A stretch of DNA of 64,000 nt from a virus. Each line of letters opens with the position of its first letter. Positions within the stretch are counted from its first letter, which is position 1. A program made the position numbers and the translations under genes. The notes beneath the pieces were generated by a model, which ran no database searches, was not told the origin of the DNA, and saw nothing but the letters and a program-made list of their open reading frames with translations. The DNA lies in UHGV virus genome UHGV-1366828; one strand, 5' to 3'. This document shows positions 1 through 64,000 of the stretch, in pieces.

Positions 1-3000
1 CTGTACCACTGTTTACTATAGGAGCGGAATCCTGCCAAGTAAACGACACTGTTACTTCTTCAGCATCACCAACTTTGTTTTTGTACTCACCTGTAGGAAC
101 AACAGAAGAATCATTCTCGTCATATACAACGGTGGGAGCAGAGACAAATGTAACATTGTCGACAGTTAACATGTACCAACTCTTTAAAGAGCTAGTATCA
201 TTCAAATCTTTAATTGTAACTTCGGATAATGTTAATGTTTTTGAAGAAGATACAACTTTACAGATTATTACAACTTGACCTCTAACATCAGTTCTAGTTA
301 CTGTAACTTTATCCGACGTAGATGTAAGATATTGAATTAGGATTATACTTTCATCTGCAGGGGCTGTATTGAATTTAATTGTATCTTTATCAACAACTGT
401 AAATTCTGTAGTAGTAGTTCCGTTTATTGTAATTTCTACTTTAGGACTTGTCGTTGCATTTAAAATGTCAAGACCTAAGTCAAATGTTGTTGATGTTCCA
501 TTTCCAGTAAACCGCTCTTTAGCAAACCAGTTTAACTGTCCTATTGTTGTAGCCCCGTCTTTTACAACACCTGTAGCACTTACTGTTAGTTGTTTAACTC
601 CGAGATAAACATCTGCACTCAATGTTGTAGACATAGCTTTTGCATTGAATAGTGTCCCGTTATCTGCTTGAATTTCTACAGACAGAACGCTGTCTCCATA
701 TACACCGATGATTAAAGCATCTGTTACCGAACCAGACGTGTCGCCATTTGTATAAGTTATTACAGAATAGTTCCAGAGGTATCTATTGGTGGCATCCATT
801 GACGGAAGGTTCGTAGACCATCCTGTTGTTGGTCGAGTTGTTGTGGCACTAAGCGCGTAATACTCAACAATGCTAGTTATTCCAACACCAGCAGAACCTG
901 GTTCGCCTTGTGAGCCATATGCGCCTATAATACACGGGTCTGTATATGTCGATACTGTGTTGCTGTATTTAACCTCTTCATAATTCCATAAATAAGGTTT
1001 GTCAGAACTTATTGTCTGGATATCTGTTGTCCAGCCTTCCGTGTCTCTTGTTACACCTGTACTTACATTGGTTGCTAGATAATAATTTAGGACTGCTGTA
1101 ATACTTGTTCCATCTGCGCCGTCTTGACCATTCTGCACTAGAATTACAGGTGTTGCCCATTCGTCTGGAGTAATTGTGTCTGTATTTTCTACAGACGCTG
1201 CTGTTGCCGCTGTAACATATAACGGGTCTGTTCCTGAAGGGATTGTAGAACTCCACCCAGTAGGAACAGTTGTAAGCTTCTTTGTCGTAAAGTTGTAAGT
1301 TAGGGTAGTAGTCCAGTTAATTGTTGCAGTAGTTGCGCTACGTTTGTACAAGTATACAATGGCAGTATTAACACCATTAGTACCATCTGTACCGTCTTTA
1401 CCGTCTGTGCCATTTTGGCCCGGTGCGCCGTCTTCAACTAATTTAACAATTGAGCTCCATTCAGAAGGGAGTATTGTGTCAGTAGCTTCAGAACTTACAG
1501 CTGTTGCTTGAATTGAAAAGCACGGATTTCCATCAGATGCGGGAATTGTTCTTGACCATCCTGCAAGATTTCCTGACAGTTCTCCTGTAGCAAAAGTATA
1601 TGTTAAATTGACTGTTGGTTTAGTCAATCCCGTGTCTGTAGAAGCTCTCTTGTAAAGAAATATAGAAGCGGTATTCAGACCATTTGTGCCGTCAGTTCCT
1701 GGTGCACCATCCTGACCATTCTGCCCATTTTGCGCAAGTATAACAGGTGTTGCCCACTCAGATGAGGGAATTGAATCGTTACTGGTGTTGGAAGATGCAG
1801 TAGCTGCTGTTACAAAAATCGGAGCTGTGCCAGACGGTATTTCTTCATACCAACCTTTAGGAACATTGGTTATTGACTTTGTGTCAAAGTTGTATATTAA
1901 ATCATTTGTCCAGTCAATTGTTGCGGAGTCAGCTCTCTTGTAAAGATATACAACAGCGGAGTTTCTACCGTCAGTTCCGTCTTTACCGTCAATACCATTG
2001 GTGCCATTTCTGCTTACTGAGTAGGAGGTAGAGCTTGTATCATCTGTATATTCAATGACTGTTCGTGTCCATAAGTACTGACCCGACCCAGTAGCATCAA
2101 TTGTATCCTTCCATCCTGTTTGTGGAATATCCGTTCCACTATCCGAAACAACATATGAAATTGTTGTCTGTTTGATGCCTACACCGTCAGCACCCGGACT
2201 ACCGTCAGTACCATTTACGCCATTCTTACTTACAGAATAAGATACGGAAGATGTGTTATTTGTATACTCAATGGTTGTCCTTGTCCACAAGAATTTACCT
2301 TGAGCAACTTCTGGAATGTCCGCCTGCCAACCTGATTGAGGAAACTGAACACCATTATCAAAAACAGCATACTCAATAGTAGTGGTTTTAATTCCGATGC
2401 CTGCTTCGCCGTCTTTACCATCTGTACCATTTTTACCATCTGAAACTAACTCAGTAATACTGCTCCACTCTGACGGAGAAATTGTATCTGTCTCGCCTGT
2501 GCCGATGGCTGTCGCCTGTATAACAAAACAAGGATTTCCGTCGGAGGCAGGAATTGATTGTTTCCATCCACCGAGTTGTCCTGATAAAGTTCCTGTTGCG
2601 AATGTATATGTTAGTGTTCCTGTAGGCTTTGTAATACTGCTAGCAGATGCAGCTCGCTGGTAAAGAAAAACAGCAGCTGCACTTAATCCAGGAGCACCCT
2701 CCTCACCAGGTGCAGAATACATCGAGATTACTGTAGGAGTTGTTTCTTTACTGTCTCCTGTTGTGTAGTGAATAATCTCGTACTTCCACAAATACTTATT
2801 CTGTGGTGTAGGAGTAATAGGGTTGTCTCCCCAAACCGCTGAACCTTTGGCGGGAGGATTTTCGGGGTCGTTGTTCAAGGCGAACTTGTCTTCTATGTCT
2901 TGAATACCTTTTCCCGTTTCTGCAAAGGTTGTTATAATATGAGGACTTGTTTTTATATATCCCGATATAGTATAATGTGTAACCTCTGCATTCCACAGAT

Positions 3001-4432
3001 ATTTATTGCTTGCAGAAAGTTCGAGAGAACTCATGTCCTGAGTCCAACCAAGATCCGTCCATTCAGTTTCTACTTCAATGTCCGCCGTAGGAGAGGTTGG
3101 GGTGTTAGTATTGTTTGTTACAATATACCAATCTACTACAGGTTGGTCAATGTAATCAGAGTTACCATCTTTAGCTAACACTGTTGGAGCGGACCACGAA
3201 TTCTTTTGAATCGTATAAGTATCTCCATATCCGATAGCTGTTGCTTGTGTCACATAACAAGGATTGCCGTCCGTATTAGGAATGGTTAACGACCAGCCAT
3301 CAGGAGAGGTAGGTTGAATAGCTCCGGTACTAAATGTATAGGTCACTGCAGTTGAAGGAGTTGCAGGGGTACTTCCATAACGCTTATATAAGAGAACTGT
3401 TTTGGAATTAAGACCACTGGTACTAAATAAGGTAGGAATTGACCATTCTGCTGGAAGGATAGTTGCTTGAGCTGTTATAGAACTTGCAGTTGCTGCTGTT
3501 ACGTATAAAGGCTCTGAGCCAGAAGGAATCTCTTCACTCCAGCCTGCTGGTGCTGCAGTTAATTTTTTGTTATCAAAATCGTATGTAAGATTCTCTGTCC
3601 AATCAATTGCTGTAATCTCATCGACAGAACGTTTATATAGATATACTATTGCAGAGTTTGTACTTACACGGGAGACACCAAACGCACTATTTGTTTTACC
3701 ATCTGAAAATCTAGTGTACGTCCATGACCATAAGTAAGGGTTAACATCTGTTGTTTTTGGGGGGTTAGGAAACCATATTCCGCTTTGTGTAATATCAGGA
3801 GGAGTTGTACCGTTACTACTTATAGCATACTTAACATACGTTTCTTCGATTGTAGCACCTGAACCTGCAGAACCTTGTGCTCCTTGTATACAGGTCATAC
3901 TACGCATGATAGTTCCATCTTCATATGTGACAGTTGTTCTTTGCCACATAAACTTTCCAGGCCAATACTGAGGTGCTTGCTCAGACCAATTACTAAAGCT
4001 GTCGTAGTGGTCTTGATAGTTAGACAATGAGTATTGAATTGAAATTGCTTTTACATTGTTGGAATACTTATCGTTCAGCTTTTTCAGGGAATCCGGAGTG
4101 ACTTCACCTATCAGCGTATTTTCTGATAGATTTGTATTTACATTTACTACAAGAGAGTCTGCTGTGATGTCGGTAGACCCTTCAGGCATACCTTCACGAT
4201 AAAGTAATCCAATTATGATTGGGAATGAAAGATCGTCATTCTCAAAATCAACAATAACAACATCGCCCTCTTGATAGTTAGGGCTACAACCAGGTAAGGT
4301 TTGGATTGTAGCTGTGTATAATTCATTTGTAGGGGTAGCTGTAGGATCGGACTTTACTTTATTGTATACTGGTATCCGAACCTTCATGGAATACTTATCT
4401 AGTTTCTTTTCAATAATTGCTTTCTGTAACAT
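1..4432 (-). CDS. giant tail fibre / receptor-binding protein with collagen-like Gly-X-Y runs; partial because the C-terminal end lies beyond the window edge
   Basis: ATG at 4432-4430 preceded by GAGAGGG, then one open minus frame with no stop down to position 1 (>1,470 codons), so it is absent from the ORF track. Six Gly-X-Y runs (e.g. DGKNGTDGKDGEAGIGIK, QNGQNGQDGAPGTDGTNG) alternate with recurring '..YLYKRA..W..L.Y.F.T..GW...IP....P.YVTAATA.S......EW..P' modules; the other two minus frames here hold only short ORFs. Confidence 0.7.
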   Translation of the reverse strand, partial: MLQKAIIEKKLDKYSMKVRIPVYNKVKSDPTATPTNELYTATIQTLPGCSPNYQEGDVVIVDFENDDLSFPIIIGLLYREGMPEGSTDITADSLVVNVNTNLSENTLIGEVTPDSLKKLNDKYSNNVKAISIQYSLSNYQDHYDSFSNWSEQAPQYWPGKFMWQRTTVTYEDGTIMRSMTCIQGAQGSAGSGATIEETYVKYAISSNGTTPPDITQSGIWFPNPPKTTDVNPYLWSWTYTRFSDGKTNSAFGVSRVSTNSAIVYLYKRSVDEITAIDWTENLTYDFDNKKLTAAPAGWSEEIPSGSEPLYVTAATASSITAQATILPAEWSIPTLFSTSGLNSKTVLLYKRYGSTPATPSTAVTYTFSTGAIQPTSPDGWSLTIPNTDGNPCYVTQATAIGYGDTYTIQKNSWSAPTVLAKDGNSDYIDQPVVDWYIVTNNTNTPTSPTADIEVETEWTDLGWTQDMSSLELSASNKYLWNAEVTHYTISGYIKTSPHIITTFAETGKGIQDIEDKFALNNDPENPPAKGSAVWGDNPITPTPQNKYLWKYEIIHYTTGDSKETTPTVISMYSAPGEEGAPGLSAAAVFLYQRAASASSITKPTGTLTYTFATGTLSGQLGGWKQSIPASDGNPCFVIQATAIGTGETDTISPSEWSSITELVSDGKNGTDGKDGEAGIGIKTTTIEYAVFDNGVQFPQSGWQADIPEVAQGKFLWTRTTIEYTNNTSSVSYSVSKNGVNGTDGSPGADGVGIKQTTISYVVSDSGTDIPQTGWKDTIDATGSGQYLWTRTVIEYTDDTSSTSYSVSRNGTNGIDGKDGTDGRNSAVVYLYKRADSATIDWTNDLIYNFDTKSITNVPKGWYEEIPSGTAPIFVTAATASSNTSNDSIPSSEWATPVILAQNGQNGQDGAPGTDGTNGLNTASIFLYKRASTDTGLTKPTVNLTYTFATGELSGNLAGWSRTIPASDGNPCFSIQATAVSSEATDTILPSEWSSIVKLVEDGAPGQNGTDGKDGTDGTNGVNTAIVYLYKRSATTATINWTTTLTYNFTTKKLTTVPTGWSSTIPSGTDPLYVTAATAASVENTDTITPDEWATPVILVQNGQDGADGTSITAVLNYYLATNVSTGVTRDTEGWTTDIQTISSDKPYLWNYEEVKYSNTVSTYTDPCIIGAYGSQGEPGSAGVGITSIVEYYALSATTTRPTTGWSTNLPSMDATNRYLWNYSVITYTNGDTSGSVTDALIIGVYGDSVLSVEIQADNGTLFNAKAMSTTLSADVYLGVKQLTVSATGVVKDGATTIGQLNWFAKERFTGNGTSTTFDLGLDILNATTSPKVEITINGTTTTEFTVVDKDTIKFNTAPADESIILIQYLTSTSDKVTVTRTDVRGQVVIICKVVSSSKTLTLSEVTIKDLNDTSSLKSWYMLTVDNVTFVSAPTVVYDENDSSVVPTGEYKNKVGDAEEVTVSFTWQDSAPIVNSGT

Positions 4433-4449
4433 CTATGCTAGCCCTCTCT

Positions 4450-4695
4450 TCAAAATGTCCTTACTTTAATTGTGTTACTGTTAATAAAGAAGGTTCCCGT
4501 TCTTATTGAAACTTTTCCGTAGTAAGTGTTTATCTGTTGGCAGGCTGTGTCGGAACTTAACTGCCCTGCAAACCTTGTTAGATTTGAATCAAAATAATAG
4601 GGAGTAAAAGCAGGGCAGTATACATAATTTATTATTTTATTCTTATTTTGAAGTATTGTTGTAATACGTTGCGTATTTATAACTTTTACGCTCAA
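4450..4695 (-). CDS. hypothetical small tail-region protein
   Basis: 81 aa minus-strand ORF between the tail lysin and the fibre gene, same orientation. Confidence 0.35.
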   Translation of the reverse strand: MSVKVINTQRITTILQNKNKIINYVYCPAFTPYYFDSNLTRFAGQLSSDTACQQINTYYGKVSIRTGTFFINSNTIKVRTF

Positions 4696-4707
4696 CTACA
4701 TCACCTC

Positions 4708-7296
4708 TTAATTGGAAGTGGTAAAGGTTAAAGTATTGTCACCTGTAACTCTTGTTAGCGAAAGAATTGTTCTGTAACCACTTGCATCTACAATATCTTG
4801 TTGCTTTGTTATTACATACAATCCGCTAGACACGTGACGTTGACCATAGAATAAGGAGTTTATTCTAACATAGCTCATTAACATAGCAGGACGTAACAGA
4901 CCTTTAAGTGTTAACTTCGCTTTGACAGGGAATTGTGTCATCTGTGTCCACCAAGTTTTCTGTGCCTGCGTAGTTTTATGATATCTGCTAGAAGTTGTTG
5001 AGTTAGGTGAGTATTCCGTTGTAACATTTCCTGCGTTGTCTATGTTGTATACATAATCTTCTGTAGGAATCTGTTGAGAATATTTGTATAGTAGACTCCA
5101 CGAATCATCATTTTCTATCTGGAAATTCATAACATAGTTACTTGGTGTGTCTCCTACATATCCGGAATATCCAACATCTACTTCATATACATCAGAGCCA
5201 CTTAACGATTCCGCAGAAGCGTCTGCTGTAACTTTTACAACTCTAAAGTATGGTCCATTGTATTCGTTTGTTATATCATCAACAATGGTTAAGTGATATG
5301 TAGATTTTCCTAGAGACGTAGTTTGGTCACCAGAGGGGGACATTTCCGATACAAGATAGTTTAGATATGTTATCGGGCTCATTCCCTCTTTAGGTTCTAG
5401 ATGTGTCTCTCTGTCGTCACCAGCTATAAGTCTTCTAGCAATGGTCTTATTCTTCATTCCAGTGAAGACTTGTCGCAAGCCATATTTTTCAGAGAACAAG
5501 ATTTCAATTATCTTGTCGCTGGGCTTACAAACAACTCCAGGGAAGTTATAAGAACGAGATGCTAACTGTAAAGCATTGCTAGTACAGAACAGAGTATATG
5601 TTATTCTCGAAGAAGAAAAATCAATGTTTGAAGTCAGTTTAGTTATGATAGCTTCTTCTTCTCTGAATATGAAGGATGGCGAGCTGTAATCACCATAACT
5701 TATTTTTATTTTACCGTAGCCAACACTACTAAATATCTTGTCCAGTAGATTTGGGTCTTGACCAGGTTCAATCTGATATACCATGTTGATTGTGTACTGA
5801 TTTACTGTACCGTTTACTTTTACTATATTGATACTTTGCATATAGTTAGGATAATCAACCCTGACAGTATTTTCAGACTTTCTATATTTATATGTACCAA
5901 ATGTGTAGTTTCCTATTTGTAAAGTGATAAACGGACTTTCAACAAATGTTCCTACACTCAGTAGTCCTGTAGAACGCTGTGTAGAAATGTTTGTAGGAGT
6001 TTCATTTATTGTAACTCTTCTCACAACTTCTGCTTCGTCTACGGGACCAGCACTTCTTAATCTACGCTGTGCTTCAACATATTCTGCATAAGAGGAGTAT
6101 TTTTTATTTAAATCAGTGTCATTATCAAATTGTTGTTTGCTAATAATGTTAGAGATTGTTTTCTTCCAGTTGTCAATGGTTCCGCTTATTGCGTTGCCTA
6201 ATTTATTAACACCTTCATTGAAAGCATTTTCAACGGAAGAGCCTGTTGACTCGGAATTTTCGGGTCCTATAACTCCTGTAGCTGCATCTCTGTAACGAAG
6301 AACAACTTGCCAAGAACATTCTCTGTAATAATTTCTAGTTGCTATACCGGTTGGAGTACACTCGACCATTCTACCATTTCCAATAAACATTGCAGTATGT
6401 CCGTTAGCTCCTGCACCAGATGTGCCCGTAGCATTCCAGACAAGGACGTCTCCGGCTCGCATTCCGGTTCCGTTATCAATGTTTACCATGGAACGAACAT
6501 CGGTGAACCCGTTCGCTACAAAACAACGTTTCATGTCGCCTGTATAAGAAGCGCCTGTTTGAACGCCTGCTTTGTTCCATGCAGAAATAATAAAAGCAGA
6601 ACAGTCATATGAGGTGGGTCCCCATCTATTTGTCATGCTGTACGTATAACCTTTATTGCACTGAGCAACTGCCCACTGGATTGCTTTGTCTGTTGCAGTG
6701 GGTTGACTTGTTCCGTATAATGAATTTGTTGAAGATGTATAAGGAGCAGTGTACCCACTGTACTTGTTATAGAAAGCATACGCATGAGATCTACGAACAT
6801 CATAATTATAAACAGCAGGACGTTCATATTGCTCAAGGACTAAGTCACAAGCAGCACGAACGTCCGTAGCTCTCTTTAATTGATTTCCCCAAGATGCATT
6901 ACTAAAGGCATTGTCAGCAAAGGTTAACTGTGTGTCAAGATTTCCAACTGAAGTACCACGTTGTTTTGCAAGCTCATAAAGGTCTCTTTTATATGTCCAC
7001 CAAGTCCATTGAGCAAGTCCGTATCCTATAGAATCGTGAACAAATTTATCTTTGGAGTATGCTCCACTATCTACCTGTTGAGTATAGTCAGCATCAGACC
7101 AACCATATCCGTTTTGAACATTGTTTGCAATAAGTGCACTTTCTGCTTGGAAGTTGCCCATTATACCGGCGATGCCTTCAGAGCTGTACCCTTTAGACCG
7201 GAAAAATGACCATATCTGTTGTTCAACTGTTTGATTTGTTCTGTTTATAGCGTTAGCTCTTAGTCCGCTGCCCTCAATGTCTTGATATACTTGCAT
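4708..7296 (-). CDS. tail-associated peptidoglycan hydrolase (lysozyme-like domain + NlpC/P60/CHAP-like cysteine peptidase domain + C-terminal structural region)
   Basis: 862 aa. N-terminal 'GIAGIMGNFQAESAL...GYGLAQWT' matches the lysozyme-like motif also present in the endolysin at 48510..50048. 'YDCSAFIISAWNKAG...GHTAMFIGNG' is Cys/His peptidase-like. Located directly downstream of the tape measure/baseplate genes. Confidence 0.7.
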   Translation of the reverse strand: MQVYQDIEGSGLRANAINRTNQTVEQQIWSFFRSKGYSSEGIAGIMGNFQAESALIANNVQNGYGWSDADYTQQVDSGAYSKDKFVHDSIGYGLAQWTWWTYKRDLYELAKQRGTSVGNLDTQLTFADNAFSNASWGNQLKRATDVRAACDLVLEQYERPAVYNYDVRRSHAYAFYNKYSGYTAPYTSSTNSLYGTSQPTATDKAIQWAVAQCNKGYTYSMTNRWGPTSYDCSAFIISAWNKAGVQTGASYTGDMKRCFVANGFTDVRSMVNIDNGTGMRAGDVLVWNATGTSGAGANGHTAMFIGNGRMVECTPTGIATRNYYRECSWQVVLRYRDAATGVIGPENSESTGSSVENAFNEGVNKLGNAISGTIDNWKKTISNIISKQQFDNDTDLNKKYSSYAEYVEAQRRLRSAGPVDEAEVVRRVTINETPTNISTQRSTGLLSVGTFVESPFITLQIGNYTFGTYKYRKSENTVRVDYPNYMQSINIVKVNGTVNQYTINMVYQIEPGQDPNLLDKIFSSVGYGKIKISYGDYSSPSFIFREEEAIITKLTSNIDFSSSRITYTLFCTSNALQLASRSYNFPGVVCKPSDKIIEILFSEKYGLRQVFTGMKNKTIARRLIAGDDRETHLEPKEGMSPITYLNYLVSEMSPSGDQTTSLGKSTYHLTIVDDITNEYNGPYFRVVKVTADASAESLSGSDVYEVDVGYSGYVGDTPSNYVMNFQIENDDSWSLLYKYSQQIPTEDYVYNIDNAGNVTTEYSPNSTTSSRYHKTTQAQKTWWTQMTQFPVKAKLTLKGLLRPAMLMSYVRINSLFYGQRHVSSGLYVITKQQDIVDASGYRTILSLTRVTGDNTLTFTTSN

Positions 7297-7306
7297 AGGC
7301 TAATCC

Positions 7307-7621
7307 TCACTGAAATTCAATACTCGACAGAATTGGAATATTTAATGTACTTCCTTCAACAGGCTTTCTAAATGGGTCTGATATGTTATTAAAATCACAT
7401 ATTGCCCAAAAGTATACAGGAGAGTTATAAAAAGCAAGAGATAGAGAGTCATATGTGTCATTCTTTTTTACAACATATGCTGTATACGGAGTTGTTTTGT
7501 CGAGGTGTCGTGTAGTTCCGTAGATATATTTTCCATCTGACTTGTTATAGTAATAAGGAAATGAGCTATATCTAGAAACTCTTTTATAACTCTTATAAGT
7601 TTTGTTAGTTAATTTATCCAT
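7307..7621 (-). CDS. LysM-like tail/baseplate protein
   Basis: 104 aa; 'YTAYVVKKNDTYDSLSLAFYNSPVYFWAICDFNNISDP' resembles the LysM consensus (YxVkxGDTLxxIAxxY...I...N). Confidence 0.45.
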   Translation of the reverse strand: MDKLTNKTYKSYKRVSRYSSFPYYYNKSDGKYIYGTTRHLDKTTPYTAYVVKKNDTYDSLSLAFYNSPVYFWAICDFNNISDPFRKPVEGSTLNIPILSSIEFQ

Positions 7622-7632
7622 ACACCGCTACC

Positions 7633-8286
7633 TCATCTCGGATTAGAATAAGCAGAAAAGGGCTGTGCTGCTACGTACAGATTTCTTGCAAGAGATGTGT
7701 TTAGCCCTCTGGAACTGCCCATTTGTGCAGCTATAAGGGCATCGTAAGGCTCTGTTTCGGTTACTCCAAAGGCGACGTCAACTAATGCATACTTACCGTC
7801 GCTTAGAATTGGATAACGATAAGTAACGCCTACAGAACCTGTTATAACACCTTTTATAAACAGGTCTTGACCTAGTCTTAAAGCAACCTGAGGAGGATTT
7901 ACCATCTTCTTTGCTACTTCATATGTAGGAAGAGCGGCTGCTTGAATATATTTAATTAAAAGGTCTGTGTAATCATCGTTGCTGTTGTTTTCAATCATCG
8001 CTGTGCTAACACCGTAGTTGATCTGCTTCATCATATCTCTGTGTAGATTGAATGATACCTGTAAAGTACGAGGACCCGAACTGGAATAAGAATAGATTGG
8101 GGCAGACCTTGCAAGGGGTGTAGACGAGTTGAAGTTAACATTCTGGGTATCAGTTACTGAGTCAGCGTAAGCTGGCAGCAAAATACATACACCCATTGTA
8201 CCTTTGTTATTTGGCACATGATATAGATACAGATAGTTGTCTGGCATGACATATCTACTATATCTGTTGTTATATGTTACAGCCAT
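7633..8286 (-). CDS. hypothetical tail/baseplate protein
   Basis: 217 aa ORF, start overlaps the upstream stop by 1 nt (8286); position between tape measure and tail lysin. Confidence 0.4.
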   Translation of the reverse strand: MAVTYNNRYSRYVMPDNYLYLYHVPNNKGTMGVCILLPAYADSVTDTQNVNFNSSTPLARSAPIYSYSSSGPRTLQVSFNLHRDMMKQINYGVSTAMIENNSNDDYTDLLIKYIQAAALPTYEVAKKMVNPPQVALRLGQDLFIKGVITGSVGVTYRYPILSDGKYALVDVAFGVTETEPYDALIAAQMGSSRGLNTSLARNLYVAAQPFSAYSNPR

Positions 8287-9458
8287 TACATGTATCCTTT
8301 CATTATTGCATTTTCGACATCTTTATCAACATATCCGGTGATGTCAATTTTTCTTGTGTGTTTACTTAAAAGATAGTCTCTATAAACAGCTCTTCGTAAA
8401 TTATTATCCCAAACACCTGTTTGTGTCATTCTATTTCGTTGGGCAATCTTTATGTCAAGAGAACATTCATCTCTTGGAGTAATCACATTGTTAAGAAGAT
8501 ACTCAATCAGTCTGTTTGAAAACGGACGTTGCTCCTTGTTACTAAATTGTAACAAATCGAGTTCCGTTAGCATCATCTTGTCCAATTCAGGAGGGGAAAT
8601 CTCATTCTTTTCCTGTTTTACTTTATCGTCATACGACACATCTAACACAGGCTCGAAGTTGTAAATCTCATTACAAGATAGGTTTGTGTAGTCTCCTTCA
8701 AGAACCATAAGACTCGTCTCTACAGTAGACATAAACTGAATTAGAAGGTATAAGAATTTTTCGTTACGTTGATGTACCTTTGCGTTTCTGTCTCCTTCAT
8801 GATTCTTTACCTCTACAGTGAATGGACGTCTGAAGGAGCAAGACAGCTCTTTGTGTACATTAACGTACTCATTACGAGAACAAAGGTCACTGGTCAAGTC
8901 AAACGAAACTGAACCCGACCAGGCAGGAACAAGCTGATTATTTTCTTGATATATTGGAGCAATCATTACAGCAGAGCTAGAGTCGGCTGCGATTGTATAT
9001 TTTCGGTTAAACTTTATTGGAACCATTGCCACTTTATATGATGAGTTATCACCTTGTACAACTCCTGTTGAGTCAATGTAGTAATTAGAAATGTACTGTT
9101 TTCCCCAGCAGTTATAAAATGGCATTAAATCTATATTAAAACAATCTCGAATAGTTCGTAGATAATTTCCTAATTGACGATGTGTTTTTACATCATAGTA
9201 TAGGTTATCTGATTTGAAAGGCTCTGTAAACTTTGGATAATAATCTCCAAAAGAGTAGTGCTGTAATACTTGAACTTCCGCATCTTCAGAGAATCGCCCA
9301 CTCTTTGTACACTTGAATATGTTACATCTGTTTATGTAGATAAAGGGAGAAAGAATATAATCTCCCTCCCGTACTGTGTCGCAAATCGGAAGAGGAGTAT
9401 TACTGAGTAAGTTTTTTATCAGTTTACTCTCAATAGTGTTAGTGTAGTACTCACTCAT
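8286..9458 (-). CDS. hypothetical tail/baseplate protein (immediately downstream of tape measure)
   Basis: 390 aa ORF, tightly coupled to neighbours. Confidence 0.4.
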   Translation of the reverse strand: MSEYYTNTIESKLIKNLLSNTPLPICDTVREGDYILSPFIYINRCNIFKCTKSGRFSEDAEVQVLQHYSFGDYYPKFTEPFKSDNLYYDVKTHRQLGNYLRTIRDCFNIDLMPFYNCWGKQYISNYYIDSTGVVQGDNSSYKVAMVPIKFNRKYTIAADSSSAVMIAPIYQENNQLVPAWSGSVSFDLTSDLCSRNEYVNVHKELSCSFRRPFTVEVKNHEGDRNAKVHQRNEKFLYLLIQFMSTVETSLMVLEGDYTNLSCNEIYNFEPVLDVSYDDKVKQEKNEISPPELDKMMLTELDLLQFSNKEQRPFSNRLIEYLLNNVITPRDECSLDIKIAQRNRMTQTGVWDNNLRRAVYRDYLLSKHTRKIDITGYVDKDVENAIMKGYM

Positions 9459-9460
9459 AA

Positions 9461-12082
9461 TTATAATCTCCTAACTGTGTCAAGTATCTGCATCATATAG
9501 GTTGCGCTGTTGTCATTTGTTGGAATTGTGTTCTGAATCTGTTGTAAAAGAATCTTCATTCCTTCGGGGTCTAGTTGAAGTATTAAGTTGCTGAGCTGGT
9601 CAAATGAAGATTTTTCTAACTCTGCCAACTTTACTCTAATCGGATTTGATTGTGTTTCAAATAGCTCTTTGTAAATGTCATTGGCACCTGTATTTATCTG
9701 CTCGCTCATTCCTGTAATTGCTGTTGTTGCATTTGCAAGGTTTGTAGCGTTAGTTACCAAGTTATTTATTGTGCTGCTTGCTCCTGTTGTATTGTAGTAA
9801 GCACTTGAGCTAAGTCCTTCCACAACAGGGGCTTCATATCCGAATGTAGACCCAGTAATGACAACATCATTATAACTCTGCTGTGCAGCTCTGTAGCTAC
9901 CAGTTAATCCACCGACACCTCCGGAGTATGTAACTCCTCTAATACCTTGTGTATAGTCGGTTCCTCTCATTGTGAACGGGTCCCAATCAAATCCCATAAG
10001 AGATTTATTCTGGCCTGCCATCGTGTCAAACATATTACCGACAGCCGAGCCCAATGCACTCGCAATATTAAACGGAAGAGTAAGTATATTTCCTAGAGAG
10101 CCGAGGACGCCCATTATGCCTCCGCCGCTTGTGTTGAAAGCAAAGCTAGTATTAGAAATATCCCCAAGAGTTTCAGACAAACTCGAAAGCATCGGAAGAG
10201 CACTAATAACCTTGGTAATCATACCAACTGTGCTGTTCTGTAATCCTACAGCACCTAACAATTGGTCTACAAACTGTGTAGCGTACCACGTCATGTACTG
10301 GGCATCATTCTGTGCCATATTCATTCCCCAGTTAAACATGAAGTTGTCTGCCATGGTCTGCACTCTTTCAGAGGCAGCAGTTCTTCCTACTACTGTTTGA
10401 AGTTGATTTTTCGTTTCATTTATCGACTGGTCATATGTAGTATTTGACCTGTATATAGCAGAAATATCATTGTTTGTAAGGTTACTAACAGCTCTTAAGT
10501 CTGTTAATGTTATTCCTAAAACATCAGACCACTGTGAACGTAATACCTGATTGTCTGTTGTATTTTCTGCAATTGTTCCCAAATAGTCAACCATTGAACG
10601 CATTAAATCATTAACATTGGAAGCATTCAATCCCTGCGTTAACAAATCAGAATATGACAGCCCAGCATTCGTCGCTGACATATTCATTAAAACTGATAAT
10701 GGTTGGTTACCGTTTAAGGTATTTATGTTACCTGATGCAAGAGCGTTGATGCCGGATGCAATCGAGGCAACAGCCTGGTCTGATAATCCTACACTATACA
10801 AAGATGCAAGCCATTTTTGCACCGCATATGTAAATGATGTAGCATTATTCTTATCCATGCTAGAGATGGAATCTGTTAAAGCAGCTAACACGCTGTCATA
10901 CATTGTGTTAAGATATGATGTATCTTCAAACTGGCTGTTTAAGAATTTTGTTAACTGAGCTTCTGAACCCAACTGTGACATTGTAAGGTCTGCTTGTTGA
11001 ATTCGAATCATACGTTGTAAAGTGTTGTCAAGAACATCAAATGTTGTCACCATTTTGTCCGACAATGTAGCTAACATAGCTCTTTGTTCTATGTTGTAAG
11101 CAATGCCATTTTCAGTTAACTTTGCAACATTCTGCAGTAATTCTTTCTGAGAAACAAATCTACTTGCACCAATTGTATTCTGAACATCGTCTGTTATCTG
11201 TTTAAAGAACCCTGTTTGAGCTTCCTCACTTTGTAGCCGAGCATCAACTTTACCCATATACTGGTTCTGGAAGTTTGCTGCTTGAGTAAAGTTTTGTGAC
11301 ATTTTTTTGCTAATGCCAGACACAACATCAAGAATCTTACCAAAGGTAGAAAGTCCTTCTGCAGAACTTGCAGAGGAGAACCCAGACTCTGCTAATGCCG
11401 AGGCATTTCGAGTCTCGTTATCTTTTTGTTCTTGGGCAATACGTTCTCTTGCGGCAGCTCTTTCTTCTTCCGTACTAGCAGTATCTTCAATAATTGCTTG
11501 ATTTTCACGAAGAATACGTTGATGAAGTTTTTGGTTTTCTTTCTGTTTCTCTACAAACTTGTTAGCTCTTTGTTGTGCATTAGCAAACCGTTCTGCTCTT
11601 GTTGCATTTTCCTGTGCGCCTTTTGCTATATGCTCGTCTATTTTTACTTGACGTTTCTTTGCATTTTCAAGCAGCAGTTGTGTGCTAAGAGACTGTTGGT
11701 CTAGAGCTTTCAGTTTCTCATTTATTTCAGCACGTTGATTTTCATCTTCTACTTGGTCTCTTTGCAATTTCAGCATATACTCTTTTTGCTGTTGCTGTTT
11801 CTGTTGGTTTTGTAAGTATTCTATATTCTGTTTATTTATTGCAGCCTGTTGATTTAGCTCAAGGTTTGCTAATTGATAACGTTGACGAGCTCTCACAGCA
11901 CGCTCTATTTCAAACTTCTGCGTATCCGTCAATGTTTTACCAATCTTTTCTTGTAGCTTTGCCTGGTCCGCCAACGCCTTGTTAATCATTTGTTGTGTCT
12001 TAGCTTCAGAAGCAAAGTCAGCAGCTTTTCGTTGGTTGGAGGCTTCTATTCGATCCATCAAATCGTCTACATTAAAGGCCAT
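9461..12082 (-). CDS. tail tape measure protein
   Basis: 873 aa. N-terminal Q/E/K-rich predicted coiled coil, C-terminal Gly/Ala/Ser-rich hydrophobic segment (FNTSGGGIMGVLGSLGNILTLPFNIASALGSAVGNMF). Largest gene of the tail module, AGGTGA RBS. Confidence 0.7.
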   Translation of the reverse strand: MAFNVDDLMDRIEASNQRKAADFASEAKTQQMINKALADQAKLQEKIGKTLTDTQKFEIERAVRARQRYQLANLELNQQAAINKQNIEYLQNQQKQQQQKEYMLKLQRDQVEDENQRAEINEKLKALDQQSLSTQLLLENAKKRQVKIDEHIAKGAQENATRAERFANAQQRANKFVEKQKENQKLHQRILRENQAIIEDTASTEEERAAARERIAQEQKDNETRNASALAESGFSSASSAEGLSTFGKILDVVSGISKKMSQNFTQAANFQNQYMGKVDARLQSEEAQTGFFKQITDDVQNTIGASRFVSQKELLQNVAKLTENGIAYNIEQRAMLATLSDKMVTTFDVLDNTLQRMIRIQQADLTMSQLGSEAQLTKFLNSQFEDTSYLNTMYDSVLAALTDSISSMDKNNATSFTYAVQKWLASLYSVGLSDQAVASIASGINALASGNINTLNGNQPLSVLMNMSATNAGLSYSDLLTQGLNASNVNDLMRSMVDYLGTIAENTTDNQVLRSQWSDVLGITLTDLRAVSNLTNNDISAIYRSNTTYDQSINETKNQLQTVVGRTAASERVQTMADNFMFNWGMNMAQNDAQYMTWYATQFVDQLLGAVGLQNSTVGMITKVISALPMLSSLSETLGDISNTSFAFNTSGGGIMGVLGSLGNILTLPFNIASALGSAVGNMFDTMAGQNKSLMGFDWDPFTMRGTDYTQGIRGVTYSGGVGGLTGSYRAAQQSYNDVVITGSTFGYEAPVVEGLSSSAYYNTTGASSTINNLVTNATNLANATTAITGMSEQINTGANDIYKELFETQSNPIRVKLAELEKSSFDQLSNLILQLDPEGMKILLQQIQNTIPTNDNSATYMMQILDTVRRL

Positions 12083-12319
12083 CTATATATCACCTGCCGT
12101 GGCTAACGTTTATTTTTGCTTGCGGCTTCTCGTTTATGTTTCTCAATCAATTCTTGTTGCTGTTGTAAATCTTGAATAATCAGTTGTAACAGAATTTCTC
12201 TTTCTGTGGGTGTTATGTCTTTTGTGTCGTTATATGAAGTGTGTGTATTTTTTGAAATCAGATAACGTTCGTTTACGATGTCTCTAAATCTTACTGGGGC
12301 ATATAACTTATTCTCCTTT

Positions 12320-13096
12320 TCAGATATCCAGAGAGGGTCGAAAAAACTCTCTGTCAGCTCTTAGGCTGACGTTATAATCAAGACCGCAGACATCGCACAT
12401 ACAATGAAGTGTGTTGTCTACACCGAAAGAGCTGTTTGCTTTGTCTGCATATACAAGTATTGTATTGGTGTCCGCCATTGGAAGATTCTTCACCCATTCA
12501 GTAATCTTTACTGGGTTTACGGGAGATCCATCAATACTCTTTATCAACTCTTGAATTGTAAACACCGTTGTGTAGTCAACTGTTTGTCCGCTCTTCTTCC
12601 GATACTCTTTTGCGTTATACTGCGCGCTGTCTACCATACGAGGGGTCTGTAGATATATTTCAATCTTACTTTTTGTCATTGGAAGTTCAAACGAAAGGTA
12701 CTTTGAAACCTCTTCTTGGTTGTATGCTTTTAACGGTAATTTTGTAAGATCTATGGTATCTACATTACCACAGCCACAATAAGGACAAGTTGTGCTTAGC
12801 TTATAGTTATTTCCGTATGTAACTACACGGAGCATATACAACAAAAATCGGTAGTCCGCAAGACACATATCGCGACTTGAAATGTTACAAGGAGAAATAA
12901 TACAGTCGTCGATAATCTCACAAATGTTCTTATATGGCATATCAGAAGGAGAGAGTCGTTTCATCTCTTCTTGTGTTGTCATAGAACGAAGTGTGATGTC
13001 TGGGCCTACCAGTTCACTATATATTTTACCTTCACTGGGAAGAGTAAAAGTCTGATTGATTGTGTAATCTTTTTGATTCATTTGACCATTCTCCAT
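12320..13096 (-). CDS. hypothetical protein with Cys-pair (Zn-ribbon-like) motifs
   Basis: 258 aa; CPYCGCGN and CMCDVCG motifs; preceded by an AT-rich intergenic region containing direct repeats. Confidence 0.4.
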   Translation of the reverse strand: MENGQMNQKDYTINQTFTLPSEGKIYSELVGPDITLRSMTTQEEMKRLSPSDMPYKNICEIIDDCIISPCNISSRDMCLADYRFLLYMLRVVTYGNNYKLSTTCPYCGCGNVDTIDLTKLPLKAYNQEEVSKYLSFELPMTKSKIEIYLQTPRMVDSAQYNAKEYRKKSGQTVDYTTVFTIQELIKSIDGSPVNPVKITEWVKNLPMADTNTILVYADKANSSFGVDNTLHCMCDVCGLDYNVSLRADREFFRPSLDI

Positions 13097-13122
13097 ATAA
13101 AATAATATTTAGTTAAATAAAT

Positions 13123-13180
13123 TATCTTATATATCAATGTCAAATGTTATCTTAACAATTTATAACGTTATCTTGATATA
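13123..13180 (-). repeat. three direct repeats TTATCTT(A/G)A(T/C)A in the intergenic region upstream of the 258 aa gene
   Basis: ttatcttatata (13123-13134), ttatcttaacaa (13147-13158), ttatcttgatata (13168-13180), spaced 21-24 nt. Confidence 0.5.
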
Positions 13181-13252
13181 TAAAATAATAGGTAATCCCT
13201 TAAGGAAATCATATTCATGACTGTCCCTATTACTTTATACAATTTAATTCAA

Positions 13253-13861
13253 TTAGATGTCAGCATCCAACTTAGCGTGGTCATACTGAATTGTTGCAGA
13301 AACTTTACGAGCAGAGTTGCCATTGTCGCTGTCAAAGTCGTCTTCTGACAGACCGCTAATCCAGCAACCGTAAAGTGTCCAGCTTCTAACAACTTGATAA
13401 TCAGGGCTATACTCAATAAGAGTACAATTCTTCTTGTAGTCCTGAACCAGGCCCACCTTTTCCGTAATTACATTGTAGGAAAGGTTCTGCCATGCCATTA
13501 AGTAGTCTTTTGTTCCAGCTCCGATGTAATCGTTTACAATCAGGCTTCCTTCTCCGAATGTCGGGACTCCCGCGTACTTCAGGAGGTTGTTACCTCTACG
13601 AACCTGAATTACTTCCTGCGTGAAGTGAGGAACAGATGCTCTAGTAACTGACATACGAATAATCTCTTGACCCTTTTGCAGCTTCGTCATGTTACTGTCG
13701 TTACTGCTAGCAGGTTGAAGGTTGTCAAAATCAGAGATTAGAAACTCGAAGTTATTAGAACGAGCAATTTCGTATAGGTTCGGATTGTCTGCAAGATTGT
13801 AAGTACCGATAGCAAAATTGGAGCTAACATCAACTGTACTGGGATTGTATTTGATACTCAT
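13253..13861 (-). CDS. putative tail tube protein
   Basis: 202 aa ORF immediately downstream of the putative sheath gene; assignment by gene order only. Confidence 0.3.
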   Translation of the reverse strand: MSIKYNPSTVDVSSNFAIGTYNLADNPNLYEIARSNNFEFLISDFDNLQPASSNDSNMTKLQKGQEIIRMSVTRASVPHFTQEVIQVRRGNNLLKYAGVPTFGEGSLIVNDYIGAGTKDYLMAWQNLSYNVITEKVGLVQDYKKNCTLIEYSPDYQVVRSWTLYGCWISGLSEDDFDSDNGNSARKVSATIQYDHAKLDADI

Positions 13862-13884
13862 ATTATTCTATCCTCCTTATCCCG

Positions 13885-15225
13885 TTACGCCACAGTCACG
13901 TCATCGTCGGTCATGTAAACCGTGATATCAAAGCTCTCAACAGCGTAAATCGGATAAATGCGAATCGATGCGCTAATCTTCGTCGGACTGTCGGAAGTAT
14001 TACGGATAATTCTATATCCAGAAATTCCACTACCAGAAACCATCTGGTCAAGCAGCGGAGTCAGATAAGACTTGAAGTTTGTCCACAGTGTAGCGGTATT
14101 CTGCTCGTACAGAAGATTGATGCAAGCAGTGTAAATCTGCTTCTTAACATCACACGTAAGGTTACGAAGATTCAGATAAGACATTGCCTGAAGGCCTAAT
14201 GTACCGTTCTGTCTGAGAGTTCTGTTACCCCAGATGCAATATCCATAAGGCTTGATACGAGTGATGGCGTTAACATAGATGCCGTTAAGAGATGTGCTAG
14301 TACCGAAATTCTGATAGCCATCTGCAATAGCATTTGTTAACACTTCATTTGTATGAAGTTCTTTAAGTCCCGGAACAAGTCCTCTGCTAACACCCGCCAC
14401 GACATTCCAGTTATAGTTGGTTTGAAGTGATTGAGCAAGAGATGTCAGATAAGCAAATGAACCAGGAAGACTTACTGCTGAATAGTTGTCGTTTGTGTAA
14501 ACTGCTTGCGGATAAATCGCCCAAGGAGTAAACATTGCTCCGAATGCGCCGTTAGTGAAGCTATTTGAGTAAGTATTATTCAATGCGTAAACAACAGAGG
14601 TTGTTGCTGATGCACTTAATGCTCTTCCAGGATTGTCTGTATGGTCAATGAGAGCGACAGCATCTCCACGAGTGGCACAGATACTTAGCATATCAATAAC
14701 AATACTGTTAGTCTCGTACTCGAATACAGGATATCCGCCTGAGGTCAGATACTTGAAATCAAAGTCGCCTTTACTGATTAGATTTGTTGTAGCTGCTGCA
14801 TACAGTGTTGACAGCTGAGCATAAAGGTCTTTTGCAGTTCCTGTAAACTTACCATTTTCATTGATCTGCTCATCTGTATTTATCTTACAGTAGACAACCT
14901 GTAACCCCTGAGACAGAAGCTTGGCTGCATAAATCCAAGACGGATCAGGTTCATCTGCATCAAATAGATTACCTTCTGCGGGAACAGCGTTTGTTGCAAA
15001 ACCTTTTAAGTCGCCAAACACATCATAAGCAGACGCTGCATTAAACAACACCGGGAAAGAACCGAAGGCGGTGTAGAACTCTGAAAGCGTGCTGCAAGCA
15101 ACAGGAGCATACTGTTCAACGGTTTTTACAGAAGACAATCCAGGGATAAAAACAATGTCTGTATTAGAAAGGGCTTCAACCGATTGTGTTAAGTCCTTTT
15201 CAGAAATATTTATTCTGAGAGCCAT
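13885..15225 (-). CDS. putative tail sheath / major tail protein
   Basis: 446 aa; between neck-region small ORFs and the tube/tape measure genes; GC-richer, codon-optimised composition like the capsid gene. Assignment by order and size only. Confidence 0.35.
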   Translation of the reverse strand: MALRINISEKDLTQSVEALSNTDIVFIPGLSSVKTVEQYAPVACSTLSEFYTAFGSFPVLFNAASAYDVFGDLKGFATNAVPAEGNLFDADEPDPSWIYAAKLLSQGLQVVYCKINTDEQINENGKFTGTAKDLYAQLSTLYAAATTNLISKGDFDFKYLTSGGYPVFEYETNSIVIDMLSICATRGDAVALIDHTDNPGRALSASATTSVVYALNNTYSNSFTNGAFGAMFTPWAIYPQAVYTNDNYSAVSLPGSFAYLTSLAQSLQTNYNWNVVAGVSRGLVPGLKELHTNEVLTNAIADGYQNFGTSTSLNGIYVNAITRIKPYGYCIWGNRTLRQNGTLGLQAMSYLNLRNLTCDVKKQIYTACINLLYEQNTATLWTNFKSYLTPLLDQMVSGSGISGYRIIRNTSDSPTKISASIRIYPIYAVESFDITVYMTDDDVTVA

Positions 15226-15236
15226 TTATTGTCTCC

Positions 15237-15875
15237 TTAATCTATATTGATTGTTTCTTTAATAAAAGTTTTCTCGTCCGGGTTTCTTACGTATAGCATA
15301 TTTTCATCTTCAATTGTGAGGTTATTTGCTACACGAAGATCCCACAGATAAGCGTCGTCTATATTTACTGTAACAGATAATCTAGTAAACTGTCCGTTAA
15401 ATAAACGAATAGAAGTATTCGATGTATCCATTACGTCAGAGTTAATTCGTATGTTGGCGTTATGTTTGAAATTTATGTCCCTATACGGAATGATAATACT
15501 TAGGGTGGGGTAGTTGATAATATTAAATACAAGATTTCTCATGTACATATCAGCTTCTTTTTGATACCGAGTATATATATCAAATTGATACTGAATGTTT
15601 ATAGGTACCTGAGCCAACATAGAAGCTGTCTTTTCTCCTTGGACAACTTTTATGCCGTTATACGTTGTAGGCTTCTTATTTGTATTTGATATTGTATATC
15701 CCTTGGGTCTTGTTACTGTAAGTATTGGAAGTTTTATAGGGCTGTCCTTAGTCTCATCTGCAACAACTTGAAAAAGGTCTCGAATTTCATCAACACCATA
15801 TACGTGGAGGTTTGTTTTTTCTGTCCAATACTTTATCTTACTTAGTAAAGCATCGTCATACAGATATACGCTCAT
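15237..15875 (-). CDS. hypothetical head-tail joining region protein
   Basis: 212 aa; stop/start overlaps the upstream gene by 4 nt (ATGA). Confidence 0.4.
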   Translation of the reverse strand: MSVYLYDDALLSKIKYWTEKTNLHVYGVDEIRDLFQVVADETKDSPIKLPILTVTRPKGYTISNTNKKPTTYNGIKVVQGEKTASMLAQVPINIQYQFDIYTRYQKEADMYMRNLVFNIINYPTLSIIIPYRDINFKHNANIRINSDVMDTSNTSIRLFNGQFTRLSVTVNIDDAYLWDLRVANNLTIEDENMLYVRNPDEKTFIKETINID

Positions 15876-16414
15876 TTACCCTCCTCGTTAAATGTTGGAT
15901 ATTCAAACATTGAATCATTCTCCTGATTTAGAAGATTGAAACTTGAATCAGAATAATCTTCAATTTCCGTCTTCACTAGTGTATCTTCATACTCTGGAGC
16001 GATTTCACAAGCTACTGAAGAGGGAAAAATCATAATGTTTGAAATCTTTATTACTCTAAACAATCTGCCTTCACTGTTATCAAGTCCTCCCGGAACAACA
16101 AATAAAGCTCCTTGTTGTAAATCTGGCAAGTCATATCTAACATGAATAATAGAGCTTGTATCTTGTAATTCAGATACCCAACCTAATTTCTTCAATGTTT
16201 GTTGCGATGGGTAGTCTTCAAAGATGCAATATTCCAACATAGGCTTCTGGTAGTTACTTTCTATTTCAGCATATGTTGTATAGTGTTTATCTTTAGCAGG
16301 AGCTCTATAGATAACACGTATTCCAAGAAGTTTTGCCATTTCTTTGAAATACATACGATGTAGTTTTGTATTAGAATTAACTAATAACCCATAATTTTCA
16401 TCATACGGGGTCAT
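15872..16414 (-). CDS. hypothetical head-tail joining region protein
   Basis: 180 aa ORF, operon-coupled. Confidence 0.4.
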   Translation of the reverse strand: MTPYDENYGLLVNSNTKLHRMYFKEMAKLLGIRVIYRAPAKDKHYTTYAEIESNYQKPMLEYCIFEDYPSQQTLKKLGWVSELQDTSSIIHVRYDLPDLQQGALFVVPGGLDNSEGRLFRVIKISNIMIFPSSVACEIAPEYEDTLVKTEIEDYSDSSFNLLNQENDSMFEYPTFNEEGK

Positions 16415-16463
16415 CTATAACACCTACCTTACTAAATTAAAATCTCTTTGTAAATAGTTAACG

Positions 16464-17783
16464 TCACTTAGAATTGGCGCCTGTTTTTCTCTTAGAATCG
16501 GGGGACCGTTGACCTTCGCCCGCAAGAATAAAATCATACACATATTTCAAAGCTGCATAATGATTTTTCTTTGCTTGAAGAACCTGAAGGAACTGCTGCG
16601 CCTTTGCGCCACCCTTATCAGCGAGAATGTCCCGGCAAGCCTTTACCAGCTCTTCTTTAGAAGCTGCACCGTCAATTGCTTCCTTGTTGTCTAGAAGAAG
16701 CTTATTGATGCTGTTTCCTTTTTCAGACAAGTTAACTTCTTGAGCTTCTGTAAGAGAATTAGTTTTTAAAGTCCCGTAAATTCTAGTTGATTTACCAGCT
16801 TCGTTCTTTGTCATATAGTTGTAATTGAATCTTTCAGTAATGAATGATTTATTCTCATTAAGTGTGCCCGTAAGGGTAAATGCTTTACGACCTCTGGTAA
16901 TATTCTTATTCTCGCCAATGAAACGTAACTTGTTATTCTTTGTAGCAGTTTTTGCTTCAAAGACAAACTTTGTGGGCTTCATCTTACCAGAGTTGAACTT
17001 AATCAAACCTTCAACAACTAATGTATTTCCCTGTGAAGAAACGTCTGTTGTTTTATATGAACTCACGTTTTCATAAACGGCTTTAAGATACGCTTCTCCT
17101 AACTCATCAAAAGAATCTGAATCAAAATCTTCAACATCGTAGTCAACTTCATCTTCAGGCCAAGGACTTTCCTCAGTTTCCTCAATCGTGTCCGCTACTT
17201 CTGTTGGAACAGGAGCAAGAACTTCTGCTTCTTCTTCAGTATCTTTAACAGGTTCAGCTTCAATTGTAAGTTTTCCGTCATCATCAGCATCCAGTGTAAC
17301 CTTTTGATCTTCAGTAGCGACTTCTACGGTTTCAAATTCTTCTGTGAGTTCTTCGTCAACATGTTCTTCGGACTCTTTTTCTTCTTCAGAAGAGTCCTCC
17401 TTCTCATCTTCCTGTTCGTCTTCTTCGTCTTTTCCCTCTTCGAACGGACTTACAATACCAATTACTTTAAAGCCCTCGGAAGTGTAACAATAGGGGCATT
17501 CTTCCCCAACATTGACAAGCTCTTCTACGTCGTCCTTAACAATATCCTCCAGCTTTTTATATACCATGGAGTTACAAACAGGGCAGTGAAGAATTACTTT
17601 CCCGATATAAGTATCTTGCAATTCATCCTCAGTTTCCGCCTCTGGATCAATTACGTCTTGAGAGGGAGTACCGGGGTCTGCTAAAAGTTGCCCCATATCG
17701 TCAATGGAGTCAGTATTATATAGCGAAAAGTCCTCTTCCGTAAGAAAGTCTAATTTCTTGAAAGCTTCGCTCAGATAATTCAT
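16464..17783 (-). CDS. highly acidic protein with CxxC...CxxC zinc ribbon; candidate virion internal/ejection protein
   Basis: 439 aa. ~60-residue D/E tract (DEEDEQEDEKEDSSEEEKESEEHVDEELTEEFE). HCPVCNS...CPYCYT. N-terminus MNYLSEAFKKLDFLTEEDFS closely matches the N-terminus of the methyltransferase at 27441..28070. Confidence 0.5.
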   Translation of the reverse strand: MNYLSEAFKKLDFLTEEDFSLYNTDSIDDMGQLLADPGTPSQDVIDPEAETEDELQDTYIGKVILHCPVCNSMVYKKLEDIVKDDVEELVNVGEECPYCYTSEGFKVIGIVSPFEEGKDEEDEQEDEKEDSSEEEKESEEHVDEELTEEFETVEVATEDQKVTLDADDDGKLTIEAEPVKDTEEEAEVLAPVPTEVADTIEETEESPWPEDEVDYDVEDFDSDSFDELGEAYLKAVYENVSSYKTTDVSSQGNTLVVEGLIKFNSGKMKPTKFVFEAKTATKNNKLRFIGENKNITRGRKAFTLTGTLNENKSFITERFNYNYMTKNEAGKSTRIYGTLKTNSLTEAQEVNLSEKGNSINKLLLDNKEAIDGAASKEELVKACRDILADKGGAKAQQFLQVLQAKKNHYAALKYVYDFILAGEGQRSPDSKRKTGANSK

Positions 17784-17829
17784 TTATTAAATCTCCTCGT
17801 CTATTTATCCGAATAATTATCCGACGTCA

Positions 17830-18567
17830 TCAATCAACCGCATTGTAGAAAAGGGCTGTGTTTGACGACAACGTTTGTCTTAACTCTTGCAGCTCAGAGG
17901 TTCCTTCAGCTAGAATATCTCGACCGTCTTGCGTCCATATTGCATTCGACTGTGTGTACCTACTACGAACTCTTCCTGCTACAATCTTTGTTTTAGCTAC
18001 AGCCATCCGTATCAAAACATCCGTCCAATAATCTGAAGTGATTTCAGACACATCTTGATAGATTGGTATATATTCTACAGTTATATTACTTGGAGCATTA
18101 CTTGCAACATTTATATACAATTTTTGTGAGTCTCTGTCGTATATATATGCCAGATCCGTACTAGTCGTATTTCTCATCTGAAGGATAGTGTTATACGACA
18201 TGTAATTCAGCATATAATCCTGAAAGCCTCTCATGTTACCTGTTCCCGAGATTAACTGCCACTGTGCTGCTTGCATCGGATCTACAGCTTTTGTCAACGA
18301 TGTACTAGCCTCTCCGTACCCTTCTGTACGATAAACTCTAAATACATTGCTGACGTATATCTTCTGGTCATTAGTTTGCTTTGGATCCGATAAGTCAATA
18401 CAACGACTAAAAGGAATGGTTACAATCTTTGTACTGGTTATGTAGCGTTGTAATTCTCGTAGAGAGCTAGCTATGATGCTGTCTACAGTAGTTGGGGTTA
18501 ATTCTAATTCAAGTAGTTGACCTGTGAGCATCAATGTGACTTCGTCACGAACTTGATCCTGTGTCAT
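17830..18567 (-). CDS. hypothetical structural protein
   Basis: 245 aa ORF. Confidence 0.4.
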   Translation of the reverse strand: MTQDQVRDEVTLMLTGQLLELELTPTTVDSIIASSLRELQRYITSTKIVTIPFSRCIDLSDPKQTNDQKIYVSNVFRVYRTEGYGEASTSLTKAVDPMQAAQWQLISGTGNMRGFQDYMLNYMSYNTILQMRNTTSTDLAYIYDRDSQKLYINVASNAPSNITVEYIPIYQDVSEITSDYWTDVLIRMAVAKTKIVAGRVRSRYTQSNAIWTQDGRDILAEGTSELQELRQTLSSNTALFYNAVD

Positions 18568-18645
18568 TGATTATACTCACCTCACATCTTAACATATACG
18601 CTTATAGGGGCAAGGTATAACACTTGCCCCTTTGATATGTCTATT

Positions 18646-18816
18646 TTAAGTATTGATGTCAGTTCCTTCTACTTGAATGTGAACCTTATCTGCGTTGTCT
18701 TTATAGATGCATACATCGGGAGTTCCAGACGTTGGCATCTGGCTATTCTGGAACATAATGTTCAAGCACTCAACTTCAACACCGCTCACTAATTTCTTTC
18801 CTTCATATATAAACAT
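18646..18816 (-). CDS. hypothetical small protein (56 aa, below ORF-track cutoff)
   Basis: ATG at 18816 with AGAGGT 12 nt upstream; MFIYEGKKLVSGVEVECLNIMFQNSQMPTSGTPDVCIYKDNADKVHIQVEGTDINT; fills a 284 nt gap. Confidence 0.3.
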   Translation of the reverse strand: MFIYEGKKLVSGVEVECLNIMFQNSQMPTSGTPDVCIYKDNADKVHIQVEGTDINT

Positions 18817-18851
18817 ATGTCAAATACCTCTTATAAGTCTATTTTTGATTG

Positions 18852-19271
18852 TCAGGTTTCTGCAGCAGCTGTCACAGTAAACGTAACATCAACAGAATCA
18901 TTGTCATCTGAAACAGTGTAAATCCATGTGCCCGCTGTTGCATCTGCTGTTGCGGTCACAGTGATTTCATTACCACTGATGGTTTTAGTTAGCCCTGTAG
19001 ACGTTGATCCTTCAGCTTTCTTAATACACTTCAGGGTTCCTGTCACATTACTTGCTGTAAGTTTAACAGTACTTCCTCCGGCTGTAATATTTGCTGTTGT
19101 GGGAGTAACTTTGAGAGCTCCGTTAGTATCTAGAGCCTTATTCCCGATTAAAATTTCAACTTTACCGGATTCCTTTGTGAGAGTAATGTCAGGACTCGAT
19201 AAATCTAAATTTTCTTGTGCTCCTTGTTCTAAGATGAACATTAGGGCGCCGTCTTTTTCATATATGAGCAT
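18852..19271 (-). CDS. Ig-like (Big_2-type) domain protein, probable decoration or tail-surface protein
   Basis: 139 aa, Thr/Val-rich beta pattern 'TVKLTASNVTGTLKCIKKAEGSTSTGLTKTISGNEITVTATADATAGTWIYTVSDDNDSVDVTFTVTAA'. Confidence 0.45.
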   Translation of the reverse strand: MLIYEKDGALMFILEQGAQENLDLSSPDITLTKESGKVEILIGNKALDTNGALKVTPTTANITAGGSTVKLTASNVTGTLKCIKKAEGSTSTGLTKTISGNEITVTATADATAGTWIYTVSDDNDSVDVTFTVTAAAET

Positions 19272-20879
19272 TTAGGTTTCCTCTCTTTTCAGAAGAGCAT
19301 CAATTTCATTGTTTGCTCTGTCAATTCTAGCTTTTGAATTTTGATTTGCATCATCATAATACTTCTTTAGAGAATCAATTCGACTTTCGTATTGTGCTTT
19401 TAGCTTATTTATTTTAGCATCTTGTTCTGCTTGTGAATTGTCTACGAACTGTTGTGCTTCTTTTCTTCTCTGTAAAATGTCTTTCATGTTACGAACATTT
19501 TTTGTCATTTGCTGGTTATCAGCTATACGTTCCATTCGTTGATACTTCGTACTATTCCAGTACTCGTCATTATTAACTTGGTGTTCTCTTTCATAATCAG
19601 GAGCCGGGGAAAAGTAGTCACCTACAAACCGATTAGCGTTTTCTCCGCGTTCTGGGCGTTTTCTTGCGCGATCTGCATAATTGATTTTGTCAAAACGTCT
19701 GTAGATACCTCCTGTTTTTGAATCTATTCTGGGTACTACATCGTCTCTATTAAAGATATACACGTTATTATTAGGAATGTCGCGTCTTACTGAGCCAACA
19801 TTCTTTATATATGTGTCTCTTCCTAAATTGTATTTCTGTAATACTGCTTTCTCCTCGGGAGTTAGAGATGCGTTGGCTCTCTCTTGTGTCTTTCTAAAAA
19901 TCTGTTTTAGAATTTCAGAGTCATGTTTGTCTTCGTCTGACATTTCAGCTTCATTTAAAGAGTTCAGTTTTTCTTCAATAGCACGTCTAAGAGATTCTTT
20001 TCTTAGCAGCTTGTTAATTTTGCTGGTTGCATCAGCTACACCTTGCTGACCTCTTTCAGACTCTTTCTGTCTTTGCTCATCAGCATATGCCATCGCATCA
20101 TCGAATCTTCTGCGAGCATCAGCAACATTTCTTGCATAATTCAAATTGACATTATCAAGATCTTTCTGATTTTCTTTTCTAGATGCTAAGGCCGCTTTCA
20201 TATCTCTTACTGGCTGAGACATCTGTTTATTTACTGCAACACGGTCCTTTTCTACATCGGTTAAATCCGCATCTGCGCCGCCGTTTCCTGCAATTGTAGC
20301 CGGCCTGTTATGCTCCTTATCCCACTGGTCCTGACCAAATCTTCCGGTATTATCATGCGTAAATGTATTGTCCCCAAAAGTGTCAACATCCGTAACTGGT
20401 GCATAATGAGACACTTTACGATACGGACGATCTTGAGCGGGACCTTTTTCTTTACGCTTTCTGATAAAGTCCGCAATATTAGTTTCTTTGTTAACTTTAA
20501 CTCTGTCAAGATCCCCTGCTAAGGTACGAATCTGCCTGTTTAGTCCAGATCCTCTCTCATAATCAACATCATTATCTTTGATAGGAGTGATGTCCCTGGC
20601 ACCATTCCACCTCTTAGTTCTTTGTGGAAGTGTTAGATTATATTTGTCTGCAATATCTAATTCTTGAGGTGTCCACCTAATAGCTCTTCGTTTATCATAA
20701 CTAAAATCTCTAGCTTTTGAAAGTATCTGACGAAGCACTTCATTGTCTCTTCTGTCTTCATCAGACATAGTAGCTTCCTTAAGTGTATTCAAGATAGAAG
20801 TTATCTGATTAACTACGCTTTCTTGAAGAACGTTGAATTGGTTTAATTCAAATCCTTCGTTTAGAAATTTTAAACTCAT
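19272..20879 (-). CDS. hypothetical protein with internal tandem duplication
   Basis: 535 aa. Two homologous halves (MSDEDRRDNEVLRQILSKARDFSYDKRRAIRWTPQELDIADKYNL... vs MSDEDKHDSEILKQIFRKTQERANASLTPEEKAVLQKYNL...). N-terminus MSLKFLNEGFELNQF resembles the shared N-terminal motif. Confidence 0.5.
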   Translation of the reverse strand: MSLKFLNEGFELNQFNVLQESVVNQITSILNTLKEATMSDEDRRDNEVLRQILSKARDFSYDKRRAIRWTPQELDIADKYNLTLPQRTKRWNGARDITPIKDNDVDYERGSGLNRQIRTLAGDLDRVKVNKETNIADFIRKRKEKGPAQDRPYRKVSHYAPVTDVDTFGDNTFTHDNTGRFGQDQWDKEHNRPATIAGNGGADADLTDVEKDRVAVNKQMSQPVRDMKAALASRKENQKDLDNVNLNYARNVADARRRFDDAMAYADEQRQKESERGQQGVADATSKINKLLRKESLRRAIEEKLNSLNEAEMSDEDKHDSEILKQIFRKTQERANASLTPEEKAVLQKYNLGRDTYIKNVGSVRRDIPNNNVYIFNRDDVVPRIDSKTGGIYRRFDKINYADRARKRPERGENANRFVGDYFSPAPDYEREHQVNNDEYWNSTKYQRMERIADNQQMTKNVRNMKDILQRRKEAQQFVDNSQAEQDAKINKLKAQYESRIDSLKKYYDDANQNSKARIDRANNEIDALLKREET

Positions 20880-20948
20880 AAATAACTTTCTCCATTTAAT
20901 TTAATACGGTAGGGATTACTTATAGTAGTATATACAATATATCTGTTT

Positions 20949-21908
20949 TTACTCTAGTATCAATTGGTTGATGTAAGTTTTGTAATTTCCTACACCTTGT
21001 AACTGCCCTCCTACACTTATAATTTGATTTCCTGTAATGTCAGATAAATCCATGGTGTATGTAGTATCTGAGCTATTGAGTTGTACATACTTTGTGTATG
21101 TAGTATTGGTCGTAGAAGTATTACTTTGTCCTATCCCTACTAAGCCATAAGCGTTACCACTAGTGGTAGCATGACCTACAATGGTCAATGTAGAATACTC
21201 AGTCAGGTCAATTTCAGAAGAGTTAGCGCGGGCAGTGTACGTTCCGCTTCCCCTAACAACATAAAAGTATGCGTACAAATAACCATCAGAGTTCAGAGCA
21301 TACCCGTCTAAGCCGTTGTTTGTAAACGCTACACCGGCTGTACCATTGTTATAAACATAAAACTTTTCTTTCTTAGGAATCCACTCTCCGTTGACTTTAA
21401 GGTAAACCCCACTGGACTGTTGCCAAACTCCGTTTACCTTAACATACACAGCGTCTGCTAACTTCCATACACCGCCTACCTTAACATAAACTTCATTGGC
21501 AGTAACTTTTTCTGGCACAGTTAACGTAACGGAGCTTGCTGTATGCCCGCTTGAGCCGTCTTCCACCCCAGCACGTATTGTTGCCTCACTGTAAGATGCG
21601 GGAAACACTGCATACCAAGTAAATTTCAGACTGAAACCGTCACCTACGAGATATCTTTCTGAAGGAGACTCACTGTCTCCAGCCCATGCATGAAAGTAAA
21701 ACTGTTGAGTAGCATTGTAACCGGCGTAATTGGATGTGTACAACTTTACCCGAACGCACAGCTCATTATTCCGTAACCTTGCAATGGCGCATGCCGAATA
21801 AAACCTATACCCATAACTACCCTTTTTATATCTATAAACCACTGTACCACTAGTTTCTGTAGACCATGAAACTACATTACTTGGTTCAGTTGTCTTCCAT
21901 GTTGGCAT
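20949..21908 (-). CDS. hypothetical fibre-associated protein
   Basis: 319 aa, beta-rich, downstream of the tail fibre gene. Confidence 0.4.
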   Translation of the reverse strand: MPTWKTTEPSNVVSWSTETSGTVVYRYKKGSYGYRFYSACAIARLRNNELCVRVKLYTSNYAGYNATQQFYFHAWAGDSESPSERYLVGDGFSLKFTWYAVFPASYSEATIRAGVEDGSSGHTASSVTLTVPEKVTANEVYVKVGGVWKLADAVYVKVNGVWQQSSGVYLKVNGEWIPKKEKFYVYNNGTAGVAFTNNGLDGYALNSDGYLYAYFYVVRGSGTYTARANSSEIDLTEYSTLTIVGHATTSGNAYGLVGIGQSNTSTTNTTYTKYVQLNSSDTTYTMDLSDITGNQIISVGGQLQGVGNYKTYINQLILE

Positions 21909-21919
21909 AATAACACTCC

Positions 21920-23521
21920 TTATGTAGTAGGGTATTTAATATATATGTCTCCGTTATTTCCTGTCGAATTGTCAGGGACATCTGTGCCTTCTAGTATTGG
22001 ATGATATTCTTGTTGGTTTATGTATAACACACCCTCATTTACTCCAATCATCCATTTGTTCGTAACATAGGAAAATATACCGTGCCAAGAGTTATTTGAC
22101 TCGGGGCCTACATACATCGAAACAGACGTGTCAGGATTCGTACTGTGTACTCCCGGCAGATAATTAGAGTTGATATACAAAATATGTTTATGTAGTTCTC
22201 CGTCGGGAGAGATCTGCATCAGCAATATACTATCATCCTTATTATTATTATTTGCAGCTTGATAAAACTTATAGCAGCCACCAGTTTCATAGAAGTCTAT
22301 GCTATTATGGTCATGGTACCCGAAATCTATTGCATGGTTGTATCCGTCCGCACCTTCATTACGAAGTCTTCTAGCAGTAAGATACCCCGTATCGTTGTCT
22401 CCCGTACTCAGGTGAGGAGCCACGATAGATCCCGTTGCTGTACCTCCGGAAAGGGGCAGAAACATATTTCCTTCGACGATTAACAATGGCTCAGTTCCGC
22501 GCTTGCGGATTGTTATTGAATCACCCACACGCGTAAGTTCGATACTTCCGCCGGTAAGCTCGAACCACTCATTGTTCATTGCGTATACGACATTCATGTC
22601 ATTCAGCCATGAAAACGTGAATTTTCCAGCATACATATACTTAACAACGGTAAAGGAAAAGTCGGCGGGCAGAGCATTTAATTCGGTCAAGCCGCAGGTA
22701 AATAGGACGTCATTTGCAGATGTGTCGGCATAAACTATGCCCCCGTTGAAAGGTACTACATTTACAAATGTATAATTGCTATTGATCGACCAAGAAGGAG
22801 GCGTTTTTGCATCGTTTGCAAATTTCGCTCGAGTTACAATACCATCAGCAATATTATTCGTACCAACAGCCCCTGCATCAGAAGAGAGAGCACCCACATC
22901 TGCAGCGCCAAGATTTACTTCGCCCGTTTTCCCATTTACACTTGTAACAGGAGCAGACTGTAATGCAGTGTCTGCTTTTCCAAGGGACGCTTGAACTGCA
23001 TCCGATAAATCAGTTTTCGGAATTCCGCCCGCAGGTTTTGAATAAGTTCCAGTATTTTTTGTAAACCCTTTTGCAGCAACATCTTCTTCAAGAGTGGCTT
23101 TATCCTGTTTTCCACTTATGTCTTGATGTTGAGTAAGAAAGCCGGAGTCATTCTGTAACTCACTTGTCTTTGAAGGAATCGTGGGCTTATCGCTTAAATC
23201 AGTATAACTCCCACTAAAATTTGATGTTCCTGCACCTATTGCAGCTCTAGCCCCCGCAGCAGTACTTGCCCCTGTTCCGCCTGAGTCAAGGGGTAGTGGT
23301 GTTGTTTTAAAGGCTGCTCTAATAAATGTTTCAATCTTTGATTTTATTTCTGACCACAGAGTCTTCTTTGTTACTCCTGCACTTTTATCAAACTGTACAA
23401 GATAATCGTTGTCTTGTAATTCAGTTGTGATTGTGGCATACTGAATCTTACCTTCTTTATCAGACAAGTCTGTATAGACTACGGGGTCGTAATCTGAAGA
23501 TCTTTTACCTAAATATTTCAT
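21920..23521 (-). CDS. tail fibre protein
   Basis: 533 aa; repeated 'TDLSDKPTIPSKTSELQNDSGF...KTDLSDAVQASLGKADTALQS' motifs typical of phage fibre shafts; Gly/Ser/Thr-rich. Confidence 0.55.
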   Translation of the reverse strand: MKYLGKRSSDYDPVVYTDLSDKEGKIQYATITTELQDNDYLVQFDKSAGVTKKTLWSEIKSKIETFIRAAFKTTPLPLDSGGTGASTAAGARAAIGAGTSNFSGSYTDLSDKPTIPSKTSELQNDSGFLTQHQDISGKQDKATLEEDVAAKGFTKNTGTYSKPAGGIPKTDLSDAVQASLGKADTALQSAPVTSVNGKTGEVNLGAADVGALSSDAGAVGTNNIADGIVTRAKFANDAKTPPSWSINSNYTFVNVVPFNGGIVYADTSANDVLFTCGLTELNALPADFSFTVVKYMYAGKFTFSWLNDMNVVYAMNNEWFELTGGSIELTRVGDSITIRKRGTEPLLIVEGNMFLPLSGGTATGSIVAPHLSTGDNDTGYLTARRLRNEGADGYNHAIDFGYHDHNSIDFYETGGCYKFYQAANNNNKDDSILLMQISPDGELHKHILYINSNYLPGVHSTNPDTSVSMYVGPESNNSWHGIFSYVTNKWMIGVNEGVLYINQQEYHPILEGTDVPDNSTGNNGDIYIKYPTT

Positions 23522-24037
23522 TTAACTTTTCACTCCATATATAAGGCAGTACCAATAAGTTCCTATAAACGAGATATACCCTGTCGCATTAACCACTCCA
23601 TTTTCAACATTTATGTATGAATTACTGTTTGTATTCGATTCGATGATCCACACATCTCGTATGACACCACCAGCTGATGCAACAGGTGCCGCATTACTGA
23701 AATACCCGAACGATTTTTTAGAAGTAAAAAACAACTGCTGAATACTAGCAGGAATATCTTCCCGAACATTCCAGTAATTTGTACACAGGAGATATCCTGC
23801 CAGTATATTATCTGATTTAGGCAGTGTCCATGTTGTAGCTGAGGTATTGAACGTTACGGTTCCAGTAAGTATCTCCGTGAAGGGTGCTACATCTGCAACA
23901 TTCAAGGAAGAGATCTCTTGTGGCATCTGATTCAATGTCATTGTAGAAGTTTTTCCGGACTTACTACGTATTGCATCAGCAACGGACGTTAATTTACTGT
24001 CGAATGCTGTTGAATCTATTGCTTTGTCAATTGCCAT
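23522..24037 (-). CDS. hypothetical fibre-region protein
   Basis: 171 aa ORF abutting the fibre gene (stop/start adjacent). Confidence 0.4.
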   Translation of the reverse strand: MAIDKAIDSTAFDSKLTSVADAIRSKSGKTSTMTLNQMPQEISSLNVADVAPFTEILTGTVTFNTSATTWTLPKSDNILAGYLLCTNYWNVREDIPASIQQLFFTSKKSFGYFSNAAPVASAGGVIRDVWIIESNTNSNSYINVENGVVNATGYISFIGTYWYCLIYGVKS

Positions 24038-24087
24038 TAGTAGTTACCCCCCCCCGTGTATACTGGTAGCTGATTTAGCATTGCTTG

Positions 24088-24798
24088 TTATACTGCTGCG
24101 GGTGTTTGTACGGGTCCGATTATTATAACTCTGAATTCTCCTGCGGGAATATTCGTACCGGAAGGGGCTCGAAAAGCATATGTGGAGATGCTCATATCAT
24201 AATACAACCCAACAGTAACACTGTAGTCAGTGGGGGAAACTTTTACGTCACCTAGTACCTGTTCCCCCGTTGACTTATATATCGAAACCAATACATTGTT
24301 AGAGCTGAACCCGTGGTCAGACGCAGGAATTGTCCAAGTAAAATAACCATAGTCATCTCCAAAAGTTTCAGGATTCTCCGCAGAATATACCGTACAAGGA
24401 ACCAACGTACCCGTAATTGTTTCCCCCTTTGCATTATGTGCTGTTGTTCCTAGCAGTAATGTTTCTGGCGATACTGTGTCAGAGGTTAAGTCCAACACAG
24501 TAACGCCGTTTAGATCTACTTTATTCACATTGGAGGCCGGAAGTAGCATTGCATTACTTCTTAGAAATTGAAGTAAGCTACCCACAGGATAGTCATCCAT
24601 CTCGATAATTTTATACCCATCGTTTGTCCACCCTGATGAAGCGCTGTATGCAACATATTGACCGTCTGAAACATATAGTAATGTATTAGCGGTTACACTG
24701 ATTTGTTGAAATGTTTTTCCATTGCTCCTAAATGGAATATAATAACTACCTGTAGGAGATAACGTTAAAACATCTTTAAACTTCCATTTGTAAGACAA
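24088..24798 (-). CDS. hypothetical structural protein
   Basis: 236 aa ORF. Confidence 0.4.
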   Translation of the reverse strand: MSYKWKFKDVLTLSPTGSYYIPFRSNGKTFQQISVTANTLLYVSDGQYVAYSASSGWTNDGYKIIEMDDYPVGSLLQFLRSNAMLLPASNVNKVDLNGVTVLDLTSDTVSPETLLLGTTAHNAKGETITGTLVPCTVYSAENPETFGDDYGYFTWTIPASDHGFSSNNVLVSIYKSTGEQVLGDVKVSPTDYSVTVGLYYDMSISTYAFRAPSGTNIPAGEFRVIIIGPVQTPAAV

Positions 24799-24804
24799 GC
24801 GTCA

Positions 24805-25395
24805 TCACGCTCCGATCTTCAGTGTCTGACCTCCAGCTTCGTTGTCAGTGTAAGTAACAGGAATTGCATTGACTGTGACAGATGACAGGTAGTTGTAATC
24901 AGGACTGTCAGGTGTAACCTCTTGAGCTTCAAATGTTGGGGTTACAGTTTTTGCTTGAGGCTTTGCATCTTCTGTTCCTGACATTGTACCCGTTACACCA
25001 AGGATTGCAATACCGTCACGAATATTTTCAGGAATGATCTTTGCAGCTTCTGTCGGGTCAATCTGAGCCTTACCGGAGCCATCGTGGAAGCCCATCGGAA
25101 TTGTTACAGGCGTTGCCTTCTTTGTTATGTTAAGTGTCTTAGCGCCGTTGTTCGGCATCGTACCGGTAATTTTTGCACCGGCCTTGTAAGCTGTTTTACC
25201 TAAAAGAATCTCTGCTGCAGTAGCAGTAGCGTCTTTCGTATCAGCGTCAAACGTACTAGTACCTACAATAGGTGCGCCTGACTTGTCGTGAGCCTTTATA
25301 CCTTTTGCAAGTTTTTCAGGTGTAATATCGTCTTGCGTAAGGTCAAATTTTACTTCTTCGCCAACAATAAGTTTATTGATATATGTATTTGGCAT
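24805..25395 (-). CDS. hypothetical structural protein (Ig-like/fibre-like)
   Basis: 196 aa; Gly/Thr/Ala-rich beta pattern. Confidence 0.4.
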   Translation of the reverse strand: MPNTYINKLIVGEEVKFDLTQDDITPEKLAKGIKAHDKSGAPIVGTSTFDADTKDATATAAEILLGKTAYKAGAKITGTMPNNGAKTLNITKKATPVTIPMGFHDGSGKAQIDPTEAAKIIPENIRDGIAILGVTGTMSGTEDAKPQAKTVTPTFEAQEVTPDSPDYNYLSSVTVNAIPVTYTDNEAGGQTLKIGA

Positions 25396-25396
25396 A

Positions 25397-25672
25397 TTAG
25401 TCTACTCCTAATATAAGTGTTTTTCCCCCAGCGTCATTTCCGACTTCATACTGGGGAATCTTTAATACAGTTATGTCATCTTTAGGAACTGTTCCCTTTG
25501 TTGGTAATTCGATATCTTGATATAACTTAGGTGTTACTTCATATGGACCTTTGTAAGGTAACCCTGTACCGGTTACTAATGCAGCTTGAAACTCAAAATC
25601 TAATGGGTTTATTGGTGTTGCTTCAAACGATATCTTCGGCGTATTTATCTCAAAAGAGACAACAGGTCTCAT
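25397..25672 (-). CDS. hypothetical protein
   Basis: 91 aa, overlaps upstream gene by 4 nt. Confidence 0.35.
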   Translation of the reverse strand: MRPVVSFEINTPKISFEATPINPLDFEFQAALVTGTGLPYKGPYEVTPKLYQDIELPTKGTVPKDDITVLKIPQYEVGNDAGGKTLILGVD

Positions 25673-25977
25673 ATAATCTCCTTAGATAACGATACGTCAA
25701 CATCTATTTTTTGAGTAGGAGTTTTAAACACATCGCCATTCTCAAACTTTATTCGAGCCTGAGCCTCTACAATTCTAGGAAGCGAAAACGTCTCTTCCTG
25801 TGTTACAGGGAAGAAAAACGTACCGTCCGAAAACGAAACTTCATCCGGATACATCCGTGTTGTATCGTGCAATGTAAATTCAATCTTTTCAACATTTGAA
25901 ACATCTAGTGGTTCATCGTTGAATTTAATTGTCATTGCTATGTTATATTGGTCTCCCTGAGAAATTCTACCGGACAT
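25669..25977 (-). CDS. hypothetical protein
   Basis: 102 aa ORF. Confidence 0.35.
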   Translation of the reverse strand: MSGRISQGDQYNIAMTIKFNDEPLDVSNVEKIEFTLHDTTRMYPDEVSFSDGTFFFPVTQEETFSLPRIVEAQARIKFENGDVFKTPTQKIDVDVSLSKEII

Positions 25978-26024
25978 CGCATCACCTCCTTAATGTTATA
26001 TTACTTCATCGTAAAGCAACACAG

Positions 26025-26555
26025 TTATTTGTTCTTGTCCCACTTCTTGTCATACCAGGAAGGAGCATCGTATTCAACTAGCCCTGATTTCAATAACGCG
26101 ATTTCTGTGACTGTCTTTCCGCCGACACTAAATTGAACAAGAATGCCATCATAGCCCTGTTCTCTAGCTATCTTGTGATAAAATACTTGTAAATCATCCA
26201 GACCCGTGGACATTCTATAGAAAGAATCTTTATACTTAATATATACAAAATTTCCTTCTTTAGTACGTTCACGAGCAATTATTCGTGTTCCAAGAATATC
26301 GTTCAAGTCATTTCCTAAATACACACTGGTTACATCAGGCTGTTTTCCAAGGTCTATGAGATTGACTTTATCTAAATCTATTACAGAGGTTAACAGGGCT
26401 CCTTCGTCATCTGTACCGTCTTGCCAATATGATGTAGCCTCGTCTTTGGAAACAGTCCACCACTCAGCTCTTCCGTCCCCTTCTACATTCGGCTGTAGAC
26501 CTTTAATAACCCCTCTATAGACTGGAATTTTTTCTTCACGTAGTAAAAATCTCAT
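26025..26555 (-). CDS. hypothetical protein
   Basis: 176 aa; overlaps the SWIM protein gene by 4 nt. Confidence 0.4.
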   Translation of the reverse strand: MRFLLREEKIPVYRGVIKGLQPNVEGDGRAEWWTVSKDEATSYWQDGTDDEGALLTSVIDLDKVNLIDLGKQPDVTSVYLGNDLNDILGTRIIARERTKEGNFVYIKYKDSFYRMSTGLDDLQVFYHKIAREQGYDGILVQFSVGGKTVTEIALLKSGLVEYDAPSWYDKKWDKNK

Positions 26556-27415
26556 TCGGCGTTCTCCGAATCTGAAATTAGATTATCAAAATCAATCTGT
26601 CGTTTCATTGGCCTGTTCTGCTTTTGGAATCTGTACTCGTTACCCTTCTGGAACTGTGTCTTAGTTCTTGCCCACTTGTTGGCAACATTAAGTAGATCTT
26701 TATCTGCACTAACTGAGATGTCGGGTTGTCCTTCTTCTGGTTTCTCCTCAGGCGGCTGTAGTTGTAGCTGAACATCGCCCGTATACTCACGTTGATATAT
26801 CGCAGGATATATTACATCTGCATACATGTTAGGGTAATGTTGTTCCATGTATCTGATGTAATTAAAGATTACAGAAGCTACTTTAGTTAGCCAACTATTA
26901 TTTGACAACACTAACAGTATATGTTTGCAACCCCTGCCCTTGGTGTCATTTGGGTTTGTAATATTAGAAGGCCTAGTTTCCTTGTCTCCTACAATAATGT
27001 CATGCACGCTTAGATAATAGCCAAATCTATACTGAAAATCGGGACAACTACATCTAACGTAAACATTCTCCCCGTTAAAGGAGCTTACAAGAGCTCTGAT
27101 AACACACCGTAGGTTTAATACGTCATTGTTTGCTGCTAGTTGTTTGTGTATTTGGTCAAGTACTTCTCCAAAACTGATTCGAACAATATAATCGTTAGTT
27201 TCTCCTCTTACTTTTACGTCTACGTCAAGAATGTTATTCTGGAAGAACTTATTCATATCAATGGAATTCATTTCTCTTACAGAATTAGCAACTCTGCTAT
27301 GTAGACGTCTTTCATAACGATTCTTTCCACGAAACTGATTTTCAGGAGCATAATTATCTGCGTGTTTTGAGTTTGAAATCAGCTCTTGTCTCTTATCTTC
27401 TAAAAGTTTGTTCAC
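26552..27415 (-). CDS. SWIM zinc-finger domain protein
   Basis: 287 aa; 'RCSCPDFQYRFGYYLSVHDI...GRGCKHILLVL' fits the SWIM CxCx(n)CxH signature (C-x-C-P-x-F ... C-K-H-I). Confidence 0.55.
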   Translation of the reverse strand: MNKLLEDKRQELISNSKHADNYAPENQFRGKNRYERRLHSRVANSVREMNSIDMNKFFQNNILDVDVKVRGETNDYIVRISFGEVLDQIHKQLAANNDVLNLRCVIRALVSSFNGENVYVRCSCPDFQYRFGYYLSVHDIIVGDKETRPSNITNPNDTKGRGCKHILLVLSNNSWLTKVASVIFNYIRYMEQHYPNMYADVIYPAIYQREYTGDVQLQLQPPEEKPEEGQPDISVSADKDLLNVANKWARTKTQFQKGNEYRFQKQNRPMKRQIDFDNLISDSENAE

Positions 27416-27440
27416 AGAATAATTATACCTCCTTCTTTAA

Positions 27441-28070
27441 TTATTTTGTAGCTACGATTAGTTTTCCTTTTACTTCAACATTATCTTGACCAAACACTTC
27501 GCCAATCTCTTCAGCGTAGTCCTCAAGCTTCATAAATGTTTGATACTTATCTCCGCCAGTAGGTCTACCTTGACCTGTACCAGCACCCGCACCACAACCA
27601 ACATATACATCAAAATAAGCAGTTCCACCAGGCTTCAAAATTGAGTAAATATTTGCTATGATTTCATTTACTCTAATGTCTTTTTCTTTTACAACATTCA
27701 GAACATTAGCGCAAGTTGCTGTGTCAGTGTGTCCGCCGACTTCGTCGAGTTTGTCAAGAGAAGCACTCTGCTCTTCTGCACTTTGATTATACTTATCAAA
27801 CCCAATATAGTCTACGCCCTTTTCAGCTAAGAAATTAGCAATCTGAGCCTGAGTTGTTGCTTCCCCACAACCGTAGTCAAAATTAACAGTCCCGGGCTTC
27901 CAGTTACGAACGTTCTTGAATAGAGCAGGGACTCTACCCATTCCTTTATTTGCTACGCCGTTACCATGAGCAGTTGACTTGGAAGTGAACTCCTGTTCCT
28001 TGTCATAGGAAAATCTTCCTTCTTCCAAGGCCTTTAGCTTGTCGAAAGCTTCACTAATAATATAGTTCAT
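27441..28070 (-). CDS. class I SAM-dependent methyltransferase (substrate unknown; no DPPY/NPPY)
   Basis: 209 aa; motif I 'NFDYGCGEA', acidic post-I 'YIGFDKY', 'CANVLNVV', 'LKPGGTAYFDV'. N-terminus MNYIISEAFDKLKALEEGRFS shares the N-terminal motif. Confidence 0.65.
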   Translation of the reverse strand: MNYIISEAFDKLKALEEGRFSYDKEQEFTSKSTAHGNGVANKGMGRVPALFKNVRNWKPGTVNFDYGCGEATTQAQIANFLAEKGVDYIGFDKYNQSAEEQSASLDKLDEVGGHTDTATCANVLNVVKEKDIRVNEIIANIYSILKPGGTAYFDVYVGCGAGAGTGQGRPTGGDKYQTFMKLEDYAEEIGEVFGQDNVEVKGKLIVATK

Positions 28071-28092
28071 TTATGACCTCACACGTTAACAA

Positions 28093-28410
28093 TCAAGAAT
28101 TATAGAATAGTCTACGTAGCTGTGCCTTAACAAGGGCAGTAACAAGCTGGTCAGCAACTGAAAATTGATCCTTGTAATCTGCTGTGTCATAATCCTCTTT
28201 GGCCCACTTTGCGTCATATTCACGCACCAAGGTCTGAATGTCTTCAGGGTCAACATAAAGGCCGGGGCTGTCAAGAAATTCCGAAACCTGGTCCTCATAA
28301 AAGTCTTCAAGAATGCCGTAAACCTTATTACGAGCCTGTCGATAATCCTTTTCAAGCTCCTCAGCTTCATTCAGTTTACGAAAAGATTCATTTACTAATG
28401 CTTTATTCAT
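28093..28410 (-). CDS. small acidic protein sharing the N-terminal motif
   Basis: 105 aa; MNKALVNESFRKLNEAEELEKDY...; the overlapping alternative frame 28086..28370 is rejected. Confidence 0.45.
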   Translation of the reverse strand: MNKALVNESFRKLNEAEELEKDYRQARNKVYGILEDFYEDQVSEFLDSPGLYVDPEDIQTLVREYDAKWAKEDYDTADYKDQFSVADQLVTALVKAQLRRLFYNS

Positions 28411-28415
28411 ATTAT

Positions 28416-29153
28416 TTACTCCTCAAATAGATTTATAAACTTCCCTGTGTATATGTAATGTTCAAGGGACAATTTTCTTGACAAACAATTCGTTAACGCT
28501 TCCTTCAATAAAGAAAGCTCTCCTCGGTCACGTAACGTTTTAAAGATTTCATTCCCTCTACCGTATTCTCCTTCAATAGAAATTGAATTCTTTCGCATTA
28601 AGTAGAGGGCATCTAAAACATCAGTAATCTGCTCGTAGTCCTTTGACGTAATTGCCGCGTGAATTCTTTCAGTCCAAGCATCTAATTCTTGTGTTAGATC
28701 TCGCTTCTCAATCGTAATTGGTTTGGGTTCTTTCACCCACTTATTTCTACGAATAGAATAAATACCGTTAGATTGAACGGACGAATGTAAATCTTCAACA
28801 TAGAGTTCAACAGGAATTTCTTTTATCTTTATGTCAAATTCTTTATTGAAAGCTGTCTTCTTTAGATTAAAGACTAACGTCTGTATATCTTCAGGAACAC
28901 CTTCTGTTAGTTCAGTGTTAACAATTAAGTGAACATCGATGTCGGAATGCTGTGTATAGTTGTAAGATGCATTACTTCCTACCAAAACTACATCTACAAT
29001 ATGCATCGGTATTTCAACATACTCTTCAAAATTGTCTGCAATTTCAAGTAGCTTTTGTCTAACTTCAGGTATCAATGTGTTATCTTTCCATAACTTTGGG
29101 TTTAAAGTTTCATGCAACTGAAAATCTTCAAGTACGTTCTTCATATGTCTCAT
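28416..29153 (-). CDS. Pol-beta superfamily nucleotidyltransferase (KNTase/ANT(4')-like fold)
   Basis: 245 aa; 'VVLVGSNASYNYTQHSDIDVHLIV' matches the hG[GS]x9-13Dh[DE]h motif. Size and N-terminal helix resemble kanamycin nucleotidyltransferase. Start overlaps the upstream small ORF by ATGA. Confidence 0.6.
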   Translation of the reverse strand: MRHMKNVLEDFQLHETLNPKLWKDNTLIPEVRQKLLEIADNFEEYVEIPMHIVDVVLVGSNASYNYTQHSDIDVHLIVNTELTEGVPEDIQTLVFNLKKTAFNKEFDIKIKEIPVELYVEDLHSSVQSNGIYSIRRNKWVKEPKPITIEKRDLTQELDAWTERIHAAITSKDYEQITDVLDALYLMRKNSISIEGEYGRGNEIFKTLRDRGELSLLKEALTNCLSRKLSLEHYIYTGKFINLFEE

Positions 29154-29419
29154 AAAAGATCCGCCAATCTAATAATGTCTGAACTAGAAATCTTATTATT
29201 ATGGTGAAGAGCAGTATGTGCGCTGCTTCCGTGTTCAGAGCTTTTTCTTACCAGACTAAGATTAGTTATACTATAATTAGAGTGGTCTTTATCTTCATGA
29301 TGTAACACCCAATCATCAGGGTCAATTGAAACTCCTGTAAGATACTGTACTAAAGCACACACTACTTTTTTGGCTTCGGTCTGCCCTCTAAATCCTTCTT
29401 CTAGTAATTTAAATCTCAT
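29150..29419 (-). CDS. small protein translationally coupled to the nucleotidyltransferase
   Basis: Probable start at internal ATG 29419 (MRFKLLEEGFRGQTEAKK..., 89 aa); the longer 135 aa ORF would overlap the QueH-like gene by ~150 nt. Confidence 0.35.
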   Translation of the reverse strand: MRFKLLEEGFRGQTEAKKVVCALVQYLTGVSIDPDDWVLHHEDKDHSNYSITNLSLVRKSSEHGSSAHTALHHNNKISSSDIIRLADLL

Positions 29420-29939
29420 TCTTTGAATACTCACACCCACAATAATTCTGTTGATATAAATTATACTTCTCGCACAGTTGCAATGATCTAGGAAACAGAT
29501 ATCCGAAATCAAACGGCATATACATAACTCCCACAGACCCGCCAACAGCGGTTCCAATACTGTTTATAACAGCTGAATCTTTATACGGACTGATTGTTAA
29601 TGTAGTTGAAAAATATCCAAATCCATTATTGTTTGCATATATTGCAGCACCCTTCAATCTCTGACCGATACATACCTTGCATCTTTTTCCACCCTCGGGT
29701 TCATTACTTAAAGAAGAACATGCGTTATAATATTCCTCCGGATAGAAATCTGCAATAACTACCGGTACATTATAAAGTTTACCGAGTCGGATAAGCTCGT
29801 CGGATCTTTTATAGTATTCAATTTCATCTGTAATACAAGGATTGTAATAATACAACGTTATATCAAAATACTTTGAGTACTCATCAATAACAGCACTACT
29901 ACAGGGTGCGCAACAAGCATGAAGTAATAATTTATCCAT
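29409..29939 (-). CDS. queH: QueH-family (DUF208) epoxyqueuosine reductase homolog
   Basis: 176 aa from ATG 29939 (GGAGG 11 nt upstream). 'MDKLLLHACCAPCSS...YYNPCI...EPEGGKRCKVCIGQRL...TTLTISPYK...LYQQNYCGCEYS' matches conserved QueH Cys motifs (LLLHxCCAPCS, EPEGGxRC, NYCGC). Confidence 0.65.
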   Translation of the reverse strand: MDKLLLHACCAPCSSAVIDEYSKYFDITLYYYNPCITDEIEYYKRSDELIRLGKLYNVPVVIADFYPEEYYNACSSLSNEPEGGKRCKVCIGQRLKGAAIYANNNGFGYFSTTLTISPYKDSAVINSIGTAVGGSVGVMYMPFDFGYLFPRSLQLCEKYNLYQQNYCGCEYSKNEI

Positions 29940-29956
29940 CTGTTCAGTTCCTCCGA

Positions 29957-31369
29957 TCAATTCTTTTTCCACATGTAACATGACTGACCACAATCATATA
30001 TCTCTACAAAACTGTGTGCGATCATTAACTCATCGTTTGATGTTCCTTTACCATAATGTGTTCCAAATAGCTGGTCAAAGCCTCTTTGTCTTAACAGGTT
30101 GTCTGTAATATGTTGACCCGTGTTTATGTTAAACCAGTGTCGTGTTGGAATACCATAATCGCGAAGTTCAAACCCCAAGGAAGTATAAACGTCGCCGTTA
30201 AATTTACTGTTATCACAATAGGATATAATGGACGACGGAGAATAGTTCTTTACAAAATAACTAAATAACTTTTCAGCTCCGCCAACTACATATCTGTGAG
30301 AACAGTATCTTATAAGCTCGTATTCGTAATTCTTGTTATATCTTGGACGACCGAACGTCATAATTGAAACTAGTTCATCATTACAGTAAAGTCCCAAATC
30401 AATTGTGCTTTTAGCATAACCTTGTAGATGATATTTGTTCAGATAATTTATACAATCTTTCTTGTTGACTTGTTTTACAACACAGTTACGAGCATATACT
30501 TTTTCTCTGGGCAGAAGCAAAGAAACAATTTTATCCCAATCATCCCAATCCCAAACATGAATACATCTATAGCCGTTATCTTGAGCTACTTTACTCTTCT
30601 TATAATGATAATCTTTCTGAAGTGTTGTTGACCCAGGAATAGGACAGAATGTCACGTTGTGACAAGGCCAAGGATTTATTTCTATAAGAATGTCGTTTAC
30701 TTTGAAGTCGTATTTAAAATGTTTGTTGTCATATCCGATGTAGAATTCTCTTGTATATTCAATTCCTGCAGTATCCAACAATTCTGAAAACTTGGCGTTA
30801 GGCTTACTATCATTTGTATATTTTGCAAGGGCAAAAGAATTTACAACTCCATACTTGTCAAGGTTTGTAGCTGACCTTGCATGTTTAGCATGCTCAATCT
30901 TTTCTGGAACATTGAAATAATGTTTGTATCGTTCTTCAATTAGATGTTGTAATTCTTCATGAGATTTTTTACCCCATGCAGCTTTACAACCTTCCGACAC
31001 CTTTTCATAATGTTCTTCTTTTGTTATCCCCTTGCTTTGTAGATTGGCAAGCATCGTAGCGTAAACTTGTTTGTCATATTTTTCTTTGCTTCCTGCATTC
31101 TTATACTTAGTTTTAAGAACTAACCTTGCAGACTGCTTGCGTGGCTTTCTTATACCGTATTCTTTTATGACTTTATCTAATGTCCAAGATGTAATGTTGT
31201 ACTTCTTCATCAGAAAGTCATAAGTACAGTTTTTATTCAAATATAAATCCGTAATTTCTTCACGTGGAATTTTTGACAATACATTCTTTTCAAACTTTTC
31301 TCTGTTAATTCTTTTAAGAGTTTCTGATGTTCCATTAGACATTTTACTGTTACTCCTGTGTGTAAACAA
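29957..31369 (-). CDS. free-standing homing-endonuclease-like protein (N-terminal repeated DNA-binding modules, Vsr/PD-(D/E)xK-like core, conserved C-terminal domain)
   Basis: 470 aa; paralog of 31457..32959 (C-terminal ~190 aa clearly alignable: KVYARNCVVKQV...YHLQGY...MTFGRPRY..YEYELIRYCS..GGAEKLF). Core 'DFKVNDILIEINP...GYRCIHVWDWDD' resembles the nuclease segment of the fragment at 63416..63709. Confidence 0.5.
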   Translation of the reverse strand: MFTHRSNSKMSNGTSETLKRINREKFEKNVLSKIPREEITDLYLNKNCTYDFLMKKYNITSWTLDKVIKEYGIRKPRKQSARLVLKTKYKNAGSKEKYDKQVYATMLANLQSKGITKEEHYEKVSEGCKAAWGKKSHEELQHLIEERYKHYFNVPEKIEHAKHARSATNLDKYGVVNSFALAKYTNDSKPNAKFSELLDTAGIEYTREFYIGYDNKHFKYDFKVNDILIEINPWPCHNVTFCPIPGSTTLQKDYHYKKSKVAQDNGYRCIHVWDWDDWDKIVSLLLPREKVYARNCVVKQVNKKDCINYLNKYHLQGYAKSTIDLGLYCNDELVSIMTFGRPRYNKNYEYELIRYCSHRYVVGGAEKLFSYFVKNYSPSSIISYCDNSKFNGDVYTSLGFELRDYGIPTRHWFNINTGQHITDNLLRQRGFDQLFGTHYGKGTSNDELMIAHSFVEIYDCGQSCYMWKKN

Positions 31370-31375
31370 ATAAAA

Positions 31376-31410
31376 AAATATGGAGAAGGGAGCTAAAGTC
31401 CCCTCCCCAT
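31376..31410 (-). terminator. candidate intrinsic terminator between the two tandem homing-endonuclease-like genes
   Basis: Minus strand GGAGGGGACTTTAGCTCCCTTCTCC followed by ATATTTTTTTATTTG; contains the 11-nt motif AAGGGAGCTAA also found at 34810-34820. Confidence 0.35.
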
Positions 31411-31456
31411 AATATATTATAAGGTGTTTCTAAATTGTAAACAACTTGACCGTCTC

Positions 31457-32959
31457 TCAACTGAAAAATGTGTACTTGGCTTGACCCGCATCATATACCT
31501 CTACAAAACCGTGTTGAATCATCAGTTCTCTATTTGATGTGCCTTTACCATAATTGGTATGAAACAGATTGTCAAAGCCCACTTTGTTTACAGAAGAATC
31601 TAGTATATGTTGTTTACTATTCATGTTGTACCAGTGTTTACTAATATTTATACTTTCCAAGGTCATGTTTAATTTCTGGTACACATTACCAGAAAATTTG
31701 CTCATATCACAGTAGGAAACAACCGATTTTGGAGAATACTTCTTTACAAAATAATCAAACAGTTTCTCCGCTCCTCCAATAACAGACTTACAACTACAAT
31801 AACGAATCAACTCGTATTCATACTTATCTGTATACCGAGGTTTACCAAACGTCATCAAAGAGATTAAATCGTCATTGTAAAATAGACCGACTGCTATGTC
31901 CGAAGATATATAACCTTGTAAATGATAGTTATTTAGAAACTCTTTCGTTTCTTCTTTAGGTAGTTCTTTAACAGTACATTTTCTGGCATATACTTTTTCT
32001 TGAGGACGAAGTAAAGAAATTATCTTCCCCTTATCATCCCAGTCCCAAATATGAATACACCTGTAACCATTCTGAGAAGCTAACCTAGATTTGTCTCTAT
32101 GATATGTAGGACTTTTAACGTTATCATCACCAAAAGGTGACCATGTTGAATTGTGTGTAGCAGAAGGATTTACTTCTACTAGTATATTTTGTCCTGTTAA
32201 TTCAAAATCAAAACTTTTGTTAATAAGTGTTTTTTCTCTACTGAATTCTATGTTGTTATCAGACAACAATATTCCAAATTCTTGATTAGGAGAAGATAGA
32301 CTGCTGTTCCCCTTACTAAATTGACATTGAGGAAGCAATGTAGGAAACTCTACTCCATACTTTTCTAAGCATGTTTGCTTCATGCTCTCTATAGCTTTTT
32401 CACGACTGCCAGGAAGCTGAGAAACATTTGTTATACCGTATCGTTCAATCAAGTTATTTTTCTGAGATTCTGCTATATGATCATAGGCTGCAGAAATTGA
32501 ACCATAAGTTCTAATAAAACCTTCTTGAACTAGGTCAACACGTTGAAAAGGATTGTCTACACCATATCGTTCTTGGCAAGTCTTTTTAATTTTCTTCCGA
32601 ATATCTGTGTTACCCGAAGCTGATGGTGTCCCGTATCTTTCAATACACGTTTCCTTAATCTTTTCTGTGTTGTTGTAATTAGGGTCTCCATATCTAGACT
32701 CTTTGGATTGCTTTATCCGATTCTTTATCGTATCGGATTTTGACGGATTGTCTACACCGTACTTCTCTATGCAGGTATATCTAGTTTCCTGTTGTCTACT
32801 ATGAATCGGAATGCCTTGTTTCTCAAGAGCATTAACAACTACATACTTTGACGTATTATAATGTTTAGAAATATAATCCGCAGAGTGCGAACTATACAAC
32901 CTTTCCAGTTCTTCTTTGTTTACAAAATCAAGAAATAGCTGTGTTTTATTTTTTCTCAT
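31457..32959 (-). CDS. free-standing homing-endonuclease-like protein (paralog of 29957..31369)
   Basis: 500 aa; N-terminal repeated ~25 aa 'YGVDNPxQ...I(K/R)xT' modules (at least 5); core 'FDFELTGQNILVEVNP...GYRCIHIWDWDD'; conserved C-terminal domain. Confidence 0.5.
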   Translation of the reverse strand: MRKNKTQLFLDFVNKEELERLYSSHSADYISKHYNTSKYVVVNALEKQGIPIHSRQQETRYTCIEKYGVDNPSKSDTIKNRIKQSKESRYGDPNYNNTEKIKETCIERYGTPSASGNTDIRKKIKKTCQERYGVDNPFQRVDLVQEGFIRTYGSISAAYDHIAESQKNNLIERYGITNVSQLPGSREKAIESMKQTCLEKYGVEFPTLLPQCQFSKGNSSLSSPNQEFGILLSDNNIEFSREKTLINKSFDFELTGQNILVEVNPSATHNSTWSPFGDDNVKSPTYHRDKSRLASQNGYRCIHIWDWDDKGKIISLLRPQEKVYARKCTVKELPKEETKEFLNNYHLQGYISSDIAVGLFYNDDLISLMTFGKPRYTDKYEYELIRYCSCKSVIGGAEKLFDYFVKKYSPKSVVSYCDMSKFSGNVYQKLNMTLESINISKHWYNMNSKQHILDSSVNKVGFDNLFHTNYGKGTSNRELMIQHGFVEVYDAGQAKYTFFS

Positions 32960-33108
32960 CTAGCTGTCTCCTTACAGACATATAAGTAAATCAAGCAGTA
33001 ATCTTGAAGTAAGGTTCAAGAAACAGTTTCGAACCTGCTGTCCTGCTTGATGTGTAACACTTTATACAATTTTGCTAGAGGGTCTGTTCCTTTGAGTATT
33101 ATTTATCC

Positions 33109-34131
33109 TCAGGCCTTGATCTTACCCGCTACCAGGAGGCTAGGATTGAGAAGCTTCAGGTCGTACATCGTACTCCAGCCTTGTGTGGTTCCACCATCGG
33201 CGAACTGAAGCAGCTGAGTAGGAACAACGCTCATGTAAGGAGCATAAACAGCGGCGGAGCTCATTAAATCGCTGCCGTTGACACCTACAATGAACTTACC
33301 AGCTTCAAGAGCAGGAGAAACGAACACCTTAAGAGAACCGAGAGTACCAGCGAAGTAAGGACCGTTAACATCGCTCACAGGAGCAGGAGTCCAGTCACGA
33401 ATGAAAGCAAACACCGGAAGAAGGTCGCTGGCGCAAATCATGTAGTTAGGAACAAATTTCTTTGTACGGTCGTACACTACGCGCTTGGCATCTTCAACAG
33501 TTTCCATGAATCCCTGATAGTGCTCTGTTTTGGAAACACCTACATTAGGAGTCTTGCTCCATTCAAGGGTTGTGTCGGTCGGGGTATTGTCGATAAGAAG
33601 CTGAACAACTTCTGTGTCGATTTCATATTCGAGCTGACCAACAGCCTTCTCTGCAAGCTGGTCACCAAGGTCGAAACCGTAGTCGGTCTTAGCCTGGAAA
33701 GCAGCAATCTGAGAGTAGTAAACAGCGATACGACGAGCCTTCGCAACAAGAGCGATATTCTTCATCTCTGCCTTGAGCATCGGAAGGTCGTTCTGAGGAA
33801 CAACTACGTTGTCGTAGTAATAAGCTACACGGTCAGTGGCAACAAGAGTTGTGGTAATTGTCTTGCCGTCAGCGCCAACATTCACATAAGTGGGATCACC
33901 AGTTGCGTGAGTAACCTTAACGTCGTACTTAACGCCGTCCTTCTCAAACGCGCCCTTAACAACAGGAGTCCAGGAAAGAGCAAGAGAAGCACCAGCCGTC
34001 GGAGTTTCAACAACACGGTCACCAGTGTAATCAGCATCGACATCGCCGAGAGCGAACGGGCTGTTCAGAAGCTTACCAGCAGTGGTCTGACCCTTGGTCT
34101 TACCAGCAGTATACTCAATGTAAGTTATCAA
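33109..34131 (-). CDS. major capsid protein (putative)
   Basis: 340 aa; follows the protease/scaffold-like gene in head-module order; markedly GC-richer, codon-optimised composition typical of the most abundant virion protein; strong hairpin downstream (33040-33070). Confidence 0.55.
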   Translation of the reverse strand: MITYIEYTAGKTKGQTTAGKLLNSPFALGDVDADYTGDRVVETPTAGASLALSWTPVVKGAFEKDGVKYDVKVTHATGDPTYVNVGADGKTITTTLVATDRVAYYYDNVVVPQNDLPMLKAEMKNIALVAKARRIAVYYSQIAAFQAKTDYGFDLGDQLAEKAVGQLEYEIDTEVVQLLIDNTPTDTTLEWSKTPNVGVSKTEHYQGFMETVEDAKRVVYDRTKKFVPNYMICASDLLPVFAFIRDWTPAPVSDVNGPYFAGTLGSLKVFVSPALEAGKFIVGVNGSDLMSSAAVYAPYMSVVPTQLLQFADGGTTQGWSTMYDLKLLNPSLLVAGKIKA

Positions 34132-34157
34132 ATGTGTTACGAATAATTCATCTATCT

Positions 34158-34742
34158 TTATACTAATTTTTTGAAGGGATTTGTTAACCTTCCTCTAACA
34201 TAACCTTCAGGAGGATCGCCAATAAACATATGCTCTTCTTTTCCGTTATTCCACCAACGAGAACCTTTATGTGCTTCTATACTTCTTTGTATAGAATATT
34301 CCGTGGGTTTCTGCCCTTTACTAGATTCTCTCATCTTGAGAATTGTTTCTTCTGAGCGTTTCTTACCAGTATTCGCTTTAGCTCTTTTTAGTTTAGTTTC
34401 TTCAGATTGTTTTTTTCCTGTCCAGTAAGCTAACTTGTACCTTAATTCTGGAACAAGATTAACATTACCGTCTCCACCATCAGTTAGATTATACCCATTA
34501 GGATATCTACACTGTAGCGTTTCAATCCAGAAACTTTCTTTTTCGTTTAATTCTTCAAGAGTTTCAGCTGTATCAATAAGCTCTCGCGAAAAATTTTCTA
34601 GCCCATAGAACTTAATGCTACTTTTAATATAAGTTCCGCTAGTAATGTAATTCTCATCAAGTTTTGGAAAAGAATATTTATGTTTACCAACATACACTTT
34701 ATGTGTAATCAGGTTTGTTAGTTTATACACATAACCATACAT
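34158..34742 (-). CDS. GIY-YIG homing endonuclease with NUMOD3-like repeats
   Basis: 194 aa; N-terminal 'YGYVYKLTNLITHKVYVGKH...' matches GIY-(x10-11)-YIG; C-terminal 'TGKKQSEETKLKRAKANTGKKRSEETILKMRESSKGQKPTE' are NUMOD3-type repeats as in I-TevI/Seg proteins. Confidence 0.75.
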   Translation of the reverse strand: MYGYVYKLTNLITHKVYVGKHKYSFPKLDENYITSGTYIKSSIKFYGLENFSRELIDTAETLEELNEKESFWIETLQCRYPNGYNLTDGGDGNVNLVPELRYKLAYWTGKKQSEETKLKRAKANTGKKRSEETILKMRESSKGQKPTEYSIQRSIEAHKGSRWWNNGKEEHMFIGDPPEGYVRGRLTNPFKKLV

Positions 34743-35120
34743 ATTTTAATCTCCTCTAAAGATAAAATATATTAAAAAGTAGTAATTCAAATATTAGAGG
34801 TATTTGAAAAAGGGAGCTAACCTCTGTCCTACTTTATAACTAAGTTATAAAGATATCAAATTATTCTCTTTATGTTACCATAAAGTTCAGACTATATCAT
34901 CATCCTATATTGTTTTATCCTCTATAGGACGCCTCGCACTTGGACCTCATTTGAGGTCTACTCTACTCTTTTACTCGCATAAGTTTTTCTCTTATGCTAC
35001 AATTTCGATAGTCGTTGAGCCTTCTCTAATTATTAGAGCTTGGCTGCTGATTGTCCCGTCGGGATTTTCCAGCAATTCACGAGGTTTTTTACTATATATT
35101 ACTATATAGGGATTCTAAAC

Positions 35121-35411
35121 TTAAAATCCAGACATAGAGCTCATCGGGTGGACAATTACTAGCTCATTAGCAATTAAGTTAGGAAGAGCAACAGTTGTAA
35201 GGTTCAGGCAGAATTTCTTATAGAGTCCGAGATCTGAACGCTGTGTGCCAGAAGCAGCATCAAAAGCTTCAGAAAGGAACTTTGAAGTATTGTCAAGCAC
35301 CTTAGCAATAACTAGCTTCTTGTGGTTATCCATCTTCTCGCCGTTGTGAGTTCTGCCGTAAACGGATTCAGAAACTGCAAGACGACCTTTGTATTGTTCT
35401 AAAAGATTCAT
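35121..35411 (-). CDS. hypothetical head protein
   Basis: 96 aa ORF between the scaffold-like gene and a 380 nt non-coding stretch. Confidence 0.35.
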   Translation of the reverse strand: MNLLEQYKGRLAVSESVYGRTHNGEKMDNHKKLVIAKVLDNTSKFLSEAFDAASGTQRSDLGLYKKFCLNLTTVALPNLIANELVIVHPMSSMSGF

Positions 35412-35431
35412 TATATTTACCTCTTTATATT

Positions 35432-36952
35432 TTATTTAAGTCGTGCTAGAGACAGTAAGTCATCGTCTACTAAATCGTCTTGAACGAAAGGAATTATTTC
35501 CTTCTTAGGAGACGTAATCTTAGCACTTAACTTCTCCTGTAGTTGCATTGACTGAAATGGTAACTTACTTAAGTTAAGATTTACAGACTGTAGACTTTCG
35601 CATACAGAATCAATATCGTCAAATGTGTAACTATCAGGCAATCTATTTAAAATTTCATTCTTCGATACACCAAGTCTCACTGATTGCGATTCAACATAAC
35701 GGTTAACCGCACCAGCGGCTATCTTCTTGTACTTTTCAACAAGATTGTTTGAAGCACTTAACTTCTTGGTGTATTCTGTCTTCTTTTGAGCTAAGTCTTT
35801 CTGAACTGTCGAAAGTTTTTCAGTTAAAGAAGTGATTTCTTTACTGCTATCTTCATTAGCAATCTTCAGCTGTTCGGTTAGTTCCGCAACTTTACTTCTG
35901 CTCGAAGTAACTGATTCAGCTAACGCCTTAGAACGTTCAGTTAAACTATTCTTAGACTTAATAGCTTCATATTTAGCGGAAGCTAACTGTTCGTTTAACT
36001 GACTAACTTGCTGCTCATAATTACTTAACTTCTCTTGTAGAGAAACAACTTTCTTCGCTTCCTCTGATAACTTCAGAATCGCTTGTTTGTACTTAGTCAT
36101 CTTTTCGTTACATGACGCTTCTTTAGTATAACTAACTGACAACTTCTCCTGTAACTCAATTAGCTGCTGTTCTTTCTCTTTATTTTCTTTCAAGGAGGCT
36201 TGAAGCTGTTCTAACAAATCTGCTTCGGTAGTATCGACTGCAACGCCTTCGTTAACAACTTCTTTATAATTAACAGAAGAAGGTTTTTCTACATTTTCTT
36301 CTTCTGGGGTATATTCAATCTGGAGAGTATTCAATGTCTCCTGCATAATTTTTCTGTCTGACGCAGACGCTTTTTCTAGAGATTCCTGTAATGCCTTTTT
36401 TAACGGAATAGTGGAATTTCCAACAGACTCCGTAACGTATTCCATACGAGCAGCCTTTACTGCGGGTAGAAGAACAACGTCAAAGCAACTAAAATCATAT
36501 GTGTCTTCGTCTACAGATTCATTTCCATCAATATCTGTTGACACATCTCCTGAACCTCTAGAGGAGATTCCCATCTTATATCCATAGTCGCAAAGGGTCT
36601 TTAAGATGCGACCATTCGGAGTGTCAAGAATGTCAAAAGAGCTAATCAGCTGCCCTTTATTATTCTTCTGAGGAGGATTGGGCATACAAATAGCAATCTT
36701 CTCCATGTCAATCTCTTGACGGTCAGCAGGGTGACCAAGTTCTCCGAAATATCCACCATTTTCAAATGTTTCCTGAGCTATAGGACTGTTAAAAACATTC
36801 TCCCAAAGCTGTTCAGAATATTTTCTTCCATTACGAGTAGGATTTATAATGTCAGCAACTGGTCCGGACAGACGACCTAATATAGGGCTGCCTTTTTCGC
36901 TGACTAGAGCTGATCTGTCAAAGGTCAACTCTTCGTTTGACTTTCTATCCAT
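35432..36952 (-). CDS. putative prohead protease / scaffolding fusion protein
   Basis: 506 aa. N-terminal ~150 aa globular region, then a long heptad-rich coiled coil (LQEKLSNYEQQVSQLNEQLASAKYEAIKSKNSL...). Position between portal region and capsid gene. Protease assignment is not motif-verified. Confidence 0.4.
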   Translation of the reverse strand: MDRKSNEELTFDRSALVSEKGSPILGRLSGPVADIINPTRNGRKYSEQLWENVFNSPIAQETFENGGYFGELGHPADRQEIDMEKIAICMPNPPQKNNKGQLISSFDILDTPNGRILKTLCDYGYKMGISSRGSGDVSTDIDGNESVDEDTYDFSCFDVVLLPAVKAARMEYVTESVGNSTIPLKKALQESLEKASASDRKIMQETLNTLQIEYTPEEENVEKPSSVNYKEVVNEGVAVDTTEADLLEQLQASLKENKEKEQQLIELQEKLSVSYTKEASCNEKMTKYKQAILKLSEEAKKVVSLQEKLSNYEQQVSQLNEQLASAKYEAIKSKNSLTERSKALAESVTSSRSKVAELTEQLKIANEDSSKEITSLTEKLSTVQKDLAQKKTEYTKKLSASNNLVEKYKKIAAGAVNRYVESQSVRLGVSKNEILNRLPDSYTFDDIDSVCESLQSVNLNLSKLPFQSMQLQEKLSAKITSPKKEIIPFVQDDLVDDDLLSLARLK

Positions 36953-37099
36953 CTATATTCCTTTCAACACATCATTTCTAATCTAACACGAACATTCTGT
37001 AGCTGCCCTATCTACAGCTGTTTTCACCGGGATCAATTTGTATTGACTGTATAAATTTAGCACTAAAGTTTTGATAAAATAAGTTTTTCTACAAATTAC

Positions 37100-38050
37100 T
37101 TAAAAAACAATCTTATCGTCAATCTTAGGCGGGTCATTTTTAATCTCTTTTCTTGTAATAGCTGTATATGCAGGCTTTGCTGCTGTATTCACATAAGTTT
37201 CAGAAACGGGATAAAAATCTCTATAACCTCTTGCCCATGTTTGTTTGACAATTTCTCTTGCTAAATCAGTTCTGCCCTTTGCATACTGCAAAAGATGTTC
37301 TAGTCTCATCTTCCATTGGGTGACATTTATTGATTTATACAATTTCTGATCCACTAAATAATTGTTTACATATTCAGCAAGATCTGTATCAGAGATAAGT
37401 TCAAAAGTTAAATCAGTACACTGTTCTAGATTAGATTTCTTCTTTGGCTTTGTAGCTATCTGTTTAGTTTCATTTTCTAAAAGATTAGATACTTTTCCTG
37501 AATTGTTAATAAACGGTGTAGCTGTTAAAACTATATTGTTATTTTTATTTGTTAATGGTATATTGTTATTATTTGTCTTTACTGAGTTAAGATCTTGTTC
37601 TTTACTTTCTTTACTACTTGCTGTTAACTCAGTTAAGCACTTATCACAAGTTTCTTTACTACTTGTTGAGTCCTGGTCGTTATTATTATCTTCATCGTCT
37701 TCAAGCAATATAGCGTAGAACTGTTCTTCATTGATGCGAAAGTATCTTTTAGCAGGCATTCCTGCTACTTTAACATCAAGTATTTTCAATTCTACAAGAT
37801 GCTTAATAATTGAACGTTGTTGATAATCAGACAACGTTGTCGATTCCATGACATTTTCAACAGTGCTATAGAAATAGCCGTCATCTGTCAGGCTGTGCAT
37901 TTTATTCCAGTAGTCATACTCTGAAATAATTTCGCCAAGAAAAATACTCTCGTGGAGTCCTATCTTCTTGGCGAGTGTTTTATTATATAGCCCGTAATTG
38001 TTACTGGCGAATTGTGTTAGCAATTTCTTTTCTCTGATTGAAAGCCCCAT
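37100..38050 (-). CDS. hypothetical protein with N-terminal helix-turn-helix-like region and acidic/Asn-rich linker
   Basis: 316 aa ORF. Confidence 0.4.
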   Translation of the reverse strand: MGLSIREKKLLTQFASNNYGLYNKTLAKKIGLHESIFLGEIISEYDYWNKMHSLTDDGYFYSTVENVMESTTLSDYQQRSIIKHLVELKILDVKVAGMPAKRYFRINEEQFYAILLEDDEDNNNDQDSTSSKETCDKCLTELTASSKESKEQDLNSVKTNNNNIPLTNKNNNIVLTATPFINNSGKVSNLLENETKQIATKPKKKSNLEQCTDLTFELISDTDLAEYVNNYLVDQKLYKSINVTQWKMRLEHLLQYAKGRTDLAREIVKQTWARGYRDFYPVSETYVNTAAKPAYTAITRKEIKNDPPKIDDKIVF

Positions 38051-38075
38051 AATCTGTTCTCCTTAGTTTAAAATA

Positions 38076-38273
38076 TTATCTGTTGTTACGACGTTCGTCA
38101 ACGTACTGCTTCAGCATTTCAAGTGTTTCGGGAGTATTCTTGAAAATGAAGTCACAATAACGAGGGTTCTGAACGTTTACTTTCTTTCCTTCGCAACGGA
38201 TTCCCGCATTGACCAATCTGTCAGCGAGTTTAAGACTATGAATGTATAGATATTCTGATTCAATATGATCCAT
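38076..38273 (-). CDS. hypothetical small protein
   Basis: 65 aa ORF. Confidence 0.3.
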   Translation of the reverse strand: MDHIESEYLYIHSLKLADRLVNAGIRCEGKKVNVQNPRYCDFIFKNTPETLEMLKQYVDERRNNR

Positions 38274-38341
38274 TTGGATTACATACCTCCGTAATTTTAT
38301 ATTTTATATTATAGTTAATTCTAGGTGATTATTCAACTTTG

Positions 38342-38803
38342 TTATCTGTAGCATGTTTCAAGAACTTTTATGTCCGCCTTTATCATGGACAATAGCTTTA
38401 TACAAGGAGTCAAGTCATATGTTTTTGTGTAGTAATACAAACACTGATACACTTCTTGTAGTCTTGAGAATCTATAAAACATCTGTTTATTCTGAAGTTG
38501 TTCAGAAAACAGTGTTGCCTGTAAGGAGTAAGAATTCAAGGTTGATAAAACTTTGTTTATATTTTCAGGGTCGGGGTCTTTCATTAAGTTTATATATAAT
38601 GTTGATTTCTTGTTGTTGTAACTCTTGCGTAGCTTTTCGTAGAACATTGCTAAATCAAGAGGCCGGTTGTCGTTTATGAATTTCAGTACCTCTACAGTAG
38701 GACCGGAAGATCTCAACAATGTTTTTACTTCATTCGAGCAATCAATACCCGATTCTTGAAGTTCATTCAGTAGTATTAAACAGTCTGTTTTTGATATTGC
38801 CAT
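38342..38803 (-). CDS. hypothetical protein
   Basis: 153 aa ORF downstream of portal. Confidence 0.35.
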   Translation of the reverse strand: MAISKTDCLILLNELQESGIDCSNEVKTLLRSSGPTVEVLKFINDNRPLDLAMFYEKLRKSYNNKKSTLYINLMKDPDPENINKVLSTLNSYSLQATLFSEQLQNKQMFYRFSRLQEVYQCLYYYTKTYDLTPCIKLLSMIKADIKVLETCYR

Positions 38804-38833
38804 ACTTTGTCCTTTCCAATATTATTGGCTAAT

Positions 38834-40753
38834 TTATAGGTTTGCTGTGTTTGTCATGTCAATTCCTAGATCTGCGGGAGAAGGTAGAGGAGCAATAGTT
38901 TCTTCCTCTGCGGGAGCAGGAGGCATTTCATCAGCAGAATCTTCAGTAGGAACAGGAAGTTCTACATCTCCTGCGTGTCCTCCGGATCGAGGCATTCTAA
39001 CATTTACATCAATGTCCCTGTCATCAGGTTCGTTATTTTCTTCTTCTGCCAGTGCTCCTTCTTCTTCCATTTTATCAATTTCTTCTTGAATGACATTTAT
39101 TACTTCTGGATTATCAATAATCTCAGCAAGTAAGATCTTAAGAATACGAAGCCTCTGAGACGGGTCCTCTACATCAGACAGTAGGTTCATAACATCTTGT
39201 GTAATTCCTACCTTTGATGACAGATTGTCTCGTCTATCAATTTCTTCTTGAGTTGTCGGAGGTTGCATCTTGATAGTGAATTTGTTTACATAAGAAACTA
39301 GTCCTTTATCAAGAAGCAGAAGATTAATCAGGTCAGTAACTAACTGAATAAGTGTGTTCTGAATACGTTTAATAGTTTTTGCGTATCTAGCAGAAATCAG
39401 TGACAGAGAAGCTCCGCCATTGAAGCCGGCTCCGTCCTCAGTGTCTCCCATATACTGTTTCGGAATTTTTAATCCGCCGAAAAGTTTATTCTTAAAGTAG
39501 TCTATGTCAGTAAGACCCTTTACATCAACGTCTCCGCCGATTTGCTGAGTGGATATGCTTCCTATTCCGTTGTGCATCGGAACGTATATACAGTTTTCCA
39601 TTGGTCCTGGATTTGTATACTCGGACATAATATTACCAGTGTCAAGAGACGCTTTTCGTTCAAATAGCGCCTTTATGCCCATCATATGTTTTCCAACATT
39701 CTCTTGTGGCATATCGCCTACTTCAACATTGATAACTCTTAATATAGAACTCTTAGTAAGGCGATTCAGAAGTAGTGAGTTCTCAAGTAGTGTAAGAGTT
39801 CTCCATAGTTTGTATACAGAGTATAGAATAGATTGTCCGTGTCGCACAGTATAACTTAACTTATTTGTGTCATCGGAGGTGTTCATATCGTTATTGAGAA
39901 AGATGTCTACTAATTCAGGAAAACGTTGAAAATCATCTTCTAAAGAGGCGTGAACAAAGGCAGTTGCATCGTACAAGGTTACATCAGAACGATTAAACCG
40001 ATATCTCCAAGAAGGAATATCAATTGAAGATTGCTTCTGTTGTAGACCCGATCTAACAGGCGCTTTGATGTAGGCATATGTTTTGCCGAATTTAGTTAAC
40101 TCAAACATTTCAGCGGGATTAGACACCATCTCTACGTATTGAGCATAACGGTCATCTTTTGAATTAGCGTGTACCATAACTGATTCGTCTAGTTTAGAGT
40201 TTTCTCTGTTTTCGTGAATCTTTTCCAGTTCTTCTTTAAGATACTTTTTCTTGTCGGAAACATCGTCGGAATTGAATAACCCGTCTTCTATATCAGAGTT
40301 ACGGTACATACGAAGATAAACGTCCCCGTACTTACACAAACAGTAAGCCCATTTAAAGATGTTCTTGTCCACATTCAAAACATCTAACAGATATGTTATA
40401 TACTTTAAAACATCTTCGTCGTCTGATTGGCAACAAACAATGCGACCATTCTCGGAAAGCTCTGTTGAATCTTCTGTGTATATTTCAAGTGCAGAAGCTA
40501 TCGTAGTGTCTTCACACATAGTGTCAATGACTTCATAAAGAAGTTCTCTGTTCTGTGAAACTTGAGTAAAGGATTCTAACTTACTGATGTCCATCATACT
40601 GGACTTAACACCATTTATCAGAGCATCATAAAACTCTCCGTCTGTGTCTATGCCAATATTTCTTTTCGGAGTAGGTACGGGGTTTAATTTTGTTCCGTAC
40701 AAATCCGTTGCATCAGCAAATACAGACTCACTATTTTTTAAATCGTTTTCCAT
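38834..40753 (-). CDS. portal protein (putative)
   Basis: 639 aa; immediately downstream of the terminase large subunit gene; acidic C-terminal tail; size typical of portals. Confidence 0.5.
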   Translation of the reverse strand: MENDLKNSESVFADATDLYGTKLNPVPTPKRNIGIDTDGEFYDALINGVKSSMMDISKLESFTQVSQNRELLYEVIDTMCEDTTIASALEIYTEDSTELSENGRIVCCQSDDEDVLKYITYLLDVLNVDKNIFKWAYCLCKYGDVYLRMYRNSDIEDGLFNSDDVSDKKKYLKEELEKIHENRENSKLDESVMVHANSKDDRYAQYVEMVSNPAEMFELTKFGKTYAYIKAPVRSGLQQKQSSIDIPSWRYRFNRSDVTLYDATAFVHASLEDDFQRFPELVDIFLNNDMNTSDDTNKLSYTVRHGQSILYSVYKLWRTLTLLENSLLLNRLTKSSILRVINVEVGDMPQENVGKHMMGIKALFERKASLDTGNIMSEYTNPGPMENCIYVPMHNGIGSISTQQIGGDVDVKGLTDIDYFKNKLFGGLKIPKQYMGDTEDGAGFNGGASLSLISARYAKTIKRIQNTLIQLVTDLINLLLLDKGLVSYVNKFTIKMQPPTTQEEIDRRDNLSSKVGITQDVMNLLSDVEDPSQRLRILKILLAEIIDNPEVINVIQEEIDKMEEEGALAEEENNEPDDRDIDVNVRMPRSGGHAGDVELPVPTEDSADEMPPAPAEEETIAPLPSPADLGIDMTNTANL

Positions 40754-40775
40754 ATTTACCCCTTTGTAAAACTAT

Positions 40776-42284
40776 TTATAAAACAATACCATTTGCAAGA
40801 TAGCTGGAATACAGTTCGCTTGCTTTCCCCATTCCAAAATCAAGAAATGTTGATTTATAGGGTTGTATTGAGTCTAATTTTTTAAGCTCTTCTTCAAAGT
40901 TTAATACAATTTGTGCTCGGTCCACTTCCGTTGTTGCTTGACTTACATCGATTGTTGTTTGTATCGTTTCTCCCCAGTCAAAAGAAAATTCTTCCGCATG
41001 TTGTGAAGCATTGTAGAGAGCTCCGCATACACCGTCTGCCGCGTCTTTTCTGCCCATGGGAGTGTGGTCAATTTTTCCGTTTCCGTCTTTTTCAAGATCA
41101 AGAAGTTCCTCTACAAGTTCCGTTGTAGGATACATATCAAATCGTTCTTCGTAGATTGCATTCTTAAACGTCAGATATGGTAAACACACCTTCTGTTCTC
41201 TATCTACTCGGTCAACAGATATAATTGAAGTGTTAAAATGTTCTCCCTTTAACACTTGTAATAAATCATAGGACTGGAAGGTATCTGCGGATACGCCTTT
41301 AATGTTAAATCCTTCTTGACGTAGCCAACGAATGAAGTTTCTGTTCTTTTCAAATGATACTTGACAACCTTTAGGAGCTTTTATACTTACATGAAATGCT
41401 AGAGTGTAATACAAATCTTTTGACGGGTCTTCTCCTGGCTTTGTTGGTTTCTTTCCGTTAATCCAAACTCCTCCGATACCTGTAGCGTCTCCTGACACTG
41501 ACATATCAAGGTGTATGTACAACGGACGAGATTTTAGTTTTGGATCTATACGAGTTTTATCAATAAAGTCTGAATATTGTGTCTTGTCATCTGCCCCGTC
41601 TCCGACAGATATGATTTCTTTTGTAAATAGATTTTTGCGTTTTTCATTTCTGACAGCCGCAATTCTATTTCCTGCAAAATATTTAGTTGTTCCTGAAGTA
41701 GAGATGCCTGCAATATCTGTCAAAGCAATGTTGATATCATCTATAAAGTTCTCGTAATATCCCATAGGGACATCTATGAGGGTGTATCCTCGGTCTCTAT
41801 ATGTTTGTAAATCTTCCTCGGTAGAATTCAGCGGAACTACTTCACTGTTAAGAAATTTATTACCTACAGCTACTTTGAATTTTACTGCGCTGTCTTTATC
41901 AGTTCTTATCACCCACTGAGGCTCATCAACTATGTATGTTGTTTTACTGTCGTTATTCTTTTTTCCTTCAATGAACGTTTCCATGTAAGACTGCTCAGTT
42001 CGTTTTGACGATGCAAGAATAAGCAATGTAGGATTGTGTTCTCCATGCATAAAACGAGATTGCATACGAGCACTTGCTGTGTTAACAAGGTCTTTTGCTT
42101 TCTTTTTCTGCATTTCTACGTCTTGTGTTGGTACAAAAGAGACCTCGTCGCAGAAACAGTTGTGAGAAACTACGTACGAGGAATTTGTTTTAACAAGAAA
42201 ATTATTGTACGGATTAGCATTTATAACATCATAGAATTTTTTTGGTGTAGTTAAAGTAATTCGGGTTATACTTTTTATTTTCAT
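40776..42284 (-). CDS. terL: terminase large subunit C-terminal part (nuclease domain) preceded by a ~42 aa C-intein fragment
   Basis: From ATG 42284 (AGAGGA upstream; the ORF track used TTG at 42335): 'MKIKSITRITLTTPKKFYDVINANPYNNFLVKTNSSYVVSHN|CFCDEVSF...'. Intein blocks F/G with terminal HN followed by Cys+1; downstream 'DMSVSGDATGIGGV' is a terminase nuclease-like motif. Confidence 0.7.
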   Translation of the reverse strand: MKIKSITRITLTTPKKFYDVINANPYNNFLVKTNSSYVVSHNCFCDEVSFVPTQDVEMQKKKAKDLVNTASARMQSRFMHGEHNPTLLILASSKRTEQSYMETFIEGKKNNDSKTTYIVDEPQWVIRTDKDSAVKFKVAVGNKFLNSEVVPLNSTEEDLQTYRDRGYTLIDVPMGYYENFIDDINIALTDIAGISTSGTTKYFAGNRIAAVRNEKRKNLFTKEIISVGDGADDKTQYSDFIDKTRIDPKLKSRPLYIHLDMSVSGDATGIGGVWINGKKPTKPGEDPSKDLYYTLAFHVSIKAPKGCQVSFEKNRNFIRWLRQEGFNIKGVSADTFQSYDLLQVLKGEHFNTSIISVDRVDREQKVCLPYLTFKNAIYEERFDMYPTTELVEELLDLEKDGNGKIDHTPMGRKDAADGVCGALYNASQHAEEFSFDWGETIQTTIDVSQATTEVDRAQIVLNFEEELKKLDSIQPYKSTFLDFGMGKASELYSSYLANGIVL

Positions 42285-42475
42285 TGATCGTATATGTCCT
42301 CTCGTAATCCAACATACTTTTCTTTCATCTTCCAACTTAGATTATCAATAACATACTGAAATTTATTTTTTATACAAGTACCGTATTCATTATAGAATAA
42401 TTTATAATTAACAGCTTGTGATAAGGCACATTGTCTCCTAAGTTTGCAAGTCTCAAGCTCCCTGTTAAATACTAT

Positions 42476-43414
42476 TTAATTAAATACAATATCTTCTAGT
42501 TCATCTTCCATTGTAAGGTCTTGCGCTTCTTTATACTCACCATTCTTAAGCATGAATCTATGATTCGGTGTACAGTGTATAACAGTGCCGTCTTCTAGTT
42601 CTATTTCATACTCCTCTGTAAAAACACCTGTTTCTTTAACAGTACACTCTTCGCTTAACGTCAGTGTATGTTCATCCGATATAGTCGGAACACGAATAAT
42701 TTTATTTTCTAAATCACGAATCTTGGCTTCCCCGTTTTCTGTCATGATCAGTGTATCGCCATCAAGACAAGAAAACACAGCTCTTCCGAGTATATGTCGA
42801 GGTAATGAACCATAAAGCAGGTCAATACCTTTTGGAGGAACCCAGACAATGTTTGTGCTACCTGACAAAGAACCATTCTTCATAAACCAAGGAGAATTTT
42901 GTAACAGCTCTTGACATTTTTGCCAGCCTACACCAGCAGCTGCATCCATTGTTATGTTGATGAATGCAAAAGTAATTTTATCAATAGGCTGTAACCCATA
43001 GTGTAAGTAAGGGTCTTTAAGGCACATCATTCTATATAATTGATAAAGGATGCAAAGAACAGCCATGAAAGATTTACCAATACCAATTGAACCAGTCAAT
43101 GCAAGAGTATTATATGCTGTGTCAACATTTGTAGGAAAAATCTTTTTCAGTGTATCAACCCAGTATGGATATACAGTTTTCCTGCCTTCAGCATCTATAA
43201 GACTCTTTCCTAGATAGTATTCGTTGTAAAGAAATGTTTCTATATCCACAGGAATTTCTTCGTAGTCTTGATATACCAAATCTTGATAAACATCGGAAGA
43301 CCCCGACTGTGAATACTGTTTTAGTATTTCAATGGCAACTTTCTTTTCATCCTCTGTTAGGTTGTTTAGTTCTTTCTGAATGTCTGAACTTATAAAACTT
43401 AAAGTGTCAGGCAC
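42476..43414 (-). CDS. terL: terminase large subunit N-terminal ATPase part followed by a ~97 aa N-intein fragment
   Basis: 312 aa; Walker A 'LTGSIGIGKSFMA'; extein ends '...GRAVFS' then 'CLDGDTLIMTENGEAKIRDL...HCTPNHRFM...IVFN*' (intein blocks A/B). Joining the exteins gives 'AVFS-CFCDE', a Walker B hhhhDE motif. Confidence 0.7.
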   Translation of the reverse strand: MPDTLSFISSDIQKELNNLTEDEKKVAIEILKQYSQSGSSDVYQDLVYQDYEEIPVDIETFLYNEYYLGKSLIDAEGRKTVYPYWVDTLKKIFPTNVDTAYNTLALTGSIGIGKSFMAVLCILYQLYRMMCLKDPYLHYGLQPIDKITFAFINITMDAAAGVGWQKCQELLQNSPWFMKNGSLSGSTNIVWVPPKGIDLLYGSLPRHILGRAVFSCLDGDTLIMTENGEAKIRDLENKIIRVPTISDEHTLTLSEECTVKETGVFTEEYEIELEDGTVIHCTPNHRFMLKNGEYKEAQDLTMEDELEDIVFN

Positions 43415-43435
43415 AGTCTGCTCACCCCTTTTATC

Positions 43436-43882
43436 TTACCATATTCTGTTACTGTAATCGTCCTCTATAACATAAAAGTCTTTTCTATTTGTAACTGTTT
43501 TTAATACAAGATTACCAGAGCTGTCTTTTACTTTAACTCTGATCTGATATTTGTATTGTCCAGGGAAGATTTTCATTGTGTCTTCCTCAGTTAATGTGAC
43601 AATAATATTTCCTTTATCGTCAATGTTATTTAGTACTTTTGTAGTAGAGGCTTTATCATTACTAAACTCTGTAATAACACTCCCGTCAGTACTAAATGTC
43701 TTTTTCATTACAAATTCATAGTTAATGGAATTAGGAATGAAAATATAGAAAAACAGCATACAACCGTCGTTTTTCTCAAACTTGTATGCTGTTTCACTAT
43801 TGTCGACATAAACAGGAAATGTATAACTGAAATCGTCTCCGCGACTCAAATATATATTCTTGTGTTGGTCAACTCTATACAT
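43436..43882 (-). CDS. hypothetical protein
   Basis: 148 aa ORF. Confidence 0.4.
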   Translation of the reverse strand: MYRVDQHKNIYLSRGDDFSYTFPVYVDNSETAYKFEKNDGCMLFFYIFIPNSINYEFVMKKTFSTDGSVITEFSNDKASTTKVLNNIDDKGNIIVTLTEEDTMKIFPGQYKYQIRVKVKDSSGNLVLKTVTNRKDFYVIEDDYSNRIW

Positions 43883-43890
43883 ATTGCACC

Positions 43891-45033
43891 TTATTCTTCG
43901 TCTGGAAGATTATCTAGAACTTTTTCCGCCTCTTCCATAGTGTATCCTTCTGGAATGTAGATGGTGCAAGCAAACGCTTGGTTCTTATTCCGAGTGCTTC
44001 CGAGACCAACTTTGAACTTAAGCCCATATGCTTCAGCAACATTGATTGCATTCTGAAGTTTGTCTTTTACAGGAGCATATACAGTAATGTTGCCATCTGC
44101 GTCGGTTGACAGGGCATTATATGTGTATCTCTGAGAAGCTTTCTTATTCACACGATTTTTAGATCCGTCAGTGTCTTTCTCTAGTTCATTGTAAATAATT
44201 CCCCAGAGTGAACTATTCATTTCATCTTCGTCGCGTTTCTGTTCAGGAGTCAGAACTTCTCTATTCTTACGACCATCTTCGTTGAGAGCTTCTTCAACCT
44301 TTTCATCAACAACGGAGTCCATGATGTGTTCCTTTACTTCGTTGATGCCCTGGATAGCGTCGTCATATGTATTGTACTTCTGCATGAAGATTCTTTGTGG
44401 ATTGGGGTTACCTGTATCTTCTGTAACATCAACCCAGATGTAATCAGGAGTTTCAACAGAGCCTCTAGGAGAAATTACAAAAGTGTACTGTTTGTTGTTA
44501 AAATCTCGAATAGTGTGCAGAGCGGTCTTTCGGTTTTTAATTTTTTCTACAAGATCTGCAGGATCAAACTCTTCAAGTGTTCCGTTGATAAACGTAAACT
44601 GTCCCGCTTCAGTAAGCTGCTCGTCAAGTTCTGTTATAGCGTCTGCGGAATCAATGAGCTCATTTGCAAGGTCTTTCACTATATCAGCTAATTCCTCATA
44701 AGTTTCTGCTCCGTGAGTAGCGTAGCTACCTCTAACACAGTTGTCAATTTCGTACTTAACATCAGCCAGTTTTTCTAAAACCTGTACTAGGTCAGAGTCT
44801 TCTAGATCCCATCCATCGCTATCGTAGTCTTCAGTAAGCCCTTTGTTTTCCTCAATCTTATCGTCTTTTGTCCCAAGAACGGGCTTTTCCATAGGTTCGG
44901 TTTCTTTCTCGAAGTTCTTTTGTGTTTTCTTTGACATTGCAACAGCATCTCCCATAATAGGATTCAAGGAGGTAACTTTATTTTCAGCTTCGTCAAAGTT
45001 GTTAATATTTTCAGTAAGTTTTCTAATTTTCAT
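43891..45033 (-). CDS. hypothetical acidic protein
   Basis: 380 aa ORF, D/E-rich. Confidence 0.4.
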   Translation of the reverse strand: MKIRKLTENINNFDEAENKVTSLNPIMGDAVAMSKKTQKNFEKETEPMEKPVLGTKDDKIEENKGLTEDYDSDGWDLEDSDLVQVLEKLADVKYEIDNCVRGSYATHGAETYEELADIVKDLANELIDSADAITELDEQLTEAGQFTFINGTLEEFDPADLVEKIKNRKTALHTIRDFNNKQYTFVISPRGSVETPDYIWVDVTEDTGNPNPQRIFMQKYNTYDDAIQGINEVKEHIMDSVVDEKVEEALNEDGRKNREVLTPEQKRDEDEMNSSLWGIIYNELEKDTDGSKNRVNKKASQRYTYNALSTDADGNITVYAPVKDKLQNAINVAEAYGLKFKVGLGSTRNKNQAFACTIYIPEGYTMEEAEKVLDNLPDEE

Positions 45034-45045
45034 TACACGTTCCCC

Positions 45046-45999
45046 TTAAGAAAAATACATATTATATTCATTTCGAGGAGTTTCTCCTCCCTCATACACG
45101 CTGTAAACGAACATACTGTTCTCTACTCTTACTCCATCTAGCTCCCAAGGAACTGTCCAGCTCTTGGCTCCAGGAGCATAATCTTGCGGAGGTCCCATGA
45201 CAGTAACGTCAACACCTTCGTCAGCAAGTTCCCCAAACATCTTGCCGATGGCAGCAGGATCTTGCCAACCGTTGTATCGGTTAACAATGGAGTTCAGTTT
45301 ACGACGAATACGTTCATTTATTTTGCCCGTACGCTCTAAATTGTTATGCTCTTTCTCAGTTAGCTCTTCATTTACAACGTTCAGCTGTTGAGCTGCTTCA
45401 GACTCCCCTGCTGCAATATTCTCAACATTAGGAGAAAGCATAGCAAGAGCAGCTTGAAGTCTACCAATATGATTGTTAATGTCAGCAACAATGTCTTTTG
45501 CCAGATTAGCAATATTGGGTTGATTATTTGCATCGGCGTTTACAATAAGGTCGGTGTAGGCGCTGTTCATACCCCAATTCTGAATAATCAAATTGTTAAT
45601 AAGGCCTGCTACTCCTGCATCGGGACCCGCTGTAACAGTTTCTTTACTAGGCTCTACATCTGCAACAATTTCAATTTCTTCAGATGGGAGAACATCGTTG
45701 ATGTCTTCTAAAACAGTATTGACGCATTCGTCAAGGTCTTCGTCTTCGAAACCATTATAGTTGTTGTACCACTCAGTTGCTTCGTCGTTAGTGTCACAAG
45801 TCCAGTCAGCATTGTATGGATCGGGTCCGTACACATCTTCATCACCGAATATAAAGAAATAATTATCCTCATCGGGATTATAGTACATCGTATAATCCGT
45901 ATAAAATCCGTCGCTGTCCATTACTTGTTTGGAAATTATTCTCTGATACTTACCGGTGTCGAAAGTTTCTTCCAAAATCATTACTGTTGTTCCTCCCAC
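45046..45999 (-). CDS. hypothetical acidic protein
   Basis: 317 aa ORF, D/E-rich N-terminus. Confidence 0.4.
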   Translation of the reverse strand: MGGTTVMILEETFDTGKYQRIISKQVMDSDGFYTDYTMYYNPDEDNYFFIFGDEDVYGPDPYNADWTCDTNDEATEWYNNYNGFEDEDLDECVNTVLEDINDVLPSEEIEIVADVEPSKETVTAGPDAGVAGLINNLIIQNWGMNSAYTDLIVNADANNQPNIANLAKDIVADINNHIGRLQAALAMLSPNVENIAAGESEAAQQLNVVNEELTEKEHNNLERTGKINERIRRKLNSIVNRYNGWQDPAAIGKMFGELADEGVDVTVMGPPQDYAPGAKSWTVPWELDGVRVENSMFVYSVYEGGETPRNEYNMYFS

Positions 46000-47282
46000 G
46001 CTTTAATTGCTGCGTCAAATGTAGTCTTTAGCTTTTCGTACAAACGAATAAATTCATCTGTTTCCCAATCTTCAAGTCTCGGGGCAAGACGTTTGTCAAC
46101 TTCATATAGACGTTTATAGTCAGACAGAAGATTCTGTGCACTTTCAACGGAGTCAACAGCGACTGAAAATTGTGTGTCGTCCATCCAATCTTCCCAGTTC
46201 TGATAGATATATCCGTCAGGAAAATCCCACTCCATGGAATTTGCAAAGTCAAGGAACTCTATCACTGCCTTCTTCAGTTTGTTGAACAACTGGTCTGTAT
46301 AATCTTCTTTAAGATTCTCGTCCTTCTGTTTGTACTTTCCATTAAGGTAAGCGGAAATAATCTCAGGGTCATTTGTAGAATTTACTACTTTACGAAGTTC
46401 CTCTTTCTCATCCGGCGTCATGTTGGGAGTGACTGCTTCAAAAAGATTTCTTAAGTCAAGGTAATTTCCGTTGTCCAAACAAGCTTCATCCATACGACTT
46501 AACTTCTGTCTTACTGTAAGGCTTTCCTCATATGTCTCATCAGGAATATCGTATTCAGCATCATATGCTTTCTGCTCAGCTTGTCTATTACGAGTCTCAG
46601 CAAACTCACGCATTACATCTTCAATGTCAGCAGCATCTTGAAGTCTATTAGCAATACGGAAAAGTTGCTGATCCGTATATTTATCAAAGTCATAATTCTT
46701 TCCGAAAGATCTAATCTTCTGAATAAGATTGGTTCTGTCAGCGTTTTCAGTTTTTGCTTCACATATATTTTTACGACTGTAATTTTCGTTCATCATTCCG
46801 TCCACCGCATTTACATATTTTCTACCAGAAGTTTCATCGGGGAAATACAGAAACAGACCCGTTGGTGTGTTTTCTGCAACAAGATGCGCACCAAACATTT
46901 CATATTCAACTGCATTTTCTTTTCCTTTATATACAGGCCCAATCTTCTGACCAACTTCTGTCATGTAGTATTTTGGGTCATACTCGTTGTTACGGTCAAG
47001 CATGACGACAAGGTCGTCCATATTTCGTACACGAAGTTTACGAGCAATACGAGCAAACAATTTCAAATCAGCATCAAGTTGGTCTTCGGACATATTTGCC
47101 ATAAGGTCATCTAACATATCAGACATGTATCGAACGTCTTTATGTGCCCAATCTTCCGACATCGCAGTAATATTTACATCGTCTCCTGTTGAGTTGTTAA
47201 ATCGTTCTGCGTTCTTTTCTGGGTCTCCTGCATCAAGTGTTGCAAAATAACTTAAAGCGCCTTTCTTTTTCTTAACGTTCAT
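45981..47282 (-). CDS. hypothetical protein
   Basis: 433 aa ORF. Confidence 0.4.
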   Translation of the reverse strand: MNVKKKKGALSYFATLDAGDPEKNAERFNNSTGDDVNITAMSEDWAHKDVRYMSDMLDDLMANMSEDQLDADLKLFARIARKLRVRNMDDLVVMLDRNNEYDPKYYMTEVGQKIGPVYKGKENAVEYEMFGAHLVAENTPTGLFLYFPDETSGRKYVNAVDGMMNENYSRKNICEAKTENADRTNLIQKIRSFGKNYDFDKYTDQQLFRIANRLQDAADIEDVMREFAETRNRQAEQKAYDAEYDIPDETYEESLTVRQKLSRMDEACLDNGNYLDLRNLFEAVTPNMTPDEKEELRKVVNSTNDPEIISAYLNGKYKQKDENLKEDYTDQLFNKLKKAVIEFLDFANSMEWDFPDGYIYQNWEDWMDDTQFSVAVDSVESAQNLLSDYKRLYEVDKRLAPRLEDWETDEFIRLYEKLKTTFDAAIKAWEEQQ

Positions 47283-47296
47283 TTGTGTCTCCTTAC

Positions 47297-47689
47297 TTAA
47301 ACAAAGTCTTTATATGACATTCCGGACCCGTTGTCATCACCATAGTCCGCTTCTTCAGTATATTCATCTACTGCATCATCATAGAAGAAGTCATACGCAT
47401 CTTCATCGAACAAGTCGGTATTTTCTGCGACACTTTGAACTAGTTCAGAAAATTTTTCTTCTGAGGTTAGTTCGTCATATCCTTCTGGGAGTCCGTCTAC
47501 ATCTCTTAAAGCATCTTCTAGCTCTGCAACATAGCCTTTGTCATAATAGTCGTTTACTAAATATTTTGCAAAACGATAATTATCTTCGATAGAAGGTTCA
47601 AATTCATATTCTACTTCACCAGCACCGTCCCAAGAAGGAAATAGCGTATAGTGAATAGTTGTTAAGTTTTCGTTCAGTTTAAATTTCAT
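47297..47689 (-). CDS. hypothetical very acidic protein
   Basis: 130 aa, ~30% D/E. Confidence 0.4.
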   Translation of the reverse strand: MKFKLNENLTTIHYTLFPSWDGAGEVEYEFEPSIEDNYRFAKYLVNDYYDKGYVAELEDALRDVDGLPEGYDELTSEEKFSELVQSVAENTDLFDEDAYDFFYDDAVDEYTEEADYGDDNGSGMSYKDFV

Positions 47690-47721
47690 ATTTCAATACC
47701 TCTTACTTATGTATACAATAT

Positions 47722-47755
47722 GTTATAATTTAGCAGAAAATAATACAATATTCAA
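47722..47755 (-). promoter_or_regulatory. candidate sigma70-like promoter for the operon starting at 47689
   Basis: Minus strand TTGAAT (-35, 47755-47750), 17 nt spacer, TAAATT (-10, 47732-47727). Confidence 0.25.
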
Positions 47756-47769
47756 CTGTTATTTAATTT

Positions 47770-47806
47770 TATTAAATTAAAAACGCCCTCTAATACAGAG
47801 AGCGTT
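47770..47806 (-). terminator. rho-independent terminator after the lysis cassette
   Basis: Minus strand AACGCTCTCTGTATTAGAGGGCGTT hairpin followed by TTTTAATTTAAT. Confidence 0.45.
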
Positions 47807-47826
47807 CTAATCAGGATAACACGATA

Positions 47827-48138
47827 TTACTCTGTCTTAAGCTGTTTATGAAGTTTAAGTACTTCAGCTTCAATCATGTTTTCAAGAGTTTCCATGTCAA
47901 CTGTGAGACCTTGCTTCTTAAGCATTTCGGTAAGATAGTTAACAACATACTCTTTCTTTGCTTTACCTTCGTCAGTAGCAAATAGCTGGTCTGCAGCGTG
48001 CACAGCAATTTCTACATAGGTCATTACTTTGTTTAGCTTCTCTTGACCAAACTTCTGTTTAAGCAGGGGAATAACGAATGTTGCTACAAGGGCATAAATT
48101 AGCAGAATTACAAGCTGAAAAATGTTGGTGATGTCCAT
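47827..48138 (-). CDS. holin-like protein
   Basis: 103 aa; N-terminal hydrophobic helix (IFQLVILLIYALVATFVIPLL) then charged C-terminus; adjacent to endolysin. Confidence 0.45.
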   Translation of the reverse strand: MDITNIFQLVILLIYALVATFVIPLLKQKFGQEKLNKVMTYVEIAVHAADQLFATDEGKAKKEYVVNYLTEMLKKQGLTVDMETLENMIEAEVLKLHKQLKTE

Positions 48139-48161
48139 GATGTTTTCTTCTCCTTAATTTA

Positions 48162-48494
48162 TTATAGATGTTTTCCTTCATACTTAGGGCGTTGCTGATT
48201 AAATTCATTACATTGCTCTTCTATAAGCATTTTTATCTCTAGGTCTGTAATAACAATACTCTTATTTGCCAGAATCTCTTTTATGGATTCAACCGCCTTT
48301 GCGTATTTCTCTGCGCCTAACATTTCTGGGTAGAGTTGTTCTACAGCTCTTACACAAGTTTTAACAGTGTCTCTCTTTTGTTTTTCTTGGCAGTTTTTCT
48401 GATACTTTTTTCCAATCCATGCTCCAACAGCTGTTATAATACCTGTTAGTATGGTGTAAAGTATCTGGTTACCATATAATACAAGAAATTGCAT
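48162..48494 (-). CDS. holin-like protein
   Basis: 110 aa; N-terminal TM (LYTILTGIITAVGAWIG), charged C-terminus; between endolysin and the second holin-like gene. Confidence 0.45.
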   Translation of the reverse strand: MQFLVLYGNQILYTILTGIITAVGAWIGKKYQKNCQEKQKRDTVKTCVRAVEQLYPEMLGAEKYAKAVESIKEILANKSIVITDLEIKMLIEEQCNEFNQQRPKYEGKHL

Positions 48495-48509
48495 ACTTTG
48501 TCCTCTTTA

Positions 48510-50048
48510 TTAAAATGTTCCAGAATCTACCCAACCATAAACTGTTGAACCCTGCCCCGGAACCTTAACTAAATGATACGGGTGTTTACCGTTACGGTTA
48601 ATAGCTGTAATTGTAGCCTTTCCTGGTCTGCATCTAAATCCAAATGCAAATGCTGATGAACTTGTATAGTGTGTGTTACCCTTAAAATTGACTACATCGC
48701 CCACTTCAGCAACTTTTGGAGCAACAGGAGTTGCAGGAGTCGGCGTAGGGGCAGGGGTTACATTTCCGTACTTTTTTAGGAATGTTTCTCCCATATTGGC
48801 TCTTGCCGCTTTCACTGCCTCGGACTGGTTTGCAGGTCGTTCGTAGTTTACTAAAATGAAGTCCGATGCTGCACGAACATCTTTTGCATTCTTTATTGTG
48901 TCGACTAGACCTTGATAACCTGCCATTTCGGAAACCATAAATTCCAACTGCATCTTCGGGTCGCCAATTGATCTGTTATTGGACTTAGCGTAGTTGTATA
49001 GTGCTTTCTTCCGTGACCAGTATGTCCACTGTACTAGACCATAGCCAACAGCATCGTTAACAAAGTTTGTGTACGTACCATTGTCTACGCTTTCAGTATA
49101 TGTCTTGTCGTTGTACCCCAAAGCTGCTTCGTAGGAATTCTGCATATTATTTGCTTGTAAAGCACTTTCTGCATAAAGGTTTCCCATGATTGCAGCTACA
49201 CCATACGGATTGTTGTAAACAGACATTAGGTAGTCCCACATCTGTTTTTCTGTCATTGCAGTTGTATTTCCAACCGGAACAGCAGGAATAATATTCGATA
49301 CATCGGTTGTTGTAGAACCTTCTGCAAGTACAATGTCCTTGATGTTAATCGGTGACATGATGCTGTTTGTACCGCTTGCATTCTTATCGATAACTACGCG
49401 GTCACCGTTTATAGCTAATACAACCCAGACGTCATTCTTTACAAAATCAGGAATAAATCCTCCAGTGTACCAGGTATTTCCAATAACTTTAACTTTACTT
49501 CCAACCTGAATATTCGTGTTAGGAACAGTTATTGAAGGTGCGGCAGGAACACTTGTAGCAGCATCATCATATTTCGGAAGTCCATATCCTCTAATATATC
49601 TGCTGTTAACTTGTCTGTTGGTAAATGCAACTGAATTATTGCAGTTTCCTTCAATAATTGTCATGTTCGTTCCCACAACAGAATAAACAATTCCTACGTG
49701 GTCAGCTACTCCTGTATTGTCTCCAAAGCCAGAATCTTGCCAATCATAGAAGATAATATCTCCTGGCTTTGGAGTATACGAATCATCTTCCATCCAACGG
49801 TTATGTTGCTGGAATAGTTGGATCATTCTAGGACAACTACATTCTGGGTAGATAATATCAGTGGCTCCGACCTTTTGTGCCACAGCAGATACAAATGTTG
49901 CACACCAAGGGTCAGTGTACGTCATTCTATAGCCTGCAGGTAACGGGGTTATAGTATTATAAGTATCAATTATAACACGATGTGTGCCATCTGATTCTCT
50001 ACGACCTAACCAAGCATTAGCTGCCTGTAAAACAGTACTTCTATCCAA
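48510..50048 (-). CDS. endolysin: CHAP peptidase + lysozyme-like domain + C-terminal SH3b-like binding domain
   Basis: 512 aa; CHAP 'WCATFVSAVAQ...DHVGIV'; central 'GVAAIMGNLYAESAL...GYGLVQWTYW' paralogous to the tail lysin domain; C-terminal 'GDVVNFKGNTHYTSS...HLVKVPGQGSTVYGWV' SH3_5-like. Confidence 0.8.
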   Translation of the reverse strand: MDRSTVLQAANAWLGRRESDGTHRVIIDTYNTITPLPAGYRMTYTDPWCATFVSAVAQKVGATDIIYPECSCPRMIQLFQQHNRWMEDDSYTPKPGDIIFYDWQDSGFGDNTGVADHVGIVYSVVGTNMTIIEGNCNNSVAFTNRQVNSRYIRGYGLPKYDDAATSVPAAPSITVPNTNIQVGSKVKVIGNTWYTGGFIPDFVKNDVWVVLAINGDRVVIDKNASGTNSIMSPINIKDIVLAEGSTTTDVSNIIPAVPVGNTTAMTEKQMWDYLMSVYNNPYGVAAIMGNLYAESALQANNMQNSYEAALGYNDKTYTESVDNGTYTNFVNDAVGYGLVQWTYWSRKKALYNYAKSNNRSIGDPKMQLEFMVSEMAGYQGLVDTIKNAKDVRAASDFILVNYERPANQSEAVKAARANMGETFLKKYGNVTPAPTPTPATPVAPKVAEVGDVVNFKGNTHYTSSSAFAFGFRCRPGKATITAINRNGKHPYHLVKVPGQGSTVYGWVDSGTF

Positions 50049-50066
50049 TACTCAATTCCTCCTGTC

Positions 50067-50543
50067 TTATAGAAACTTATTCTCTTTCAAACATTTCTGA
50101 TAAGTTTCAGTAACAAAACTTATTGCCGCAACAGCTTGCATGTTTTTAAACTGCGGGTGTTCTCGGCAGAAATTATCATAAAAAGATATGTCACTTAAAA
50201 CGTCCCTGAAGTACTCATGTGAGTGTTCAATGCCCAATCGTAATTCATCGGATGCTCGAAGTATTCTTCTTCGTGCGTCTTTTGCTTCGCATTCTTCTTG
50301 ATAATACATGAATTTTCTTCGGGCTTCTTCAATGTCGTCTAGTCTCTTATCAGTTATTTTCTGATATTTTAACTGAGATTCTTTTAACTCTGTTACGCTC
50401 TGTAATACGTCGTGGTTCAGTGCTTTTCCAATTACTCTTCCTAACCAACTCCAGGGGTTTATCTTTAAAGGGCTTATCTGTACCAGTGTTAGTAGGATCA
50501 ACAGCCCTCCTCCGCTGTATCTAAAAATCTGTTCTAATGGCAT
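50067..50543 (-). CDS. membrane protein of the lysis region (N-terminal TM)
   Basis: 158 aa; 'GGGLLILLTLVQISPL' TM then coiled-coil-like charged region. Confidence 0.4.
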   Translation of the reverse strand: MPLEQIFRYSGGGLLILLTLVQISPLKINPWSWLGRVIGKALNHDVLQSVTELKESQLKYQKITDKRLDDIEEARRKFMYYQEECEAKDARRRILRASDELRLGIEHSHEYFRDVLSDISFYDNFCREHPQFKNMQAVAAISFVTETYQKCLKENKFL

Positions 50544-50609
50544 TTGTATACATTTCCTTTACTTTATTTTACATGACAGCTACCTCGGTCTTCTTCAGTT
50601 CTTTGTTGA

Positions 50610-50636
50610 TTTATACAATAATTTTAGCGTTGACAA
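50610..50636 (-). promoter_or_regulatory. candidate sigma70-like promoter for the lysis operon
   Basis: Minus strand TTGTCA (50636-50631), 15 nt spacer, TATAAA (50615-50610). Confidence 0.3.
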
Positions 50637-50659
50637 TATTACAGATAGTAGGTTTACTT

Positions 50660-50703
50660 TTTATAATAAAAAATGCTCAGAGCCTGTTTTAGCCCTGAGC
50701 ATT
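50660..50703 (-). terminator. rho-independent terminator downstream of the SHMT gene
   Basis: Minus strand ATGCTCAGGGCTAAAACAGGCTCTGAGCAT (about 11 bp stem) followed by TTTTTTATTATAAAAAG. Confidence 0.55.
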
Positions 50704-50725
50704 AGTATAATAGTTAAACTTGAGT

Positions 50726-51919
50726 TTACTTCTTCCGTTCTTGCATTTCCTTAATCACTTTGTCAATATCGTGTGCAACTTTTATGAAATCGTTTTTCTT
50801 GTATCCCTTAGTTGTCATAGCTGCTGTTCCAATACGAACACCTGAAGCCTGTTGAGGAGAACGAGTTTCTGTTGGGACACAATTCTTATTTAAAGTAATA
50901 TGATGTTTGTCCAATTCGTCTTGTACTTCTTTTCCTGTTAGGCCTGTTGCAGTTAAATCAACAAGGAATAGATGATTGTCTGTACCTCCAGTAACTATCT
51001 TATACCCCATAGAGATAAACTCGTAGCACATCGCCTTGCAGTTACCTACAACGTCGTGTATGTAATTCTTAAACTCTTCTGTACAAGCCTCTTCTGCGGC
51101 CACAGCCTTTCCGGCAATTACGTGTTCAAGCGGCCCACCTTGTGTACCAGGGAAAATTGTACTGTCAACTTTCTTAGCAAGTTCTGGCTTACAGAAAATA
51201 AGACCTCCGCGTGGGCCTCGAAGTGTTTTGTGAGTTGTTGTAGTAATAATGTCGGCAAGACCAAACGGTGAGGGGTGATCTCCTGCAGCTATAAGACCTG
51301 CAATATGCGCCATGTCGACCATAAAGTATGCGCCGACAGATTTAGCAATCTCTGCAAACTTTTCAAAATCAATTATACGACTGTAAGCGGAAGCTCCAGC
51401 AAGAATAAGCTTCGGACGAAACTCTTCTGCCTTACTCTTAACATCATTGAAATCAATAAATCCTTCGGCATCAACATCATAAAATTTCATGTTGAATAGC
51501 TTTCCGCTGAAGTTAACAGAAGAGCCATGAGTAAGATGACCACCGTTATTAAGTGACATAGCAAGAATAGTGTCTCCAGGCTTAAGAACACTCATGTATG
51601 CAGCAAGATTAGCACTAGAACCGCTGTGAGGTTGAACATTTACATGATAATCAGTGTTAAATACCTTACGCCACATATCACAGCAGTATTCTTCAAGTTC
51701 GTCAATATATTCACAACCACCGTAATATCTGCCCTTACTTCCCGATTTGTGATTTGCTGGGTAGCCTTCAGAATACTTATTTGTCAAACATGAACCGACA
51801 GCCTTTAAAACATTTTCACTTACAAAGTTTTCACTAGCAATCAATTCAACTGTCGTATCTTGACGGTGCTTCTCTTTTTCAATGATGTCAAATACTTTGG
51901 AATCCAATTTTACCTCCAC
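50726..51919 (-). CDS. glyA: serine hydroxymethyltransferase
   Basis: 397 aa; 'VELIASENFVSENVLKAVGSCLTNKYSEGYP', 'VQPHSGSSANLAAY', and the PLP-lysine region 'TTTTHKTLRGPRGG' are canonical SHMT motifs. Confidence 0.85.
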   Translation of the reverse strand: MEVKLDSKVFDIIEKEKHRQDTTVELIASENFVSENVLKAVGSCLTNKYSEGYPANHKSGSKGRYYGGCEYIDELEEYCCDMWRKVFNTDYHVNVQPHSGSSANLAAYMSVLKPGDTILAMSLNNGGHLTHGSSVNFSGKLFNMKFYDVDAEGFIDFNDVKSKAEEFRPKLILAGASAYSRIIDFEKFAEIAKSVGAYFMVDMAHIAGLIAAGDHPSPFGLADIITTTTHKTLRGPRGGLIFCKPELAKKVDSTIFPGTQGGPLEHVIAGKAVAAEEACTEEFKNYIHDVVGNCKAMCYEFISMGYKIVTGGTDNHLFLVDLTATGLTGKEVQDELDKHHITLNKNCVPTETRSPQQASGVRIGTAAMTTKGYKKNDFIKVAHDIDKVIKEMQERKK

Positions 51920-51987
51920 GAGCTTTACGCTCTTATAAAATAATTATTGTGTGGCTTTTCAAGACGTTGCAATAGGGGTGCAAGCAA

Positions 51988-52173
51988 TTATTTATTCTTA
52001 TCGATATATAGTAATAAGAGAGCCGGAATTGCTGGGCATACCCCAAGCAAACAAGCAAGCATAAATGACAAAGTATATCTATTGTTTGTTACGATAGCAT
52101 ATACAATATTAAACAGAAGAAATGCAATGACAAAACATTGCATCATCTTCTGCCATACAACTTTCTTACTCAT
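51988..52173 (-). CDS. small membrane protein
   Basis: 61 aa, two hydrophobic helices. Confidence 0.3.
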   Translation of the reverse strand: MSKKVVWQKMMQCFVIAFLLFNIVYAIVTNNRYTLSFMLACLLGVCPAIPALLLLYIDKNK

Positions 52174-52181
52174 ACAGATAT

Positions 52182-52463
52182 TTAATCGCAGTACGGTTCA
52201 CGCACAGTATACTTATATCCGTCATCAAGCTTCTCCAGACTGTAACAACCTCGGAAGTAATATGCGGCATCATGGGCTTTTTCTGCACCGTACTGGATAT
52301 TAGCAGACCATTCCCCCGAGGAAGGAAGATCTTTATTGAATACATTTTCTTTAATGTATTTCAGAACTTCATCAAGGCTTTCTCCGTCTGTAGTAATCTT
52401 CCATACTCGAAAAGTGTCACCATACCGTTTATACTGCCCCGCATGAATCAGTTCGGATTTCAT
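52182..52463 (-). CDS. hypothetical protein
   Basis: 93 aa ORF. Confidence 0.35.
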   Translation of the reverse strand: MKSELIHAGQYKRYGDTFRVWKITTDGESLDEVLKYIKENVFNKDLPSSGEWSANIQYGAEKAHDAAYYFRGCYSLEKLDDGYKYTVREPYCD

Positions 52464-52467
52464 ATGT

Positions 52468-53094
52468 TTAATTCTCCTTTTCTGTATTTGTTTTTCCTGT
52501 TATAAATTCTGAGTGAGGCAATGTTTCAAGCCACTGACAAAACTCTCTCCACTCAGGAAGGCGGTGATCTTTACGCTGTGCATAGATAGTTTTAAGCTGA
52601 CGATAATTTGTCGTAATACCCGCAGTTAACTGAAACCCTGCCGGATTACTATAAAGAATTTCAAGGTACATCTCTTTTAGCTGTTCTTTGGTCATAGTTT
52701 CTAAAAGAGTATTATACTTCTCAATCTTCTTTTTCATAATGTTGATAATCTTAGGGTCTACATACTTAATGTACTGTTTATCAACATCAAATTTTGTAAT
52801 ACGGTGCATGGTACTCTGACTACTTACAAAATCAAAGAAGTGATATCGTTCAGCTTCTGTCCAGGCCTTAACAGTGAACGTTAAATCAAACTGAACAACA
52901 ATACCTGTAAGAAACTGGTCATGCCCTGCACCCTTTTCTGCAGCAGCAAGTTTTGCTATCCGAGGTGTAAGTTCGGCGGTAAGTGTCTTTGTGTCAACTG
53001 CCATTGGATATTTAGCTCTAACTAAAGATTCATCCAGCCCATATACACAAGCATGTTCAACACAACGACAGTTTGGAACGAAATAACAACTCAT
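52468..53094 (-). CDS. divergent ThyX-like (flavin-dependent thymidylate synthase-like) protein, paralog 1
   Basis: 208 aa; 'ITTNYRQLKTIYAQRKDHRLPEW' resembles the ThyX C-terminal '[23 protein letters not shown]' region; 'STMHRITKF' sits where ThyX has RHRxxS. Paralogous to 59362..60126 (shared 'EW(R/H)xFCxW(L/I)ETLP(H/Y)SE(F/L)ITGK'). Confidence 0.35.
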   Translation of the reverse strand: MSCYFVPNCRCVEHACVYGLDESLVRAKYPMAVDTKTLTAELTPRIAKLAAAEKGAGHDQFLTGIVVQFDLTFTVKAWTEAERYHFFDFVSSQSTMHRITKFDVDKQYIKYVDPKIINIMKKKIEKYNTLLETMTKEQLKEMYLEILYSNPAGFQLTAGITTNYRQLKTIYAQRKDHRLPEWREFCQWLETLPHSEFITGKTNTEKEN

Positions 53095-53129
53095 GTAGTA
53101 TATCTCCTATTAGTCTTATTTAAACTTCA

Positions 53130-53351
53130 TTACTTAATGACAAGGTCTGCATCAATAACGGCAACATTGTCAGTGTCTTTAAACGTCATTAGAAGTCCTT
53201 CCTTCAGTGTGGCAGCGTTATAGCGAATACCATCATAGGATTTGACTTGCTGAATTCTCATATACTCGATGCCGTTAAACAGAAATACGTCGCCTGTTGT
53301 GATCATACGAAACTCACATAAATTCTGTTTGTTATTATAAACAATATTCAT
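53130..53351 (-). CDS. small protein, paralog family member 1 of 4
   Basis: 73 aa; MNIVYNNK...GDVFLFNG.EYMR...YNAATL..G....F.D...V.VIDADLVIK. Confidence 0.5.
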   Translation of the reverse strand: MNIVYNNKQNLCEFRMITTGDVFLFNGIEYMRIQQVKSYDGIRYNAATLKEGLLMTFKDTDNVAVIDADLVIK

Positions 53352-53398
53352 ACTATTTTACGTCCTCTTTTCAACATAAAGTTGTTGCATATTATCCG

Positions 53399-53614
53399 TT
53401 AATAAATCTCAGAAACAGCCCACCTGTTTTTCACAAATGACAGAAGAAATACCCTGCCTCCACTGACACTGCATTTGAATCGGATATTGTTTTCTTCTGT
53501 TCTTGTTGTTTCGGTGATTTTATTCACATATAGAGAGTTTCTATGACAATCAGTTATTCCCAACGGAATAATCTCTCCATTCGGATAAAAATCTGCTCTG
53601 ACAATATACTCCAT
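53399..53614 (-). CDS. hypothetical small protein
   Basis: 71 aa ORF. Confidence 0.3.
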   Translation of the reverse strand: MEYIVRADFYPNGEIIPLGITDCHRNSLYVNKITETTRTEENNIRFKCSVSGGRVFLLSFVKNRWAVSEIY

Positions 53615-53656
53615 TTAAGTCAGCCCTTTTCCTGTTTAATAATCCGTATTCTATAC

Positions 53657-53824
53657 TTAGTAGTAAATGTCGTACTCCATCATGTCTACTTTGTAATCGT
53701 CCTGAATACAAACAAATTCGGGTTCTTCAAAATGAAAGTAAGCAATCTGATCAGCACTGTCGATACTGTTAGCTATCACATAGAAATACTCTCCGGTCTG
53801 ATTGTCATAATACAAACAATTCAT
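53657..53824 (-). CDS. hypothetical small protein (55 aa, below ORF-track cutoff)
   Basis: ATG 53824 ... TAA 53657; MNCLYYDNQTGEYFYVIANSIDSADQIAYFHFEEPEFVCIQDDYKVDMMEYDIYY. Confidence 0.25.
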   Translation of the reverse strand: MNCLYYDNQTGEYFYVIANSIDSADQIAYFHFEEPEFVCIQDDYKVDMMEYDIYY

Positions 53825-53836
53825 ATTAGTACCCTT

Positions 53837-54058
53837 TCAAGAAACAACAAGCTGAGCTTTTACCGGAGTCACTTCATCGTTGTCGTTGAAGTAGGCGAAA
53901 CCATCAATATCCAAGCTAACAGCATTGTAGGGCTCTCCAGTGCTTTTAGAGATAACCTCCGGCGTACTCATATACAGAGTACCAGTATAAGAAAATACAT
54001 CTCCGATAGCAATCGCTTTGAATGCAATTCTGTCCTTTTTCTTATAAACAATATCCAT
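53837..54058 (-). CDS. small protein, paralog family member 2 of 4
   Basis: Start taken at internal ATG 54058 (MDIVYKKKDRIAFKAIAIGDVFSYTGTLYM...VKAQLVVS) to match family length and start motif. Confidence 0.45.
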   Translation of the reverse strand: MDIVYKKKDRIAFKAIAIGDVFSYTGTLYMSTPEVISKSTGEPYNAVSLDIDGFAYFNDNDEVTPVKAQLVVS

Positions 54059-54096
54059 TTCTATATCCTCCTTTATAATTGGTGCAGAGTTGCGCA

Positions 54097-54312
54097 TTAG
54101 TGTATTACAAGGTCAGCATCGACCAACCGAACCAATTCATCGCCAATAAAACAGGTAATTATGCCATTCTCAAGACAGATTGCATTATATACATGGCCAT
54201 TAGAAGCGGTATTTTCGAACTTCATAAAAATGTTATTTCTGTATTCAAAAATTTCACCTACACCTGCTTCATCAAAGAGACGCTCGTCATTATTTTTTCT
54301 GACAATATTCAT
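54097..54312 (-). CDS. small protein, paralog family member 3 of 4
   Basis: Start taken at internal ATG 54312 (MNIVRKNNDERLFDEAGVGEIFEY...VDADLVIH); avoids overlap with the next paralog. Confidence 0.45.
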   Translation of the reverse strand: MNIVRKNNDERLFDEAGVGEIFEYRNNIFMKFENTASNGHVYNAICLENGIITCFIGDELVRLVDADLVIH

Positions 54313-54355
54313 AACTTTTGACCTCCATTGGTTTAGAATATGATACCGTTTGTCA

Positions 54356-54574
54356 TCAACGAATAATAAGTTCTGCATCGAGTTTTTCAACACAGTCGGG
54401 GTTCTCAAAAAAGGCAAACTCGCCATCCACAACACTTACTGTATTGCATAAAACATCGCTTGACTTGCAAAGCCTCGTACGCATATAAAGTTCGCCTCCC
54501 CAAGAAAAAACTTCTCCAATTCCAACAGATTCAAATGTAGTATTATTCTTTACTCTCTTATCACTGACTTGCAT
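54356..54574 (-). CDS. small protein, paralog family member 4 of 4
   Basis: 72 aa; ...ESVGIGEVFSWGGELYMR...CNTVSVVDGEFAFFENPDCVEKLDAELIIR. Confidence 0.5.
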   Translation of the reverse strand: MQVSDKRVKNNTTFESVGIGEVFSWGGELYMRTRLCKSSDVLCNTVSVVDGEFAFFENPDCVEKLDAELIIR

Positions 54575-54612
54575 TATATATCTCCTTTTATAGGTTGAAA
54601 AGGTGAGGAAGA

Positions 54613-54885
54613 TTACTCCTCTTCGTCTTTCATGAACTGAACCATATACGGTTTATACGTATCACGACTATTGGCCTTATCATACGCCCAGAATCCAAAA
54701 TCTTCTTTTGCTTTGTCTCGGTCTGCGTCAGTGAAGTTGAACAGCTCGATGGGACTATATTTTTCTTCAAGGAATGACTTGAACTTGTCGTCGGTCTGCC
54801 AACTGTCTACAAGGGCATCAAAATATTTCTTATGCGCATAGTCAGACAGAATGTCATTATTGCGAGAACTATACCATACTTTCAT
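54613..54885 (-). CDS. hypothetical protein
   Basis: 90 aa ORF. Confidence 0.35.
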   Translation of the reverse strand: MKVWYSSRNNDILSDYAHKKYFDALVDSWQTDDKFKSFLEEKYSPIELFNFTDADRDKAKEDFGFWAYDKANSRDTYKPYMVQFMKDEEE

Positions 54886-54903
54886 TTCCGTATCCTCCGT
54901 TTA

Positions 54904-55200
54904 TTATTTATTATTTATCAATATAAAGTCGTCAAGTGAAATCTGCCCCTCTAAAACCTCTTCAGGCTCTTTAGGCGGAACACATTCGTAAAGAACTTCT
55001 CCCGTAGTAAGATCCTCAATGTAGATCTTCTTACAATTGATACAAGTCCTATTACAAGGGGTTAACAAGGAATTCCCCCGTTCAAACTGTAACTGTTCTT
55101 CTGCAAAAGCAGCCATCGCCTTAATCGTCACGTCATCAGAAAATAGAGCAATAGTATATTCACTTGCATCTGTAACAATATTTGCACAGTACTTGGTCAT
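54904..55200 (-). CDS. hypothetical Cys-rich protein
   Basis: 98 aa; TPCNRTCINCKK...YECVPP suggests a Zn-binding motif. Confidence 0.35.
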   Translation of the reverse strand: MTKYCANIVTDASEYTIALFSDDVTIKAMAAFAEEQLQFERGNSLLTPCNRTCINCKKIYIEDLTTGEVLYECVPPKEPEEVLEGQISLDDFILINNK

Positions 55201-55281
55201 TGTCCGTTCCTTTCTATAGTTTAATCTTTATATAATACAATAGGCATGCTGAATAAACACGCCTATAATCTTCAATTCTTA

Positions 55282-55788
55282 TCACCGAGTGTAAGGAGTG
55301 AGCTGGTAGTCACCGACCTTGTAGATGTTGTCAATCTTGATTGTGGCGATAGGACGAGACTTCTCATTGAAGTAAGAATCACGAACCATCTCGCGCATCT
55401 CTTCGTCCAGGTCGTTAAAGTGATATTCCGAATGACCAGGAGTTACCAGTATGTAGGACACCTTCTTGTTGGTGCCTTTCTTTGTGGGGAATACCCGAAG
55501 GTACATCTGCTCCGTATCAGTGTTCTGATAGATACGACCTCTCTGAACAGGAACAATGTGATTCTTACGAGTATGAGTGACTTCCGAACGACCTTCGCGT
55601 TCCTCAACGACAGACTTAATCTTGCCGTAGTTAACACCGGTACGAACAGTGGACTCAGTCTTTTTAAGGATCTTCCAGCCTTCTTTGGCATAAGCAGCCT
55701 TCACGGGCAGCTCAGTAATATAACCGATACGGAAGAAAGTGCCAGACCGGATGCCGCCCAGGGCTTCTTCAAGAAACGAGTAAGTCAT
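55282..55788 (-). CDS. hypothetical basic protein, compositionally GC-rich (probably highly expressed)
   Basis: 168 aa; the antisense +strand ORF 55246..55791 is rejected; Lys/Arg-rich. Confidence 0.45.
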   Translation of the reverse strand: MTYSFLEEALGGIRSGTFFRIGYITELPVKAAYAKEGWKILKKTESTVRTGVNYGKIKSVVEEREGRSEVTHTRKNHIVPVQRGRIYQNTDTEQMYLRVFPTKKGTNKKVSYILVTPGHSEYHFNDLDEEMREMVRDSYFNEKSRPIATIKIDNIYKVGDYQLTPYTR

Positions 55789-55813
55789 TGAAAACTCCTC
55801 CTGTTAATTGATG

Positions 55814-55848
55814 TTTACACATTCATTTTAATATAAAATGAATGTAAA
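55814..55848. repeat. perfect 12-3-12 inverted repeat (ACATTCATTTTA-ATA-TAAAATGAATGT) with flanking TTTAC/GTAAA
   Basis: Read directly at 55819-55845 in the 71 nt intergenic gap between genes at 55788 and 55860. Confidence 0.6.
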
Positions 55849-55859
55849 TTCAACTAACC

Positions 55860-56108
55860 TTACTTGTCAAGTTTCTTGATATCTCCACAGTAAAGGAGAA
55901 ATTCAAAATGTTTATCAACAAAGCTGGCTCCATAATAGCCTGGGGCAGTAAGAGTTACAAATCCGTCGCTGCCGTTCTTCAGACTTGCTTCTGTATATAC
56001 GGTATCTTCTACCCTGGCAGCCCTAAACGGAATATTGTCCGGAATTAACTTGACAAGATACTTCACATCTTCGGGAAAACGTATATAATTTTCCTTCTTC
56101 TTTGCCAT
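55860..56108 (-). CDS. hypothetical protein
   Basis: 82 aa ORF. Confidence 0.35.
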   Translation of the reverse strand: MAKKKENYIRFPEDVKYLVKLIPDNIPFRAARVEDTVYTEASLKNGSDGFVTLTAPGYYGASFVDKHFEFLLYCGDIKKLDK

Positions 56109-56111
56109 CTG

Positions 56112-56498
56112 TCAATCCTCCAAAGGAACGGGTATTTTCATTAACTTAGGATTCTTCTTTAGTAGCCACTTATCAATCAGGTCACTCAGTTCTTTTGAAC
56201 AGTTATAACACACTGATAATTTCGTGCTAGTTGCTTCCCTAAAATATTCTGCTTTCCCTGTTATTCTTCCTATATGTAAGATGCAAGGATTGGCGTATAT
56301 AGGACTACCACATATCTCACAAATAGATGAAACTTTAACAGCGGGCGTTGCAACGTCTTGTACAACCGCTGTGTTATTTTCTTTATACGTTTCTTTAACA
56401 ACAGGAGTAGAAGGAGGAGAAACTTCTGGGATATCAAGAAGGTTCATCTTTTCAAGTGTTGTTTTGTTCTTACTTCCCTTTGGTCTACCACGAGGCAT
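56112..56498 (-). CDS. AT-hook + zinc-ribbon DNA-binding protein
   Basis: 128 aa; N-terminal 'MPRGRPKGSKNK' is a canonical AT-hook; 'CEICGSPIYANPCILH...CYNCSKE' has two Cys pairs. Confidence 0.5.
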   Translation of the reverse strand: MPRGRPKGSKNKTTLEKMNLLDIPEVSPPSTPVVKETYKENNTAVVQDVATPAVKVSSICEICGSPIYANPCILHIGRITGKAEYFREATSTKLSVCYNCSKELSDLIDKWLLKKNPKLMKIPVPLED

Positions 56499-56519
56499 CT
56501 GTATTCTCCTCCTATAATG

Positions 56520-56876
56520 TTACATATAAATTGTACTGTCGAAATTCAGCCCTTTGCTCAGAATGGAAGAGATAAGAAACTTACGAGCAAACTCTCCTCG
56601 TTCTTCTGTCCAAGAATCATCCCTCTGAAAAACTTCGACTTCAATCGGAGGAGGGAACATCTGACGAGCTATTGTAGCAACTCTTTCTCCGAGAAGGTCT
56701 CCCTCCAGAATGTTGCCGTCCCTATCTTTCTTCTCTGACTCAGAAGGGTAACTAAAGGAGATATGAAACGGCTCGCCCTTATCGTCAGTGTCGAACTTGT
56801 TCATAACAACACCTAGAGTAGCAAACATAACAAGAAACAGGTTGGTAGAAATAATGGATTTAGGACGATTGGACAT
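56520..56876 (-). CDS. secreted/membrane-anchored protein (N-terminal signal/TM)
   Basis: 118 aa; 'IISTNLFLVMFATLGVVM' hydrophobic N-terminus. Confidence 0.4.
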   Translation of the reverse strand: MSNRPKSIISTNLFLVMFATLGVVMNKFDTDDKGEPFHISFSYPSESEKKDRDGNILEGDLLGERVATIARQMFPPPIEVEVFQRDDSWTEERGEFARKFLISSILSKGLNFDSTIYM

Positions 56877-56891
56877 TGTATGCTCCTCCTT

Positions 56892-57860
56892 TTATTTTCT
56901 TCCGCGTTTCCAGCCGTCGGAAAGATAATTATCTAGCTCTATAGAATCTATCATCTTTATTACACCGTCTCTATTTACAGTTAATTTTCCCAGATGAGCT
57001 AATCTGTTTTTATTTTTTGCCTCTTCAGAATGTGCCTTTCCAAGAAACGTCCCTTGATGAGTCTCATAGTATTTTTTAATACTTTCTCGCTGCCTCTTAA
57101 TACTTTCTAATGAATGAGTTTTACCAGTATTTGTTTCTGAGAGTTTTTTTATATATTCTGGGGAAGTGTAACTGCCGTTCTGCTTTCTTGTCTCGGAAGC
57201 TTTAGCACATTTTCTCTTCGCCTCAATACTGTGTTTAAAAAGCCTGCCTAATTCAAATCCCTCTGATAAATACATTGCAACTTCATCCACCGGTACCATA
57301 TAGTCTTTCTGGCCTTTATGAACCCAACGTCTGCCTTTTGTCGGAGAACCATATTCTAGGATTCTATTCCTTGAAGCATCTCGCATTCTAGTAAGAGTTT
57401 CTTCGGATACTTTTATTCCCTTTCTGTGATTAGGAGCAGCTTCTATTGCCTCTTCATATAAAACGGAATAATCGTTTCTTTCATATATGCATCTAACAGC
57501 TTCTTCGTCTTCGACAGAAAAGGTGTGCCCCGACATAAGAAATAAACTATAAAGATTCCAGTATCTATATCGTCCTTTTGTACATCCACTAAGATAAAGA
57601 TGAGCTAGAAGATGGTCTTTGAAATAGAGTGTTACAATATTTGCTTTGCTGTTGTCTACTTTCTGCTTAGTATTGATAAAGTAATGAACGGGTATTATGT
57701 GATGATTATTTGTTCTGAATTGTTCTTTTACTGAACAATTATTACTAGTTACTAGTTCAAGATACTTTTGAAAATATTCATTCTCTATGAAATAGCCTGT
57801 TGAAAGTAATTTTTCTTTAAGTTCCAATTTATATTTCCTCCCGTGCCAAATTATATTCAC
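56892..57860 (-). CDS. HNH homing endonuclease with NUMOD3-like C-terminal repeats
   Basis: 322 aa; 'NNHHIIPVHYF...KANIVTLYFKDHLLAHLYL' HNH core; C-terminal 'GKTHSLESIKRQRESIK' and 'GKAHSEEAKNKNRLAH' repeats. Confidence 0.65.
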   Translation of the reverse strand: MNIIWHGRKYKLELKEKLLSTGYFIENEYFQKYLELVTSNNCSVKEQFRTNNHHIIPVHYFINTKQKVDNSKANIVTLYFKDHLLAHLYLSGCTKGRYRYWNLYSLFLMSGHTFSVEDEEAVRCIYERNDYSVLYEEAIEAAPNHRKGIKVSEETLTRMRDASRNRILEYGSPTKGRRWVHKGQKDYMVPVDEVAMYLSEGFELGRLFKHSIEAKRKCAKASETRKQNGSYTSPEYIKKLSETNTGKTHSLESIKRQRESIKKYYETHQGTFLGKAHSEEAKNKNRLAHLGKLTVNRDGVIKMIDSIELDNYLSDGWKRGRK

Positions 57861-57911
57861 CCCGGTGTGAGTGGATTGTTGTTATAATTTAGCACGGGGT
57901 TCAGAGGATAT

Positions 57912-58862
57912 TTAATTCACGGTTTTTAACTGTGAATAGAATGCATCCAGAATGGGGTGACCATTCATAATTTTATCCCAGTTATTTTCCCTATAACTTT
58001 CGGTGTTACGGATGGGAGAAGTGTGGCACACAAAGTCAGAAGCGGCGTTAATGACGCCCCAGGCGGTTCCTTCAAACTTCGTAATGTCAGGCGCCTTCAA
58101 GCAATTGAAAAACGCATTCTTCATTGTTTCAACATTCTTAATCTTCCGAGCTGTATCCTTTTCATAATTGACAGGGAAGATACTATCGAAAATAAACTCT
58201 GTTGTTGCTTCATCAACCTTGGTGTCGGAAAGAATACGAGCTTCGTCACTCAGGCACTCCGTATAACGGGCAGCAAGTTTAAGGACACGCTGTGCTTCGA
58301 GAATTTTATCACTCATATTTCCAATGTGACGAGTGGACCATTTACGAGAAGCAGTACTGAGGGCAAGATTTAAAGTATTGTTACAACAGACACGTGTGTT
58401 TGTCATGCAAACCTTAACCGACCCGGTACCGTCATGCGTGTTAGTGAAACAGATGTAAGTGTCGAACTTATCATCAAGAATGTACTTCTCAGGAAGCTTG
58501 GCAAGAAGCCAAACACGACGACCATCGTTCAGGCTACCTGCCGTTTCATATCGGACATCTCCTGCTACAAGCTCGTCTGTGAAGCTGAAGGCCTCACGAT
58601 TCTGGACGATGGAATAACGACCAGACACAATACCGAGAGTGCTGTTGTCAGAGCTACGAGAGGTACGGAAGTACTTCGGGATCTGGATACCATTCTCATT
58701 GAAGATAGGCTTCTTCTCCACTTCCCAATCAAGCCCCGCAATCTTCAGGGCTTCTTCACTGGTCAGGGCTTCTTCAACAGCAGTGCCAAGACCGTGCCAA
58801 GGGACAAAACGACCGTTCTCCTCATTAGAAGTATAGAACATGGATTCGACAAGAGCAGGCAT
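57912..58862 (-). CDS. DUF932-like (phage/plasmid-related) protein
   Basis: 316 aa; 'FVPWHGLGT', 'RVWLLAKLP', 'CFTNTHDGTGSVKV' resemble the DUF932/TIGR03299 family; GC-richer composition. Confidence 0.5.
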   Translation of the reverse strand: MPALVESMFYTSNEENGRFVPWHGLGTAVEEALTSEEALKIAGLDWEVEKKPIFNENGIQIPKYFRTSRSSDNSTLGIVSGRYSIVQNREAFSFTDELVAGDVRYETAGSLNDGRRVWLLAKLPEKYILDDKFDTYICFTNTHDGTGSVKVCMTNTRVCCNNTLNLALSTASRKWSTRHIGNMSDKILEAQRVLKLAARYTECLSDEARILSDTKVDEATTEFIFDSIFPVNYEKDTARKIKNVETMKNAFFNCLKAPDITKFEGTAWGVINAASDFVCHTSPIRNTESYRENNWDKIMNGHPILDAFYSQLKTVN

Positions 58863-58931
58863 TTTTGTATCTCCTTTACAAAATATTTTTTATTGATTAT
58901 AGTCTGATTATATTATGTCGTAAGGGTGAAA

Positions 58932-59255
58932 TCAACTAATATAAGTGTTAACAAGTTTGTCGCACACCATCCGGACGATATCTTCGTCTGTGTGAAAACA
59001 ATATGTATGATGATGAAGGCCCGGGAGCTTCTTATAAGTTTCCTCAAGCATGTTGCGGAACTTGTCTGCCTCGACGAAATCGAGAAACCACCCCTGCCGA
59101 TGTTCGAAGGATCCGTCAACGGGAGATTCCCAAACACAAACCACCAGCCACATATCATTGGCTCGGGAAGCAAGGTCTTTCAGAAGAGCCCTATTGTACT
59201 CTCTTCTCTTCTGGAGCTGTTCGTTGTCTTTCTGAAACTGGTCGTCGGTGTACAT
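58932..59255 (-). CDS. hypothetical protein
   Basis: 107 aa; chosen over four overlapping alternative-frame/antisense ORFs because of orientation and non-repetitive protein-like sequence. Confidence 0.35.
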   Translation of the reverse strand: MYTDDQFQKDNEQLQKRREYNRALLKDLASRANDMWLVVCVWESPVDGSFEHRQGWFLDFVEADKFRNMLEETYKKLPGLHHHTYCFHTDEDIVRMVCDKLVNTYIS

Positions 59256-59361
59256 GTTGTGTACCTCCTGTGTAATTTATTTTACACTTACATTATAAAA
59301 TATTGTTAAAGGGATTTCAACTAACGCTTATTTTACTTTTCTGTTCCCTTTTTGACAGTGT

Positions 59362-60126
59362 TTATTGTAATTCATTGACGGCATCCTTTCCCGTAATCAG
59401 CTCTGAATATGGAAGTGTTTCAATCCAGTCACAGAACGTATGCCACTCGTCGAGCTTGTGGTTCCGAAGAGACTTGTATATGTTTGCCAAAACCTTGTAG
59501 TTCATCATAACCGTACGCTTCTGGTTGTAAGAGCTCGGAAGAAGCTGGATGAGCTGCCACCAGTATTTCTTGTCCATTGTTTGCAAATATAAGTTTCGGT
59601 ATTGATTGAGTGTCTGAATTGTGCGATGTATAAGCCATATAGCATTAGGAGGTTCCATAGCATCTACACTAGCATCTACACTTTCGGCTAAAGGCTTTTC
59701 TCTTGCAATTAAATGCTCATGACTAAAATCATCCAGTGTAAACTCCTTATCAGCAATCCTGTGCATCAAGCTGCAAGAGTTTGTAACAATGTCTATTTTA
59801 TGAGTGTCAAACTCCTTCCACCAATACAGCGGCGCCGTAATATCAAGGTACACGGTAATCATCTGCATAAACTTGCGATTGTTTGTGTCGGTATTGCGGA
59901 GAAGCATCATGAGGTCGAGATCCTTGGGACCGATACAGAAAGCTGAATCATCCGTATTTAGCCTTGGACAATACTTACGATGATCGAGATAACAGTAACC
60001 AAACTCAGTTCCGTTTGGGCACATGCCGCTGTCACTCTTCCCCCAAGAGATCTTTGAATACCGCATTTCACGAATAGCTGCTTCCCAGCCTACAACCTCT
60101 GTGTTTTCAATATTCAGCATCATCAA
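59362..60126 (-). CDS. divergent ThyX-like protein, paralog 2
   Basis: 254 aa; 'VMMNYKVLANIYKSLRNHKLDEWHTFCDWIETLPYSELITGK' and 'SCSLMHRIADKEF' parallel paralog 1. Confidence 0.35.
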   Translation of the reverse strand: MMMLNIENTEVVGWEAAIREMRYSKISWGKSDSGMCPNGTEFGYCYLDHRKYCPRLNTDDSAFCIGPKDLDLMMLLRNTDTNNRKFMQMITVYLDITAPLYWWKEFDTHKIDIVTNSCSLMHRIADKEFTLDDFSHEHLIAREKPLAESVDASVDAMEPPNAIWLIHRTIQTLNQYRNLYLQTMDKKYWWQLIQLLPSSYNQKRTVMMNYKVLANIYKSLRNHKLDEWHTFCDWIETLPYSELITGKDAVNELQ

Positions 60127-60291
60127 TATTCTCTATATAGCAGTTGGTAGCCAAGCTCCTTAAGAACCTTACACGCGCCTTCGACATTGTAGTCATTTAC
60201 AATAATATCAAGAACGCGCCTTCCGTTTTCATAAGCTTTGATCTCGCTATTGCCAATATATGCTTCTGTAATCTCAAAGGTCTTATTCATT
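60123..60291 (-). CDS. hypothetical small protein (55 aa)
   Basis: ATG 60291; stop TGA overlaps the downstream gene start (ATGA at 60123-60126). Confidence 0.25.
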
Positions 60292-60344
60292 ATTATTCTC
60301 CTTTTCGGGTTATTATTGGGGGCTGGAGATTGTCACAACCGATT

Positions 60345-60617
60345 TTAGCATTTTTCGGCCTCCTCCTTGCAGGCTCCATATGCTTCCCGCATCCAGTACG
60401 TTGTACCTTCCTCTTCCGGAACAGAGATTGTCAAAATACCTTTATAAGTCTCCGGATGATTCTTCATATACTGAAGCCGATAGATTCCTACCTTACATTC
60501 TATAGGAGTCTTACAAGTGTAATGCTCTCCGTCTGCAAACAGAATCTGAAAAGCACCAAAATTGTTGGAAAACTTACGGGCAGTGTTGATCATAAGGTCC
60601 ATGTTGATGTTGTTCAT
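60345..60617 (-). CDS. hypothetical protein
   Basis: 90 aa minus ORF preferred over the antisense + ORF 60144..60626. Confidence 0.3.
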   Translation of the reverse strand: MNNINMDLMINTARKFSNNFGAFQILFADGEHYTCKTPIECKVGIYRLQYMKNHPETYKGILTISVPEEEGTTYWMREAYGACKEEAEKC

Positions 60618-60665
60618 TTTGTATAATTCTCCTTCAAAATTTTTTCTTGTTAACTTCTTCTTAGG

Positions 60666-60920
60666 TTAGTCAATGTGTTCGGCGACAACAGAGCAAGCAA
60701 GGTGATATTCTGCTTTGCTTCTCGGCTGCCACGGAACATACCAGTAATCATCTTCACCTGTACGGAAGATATTATCAGTTTTAATGCCCTCTTGTTCTAG
60801 ATGCTTCTTGCAGAGTTCAGCATTATACCGAAACTTGAATGCAGTGTCACGCCATTTCATCGTGTGTCCTCCACTGTAGTATATTTCTTTATCGCCTACA
60901 GCACAATTGTATAATAACAC
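60666..60920 (-). CDS. hypothetical protein
   Basis: 84 aa ORF. Confidence 0.3.
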   Translation of the reverse strand: MLLYNCAVGDKEIYYSGGHTMKWRDTAFKFRYNAELCKKHLEQEGIKTDNIFRTGEDDYWYVPWQPRSKAEYHLACSVVAEHID

Positions 60921-60985
60921 TTAATATAAATCAACTAATAAAAAAAGCTGCCGAATTTCTTCGACAGCAATTAACATATAATGTG

Positions 60986-61327
60986 TTATTTTTCTTTGTC
61001 TTCAAGAACCCAAATATCTCCACGACGTTCTATAACAGTATATTTTTCATAAACATCTTCCATGCCCACTGATTTATCAATCAAACACTCATATTGATTA
61101 TGTGCGTTTGCCTTCCTGTCCTTGTCCATATTAACTCCAACAACAATTGAAAGTGCAAGGAGTGTGACAGTAAATATTCCATATAAAACACATTGTTTAG
61201 TGTCAGTAGATAGCAGCAGATTTACTGTGTTTACAATTGCCCCTATCATTAGAAAAATTAAGGCTACAAGTAACAGTGTAGAATTTTCTGACACTTCCGT
61301 AACATTAAGAATTGTTATTCCGTCCAT
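60986..61327 (-). CDS. membrane protein (two TM helices)
   Basis: Start at internal ATG 61327 (AAGGAG 12 nt upstream) rather than 61435; 'LLLVALIFLMIGAIV' and 'VLYGIFTVTLLALSIVVGV'. Confidence 0.4.
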   Translation of the reverse strand: MDGITILNVTEVSENSTLLLVALIFLMIGAIVNTVNLLLSTDTKQCVLYGIFTVTLLALSIVVGVNMDKDRKANAHNQYECLIDKSVGMEDVYEKYTVIERRGDIWVLEDKEK

Positions 61328-61331
61328 ACCG

Positions 61332-61583
61332 TTACTTCGCTCCTTTATACCATCGAATAGCTTTGAACATAATTTCTGAAAATGAATAACAAACTCCGAA
61401 TATATTGCCTTCGCTGTCATTTGCTGACCAAACAAACATCGAAGGCTTTACATATTGAATTGTTATGTTGTTATGAGAAGTGCTCTCTGTTCTGTAGACA
61501 CGTATTCTGTTTGGCTCTCTAGTGGTGCACCAGGGAATATTACTCTTCGTAAGCAGGCACGAAAGAGAATCAAGATTACCCAT
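61332..61583 (-). CDS. hypothetical protein
   Basis: 83 aa ORF abutting the dUTPase gene. Confidence 0.3.
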   Translation of the reverse strand: MGNLDSLSCLLTKSNIPWCTTREPNRIRVYRTESTSHNNITIQYVKPSMFVWSANDSEGNIFGVCYSFSEIMFKAIRWYKGAK

Positions 61584-61585
61584 AT

Positions 61586-62326
61586 TTAAACCCCCGAGCT
61601 TCCAAAACCACCGGCACCTCGGTCAGTGTCATCGAGATTGTCTACTTCAATAAGCTCTGTTGTGATACAAGGAAGGATTGTAAACTGAGCAATACGGTCA
61701 CCATGATGAATGACCTGAGGCTCGTCACTGTCGTTCCGAAGAACAACCATCCATTCCCCTCGATAGTCACAGTCAATTATTCCGGTACTATTTGCAAGAC
61801 GAAGGCCTCGCTTACAGCCCATGCCGCTACGAGCATAAACAGCAGCAAAATATCCCTTCGGAATAGCTGTTGTAAAACCAGTGTGAAAAGAGAAAGAGCC
61901 ATGAGGAGGAACAGTTTCAGCAAGAGCTGCACTAGAACCCAGGTCAGCGTAAATGTCAAAACACGCATCTGTTTCATGCGCCTTTGTGGGAATTGTTGCT
62001 GTATTTGAACACTTCTTAATATGCATACTAACAAGAGGAGACACTTCATTTGTTATGTACTTAGTTATATATGACATAAACCCTGTTTCCAGATCGTCTA
62101 CAGCATCTTCATTCTTGTTAGCCTGATATCTCTTTCGATATTCAGCAACTGTGCAATGATTTGCGCTAGAATACTGTTCCGGAAGTACTGCACCATCAAA
62201 CTCCCAGTTACAGTTATCACAGATCCAAAAAGAATCCAACGTAGGTTCTCCACAGATAGGACACTTAACAATAGTGTACCCATACTTCTGAAATTCTTCA
62301 GTTTTCTTCAGCTCTTCAACTGTCAT
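61586..62326 (-). CDS. dut: dUTP diphosphatase with N-terminal zinc-ribbon extension
   Basis: 246 aa; N-terminal 'CPICGEP...CDNCNW'; dUTPase motifs 'ACFDIYAD', 'RSG', 'GIIDCDYRGEWMVVLRN', 'RIAQ', C-terminal 'RGAGGFGSSG'. Confidence 0.85.
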   Translation of the reverse strand: MTVEELKKTEEFQKYGYTIVKCPICGEPTLDSFWICDNCNWEFDGAVLPEQYSSANHCTVAEYRKRYQANKNEDAVDDLETGFMSYITKYITNEVSPLVSMHIKKCSNTATIPTKAHETDACFDIYADLGSSAALAETVPPHGSFSFHTGFTTAIPKGYFAAVYARSGMGCKRGLRLANSTGIIDCDYRGEWMVVLRNDSDEPQVIHHGDRIAQFTILPCITTELIEVDNLDDTDRGAGGFGSSGV

Positions 62327-62341
62327 CTTTATACCCCTTTC

Positions 62342-62725
62342 TTATTCTGTTGCTGGAAGCTCGTCTACATATTCAAGTGCTTTCTTCCCAGTAAACTCTC
62401 TTAAAGGCCTGTGGTAGAAAGTTACAATAATAGGCTCTCCTTCGGGACTTCTGTGATATACAACATACTCTTCTGTTTTAGTGTTGTACTTAATGTACGC
62501 CTGTTGCCCTTTATTATCAACAGCTACATACCCAAGAATACTTCTGTAATCAACACGACTATTTGCAAGGCGATCTGCTGCCTGCTCATAACTTTCTTCT
62601 GTCATGTGTTTACCAAATTCTTTTTGGTCTACAACATGTTTTTGATATTTCTTTGATCTTACTGAAGGGCTAAGAAATTTTTCCTCCAAATCAAAGTCCT
62701 CTGTAGTTAATCGTGTAAACTTCAT
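62342..62725 (-). CDS. hypothetical protein
   Basis: 127 aa ORF. Confidence 0.35.
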   Translation of the reverse strand: MKFTRLTTEDFDLEEKFLSPSVRSKKYQKHVVDQKEFGKHMTEESYEQAADRLANSRVDYRSILGYVAVDNKGQQAYIKYNTKTEEYVVYHRSPEGEPIIVTFYHRPLREFTGKKALEYVDELPATE

Positions 62726-62727
62726 AA

Positions 62728-63132
62728 TTAACCTTTCAACAAAGAATAGTCTGGCATAGGTGTTCTTACATCAATCTTCTTCTCTGAATTATTTCTGTTC
62801 CACTCAATAAGAAGAACTTCCCAGTTTGTTTTTGTGGGCTCATCTTCAGAAGGGAGGGCTAAGAATGCACAAAGTTCTTTTCTGTCACTTGAATTAAGAA
62901 CCCCTTCTTTTCCCTGATGATGAAAATATTCAGGAGACGTTATCTTAATGCAGGTGTGAAAACTTCCTCCCTTACTATTTGAATCCCATAGGTGGAAGTG
63001 CGGAATGTTTCCTGGGTCATCGGTGTTAACAAAAGCGGTGTATCTGTTAAACTTACCGATTTGTGCCATCTCATTAAGGACTTGGTCATCGGAAATAGTT
63101 TTCAGTAATTCAAACTCTTTTTCAAAATTCAT
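62728..63132 (-). CDS. hypothetical protein
   Basis: 134 aa ORF. Confidence 0.35.
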   Translation of the reverse strand: MNFEKEFELLKTISDDQVLNEMAQIGKFNRYTAFVNTDDPGNIPHFHLWDSNSKGGSFHTCIKITSPEYFHHQGKEGVLNSSDRKELCAFLALPSEDEPTKTNWEVLLIEWNRNNSEKKIDVRTPMPDYSLLKG

Positions 63133-63161
63133 TGTTTTATTCTCATGTTATCTATCTTTTA

Positions 63162-63238
63162 TGGTACTCGGTACTGGGCTTGAACCAGCGACCCCATGCT
63201 TGTAAGGCATGTGCTCTAACCAGCTGAGCTAACCGAGT
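63162..63238 (-). tRNA. tRNA-Val (anticodon UAC), CCA encoded
   Basis: Minus strand ACTCGGT-TA-GCTC-AGCTGGTTA-GAGC-A-CATGC-CTTACAA-GCATG-GGGTC-GCTGG-TTCAAGC-CCAGT-ACCGAGT-A-CCA. Perfect 7 bp acceptor and 5 bp anticodon stem; T-stem 5 bp including one G-U; canonical D and T loops. Confidence 0.75.
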
Positions 63239-63296
63239 ATATTATCATTATATAGTAAAGTGGCAGATGAAATCAACACCCGCCACTTATTTTGTT

Positions 63297-63383
63297 TGGT
63301 GGGCCGAGCTGGAATCGAACCAGCCGAGCATTTAAGCACCTGATTTACAGTCAGGTCCGCTACCTTCTACGGAATACCGGCCC
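63297..63383 (-). tRNA. type II (long variable arm) tRNA, most likely tRNA-Tyr (anticodon GUA), CCA encoded
   Basis: Minus strand GGGCCGG...CCTGA-CTGTAAA-TCAGG-(14 nt variable arm)-GCTGG-TTCGATT-CCAGC-TCGGCCC-A-CCA. Anticodon and T arms perfect; D-arm register ambiguous by eye. Confidence 0.6.
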
Positions 63384-63415
63384 ATATAAAATGGTGGGCA
63401 GTATGGGACTTAAAA

Positions 63416-63972
63416 TTATTCTGCGAATGTATATACAAAATAATCTCTATCTACATGCCCTTGATGAATCTTATCTAGAAGTTCATCTATTGGATAATAC
63501 TCTTTTAACTGCTCTTTAATCTTTTCAATGTCTGAGTAAAACAATTCTTCAAACTCATACCCTGATGCTTCAAAAGATTCTCTTATACAATAATCTTTGC
63601 CACTGGGAATTCCCTTAATCTCTACTATCTTATTTCCTATACTAAAATCACAAATAAAAGTTTTTGCCCATCTGTTTTCTCTTACTGCAGGAACTCTTAT
63701 ATTTTCCATTTCAAATTGAATGTGATTATGAAGTAAATAAGGATATTAGCCTGTTTTGCTATTTCTGCAGAAGTTTCTTTCGTCTTACCTTTTCTATGAT
63801 GAATTGAATATTCTGCAAGTCTATTGAAGTCTTTTCGATCTGGATTTTCTTTGCATCTCACTTCATGCTGTTTAAGAGAATTTATGCTATGACATTCTTT
63901 GTTACAATATCTACAATACTGAGTAGTTAGCTTATTGAACTCAGATTTAAAAGCTTGCTTATTTGTTGGCAT
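63416..63972 (-). pseudogene. fragmented (frameshifted) homing-endonuclease-like gene: C2H2 zinc finger + NUMOD3-like segment (63697..63972) and Vsr/PD-(D/E)xK-like nuclease segment (63416..63709)
   Basis: Two ORFs in different frames overlapping by 13 nt. 'CRYCNKECHSINSLKQHEVRC' and 'HHRKGKTKETSAEIAK', then 'ICDFSIGNKIVEIKG...SGYEFEELFYSD', which resembles the nuclease core of the 470/500 aa homing-endonuclease-like ORFs. Confidence 0.4.
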
Positions 63973-64000
63973 ACTATATTATACCTTGTTGAGTTAATTG

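Follow-up and report, generated by a model that had tools for sequence, protein, structure and literature searches.

A putative naturally split mini-intein with a canonical break in the Walker B strand of a phage large terminase

In a 64,000-nt stretch of viral DNA (UHGV-1366828; the whole stretch is referred to below as the window), the gene for a large terminase (TerL) is divided between two open reading frames (ORFs), the upstream one closing with the N-terminal fragment of an intein (IntN) and the downstream one opening with the C-terminal fragment (IntC). The observation of a split intein in a phage terminase gene, made in an earlier note on this DNA, is confirmed at the coordinates listed in Table 1. 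We propose that a naturally split class 1 mini-intein with a canonical, DnaE-type break occupies the Walker B beta-strand of TerL, and that the two parts of TerL would be joined by protein trans-splicing; on the sequence evidence presented below, and with splicing itself inferred, we regard this reading as highly probable. The split terminase is real; this example had not been described before, although its kind is known and has precedents. As judged by the sequence, a working terminase would almost certainly have to be joined after translation.

Organization of the locus

The N-terminal and C-terminal precursor ORFs lie in different reading frames. The earlier note had described an upstream gene in which a TerL N-domain with a Walker A motif continues into an intein N-fragment, and a separate gene some 190 nt downstream that begins with the C-fragment. 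Both descriptions hold: the coordinates of the upstream gene were verified, with IntN extending over 97 residues to a TAA codon, and the spacer measures 191 nt and precedes an IntC of 42 residues that ends in YVVSHN and is followed by Cys+1. The nuclease domain that the note had assigned to the second ORF is present, but the Walker B Asp-Glu pair and the remaining ATPase domain are encoded there as well. The predicted spliced TerL comprises 675 residues (215+460; 76.4 kDa), with the tryptic junction peptide AVFSCFCDEVSFVPTQDVEMQK; the excised halves would have masses of 11.2 kDa (IntN) and 4.9 kDa (IntC).

Table 1. Coordinates of features at the split TerL locus, given as positions in the window
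Feature	Position	Strand	Remarks
N-terminal precursor gene (TerL N-extein + IntN)	42476..43414	-	312 aa, 35.6 kDa; GTG start, TAA stop
TerL N-extein	42770..43414	-	215 aa, C-terminal end ...HILGRAVFS; 97% identity to first 215 aa of intein-less 675-aa alleles
Walker A / P-loop GSIGIGKS	43070..43093	-	G108, G111, G113, K114 and S115 invariant in 58 intein-less homologues
IntN	42479..42769	-	97 aa (CLDGDT...HCTPNH...DIVFN); net charge -17; block B is C-T-P-N-H
Cys1 of IntN	42767..42769	-	first residue, in CLDGDT
TAA stop closing IntN	42476..42478	-	canonical split position
Spacer separating the intein halves	42285..42475	-	191 nt; without intact gene, RNA family, terminator or unusual folding
Homing endonuclease C-terminal relic	42314..42424	-	37 codons, LSQAVNYKLFYNEYGTCIKNKFQYVIDNLSWKMKEKY; same frame as N ORF
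Shine-Dalgarno-like GAGAGGA	42297..42303	-	12-13 nt 5' of C ORF start
C-terminal precursor gene (IntC + TerL C-extein)	40776..42284	-	502 aa, 56.9 kDa; ATG start; stop 40776..40778
IntC	42159..42284	-	42 aa (...YVVSHN); net charge +5; blocks F (FYDV...NNF) and G (VVSHN)
Cys+1 and end of Walker B, CFCDE	42144..42158	-	Cys+1 at 42156..42158; spliced junction AVFS/CFCDE
TerL C-extein	40779..42158	-	460 aa, remaining ATPase domain and nuclease domain; 98-99% identity to intein-less alleles
Portal gene	38834..40753	-	directly 3' of C ORF; phrog_213 portal, E=5.9e-32; PF07230 Portal_T4 on orthologue

A mechanical call had placed the start of the C ORF at TTG 42335; this was dropped in favor of ATG 42284, with which the C-half is a 42-residue fragment starting M-K-I-K, as in 40 of 42 related proteins, and the same ATG was chosen by the gene caller on an identical public contig. 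The distance from the Shine-Dalgarno-like element to this start is rather large, towards the upper limit of what other genes of the window show. The exact N-precursor protein is encoded on public contig ERZ27229772 k119_128280, which is possibly the window's own source and so provides no independent confirmation of the window copy itself.

Host gene and insertion site

Structure prediction supports a large terminase as the host gene. The AlphaFold model of an intein-less allele (pLDDT 78.7) retrieved HK97 TerL (1.6e-15), T4 gp17 (about 1e-11) and the G20c nuclease (4.4e-5) in Foldseek, and both Walker A (GSIGIGKS) and Walker B (hhhhDE) are invariant in TerL homologues. Sequence-only matches are weak, and the intein-less TerL retrieved nothing from the PDB when searched by sequence. 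Because the portal gene adjoins the C ORF, we assign the split gene to the packaging module as its terminase.

The locus had no megablast match among 50,697 phage records, and relatives were found by protein-level searches only. An origin from a crAss-like phage whose TerL intein is already known was considered and rejected, the portal and protease being T4-type and the nearest cultured relatives being Bacillus, Listeria and Streptococcus myoviruses (~37-40% identity).

The insertion site is defined by empty alleles (P0123/P0127; L002-L006, 98-99% identical), which read GRAVFS-V-FCDE and are exactly 675 residues long (215+460); sequence and length together fix the site inside the Walker B strand. 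The insertion falls three residues ahead of the invariant D219-E220 pair, and the AlphaFold model places these residues on strand 212-220. The earlier proposal that a spliced AVFS-CFCDE would restore Walker B agrees with AVFS-V-FCDE in the intein-less alleles.

Identity and conservation of the intein

The sequence supports identification of the insert as an intein, in which blocks A, B, F and G are all present. TIGR01445 (intein_Nterm) matches IntN at 37.4-39.7 bits against a cutoff of 24.5, a library profile search matched the DnaE-N split-intein region of PRK09532, and a profile built from the inteins of this family matched NrdJ-1 (E=1e-11) and Npu DnaE (E=1.5e-9) in the PDB. When the halves are joined, they align with Npu DnaE across the break, and the split point is identical. 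The alignment to intein profiles and split DnaE proposed in the earlier note thus comes out in favor of an intein, with 37.4 bits to TIGR01445. Together with the residue-exact boundaries given by the intein-less alleles, these profile matches are far beyond chance. PF14890 scores the window's own halves at 23.6 and 31.6 bits, below its gathering score of 35.8, and IntC alone matched no Pfam or NCBIfam profile. A single-sequence AlphaFold model of the joined halves reached a pLDDT of 34, so that the Hint fold of the window copy rests on sequence only.

The residues expected to carry out splicing are almost without exception conserved. Cys1 and H70 are found in every one of 76 IntN clusters and T67 in 99% of them, where the block B Thr-x-x-His corresponds to T67-P-N-H70 in the window; on the other side of the break, Y18, D19, S40, H41 and N42 are present in 100% of 42 IntC clusters, and Cys+1 in 42/42. 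This conservation is seen at cluster identities to the window of 45-81% for IntN and 55-79% for IntC. The dN/dS values (N-extein 0.019 against L083; IntN 0.038; IntC 0.18; C-extein 0.028-0.032) indicate that both intein halves are under purifying selection.

The split state among relatives

About 75 N-type clusters end 83-116 residues after Cys1, and 42 C-type clusters open with an IntC of ~42 residues. The break lies between block B/N4 and block F, exactly where relatives carry an endonuclease. The split occurs at the same site in three cultured, plaque-forming phages: Bacillus phage vB_BceM-HSE3 (gp054/gp056), Streptococcus phage vB_SagM-GXN1 and Listeria phage LIS04. In HSE3, joining of gp054 to gp056 would give the junction DVF/CAMLDEIEF. 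These observations support that the split is conserved and kept by selection, and is not a sequencing artefact.

The spacers of relatives range from about 1-4 nt (L066) through 173 nt, the 191 nt of the window and about 1-1.2 kb with an endonuclease, to the 60 kb that separates the halves in GXN1. In L066, the spacer comes with an embedded AAGGAGG, and a tailored ribosome-binding site lies within the last part of IntN. L001 has a 382-aa ORF between the halves, L039, L046 and L088 have GIY-YIG fusions, and in several relatives the endonuclease is joined in frame to IntN and is not free-standing. The window, L010 and L066 are endonuclease-free. The endonuclease-free copies, the ribosome-binding site of L066 and the 60-kb separation in GXN1 are compatible with retention of the split for a function, and do not demonstrate it.

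Contiguous mini-inteins occupy the same site in other members of the family (P0153, P0157, P0212 and others); these span 141-160 residues in one ORF, align with both halves and are 48-59% identical to the joined halves of the window. P0153 scores 39.4 bits with PF14890, above the 35.8 threshold. By eye, the P0153 linker resembles what would be left of the N-terminus of an HNH-type endonuclease, a likeness which suggests that split and contiguous states may interconvert.

Spacer and endonuclease relic

The earlier note had found no homing endonuclease between the halves. This stands as far as an intact or free-standing gene is concerned, but the spacer carries a recognizable relic, restricted to 37 codons. 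Over 37 aa, the relic shares 49% identity (pairwise blastp E=1e-10) with the C-terminal end of P0042, a protein in which N-extein, IntN and GIY-YIG are fused, and it also matches P0095, P0026 and P0048. Its frame remains open until TGA 42281..42283, which overlaps ATG 42284 as ATGA, and the L046 endonuclease terminates with the same ATGA overlap. The spacer is thus a remnant: relatives retain the corresponding homing endonuclease between their intein halves, and the locus is a decayed 'fractured gene'.

Alternative explanations

That the two ORFs are really one, through a sequencing or assembly error, recoding (readthrough plus frameshift, or ribosome hopping) or an intron removed by RNA splicing, is suggested by the N frame, which stays open for 64 codons past the TAA to the C ORF start, and by the contiguous alleles of relatives. 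The open frame is, however, explained by the endonuclease relic, whose TGA lies in a frame other than that of IntC, and dozens of independently assembled contigs end at the same point of the intein. We ruled out that the spacer contains an intron or a structured RNA, as Rfam gave nothing at E<=1, the fold z-score was +0.43 (no stable or intron-like fold) and no terminator was found. Reassignment or suppression of the stop codon was likewise ruled out: TAA closes 37 of the 49 long ORFs in the window, the only tRNAs are those for Val and Tyr, with no suppressor among them, and reading TAG or TGA as sense merged no large ORFs. The spacers of relatives have no sequence in common and range in length between a few nt and 60 kb, a variation too wide for any one recoding mechanism to bridge in every case. 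We consider one interrupted ORF barely conceivable. It is highly improbable, too, that the intein was recently broken and the terminase is dead, the phage being defective or reliant on another terminase. The spacer is indeed made of endonuclease debris, and the window is a metagenomic contig, which need not be viable; against decay, the extein halves show dN/dS of 0.02-0.03 versus both split and unsplit relatives, the intein halves are constrained too, about 75 clusters and three isolated phages have this layout too, and no second intein of the family is present within the 64-kb window.

A terminase working as two chains, held together non-covalently by the intein halves or directly, would also account for genes in pieces, and we infer covalent ligation of the halves rather than observe it. 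NrdA of Aeromonas phage Aeh1, which is split by a homing endonuclease and is cited in PMC10448857, provides a precedent for a split essential gene that works as two peptides. Two unspliced chains are nevertheless quite improbable in the present case: residues needed for the chemistry only (Cys1, block B Thr/His, His-Asn, Cys+1) are invariant or conserved at 99% across the 76 and 42 clusters; Cys+1 substitutes the Val of the empty allele, exactly as a splicing intein requires; and a 139-aa Hint domain in the Walker B strand would probably block catalysis.

Comparison with known inteins

The cyanobacterial DnaE split inteins (Npu/Ssp) are among the known systems closest to the TerL intein. Both have the break between block B/N4 and block F, as well as Cys1, Cys+1 and the terminal Asn, and in both IntN is acidic and IntC basic (-17/+5 in the window, -12.2/+3.4 as family means, -11/+3 in Npu DnaE). 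The 102+36 residues of the DnaE halves compare with 97+42 here, in line with the earlier remark that the fragment sizes fit natural split inteins. In contrast, the DnaE host is a cellular polymerase and not a phage terminase, sequence identity is low (the match being a profile match at E=1.5e-9), and the halves in the window are adjacent, though those in GXN1 are 60 kb apart.

Atypical terminase splits have a very short N-part and a long C-part, unlike the 97 + 42 aa halves of the window. Terminase split inteins comprise that of the GOS terminase and the later AceL-TerL. The GOS intein resembles the present one in being naturally split and in residing in the large terminase of a myovirus-like phage, but its break is atypical, its C-part of 122 residues containing every motif but N1 (PMC2677866); the two are set apart by break point. 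The first description of split inteins in phage genes cited here, the GOS terminase intein among them, dates from 2009 (Dassa et al., PMC2677866). The 'fractured gene' inteins gp41-1, NrdJ-1 and IMPDH-1 from that work share phage origin and the canonical break, and NrdJ-1 is the best solved-structure match of our family profile; the endonucleases, GIY-YIG or other, between the halves in L001, L039, L046 and L088 repeat their layout. The window differs from them in having lost the endonuclease except for the relic, some relatives differ in having it fused to IntN, and TerL Walker B is not among the host genes and sites described (PMC2677866).

A large terminase with an intein inserted in its Walker B motif is known from the description in 2016 of mycobacteriophage TerL1-e (Kelley et al., PMC5050341). 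That host is an actinobacteriophage Terminase_1 protein, unlike the present one, and we take TerL1-e, judged by its description, to be contiguous because the word 'split' is absent from the text of PMC5050341. The contiguous mini-inteins of the same TerL family likewise share the insertion site, and differ in forming one ORF. No canonical split intein in a terminase was found in the literature searched, which lacks most subscription journals.

Proposed mechanism and origin

Based on these observations, we propose that both genes, lying within one late operon and presumably co-transcribed, would be translated separately to give TerL(1-215)-IntN (35.6 kDa) and IntC-TerL(216-675) (56.9 kDa). The oppositely charged halves would associate into a single Hint domain, a thioester would form at Cys1 and be transferred to Cys+1, and cyclization of IntC Asn42 followed by rearrangement of the bond would release the 76.4-kDa, 675-aa TerL with AVFS-CFCDE, which would differ from the intein-less alleles only in Val to Cys at residue 216. 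Before splicing, the ATPase core would be cut through the Walker B strand, and packaging should therefore depend on splicing.

As to origin, the layouts of relatives support an ancestral intein whose break point held a homing endonuclease of the GIY-YIG or HNH type, which is the 'fractured gene' arrangement. In the window copy, the endonuclease would have been deleted, leaving 37 C-terminal codons and the original ATGA stop/start overlap. It is further conceivable, albeit rather unlikely, that the split was domesticated as a post-translational packaging gate, opening only after enough of each half has built up and under conditions, such as a suitable redox state, that allow the Cys1/Cys+1 reaction; the occupied Walker B site could also give immunity to the homing endonucleases of co-infecting relatives.

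Implications

Many diverged natural inteins with the canonical break and Cys1/Cys+1 are candidates for orthogonal ligation tools, and may serve protein engineering. If trans-splicing is true, an essential step of virion assembly would depend on it in a widespread clade of phages of roughly 120-220 kb, among whose members are contigs associated with the gut and three isolates cultured on Bacillus, Listeria and Streptococcus, and the cultured members make this dependence directly testable. One and the same site is found in many states (empty, contiguous mini-intein, IntN-fused endonuclease, free-standing endonuclease, relic, minimal spacer and unlinked halves), which makes the TerL family a good natural system for studying the origin and reversion of split inteins.

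Architecture of the split terminase locus

The earlier note had described a large terminase (TerL) gene divided by a split intein, and its coordinates and description of the locus are correct: both ORFs, the intein N-half (IntN), the intein C-half (IntC) and the spacer were found as stated. IntN continues the N-terminal terminase segment (N-extein) without a gap, reading CLDGDTLIMTENG...IHCTPNHRFM...EDIVFN, and the C ORF, which opens with IntC and carries the C-terminal terminase part (C-extein), lies in a different reading frame from the N ORF. A mechanical ORF list starts the C ORF at TTG 42335; three observations support ATG 42284 instead, namely that it is the start called on an identical public contig, that this type of start is found in 40 of 42 related proteins, and that GAGAGGA lies 12–13 nt upstream. 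The identical 312-aa protein occurs on a 59.5-kb ENA contig, which agrees with the window at every base across 6.9 kb and may be the window's own source. The imperfect direct repeat at the IntN stop (ATTGTATTTAAT TAA ATAGTATTTAAC, translating to IVFN-stop-IVFN) may be a scar of endonuclease removal or of stop creation.

Features of the split terminase locus and other window elements
Feature	Coordinates	Strand	Details
N ORF (N-extein and IntN)	43414..42476	-	312 aa, GTG start
N-extein	within 43414..42476	-	215 aa, ends ...HILGRAVFS
P-loop	43093..43070	-	GSIGIGKS, in the N-extein
IntN	42479-42769	-	97 aa
Imperfect direct repeat	42455-42493	-	flanks the IntN stop
Stop closing IntN	42478..42476	-	TAA
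Spacer between halves	42475..42285	-	191 nt
Endonuclease-like codons	42424..42314	-	37 codons
C ORF (IntC and C-extein)	42284..40779	-	from ATG; IntC MKIKSITRITLTTPKKFYDVINANPYNNFLVKTNSSYVVSHN (42 aa), then 460 aa of terminase from Cys+1
Portal gene	22 nt downstream of C ORF		phrog_213, E = 5.9e-32; Portal_T4 on orthologues
Two tRNA genes	63162-63383	-	Val-TAC and Tyr-GTA, at the window end

Host gene and insertion site

TerL sequence profiles match the window weakly. The database holds many uninterrupted homologues of 667–692 aa, and some of them (P0123–P0132; IMG/VR loci L002–L006) are 98–99% identical to the window exteins. These nearly identical empty alleles have the sequence ...HIIGRAVFSVFCDEVSF... 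and a length of exactly 675 aa (215 + 460), which places the insert between Ser215 and residue 216; the latter is Val in the empty alleles and Cys in the window, as an intein requires. In an AlphaFold model of the uninterrupted homologue P0123 (built with 58 homologues; mean pLDDT 78.7), residues 212–220 (AVFSVFCDE) lie on a single β-strand, and Asp219 and Glu220 are invariant across the 58 homologue sequences. Foldseek comparison of this model with the PDB returned the HK97 large terminase (E = 1.6e-15) and T4 gp17 (about 1e-11), together with the phiV-1 terminase, D6E TerL, the G20c nuclease domain and the P74-26 ATPase domain. These results identify the host as a large terminase gene and put the intein site in its Walker B motif; the fold matches and the strand position further indicate that the C-terminal gene carries the catalytic Asp-Glu, the remaining ATPase domain and the nuclease domain.

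Identity and break point of the intein

The earlier assignment of both fragments to inteins stood for IntN and for the joined halves. IntN passes NCBIfam TIGR01445 (37.4 bits; cutoff 24.5) and has a further match in the intein portion of PRK09532, a model of cyanobacterial split DnaE-N, and the halves joined in silico align across their junction with fused Npu DnaE structures (window ...EDIVFN/MKIKSITR... opposite Npu ...VDNLPN/IKIATRK...). The assignment did not extend to Pfam PF14890, for which the window copy scores below the gathering threshold and the contiguous allele P0153 (a same-site intein within one ORF) passes, or to IntC alone, which matched none of the library models, unsurprisingly for 42 residues. 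A profile built from the window copy, seven contiguous alleles of relatives and three other split pairs matches NrdJ-1 (a metagenomic intein that is split in nature) with E = 1e-11 and Npu DnaE with E = 1.5e-9, as well as many more inteins over nearly full length. Because the fused halves reached just pLDDT 34 when modelled without an alignment, the Hint fold of the window copy rests on sequence. We conclude on these grounds that the inserted element is an intein and that its break point is the canonical one.

Conservation of the split

Searching with the N ORF returned 273 proteins, and among the best 120 cluster representatives 75 end 83–116 residues after Cys1, the same end point as the window's IntN stop; the C ORF search gave 42 representatives that open with a ~42-aa IntC. 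These relatives are 45–81% identical to the window in IntN and 55–79% in IntC. Cys1, Thr6, His70, Tyr18-Asp19, Ser-His-Asn and Cys+1 are invariant across clusters, and Thr67 is present in 99%. The split form is also present on a 130-kb contig that was binned with a Lachnospiraceae MAG from feces. Codon-level comparison with split relatives yielded dN/dS values of 0.019 (N-extein), 0.038 (IntN), 0.18 (IntC) and 0.028 (C-extein), and the spliced gene compared with an empty allele yielded 0.032. The halves are oppositely charged (IntN −17, IntC +5; family means −12.2 and +3.4), as are those of Npu DnaE (−11/+3). Judged from these sequence comparisons, the split state is real and maintained.

A tblastn search of GenBank phages identified three isolates split at the same TerL site. 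In Bacillus phage vB_BceM-HSE3, gp054 (annotated 'intein splicing region protein') ends ...GKDVF/CLTGST...SYGS before its stop, gp055 is a 90-aa ORF, and gp056 reads MKVKSV...VVVHN/CAMLDEIEF.... In Streptococcus phage vB_SagM-GXN1 (L086/L087, PQ819873.1), the N gene (61208..62146) and the IntC-TerL gene (about 122577–125183) are separated by ~60 kb in the deposited record, a 176-kb genome with just 40 annotated features; these unlinked halves resemble the arrangement of cyanobacterial dnaE. Listeria phage LIS04 (Thornevirus) has the same split plus an extra insertion, and in GenBank the HSE3 and LIS04 pieces already carry intein-related labels given by the annotators. Since all three phages form plaques, a split terminase is compatible with viability, and they provide the strongest indirect support for trans-splicing.

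Endonuclease relic and history of the locus

The window spacer has no Rfam match, terminator or unusual fold (z = +0.43). The N ORF frame stays open for 64 codons past the TAA, up to a TGA that overlaps the IntC ATG as ATGA, and 37 of these codons share 49% identity with the extreme C-terminus of P0042 (pairwise E = 1e-10). Further matches to them occur in P0095, P0026 and P0048; in all four proteins a homing endonuclease is fused in frame to IntN. The fused enzyme is of the SegE-type GIY-YIG class in P0016, P0021, P0042 and P0067, and an apparent HNH-type motif, judged by eye, occurs in the fusions P0048, P0098 and P0115. At the related loci L046, L039 and L088 the fused endonuclease terminates right at the IntC start, in L046 with the identical ATGA overlap. 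Locus L001, with exteins 98% identical to those of the window and intein halves only 57% and 67% identical, has its gap filled by a free-standing ORF of 382 aa that matches NUMOD3 weakly. On the evidence of the relic and the endonuclease-bearing relatives, the window copy is what Dassa et al. 2009 (PMC2677866) called a 'fractured gene', now without its endonuclease.

Spacers elsewhere measure 173 nt (L010, L011) or about 1–4 nt (L066, where AAGGAGG lies inside the IntN end, just ahead of the IntC start). The L010 spacer (L010:4828-5000) translates to NYDEYIQNIIKERGQ followed by a stop, and by its sequence looks like the N-terminus of an HNH-type enzyme. The linker of the contiguous allele P0153 (residues ~300–330) reads NMYTNFITNIFISKGRNIKE and then MKIKSI. 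By eye, spacer and linker both resemble the N-terminus of the HNH-type enzyme that P0095, P0098 and P0115 carry fused to IntN; this resemblance suggests that contiguous alleles can arise by re-fusing split ones. Between the window and locus L083, synonymous divergence is about 2.6 in IntN and ~eightfold lower (0.31) in the adjoining N-extein; by this measure, inteins have apparently been exchanged among nearly identical phages.

Further insertions in the TerL family

L066 contains a ~250-nt insertion (L066:5145-5391), GC-richer and strongly structured (fold z = −4.3; 0/200 shuffles fold as well), four codons past the intein site and apparently between the Walker B Asp and Glu codons (...SHN-CNLTD / EVNF...). 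The 5' exon has a terminal U and the insert a terminal G, a pattern shared with group I introns; an Rfam search of the insertion gave no matches at E ≤ 1. Four clusters (P0060, P0061, P0085 and P0106) end with a related CNFTDKEI before the stop or a truncated CNFTDK. In LIS04 (L085, OQ999172.1, about 1650–2830), a 1.17-kb insertion with the annotated endonuclease gene LIS04_52 lies between ...SHGLG and RDIF-CLTG in the TerL N-part, four codons upstream of the intein site. Because of this interruption the annotated LIS04 N ORF ends short of the intein, and what was deposited as a 56-aa 'Hint domain protein' is just the IntN tail. The LIS04 insertion is probably an intron that encodes a homing endonuclease; Rfam gave no support for it. 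In this TerL family, the stretch coding for Walker B attracts elements other than the intein as well.

A second, contiguous intein is located in the TerL nuclease domain of P0149 (residues ~430–600; HSPSGIN/CFTGDT...FVHN/SKDQADAV) and L088 (L088:5234-5527), so these terminases contain a contiguous intein in addition to the split one. At the equivalent position, tblastn gave an intein-like match in the 868-aa C ORF of GXN1 (L087). In HSE3, the gene immediately upstream of the split terminase, gp053 'dCTP deaminase' (L084:620-1138), contains an apparent contiguous mini-intein (...KCLEANTEIY...CTRDHKF...GIYAHNC...).

Proposed splicing reaction and alternatives

From family membership, and with the anatomy and conservation as observed, we infer the following reaction. 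Two precursors of 35.6 and 56.9 kDa, probably made from one late transcript, would associate through IntN and IntC, which would fold together and follow standard class 1 chemistry: Cys1 thioester, transfer to Cys+1, Asn42 cyclisation and S-to-N shift. The products would be a 76.4-kDa TerL with the junction AVFS-CFCDE, free IntN (11.2 kDa) and free IntC (4.9 kDa).

Could the two chains instead work as a non-covalent enzyme? The conserved residues are those that the chemistry needs, which disfavors this reading. Selection on all four parts, together with the cultured examples, similarly disfavors a dead gene. An artefact, recoding or RNA splicing is difficult to reconcile with the frame change between the ORFs, the endonuclease relic in the spacer, and relatives' spacers that range from a few nt to 60 kb. 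Moreover, TAA is normally used in the window (the stops of its 49 long minus-strand ORFs comprise 37 TAA, 12 TGA and 0 TAG), suppressor tRNAs are absent, and treating TAG as sense merged no large ORFs, so this sign of recoding is absent; the avoidance of TAG may simply reflect composition (GC 38.5%). We therefore favor trans-splicing over these disfavored alternatives.

Relation to known split inteins

Terminases are common intein hosts (PMC4760082), and TerL1-e is a Walker B insertion site in mycobacteriophages, reported in a paper in which the word 'split' does not occur (PMC5050341). Naturally split inteins are already established in cyanobacterial DnaE and in the phage-derived gp41-1, NrdJ-1 and IMPDH-1, 'fractured genes' with endonucleases between the halves; one terminase split intein has also been reported, with an unusual break point and a 122-residue C-part (PMC2677866), unlike the canonical break of the window intein. 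Our literature search for a canonical-break split intein at the TerL Walker B motif, or for the window's intein family, found no describing paper. The window split intein is real, and the evidence for it is good. It introduces no new principle, and it matters moderately for the evolution of inteins, for phage assembly and for protein engineering.
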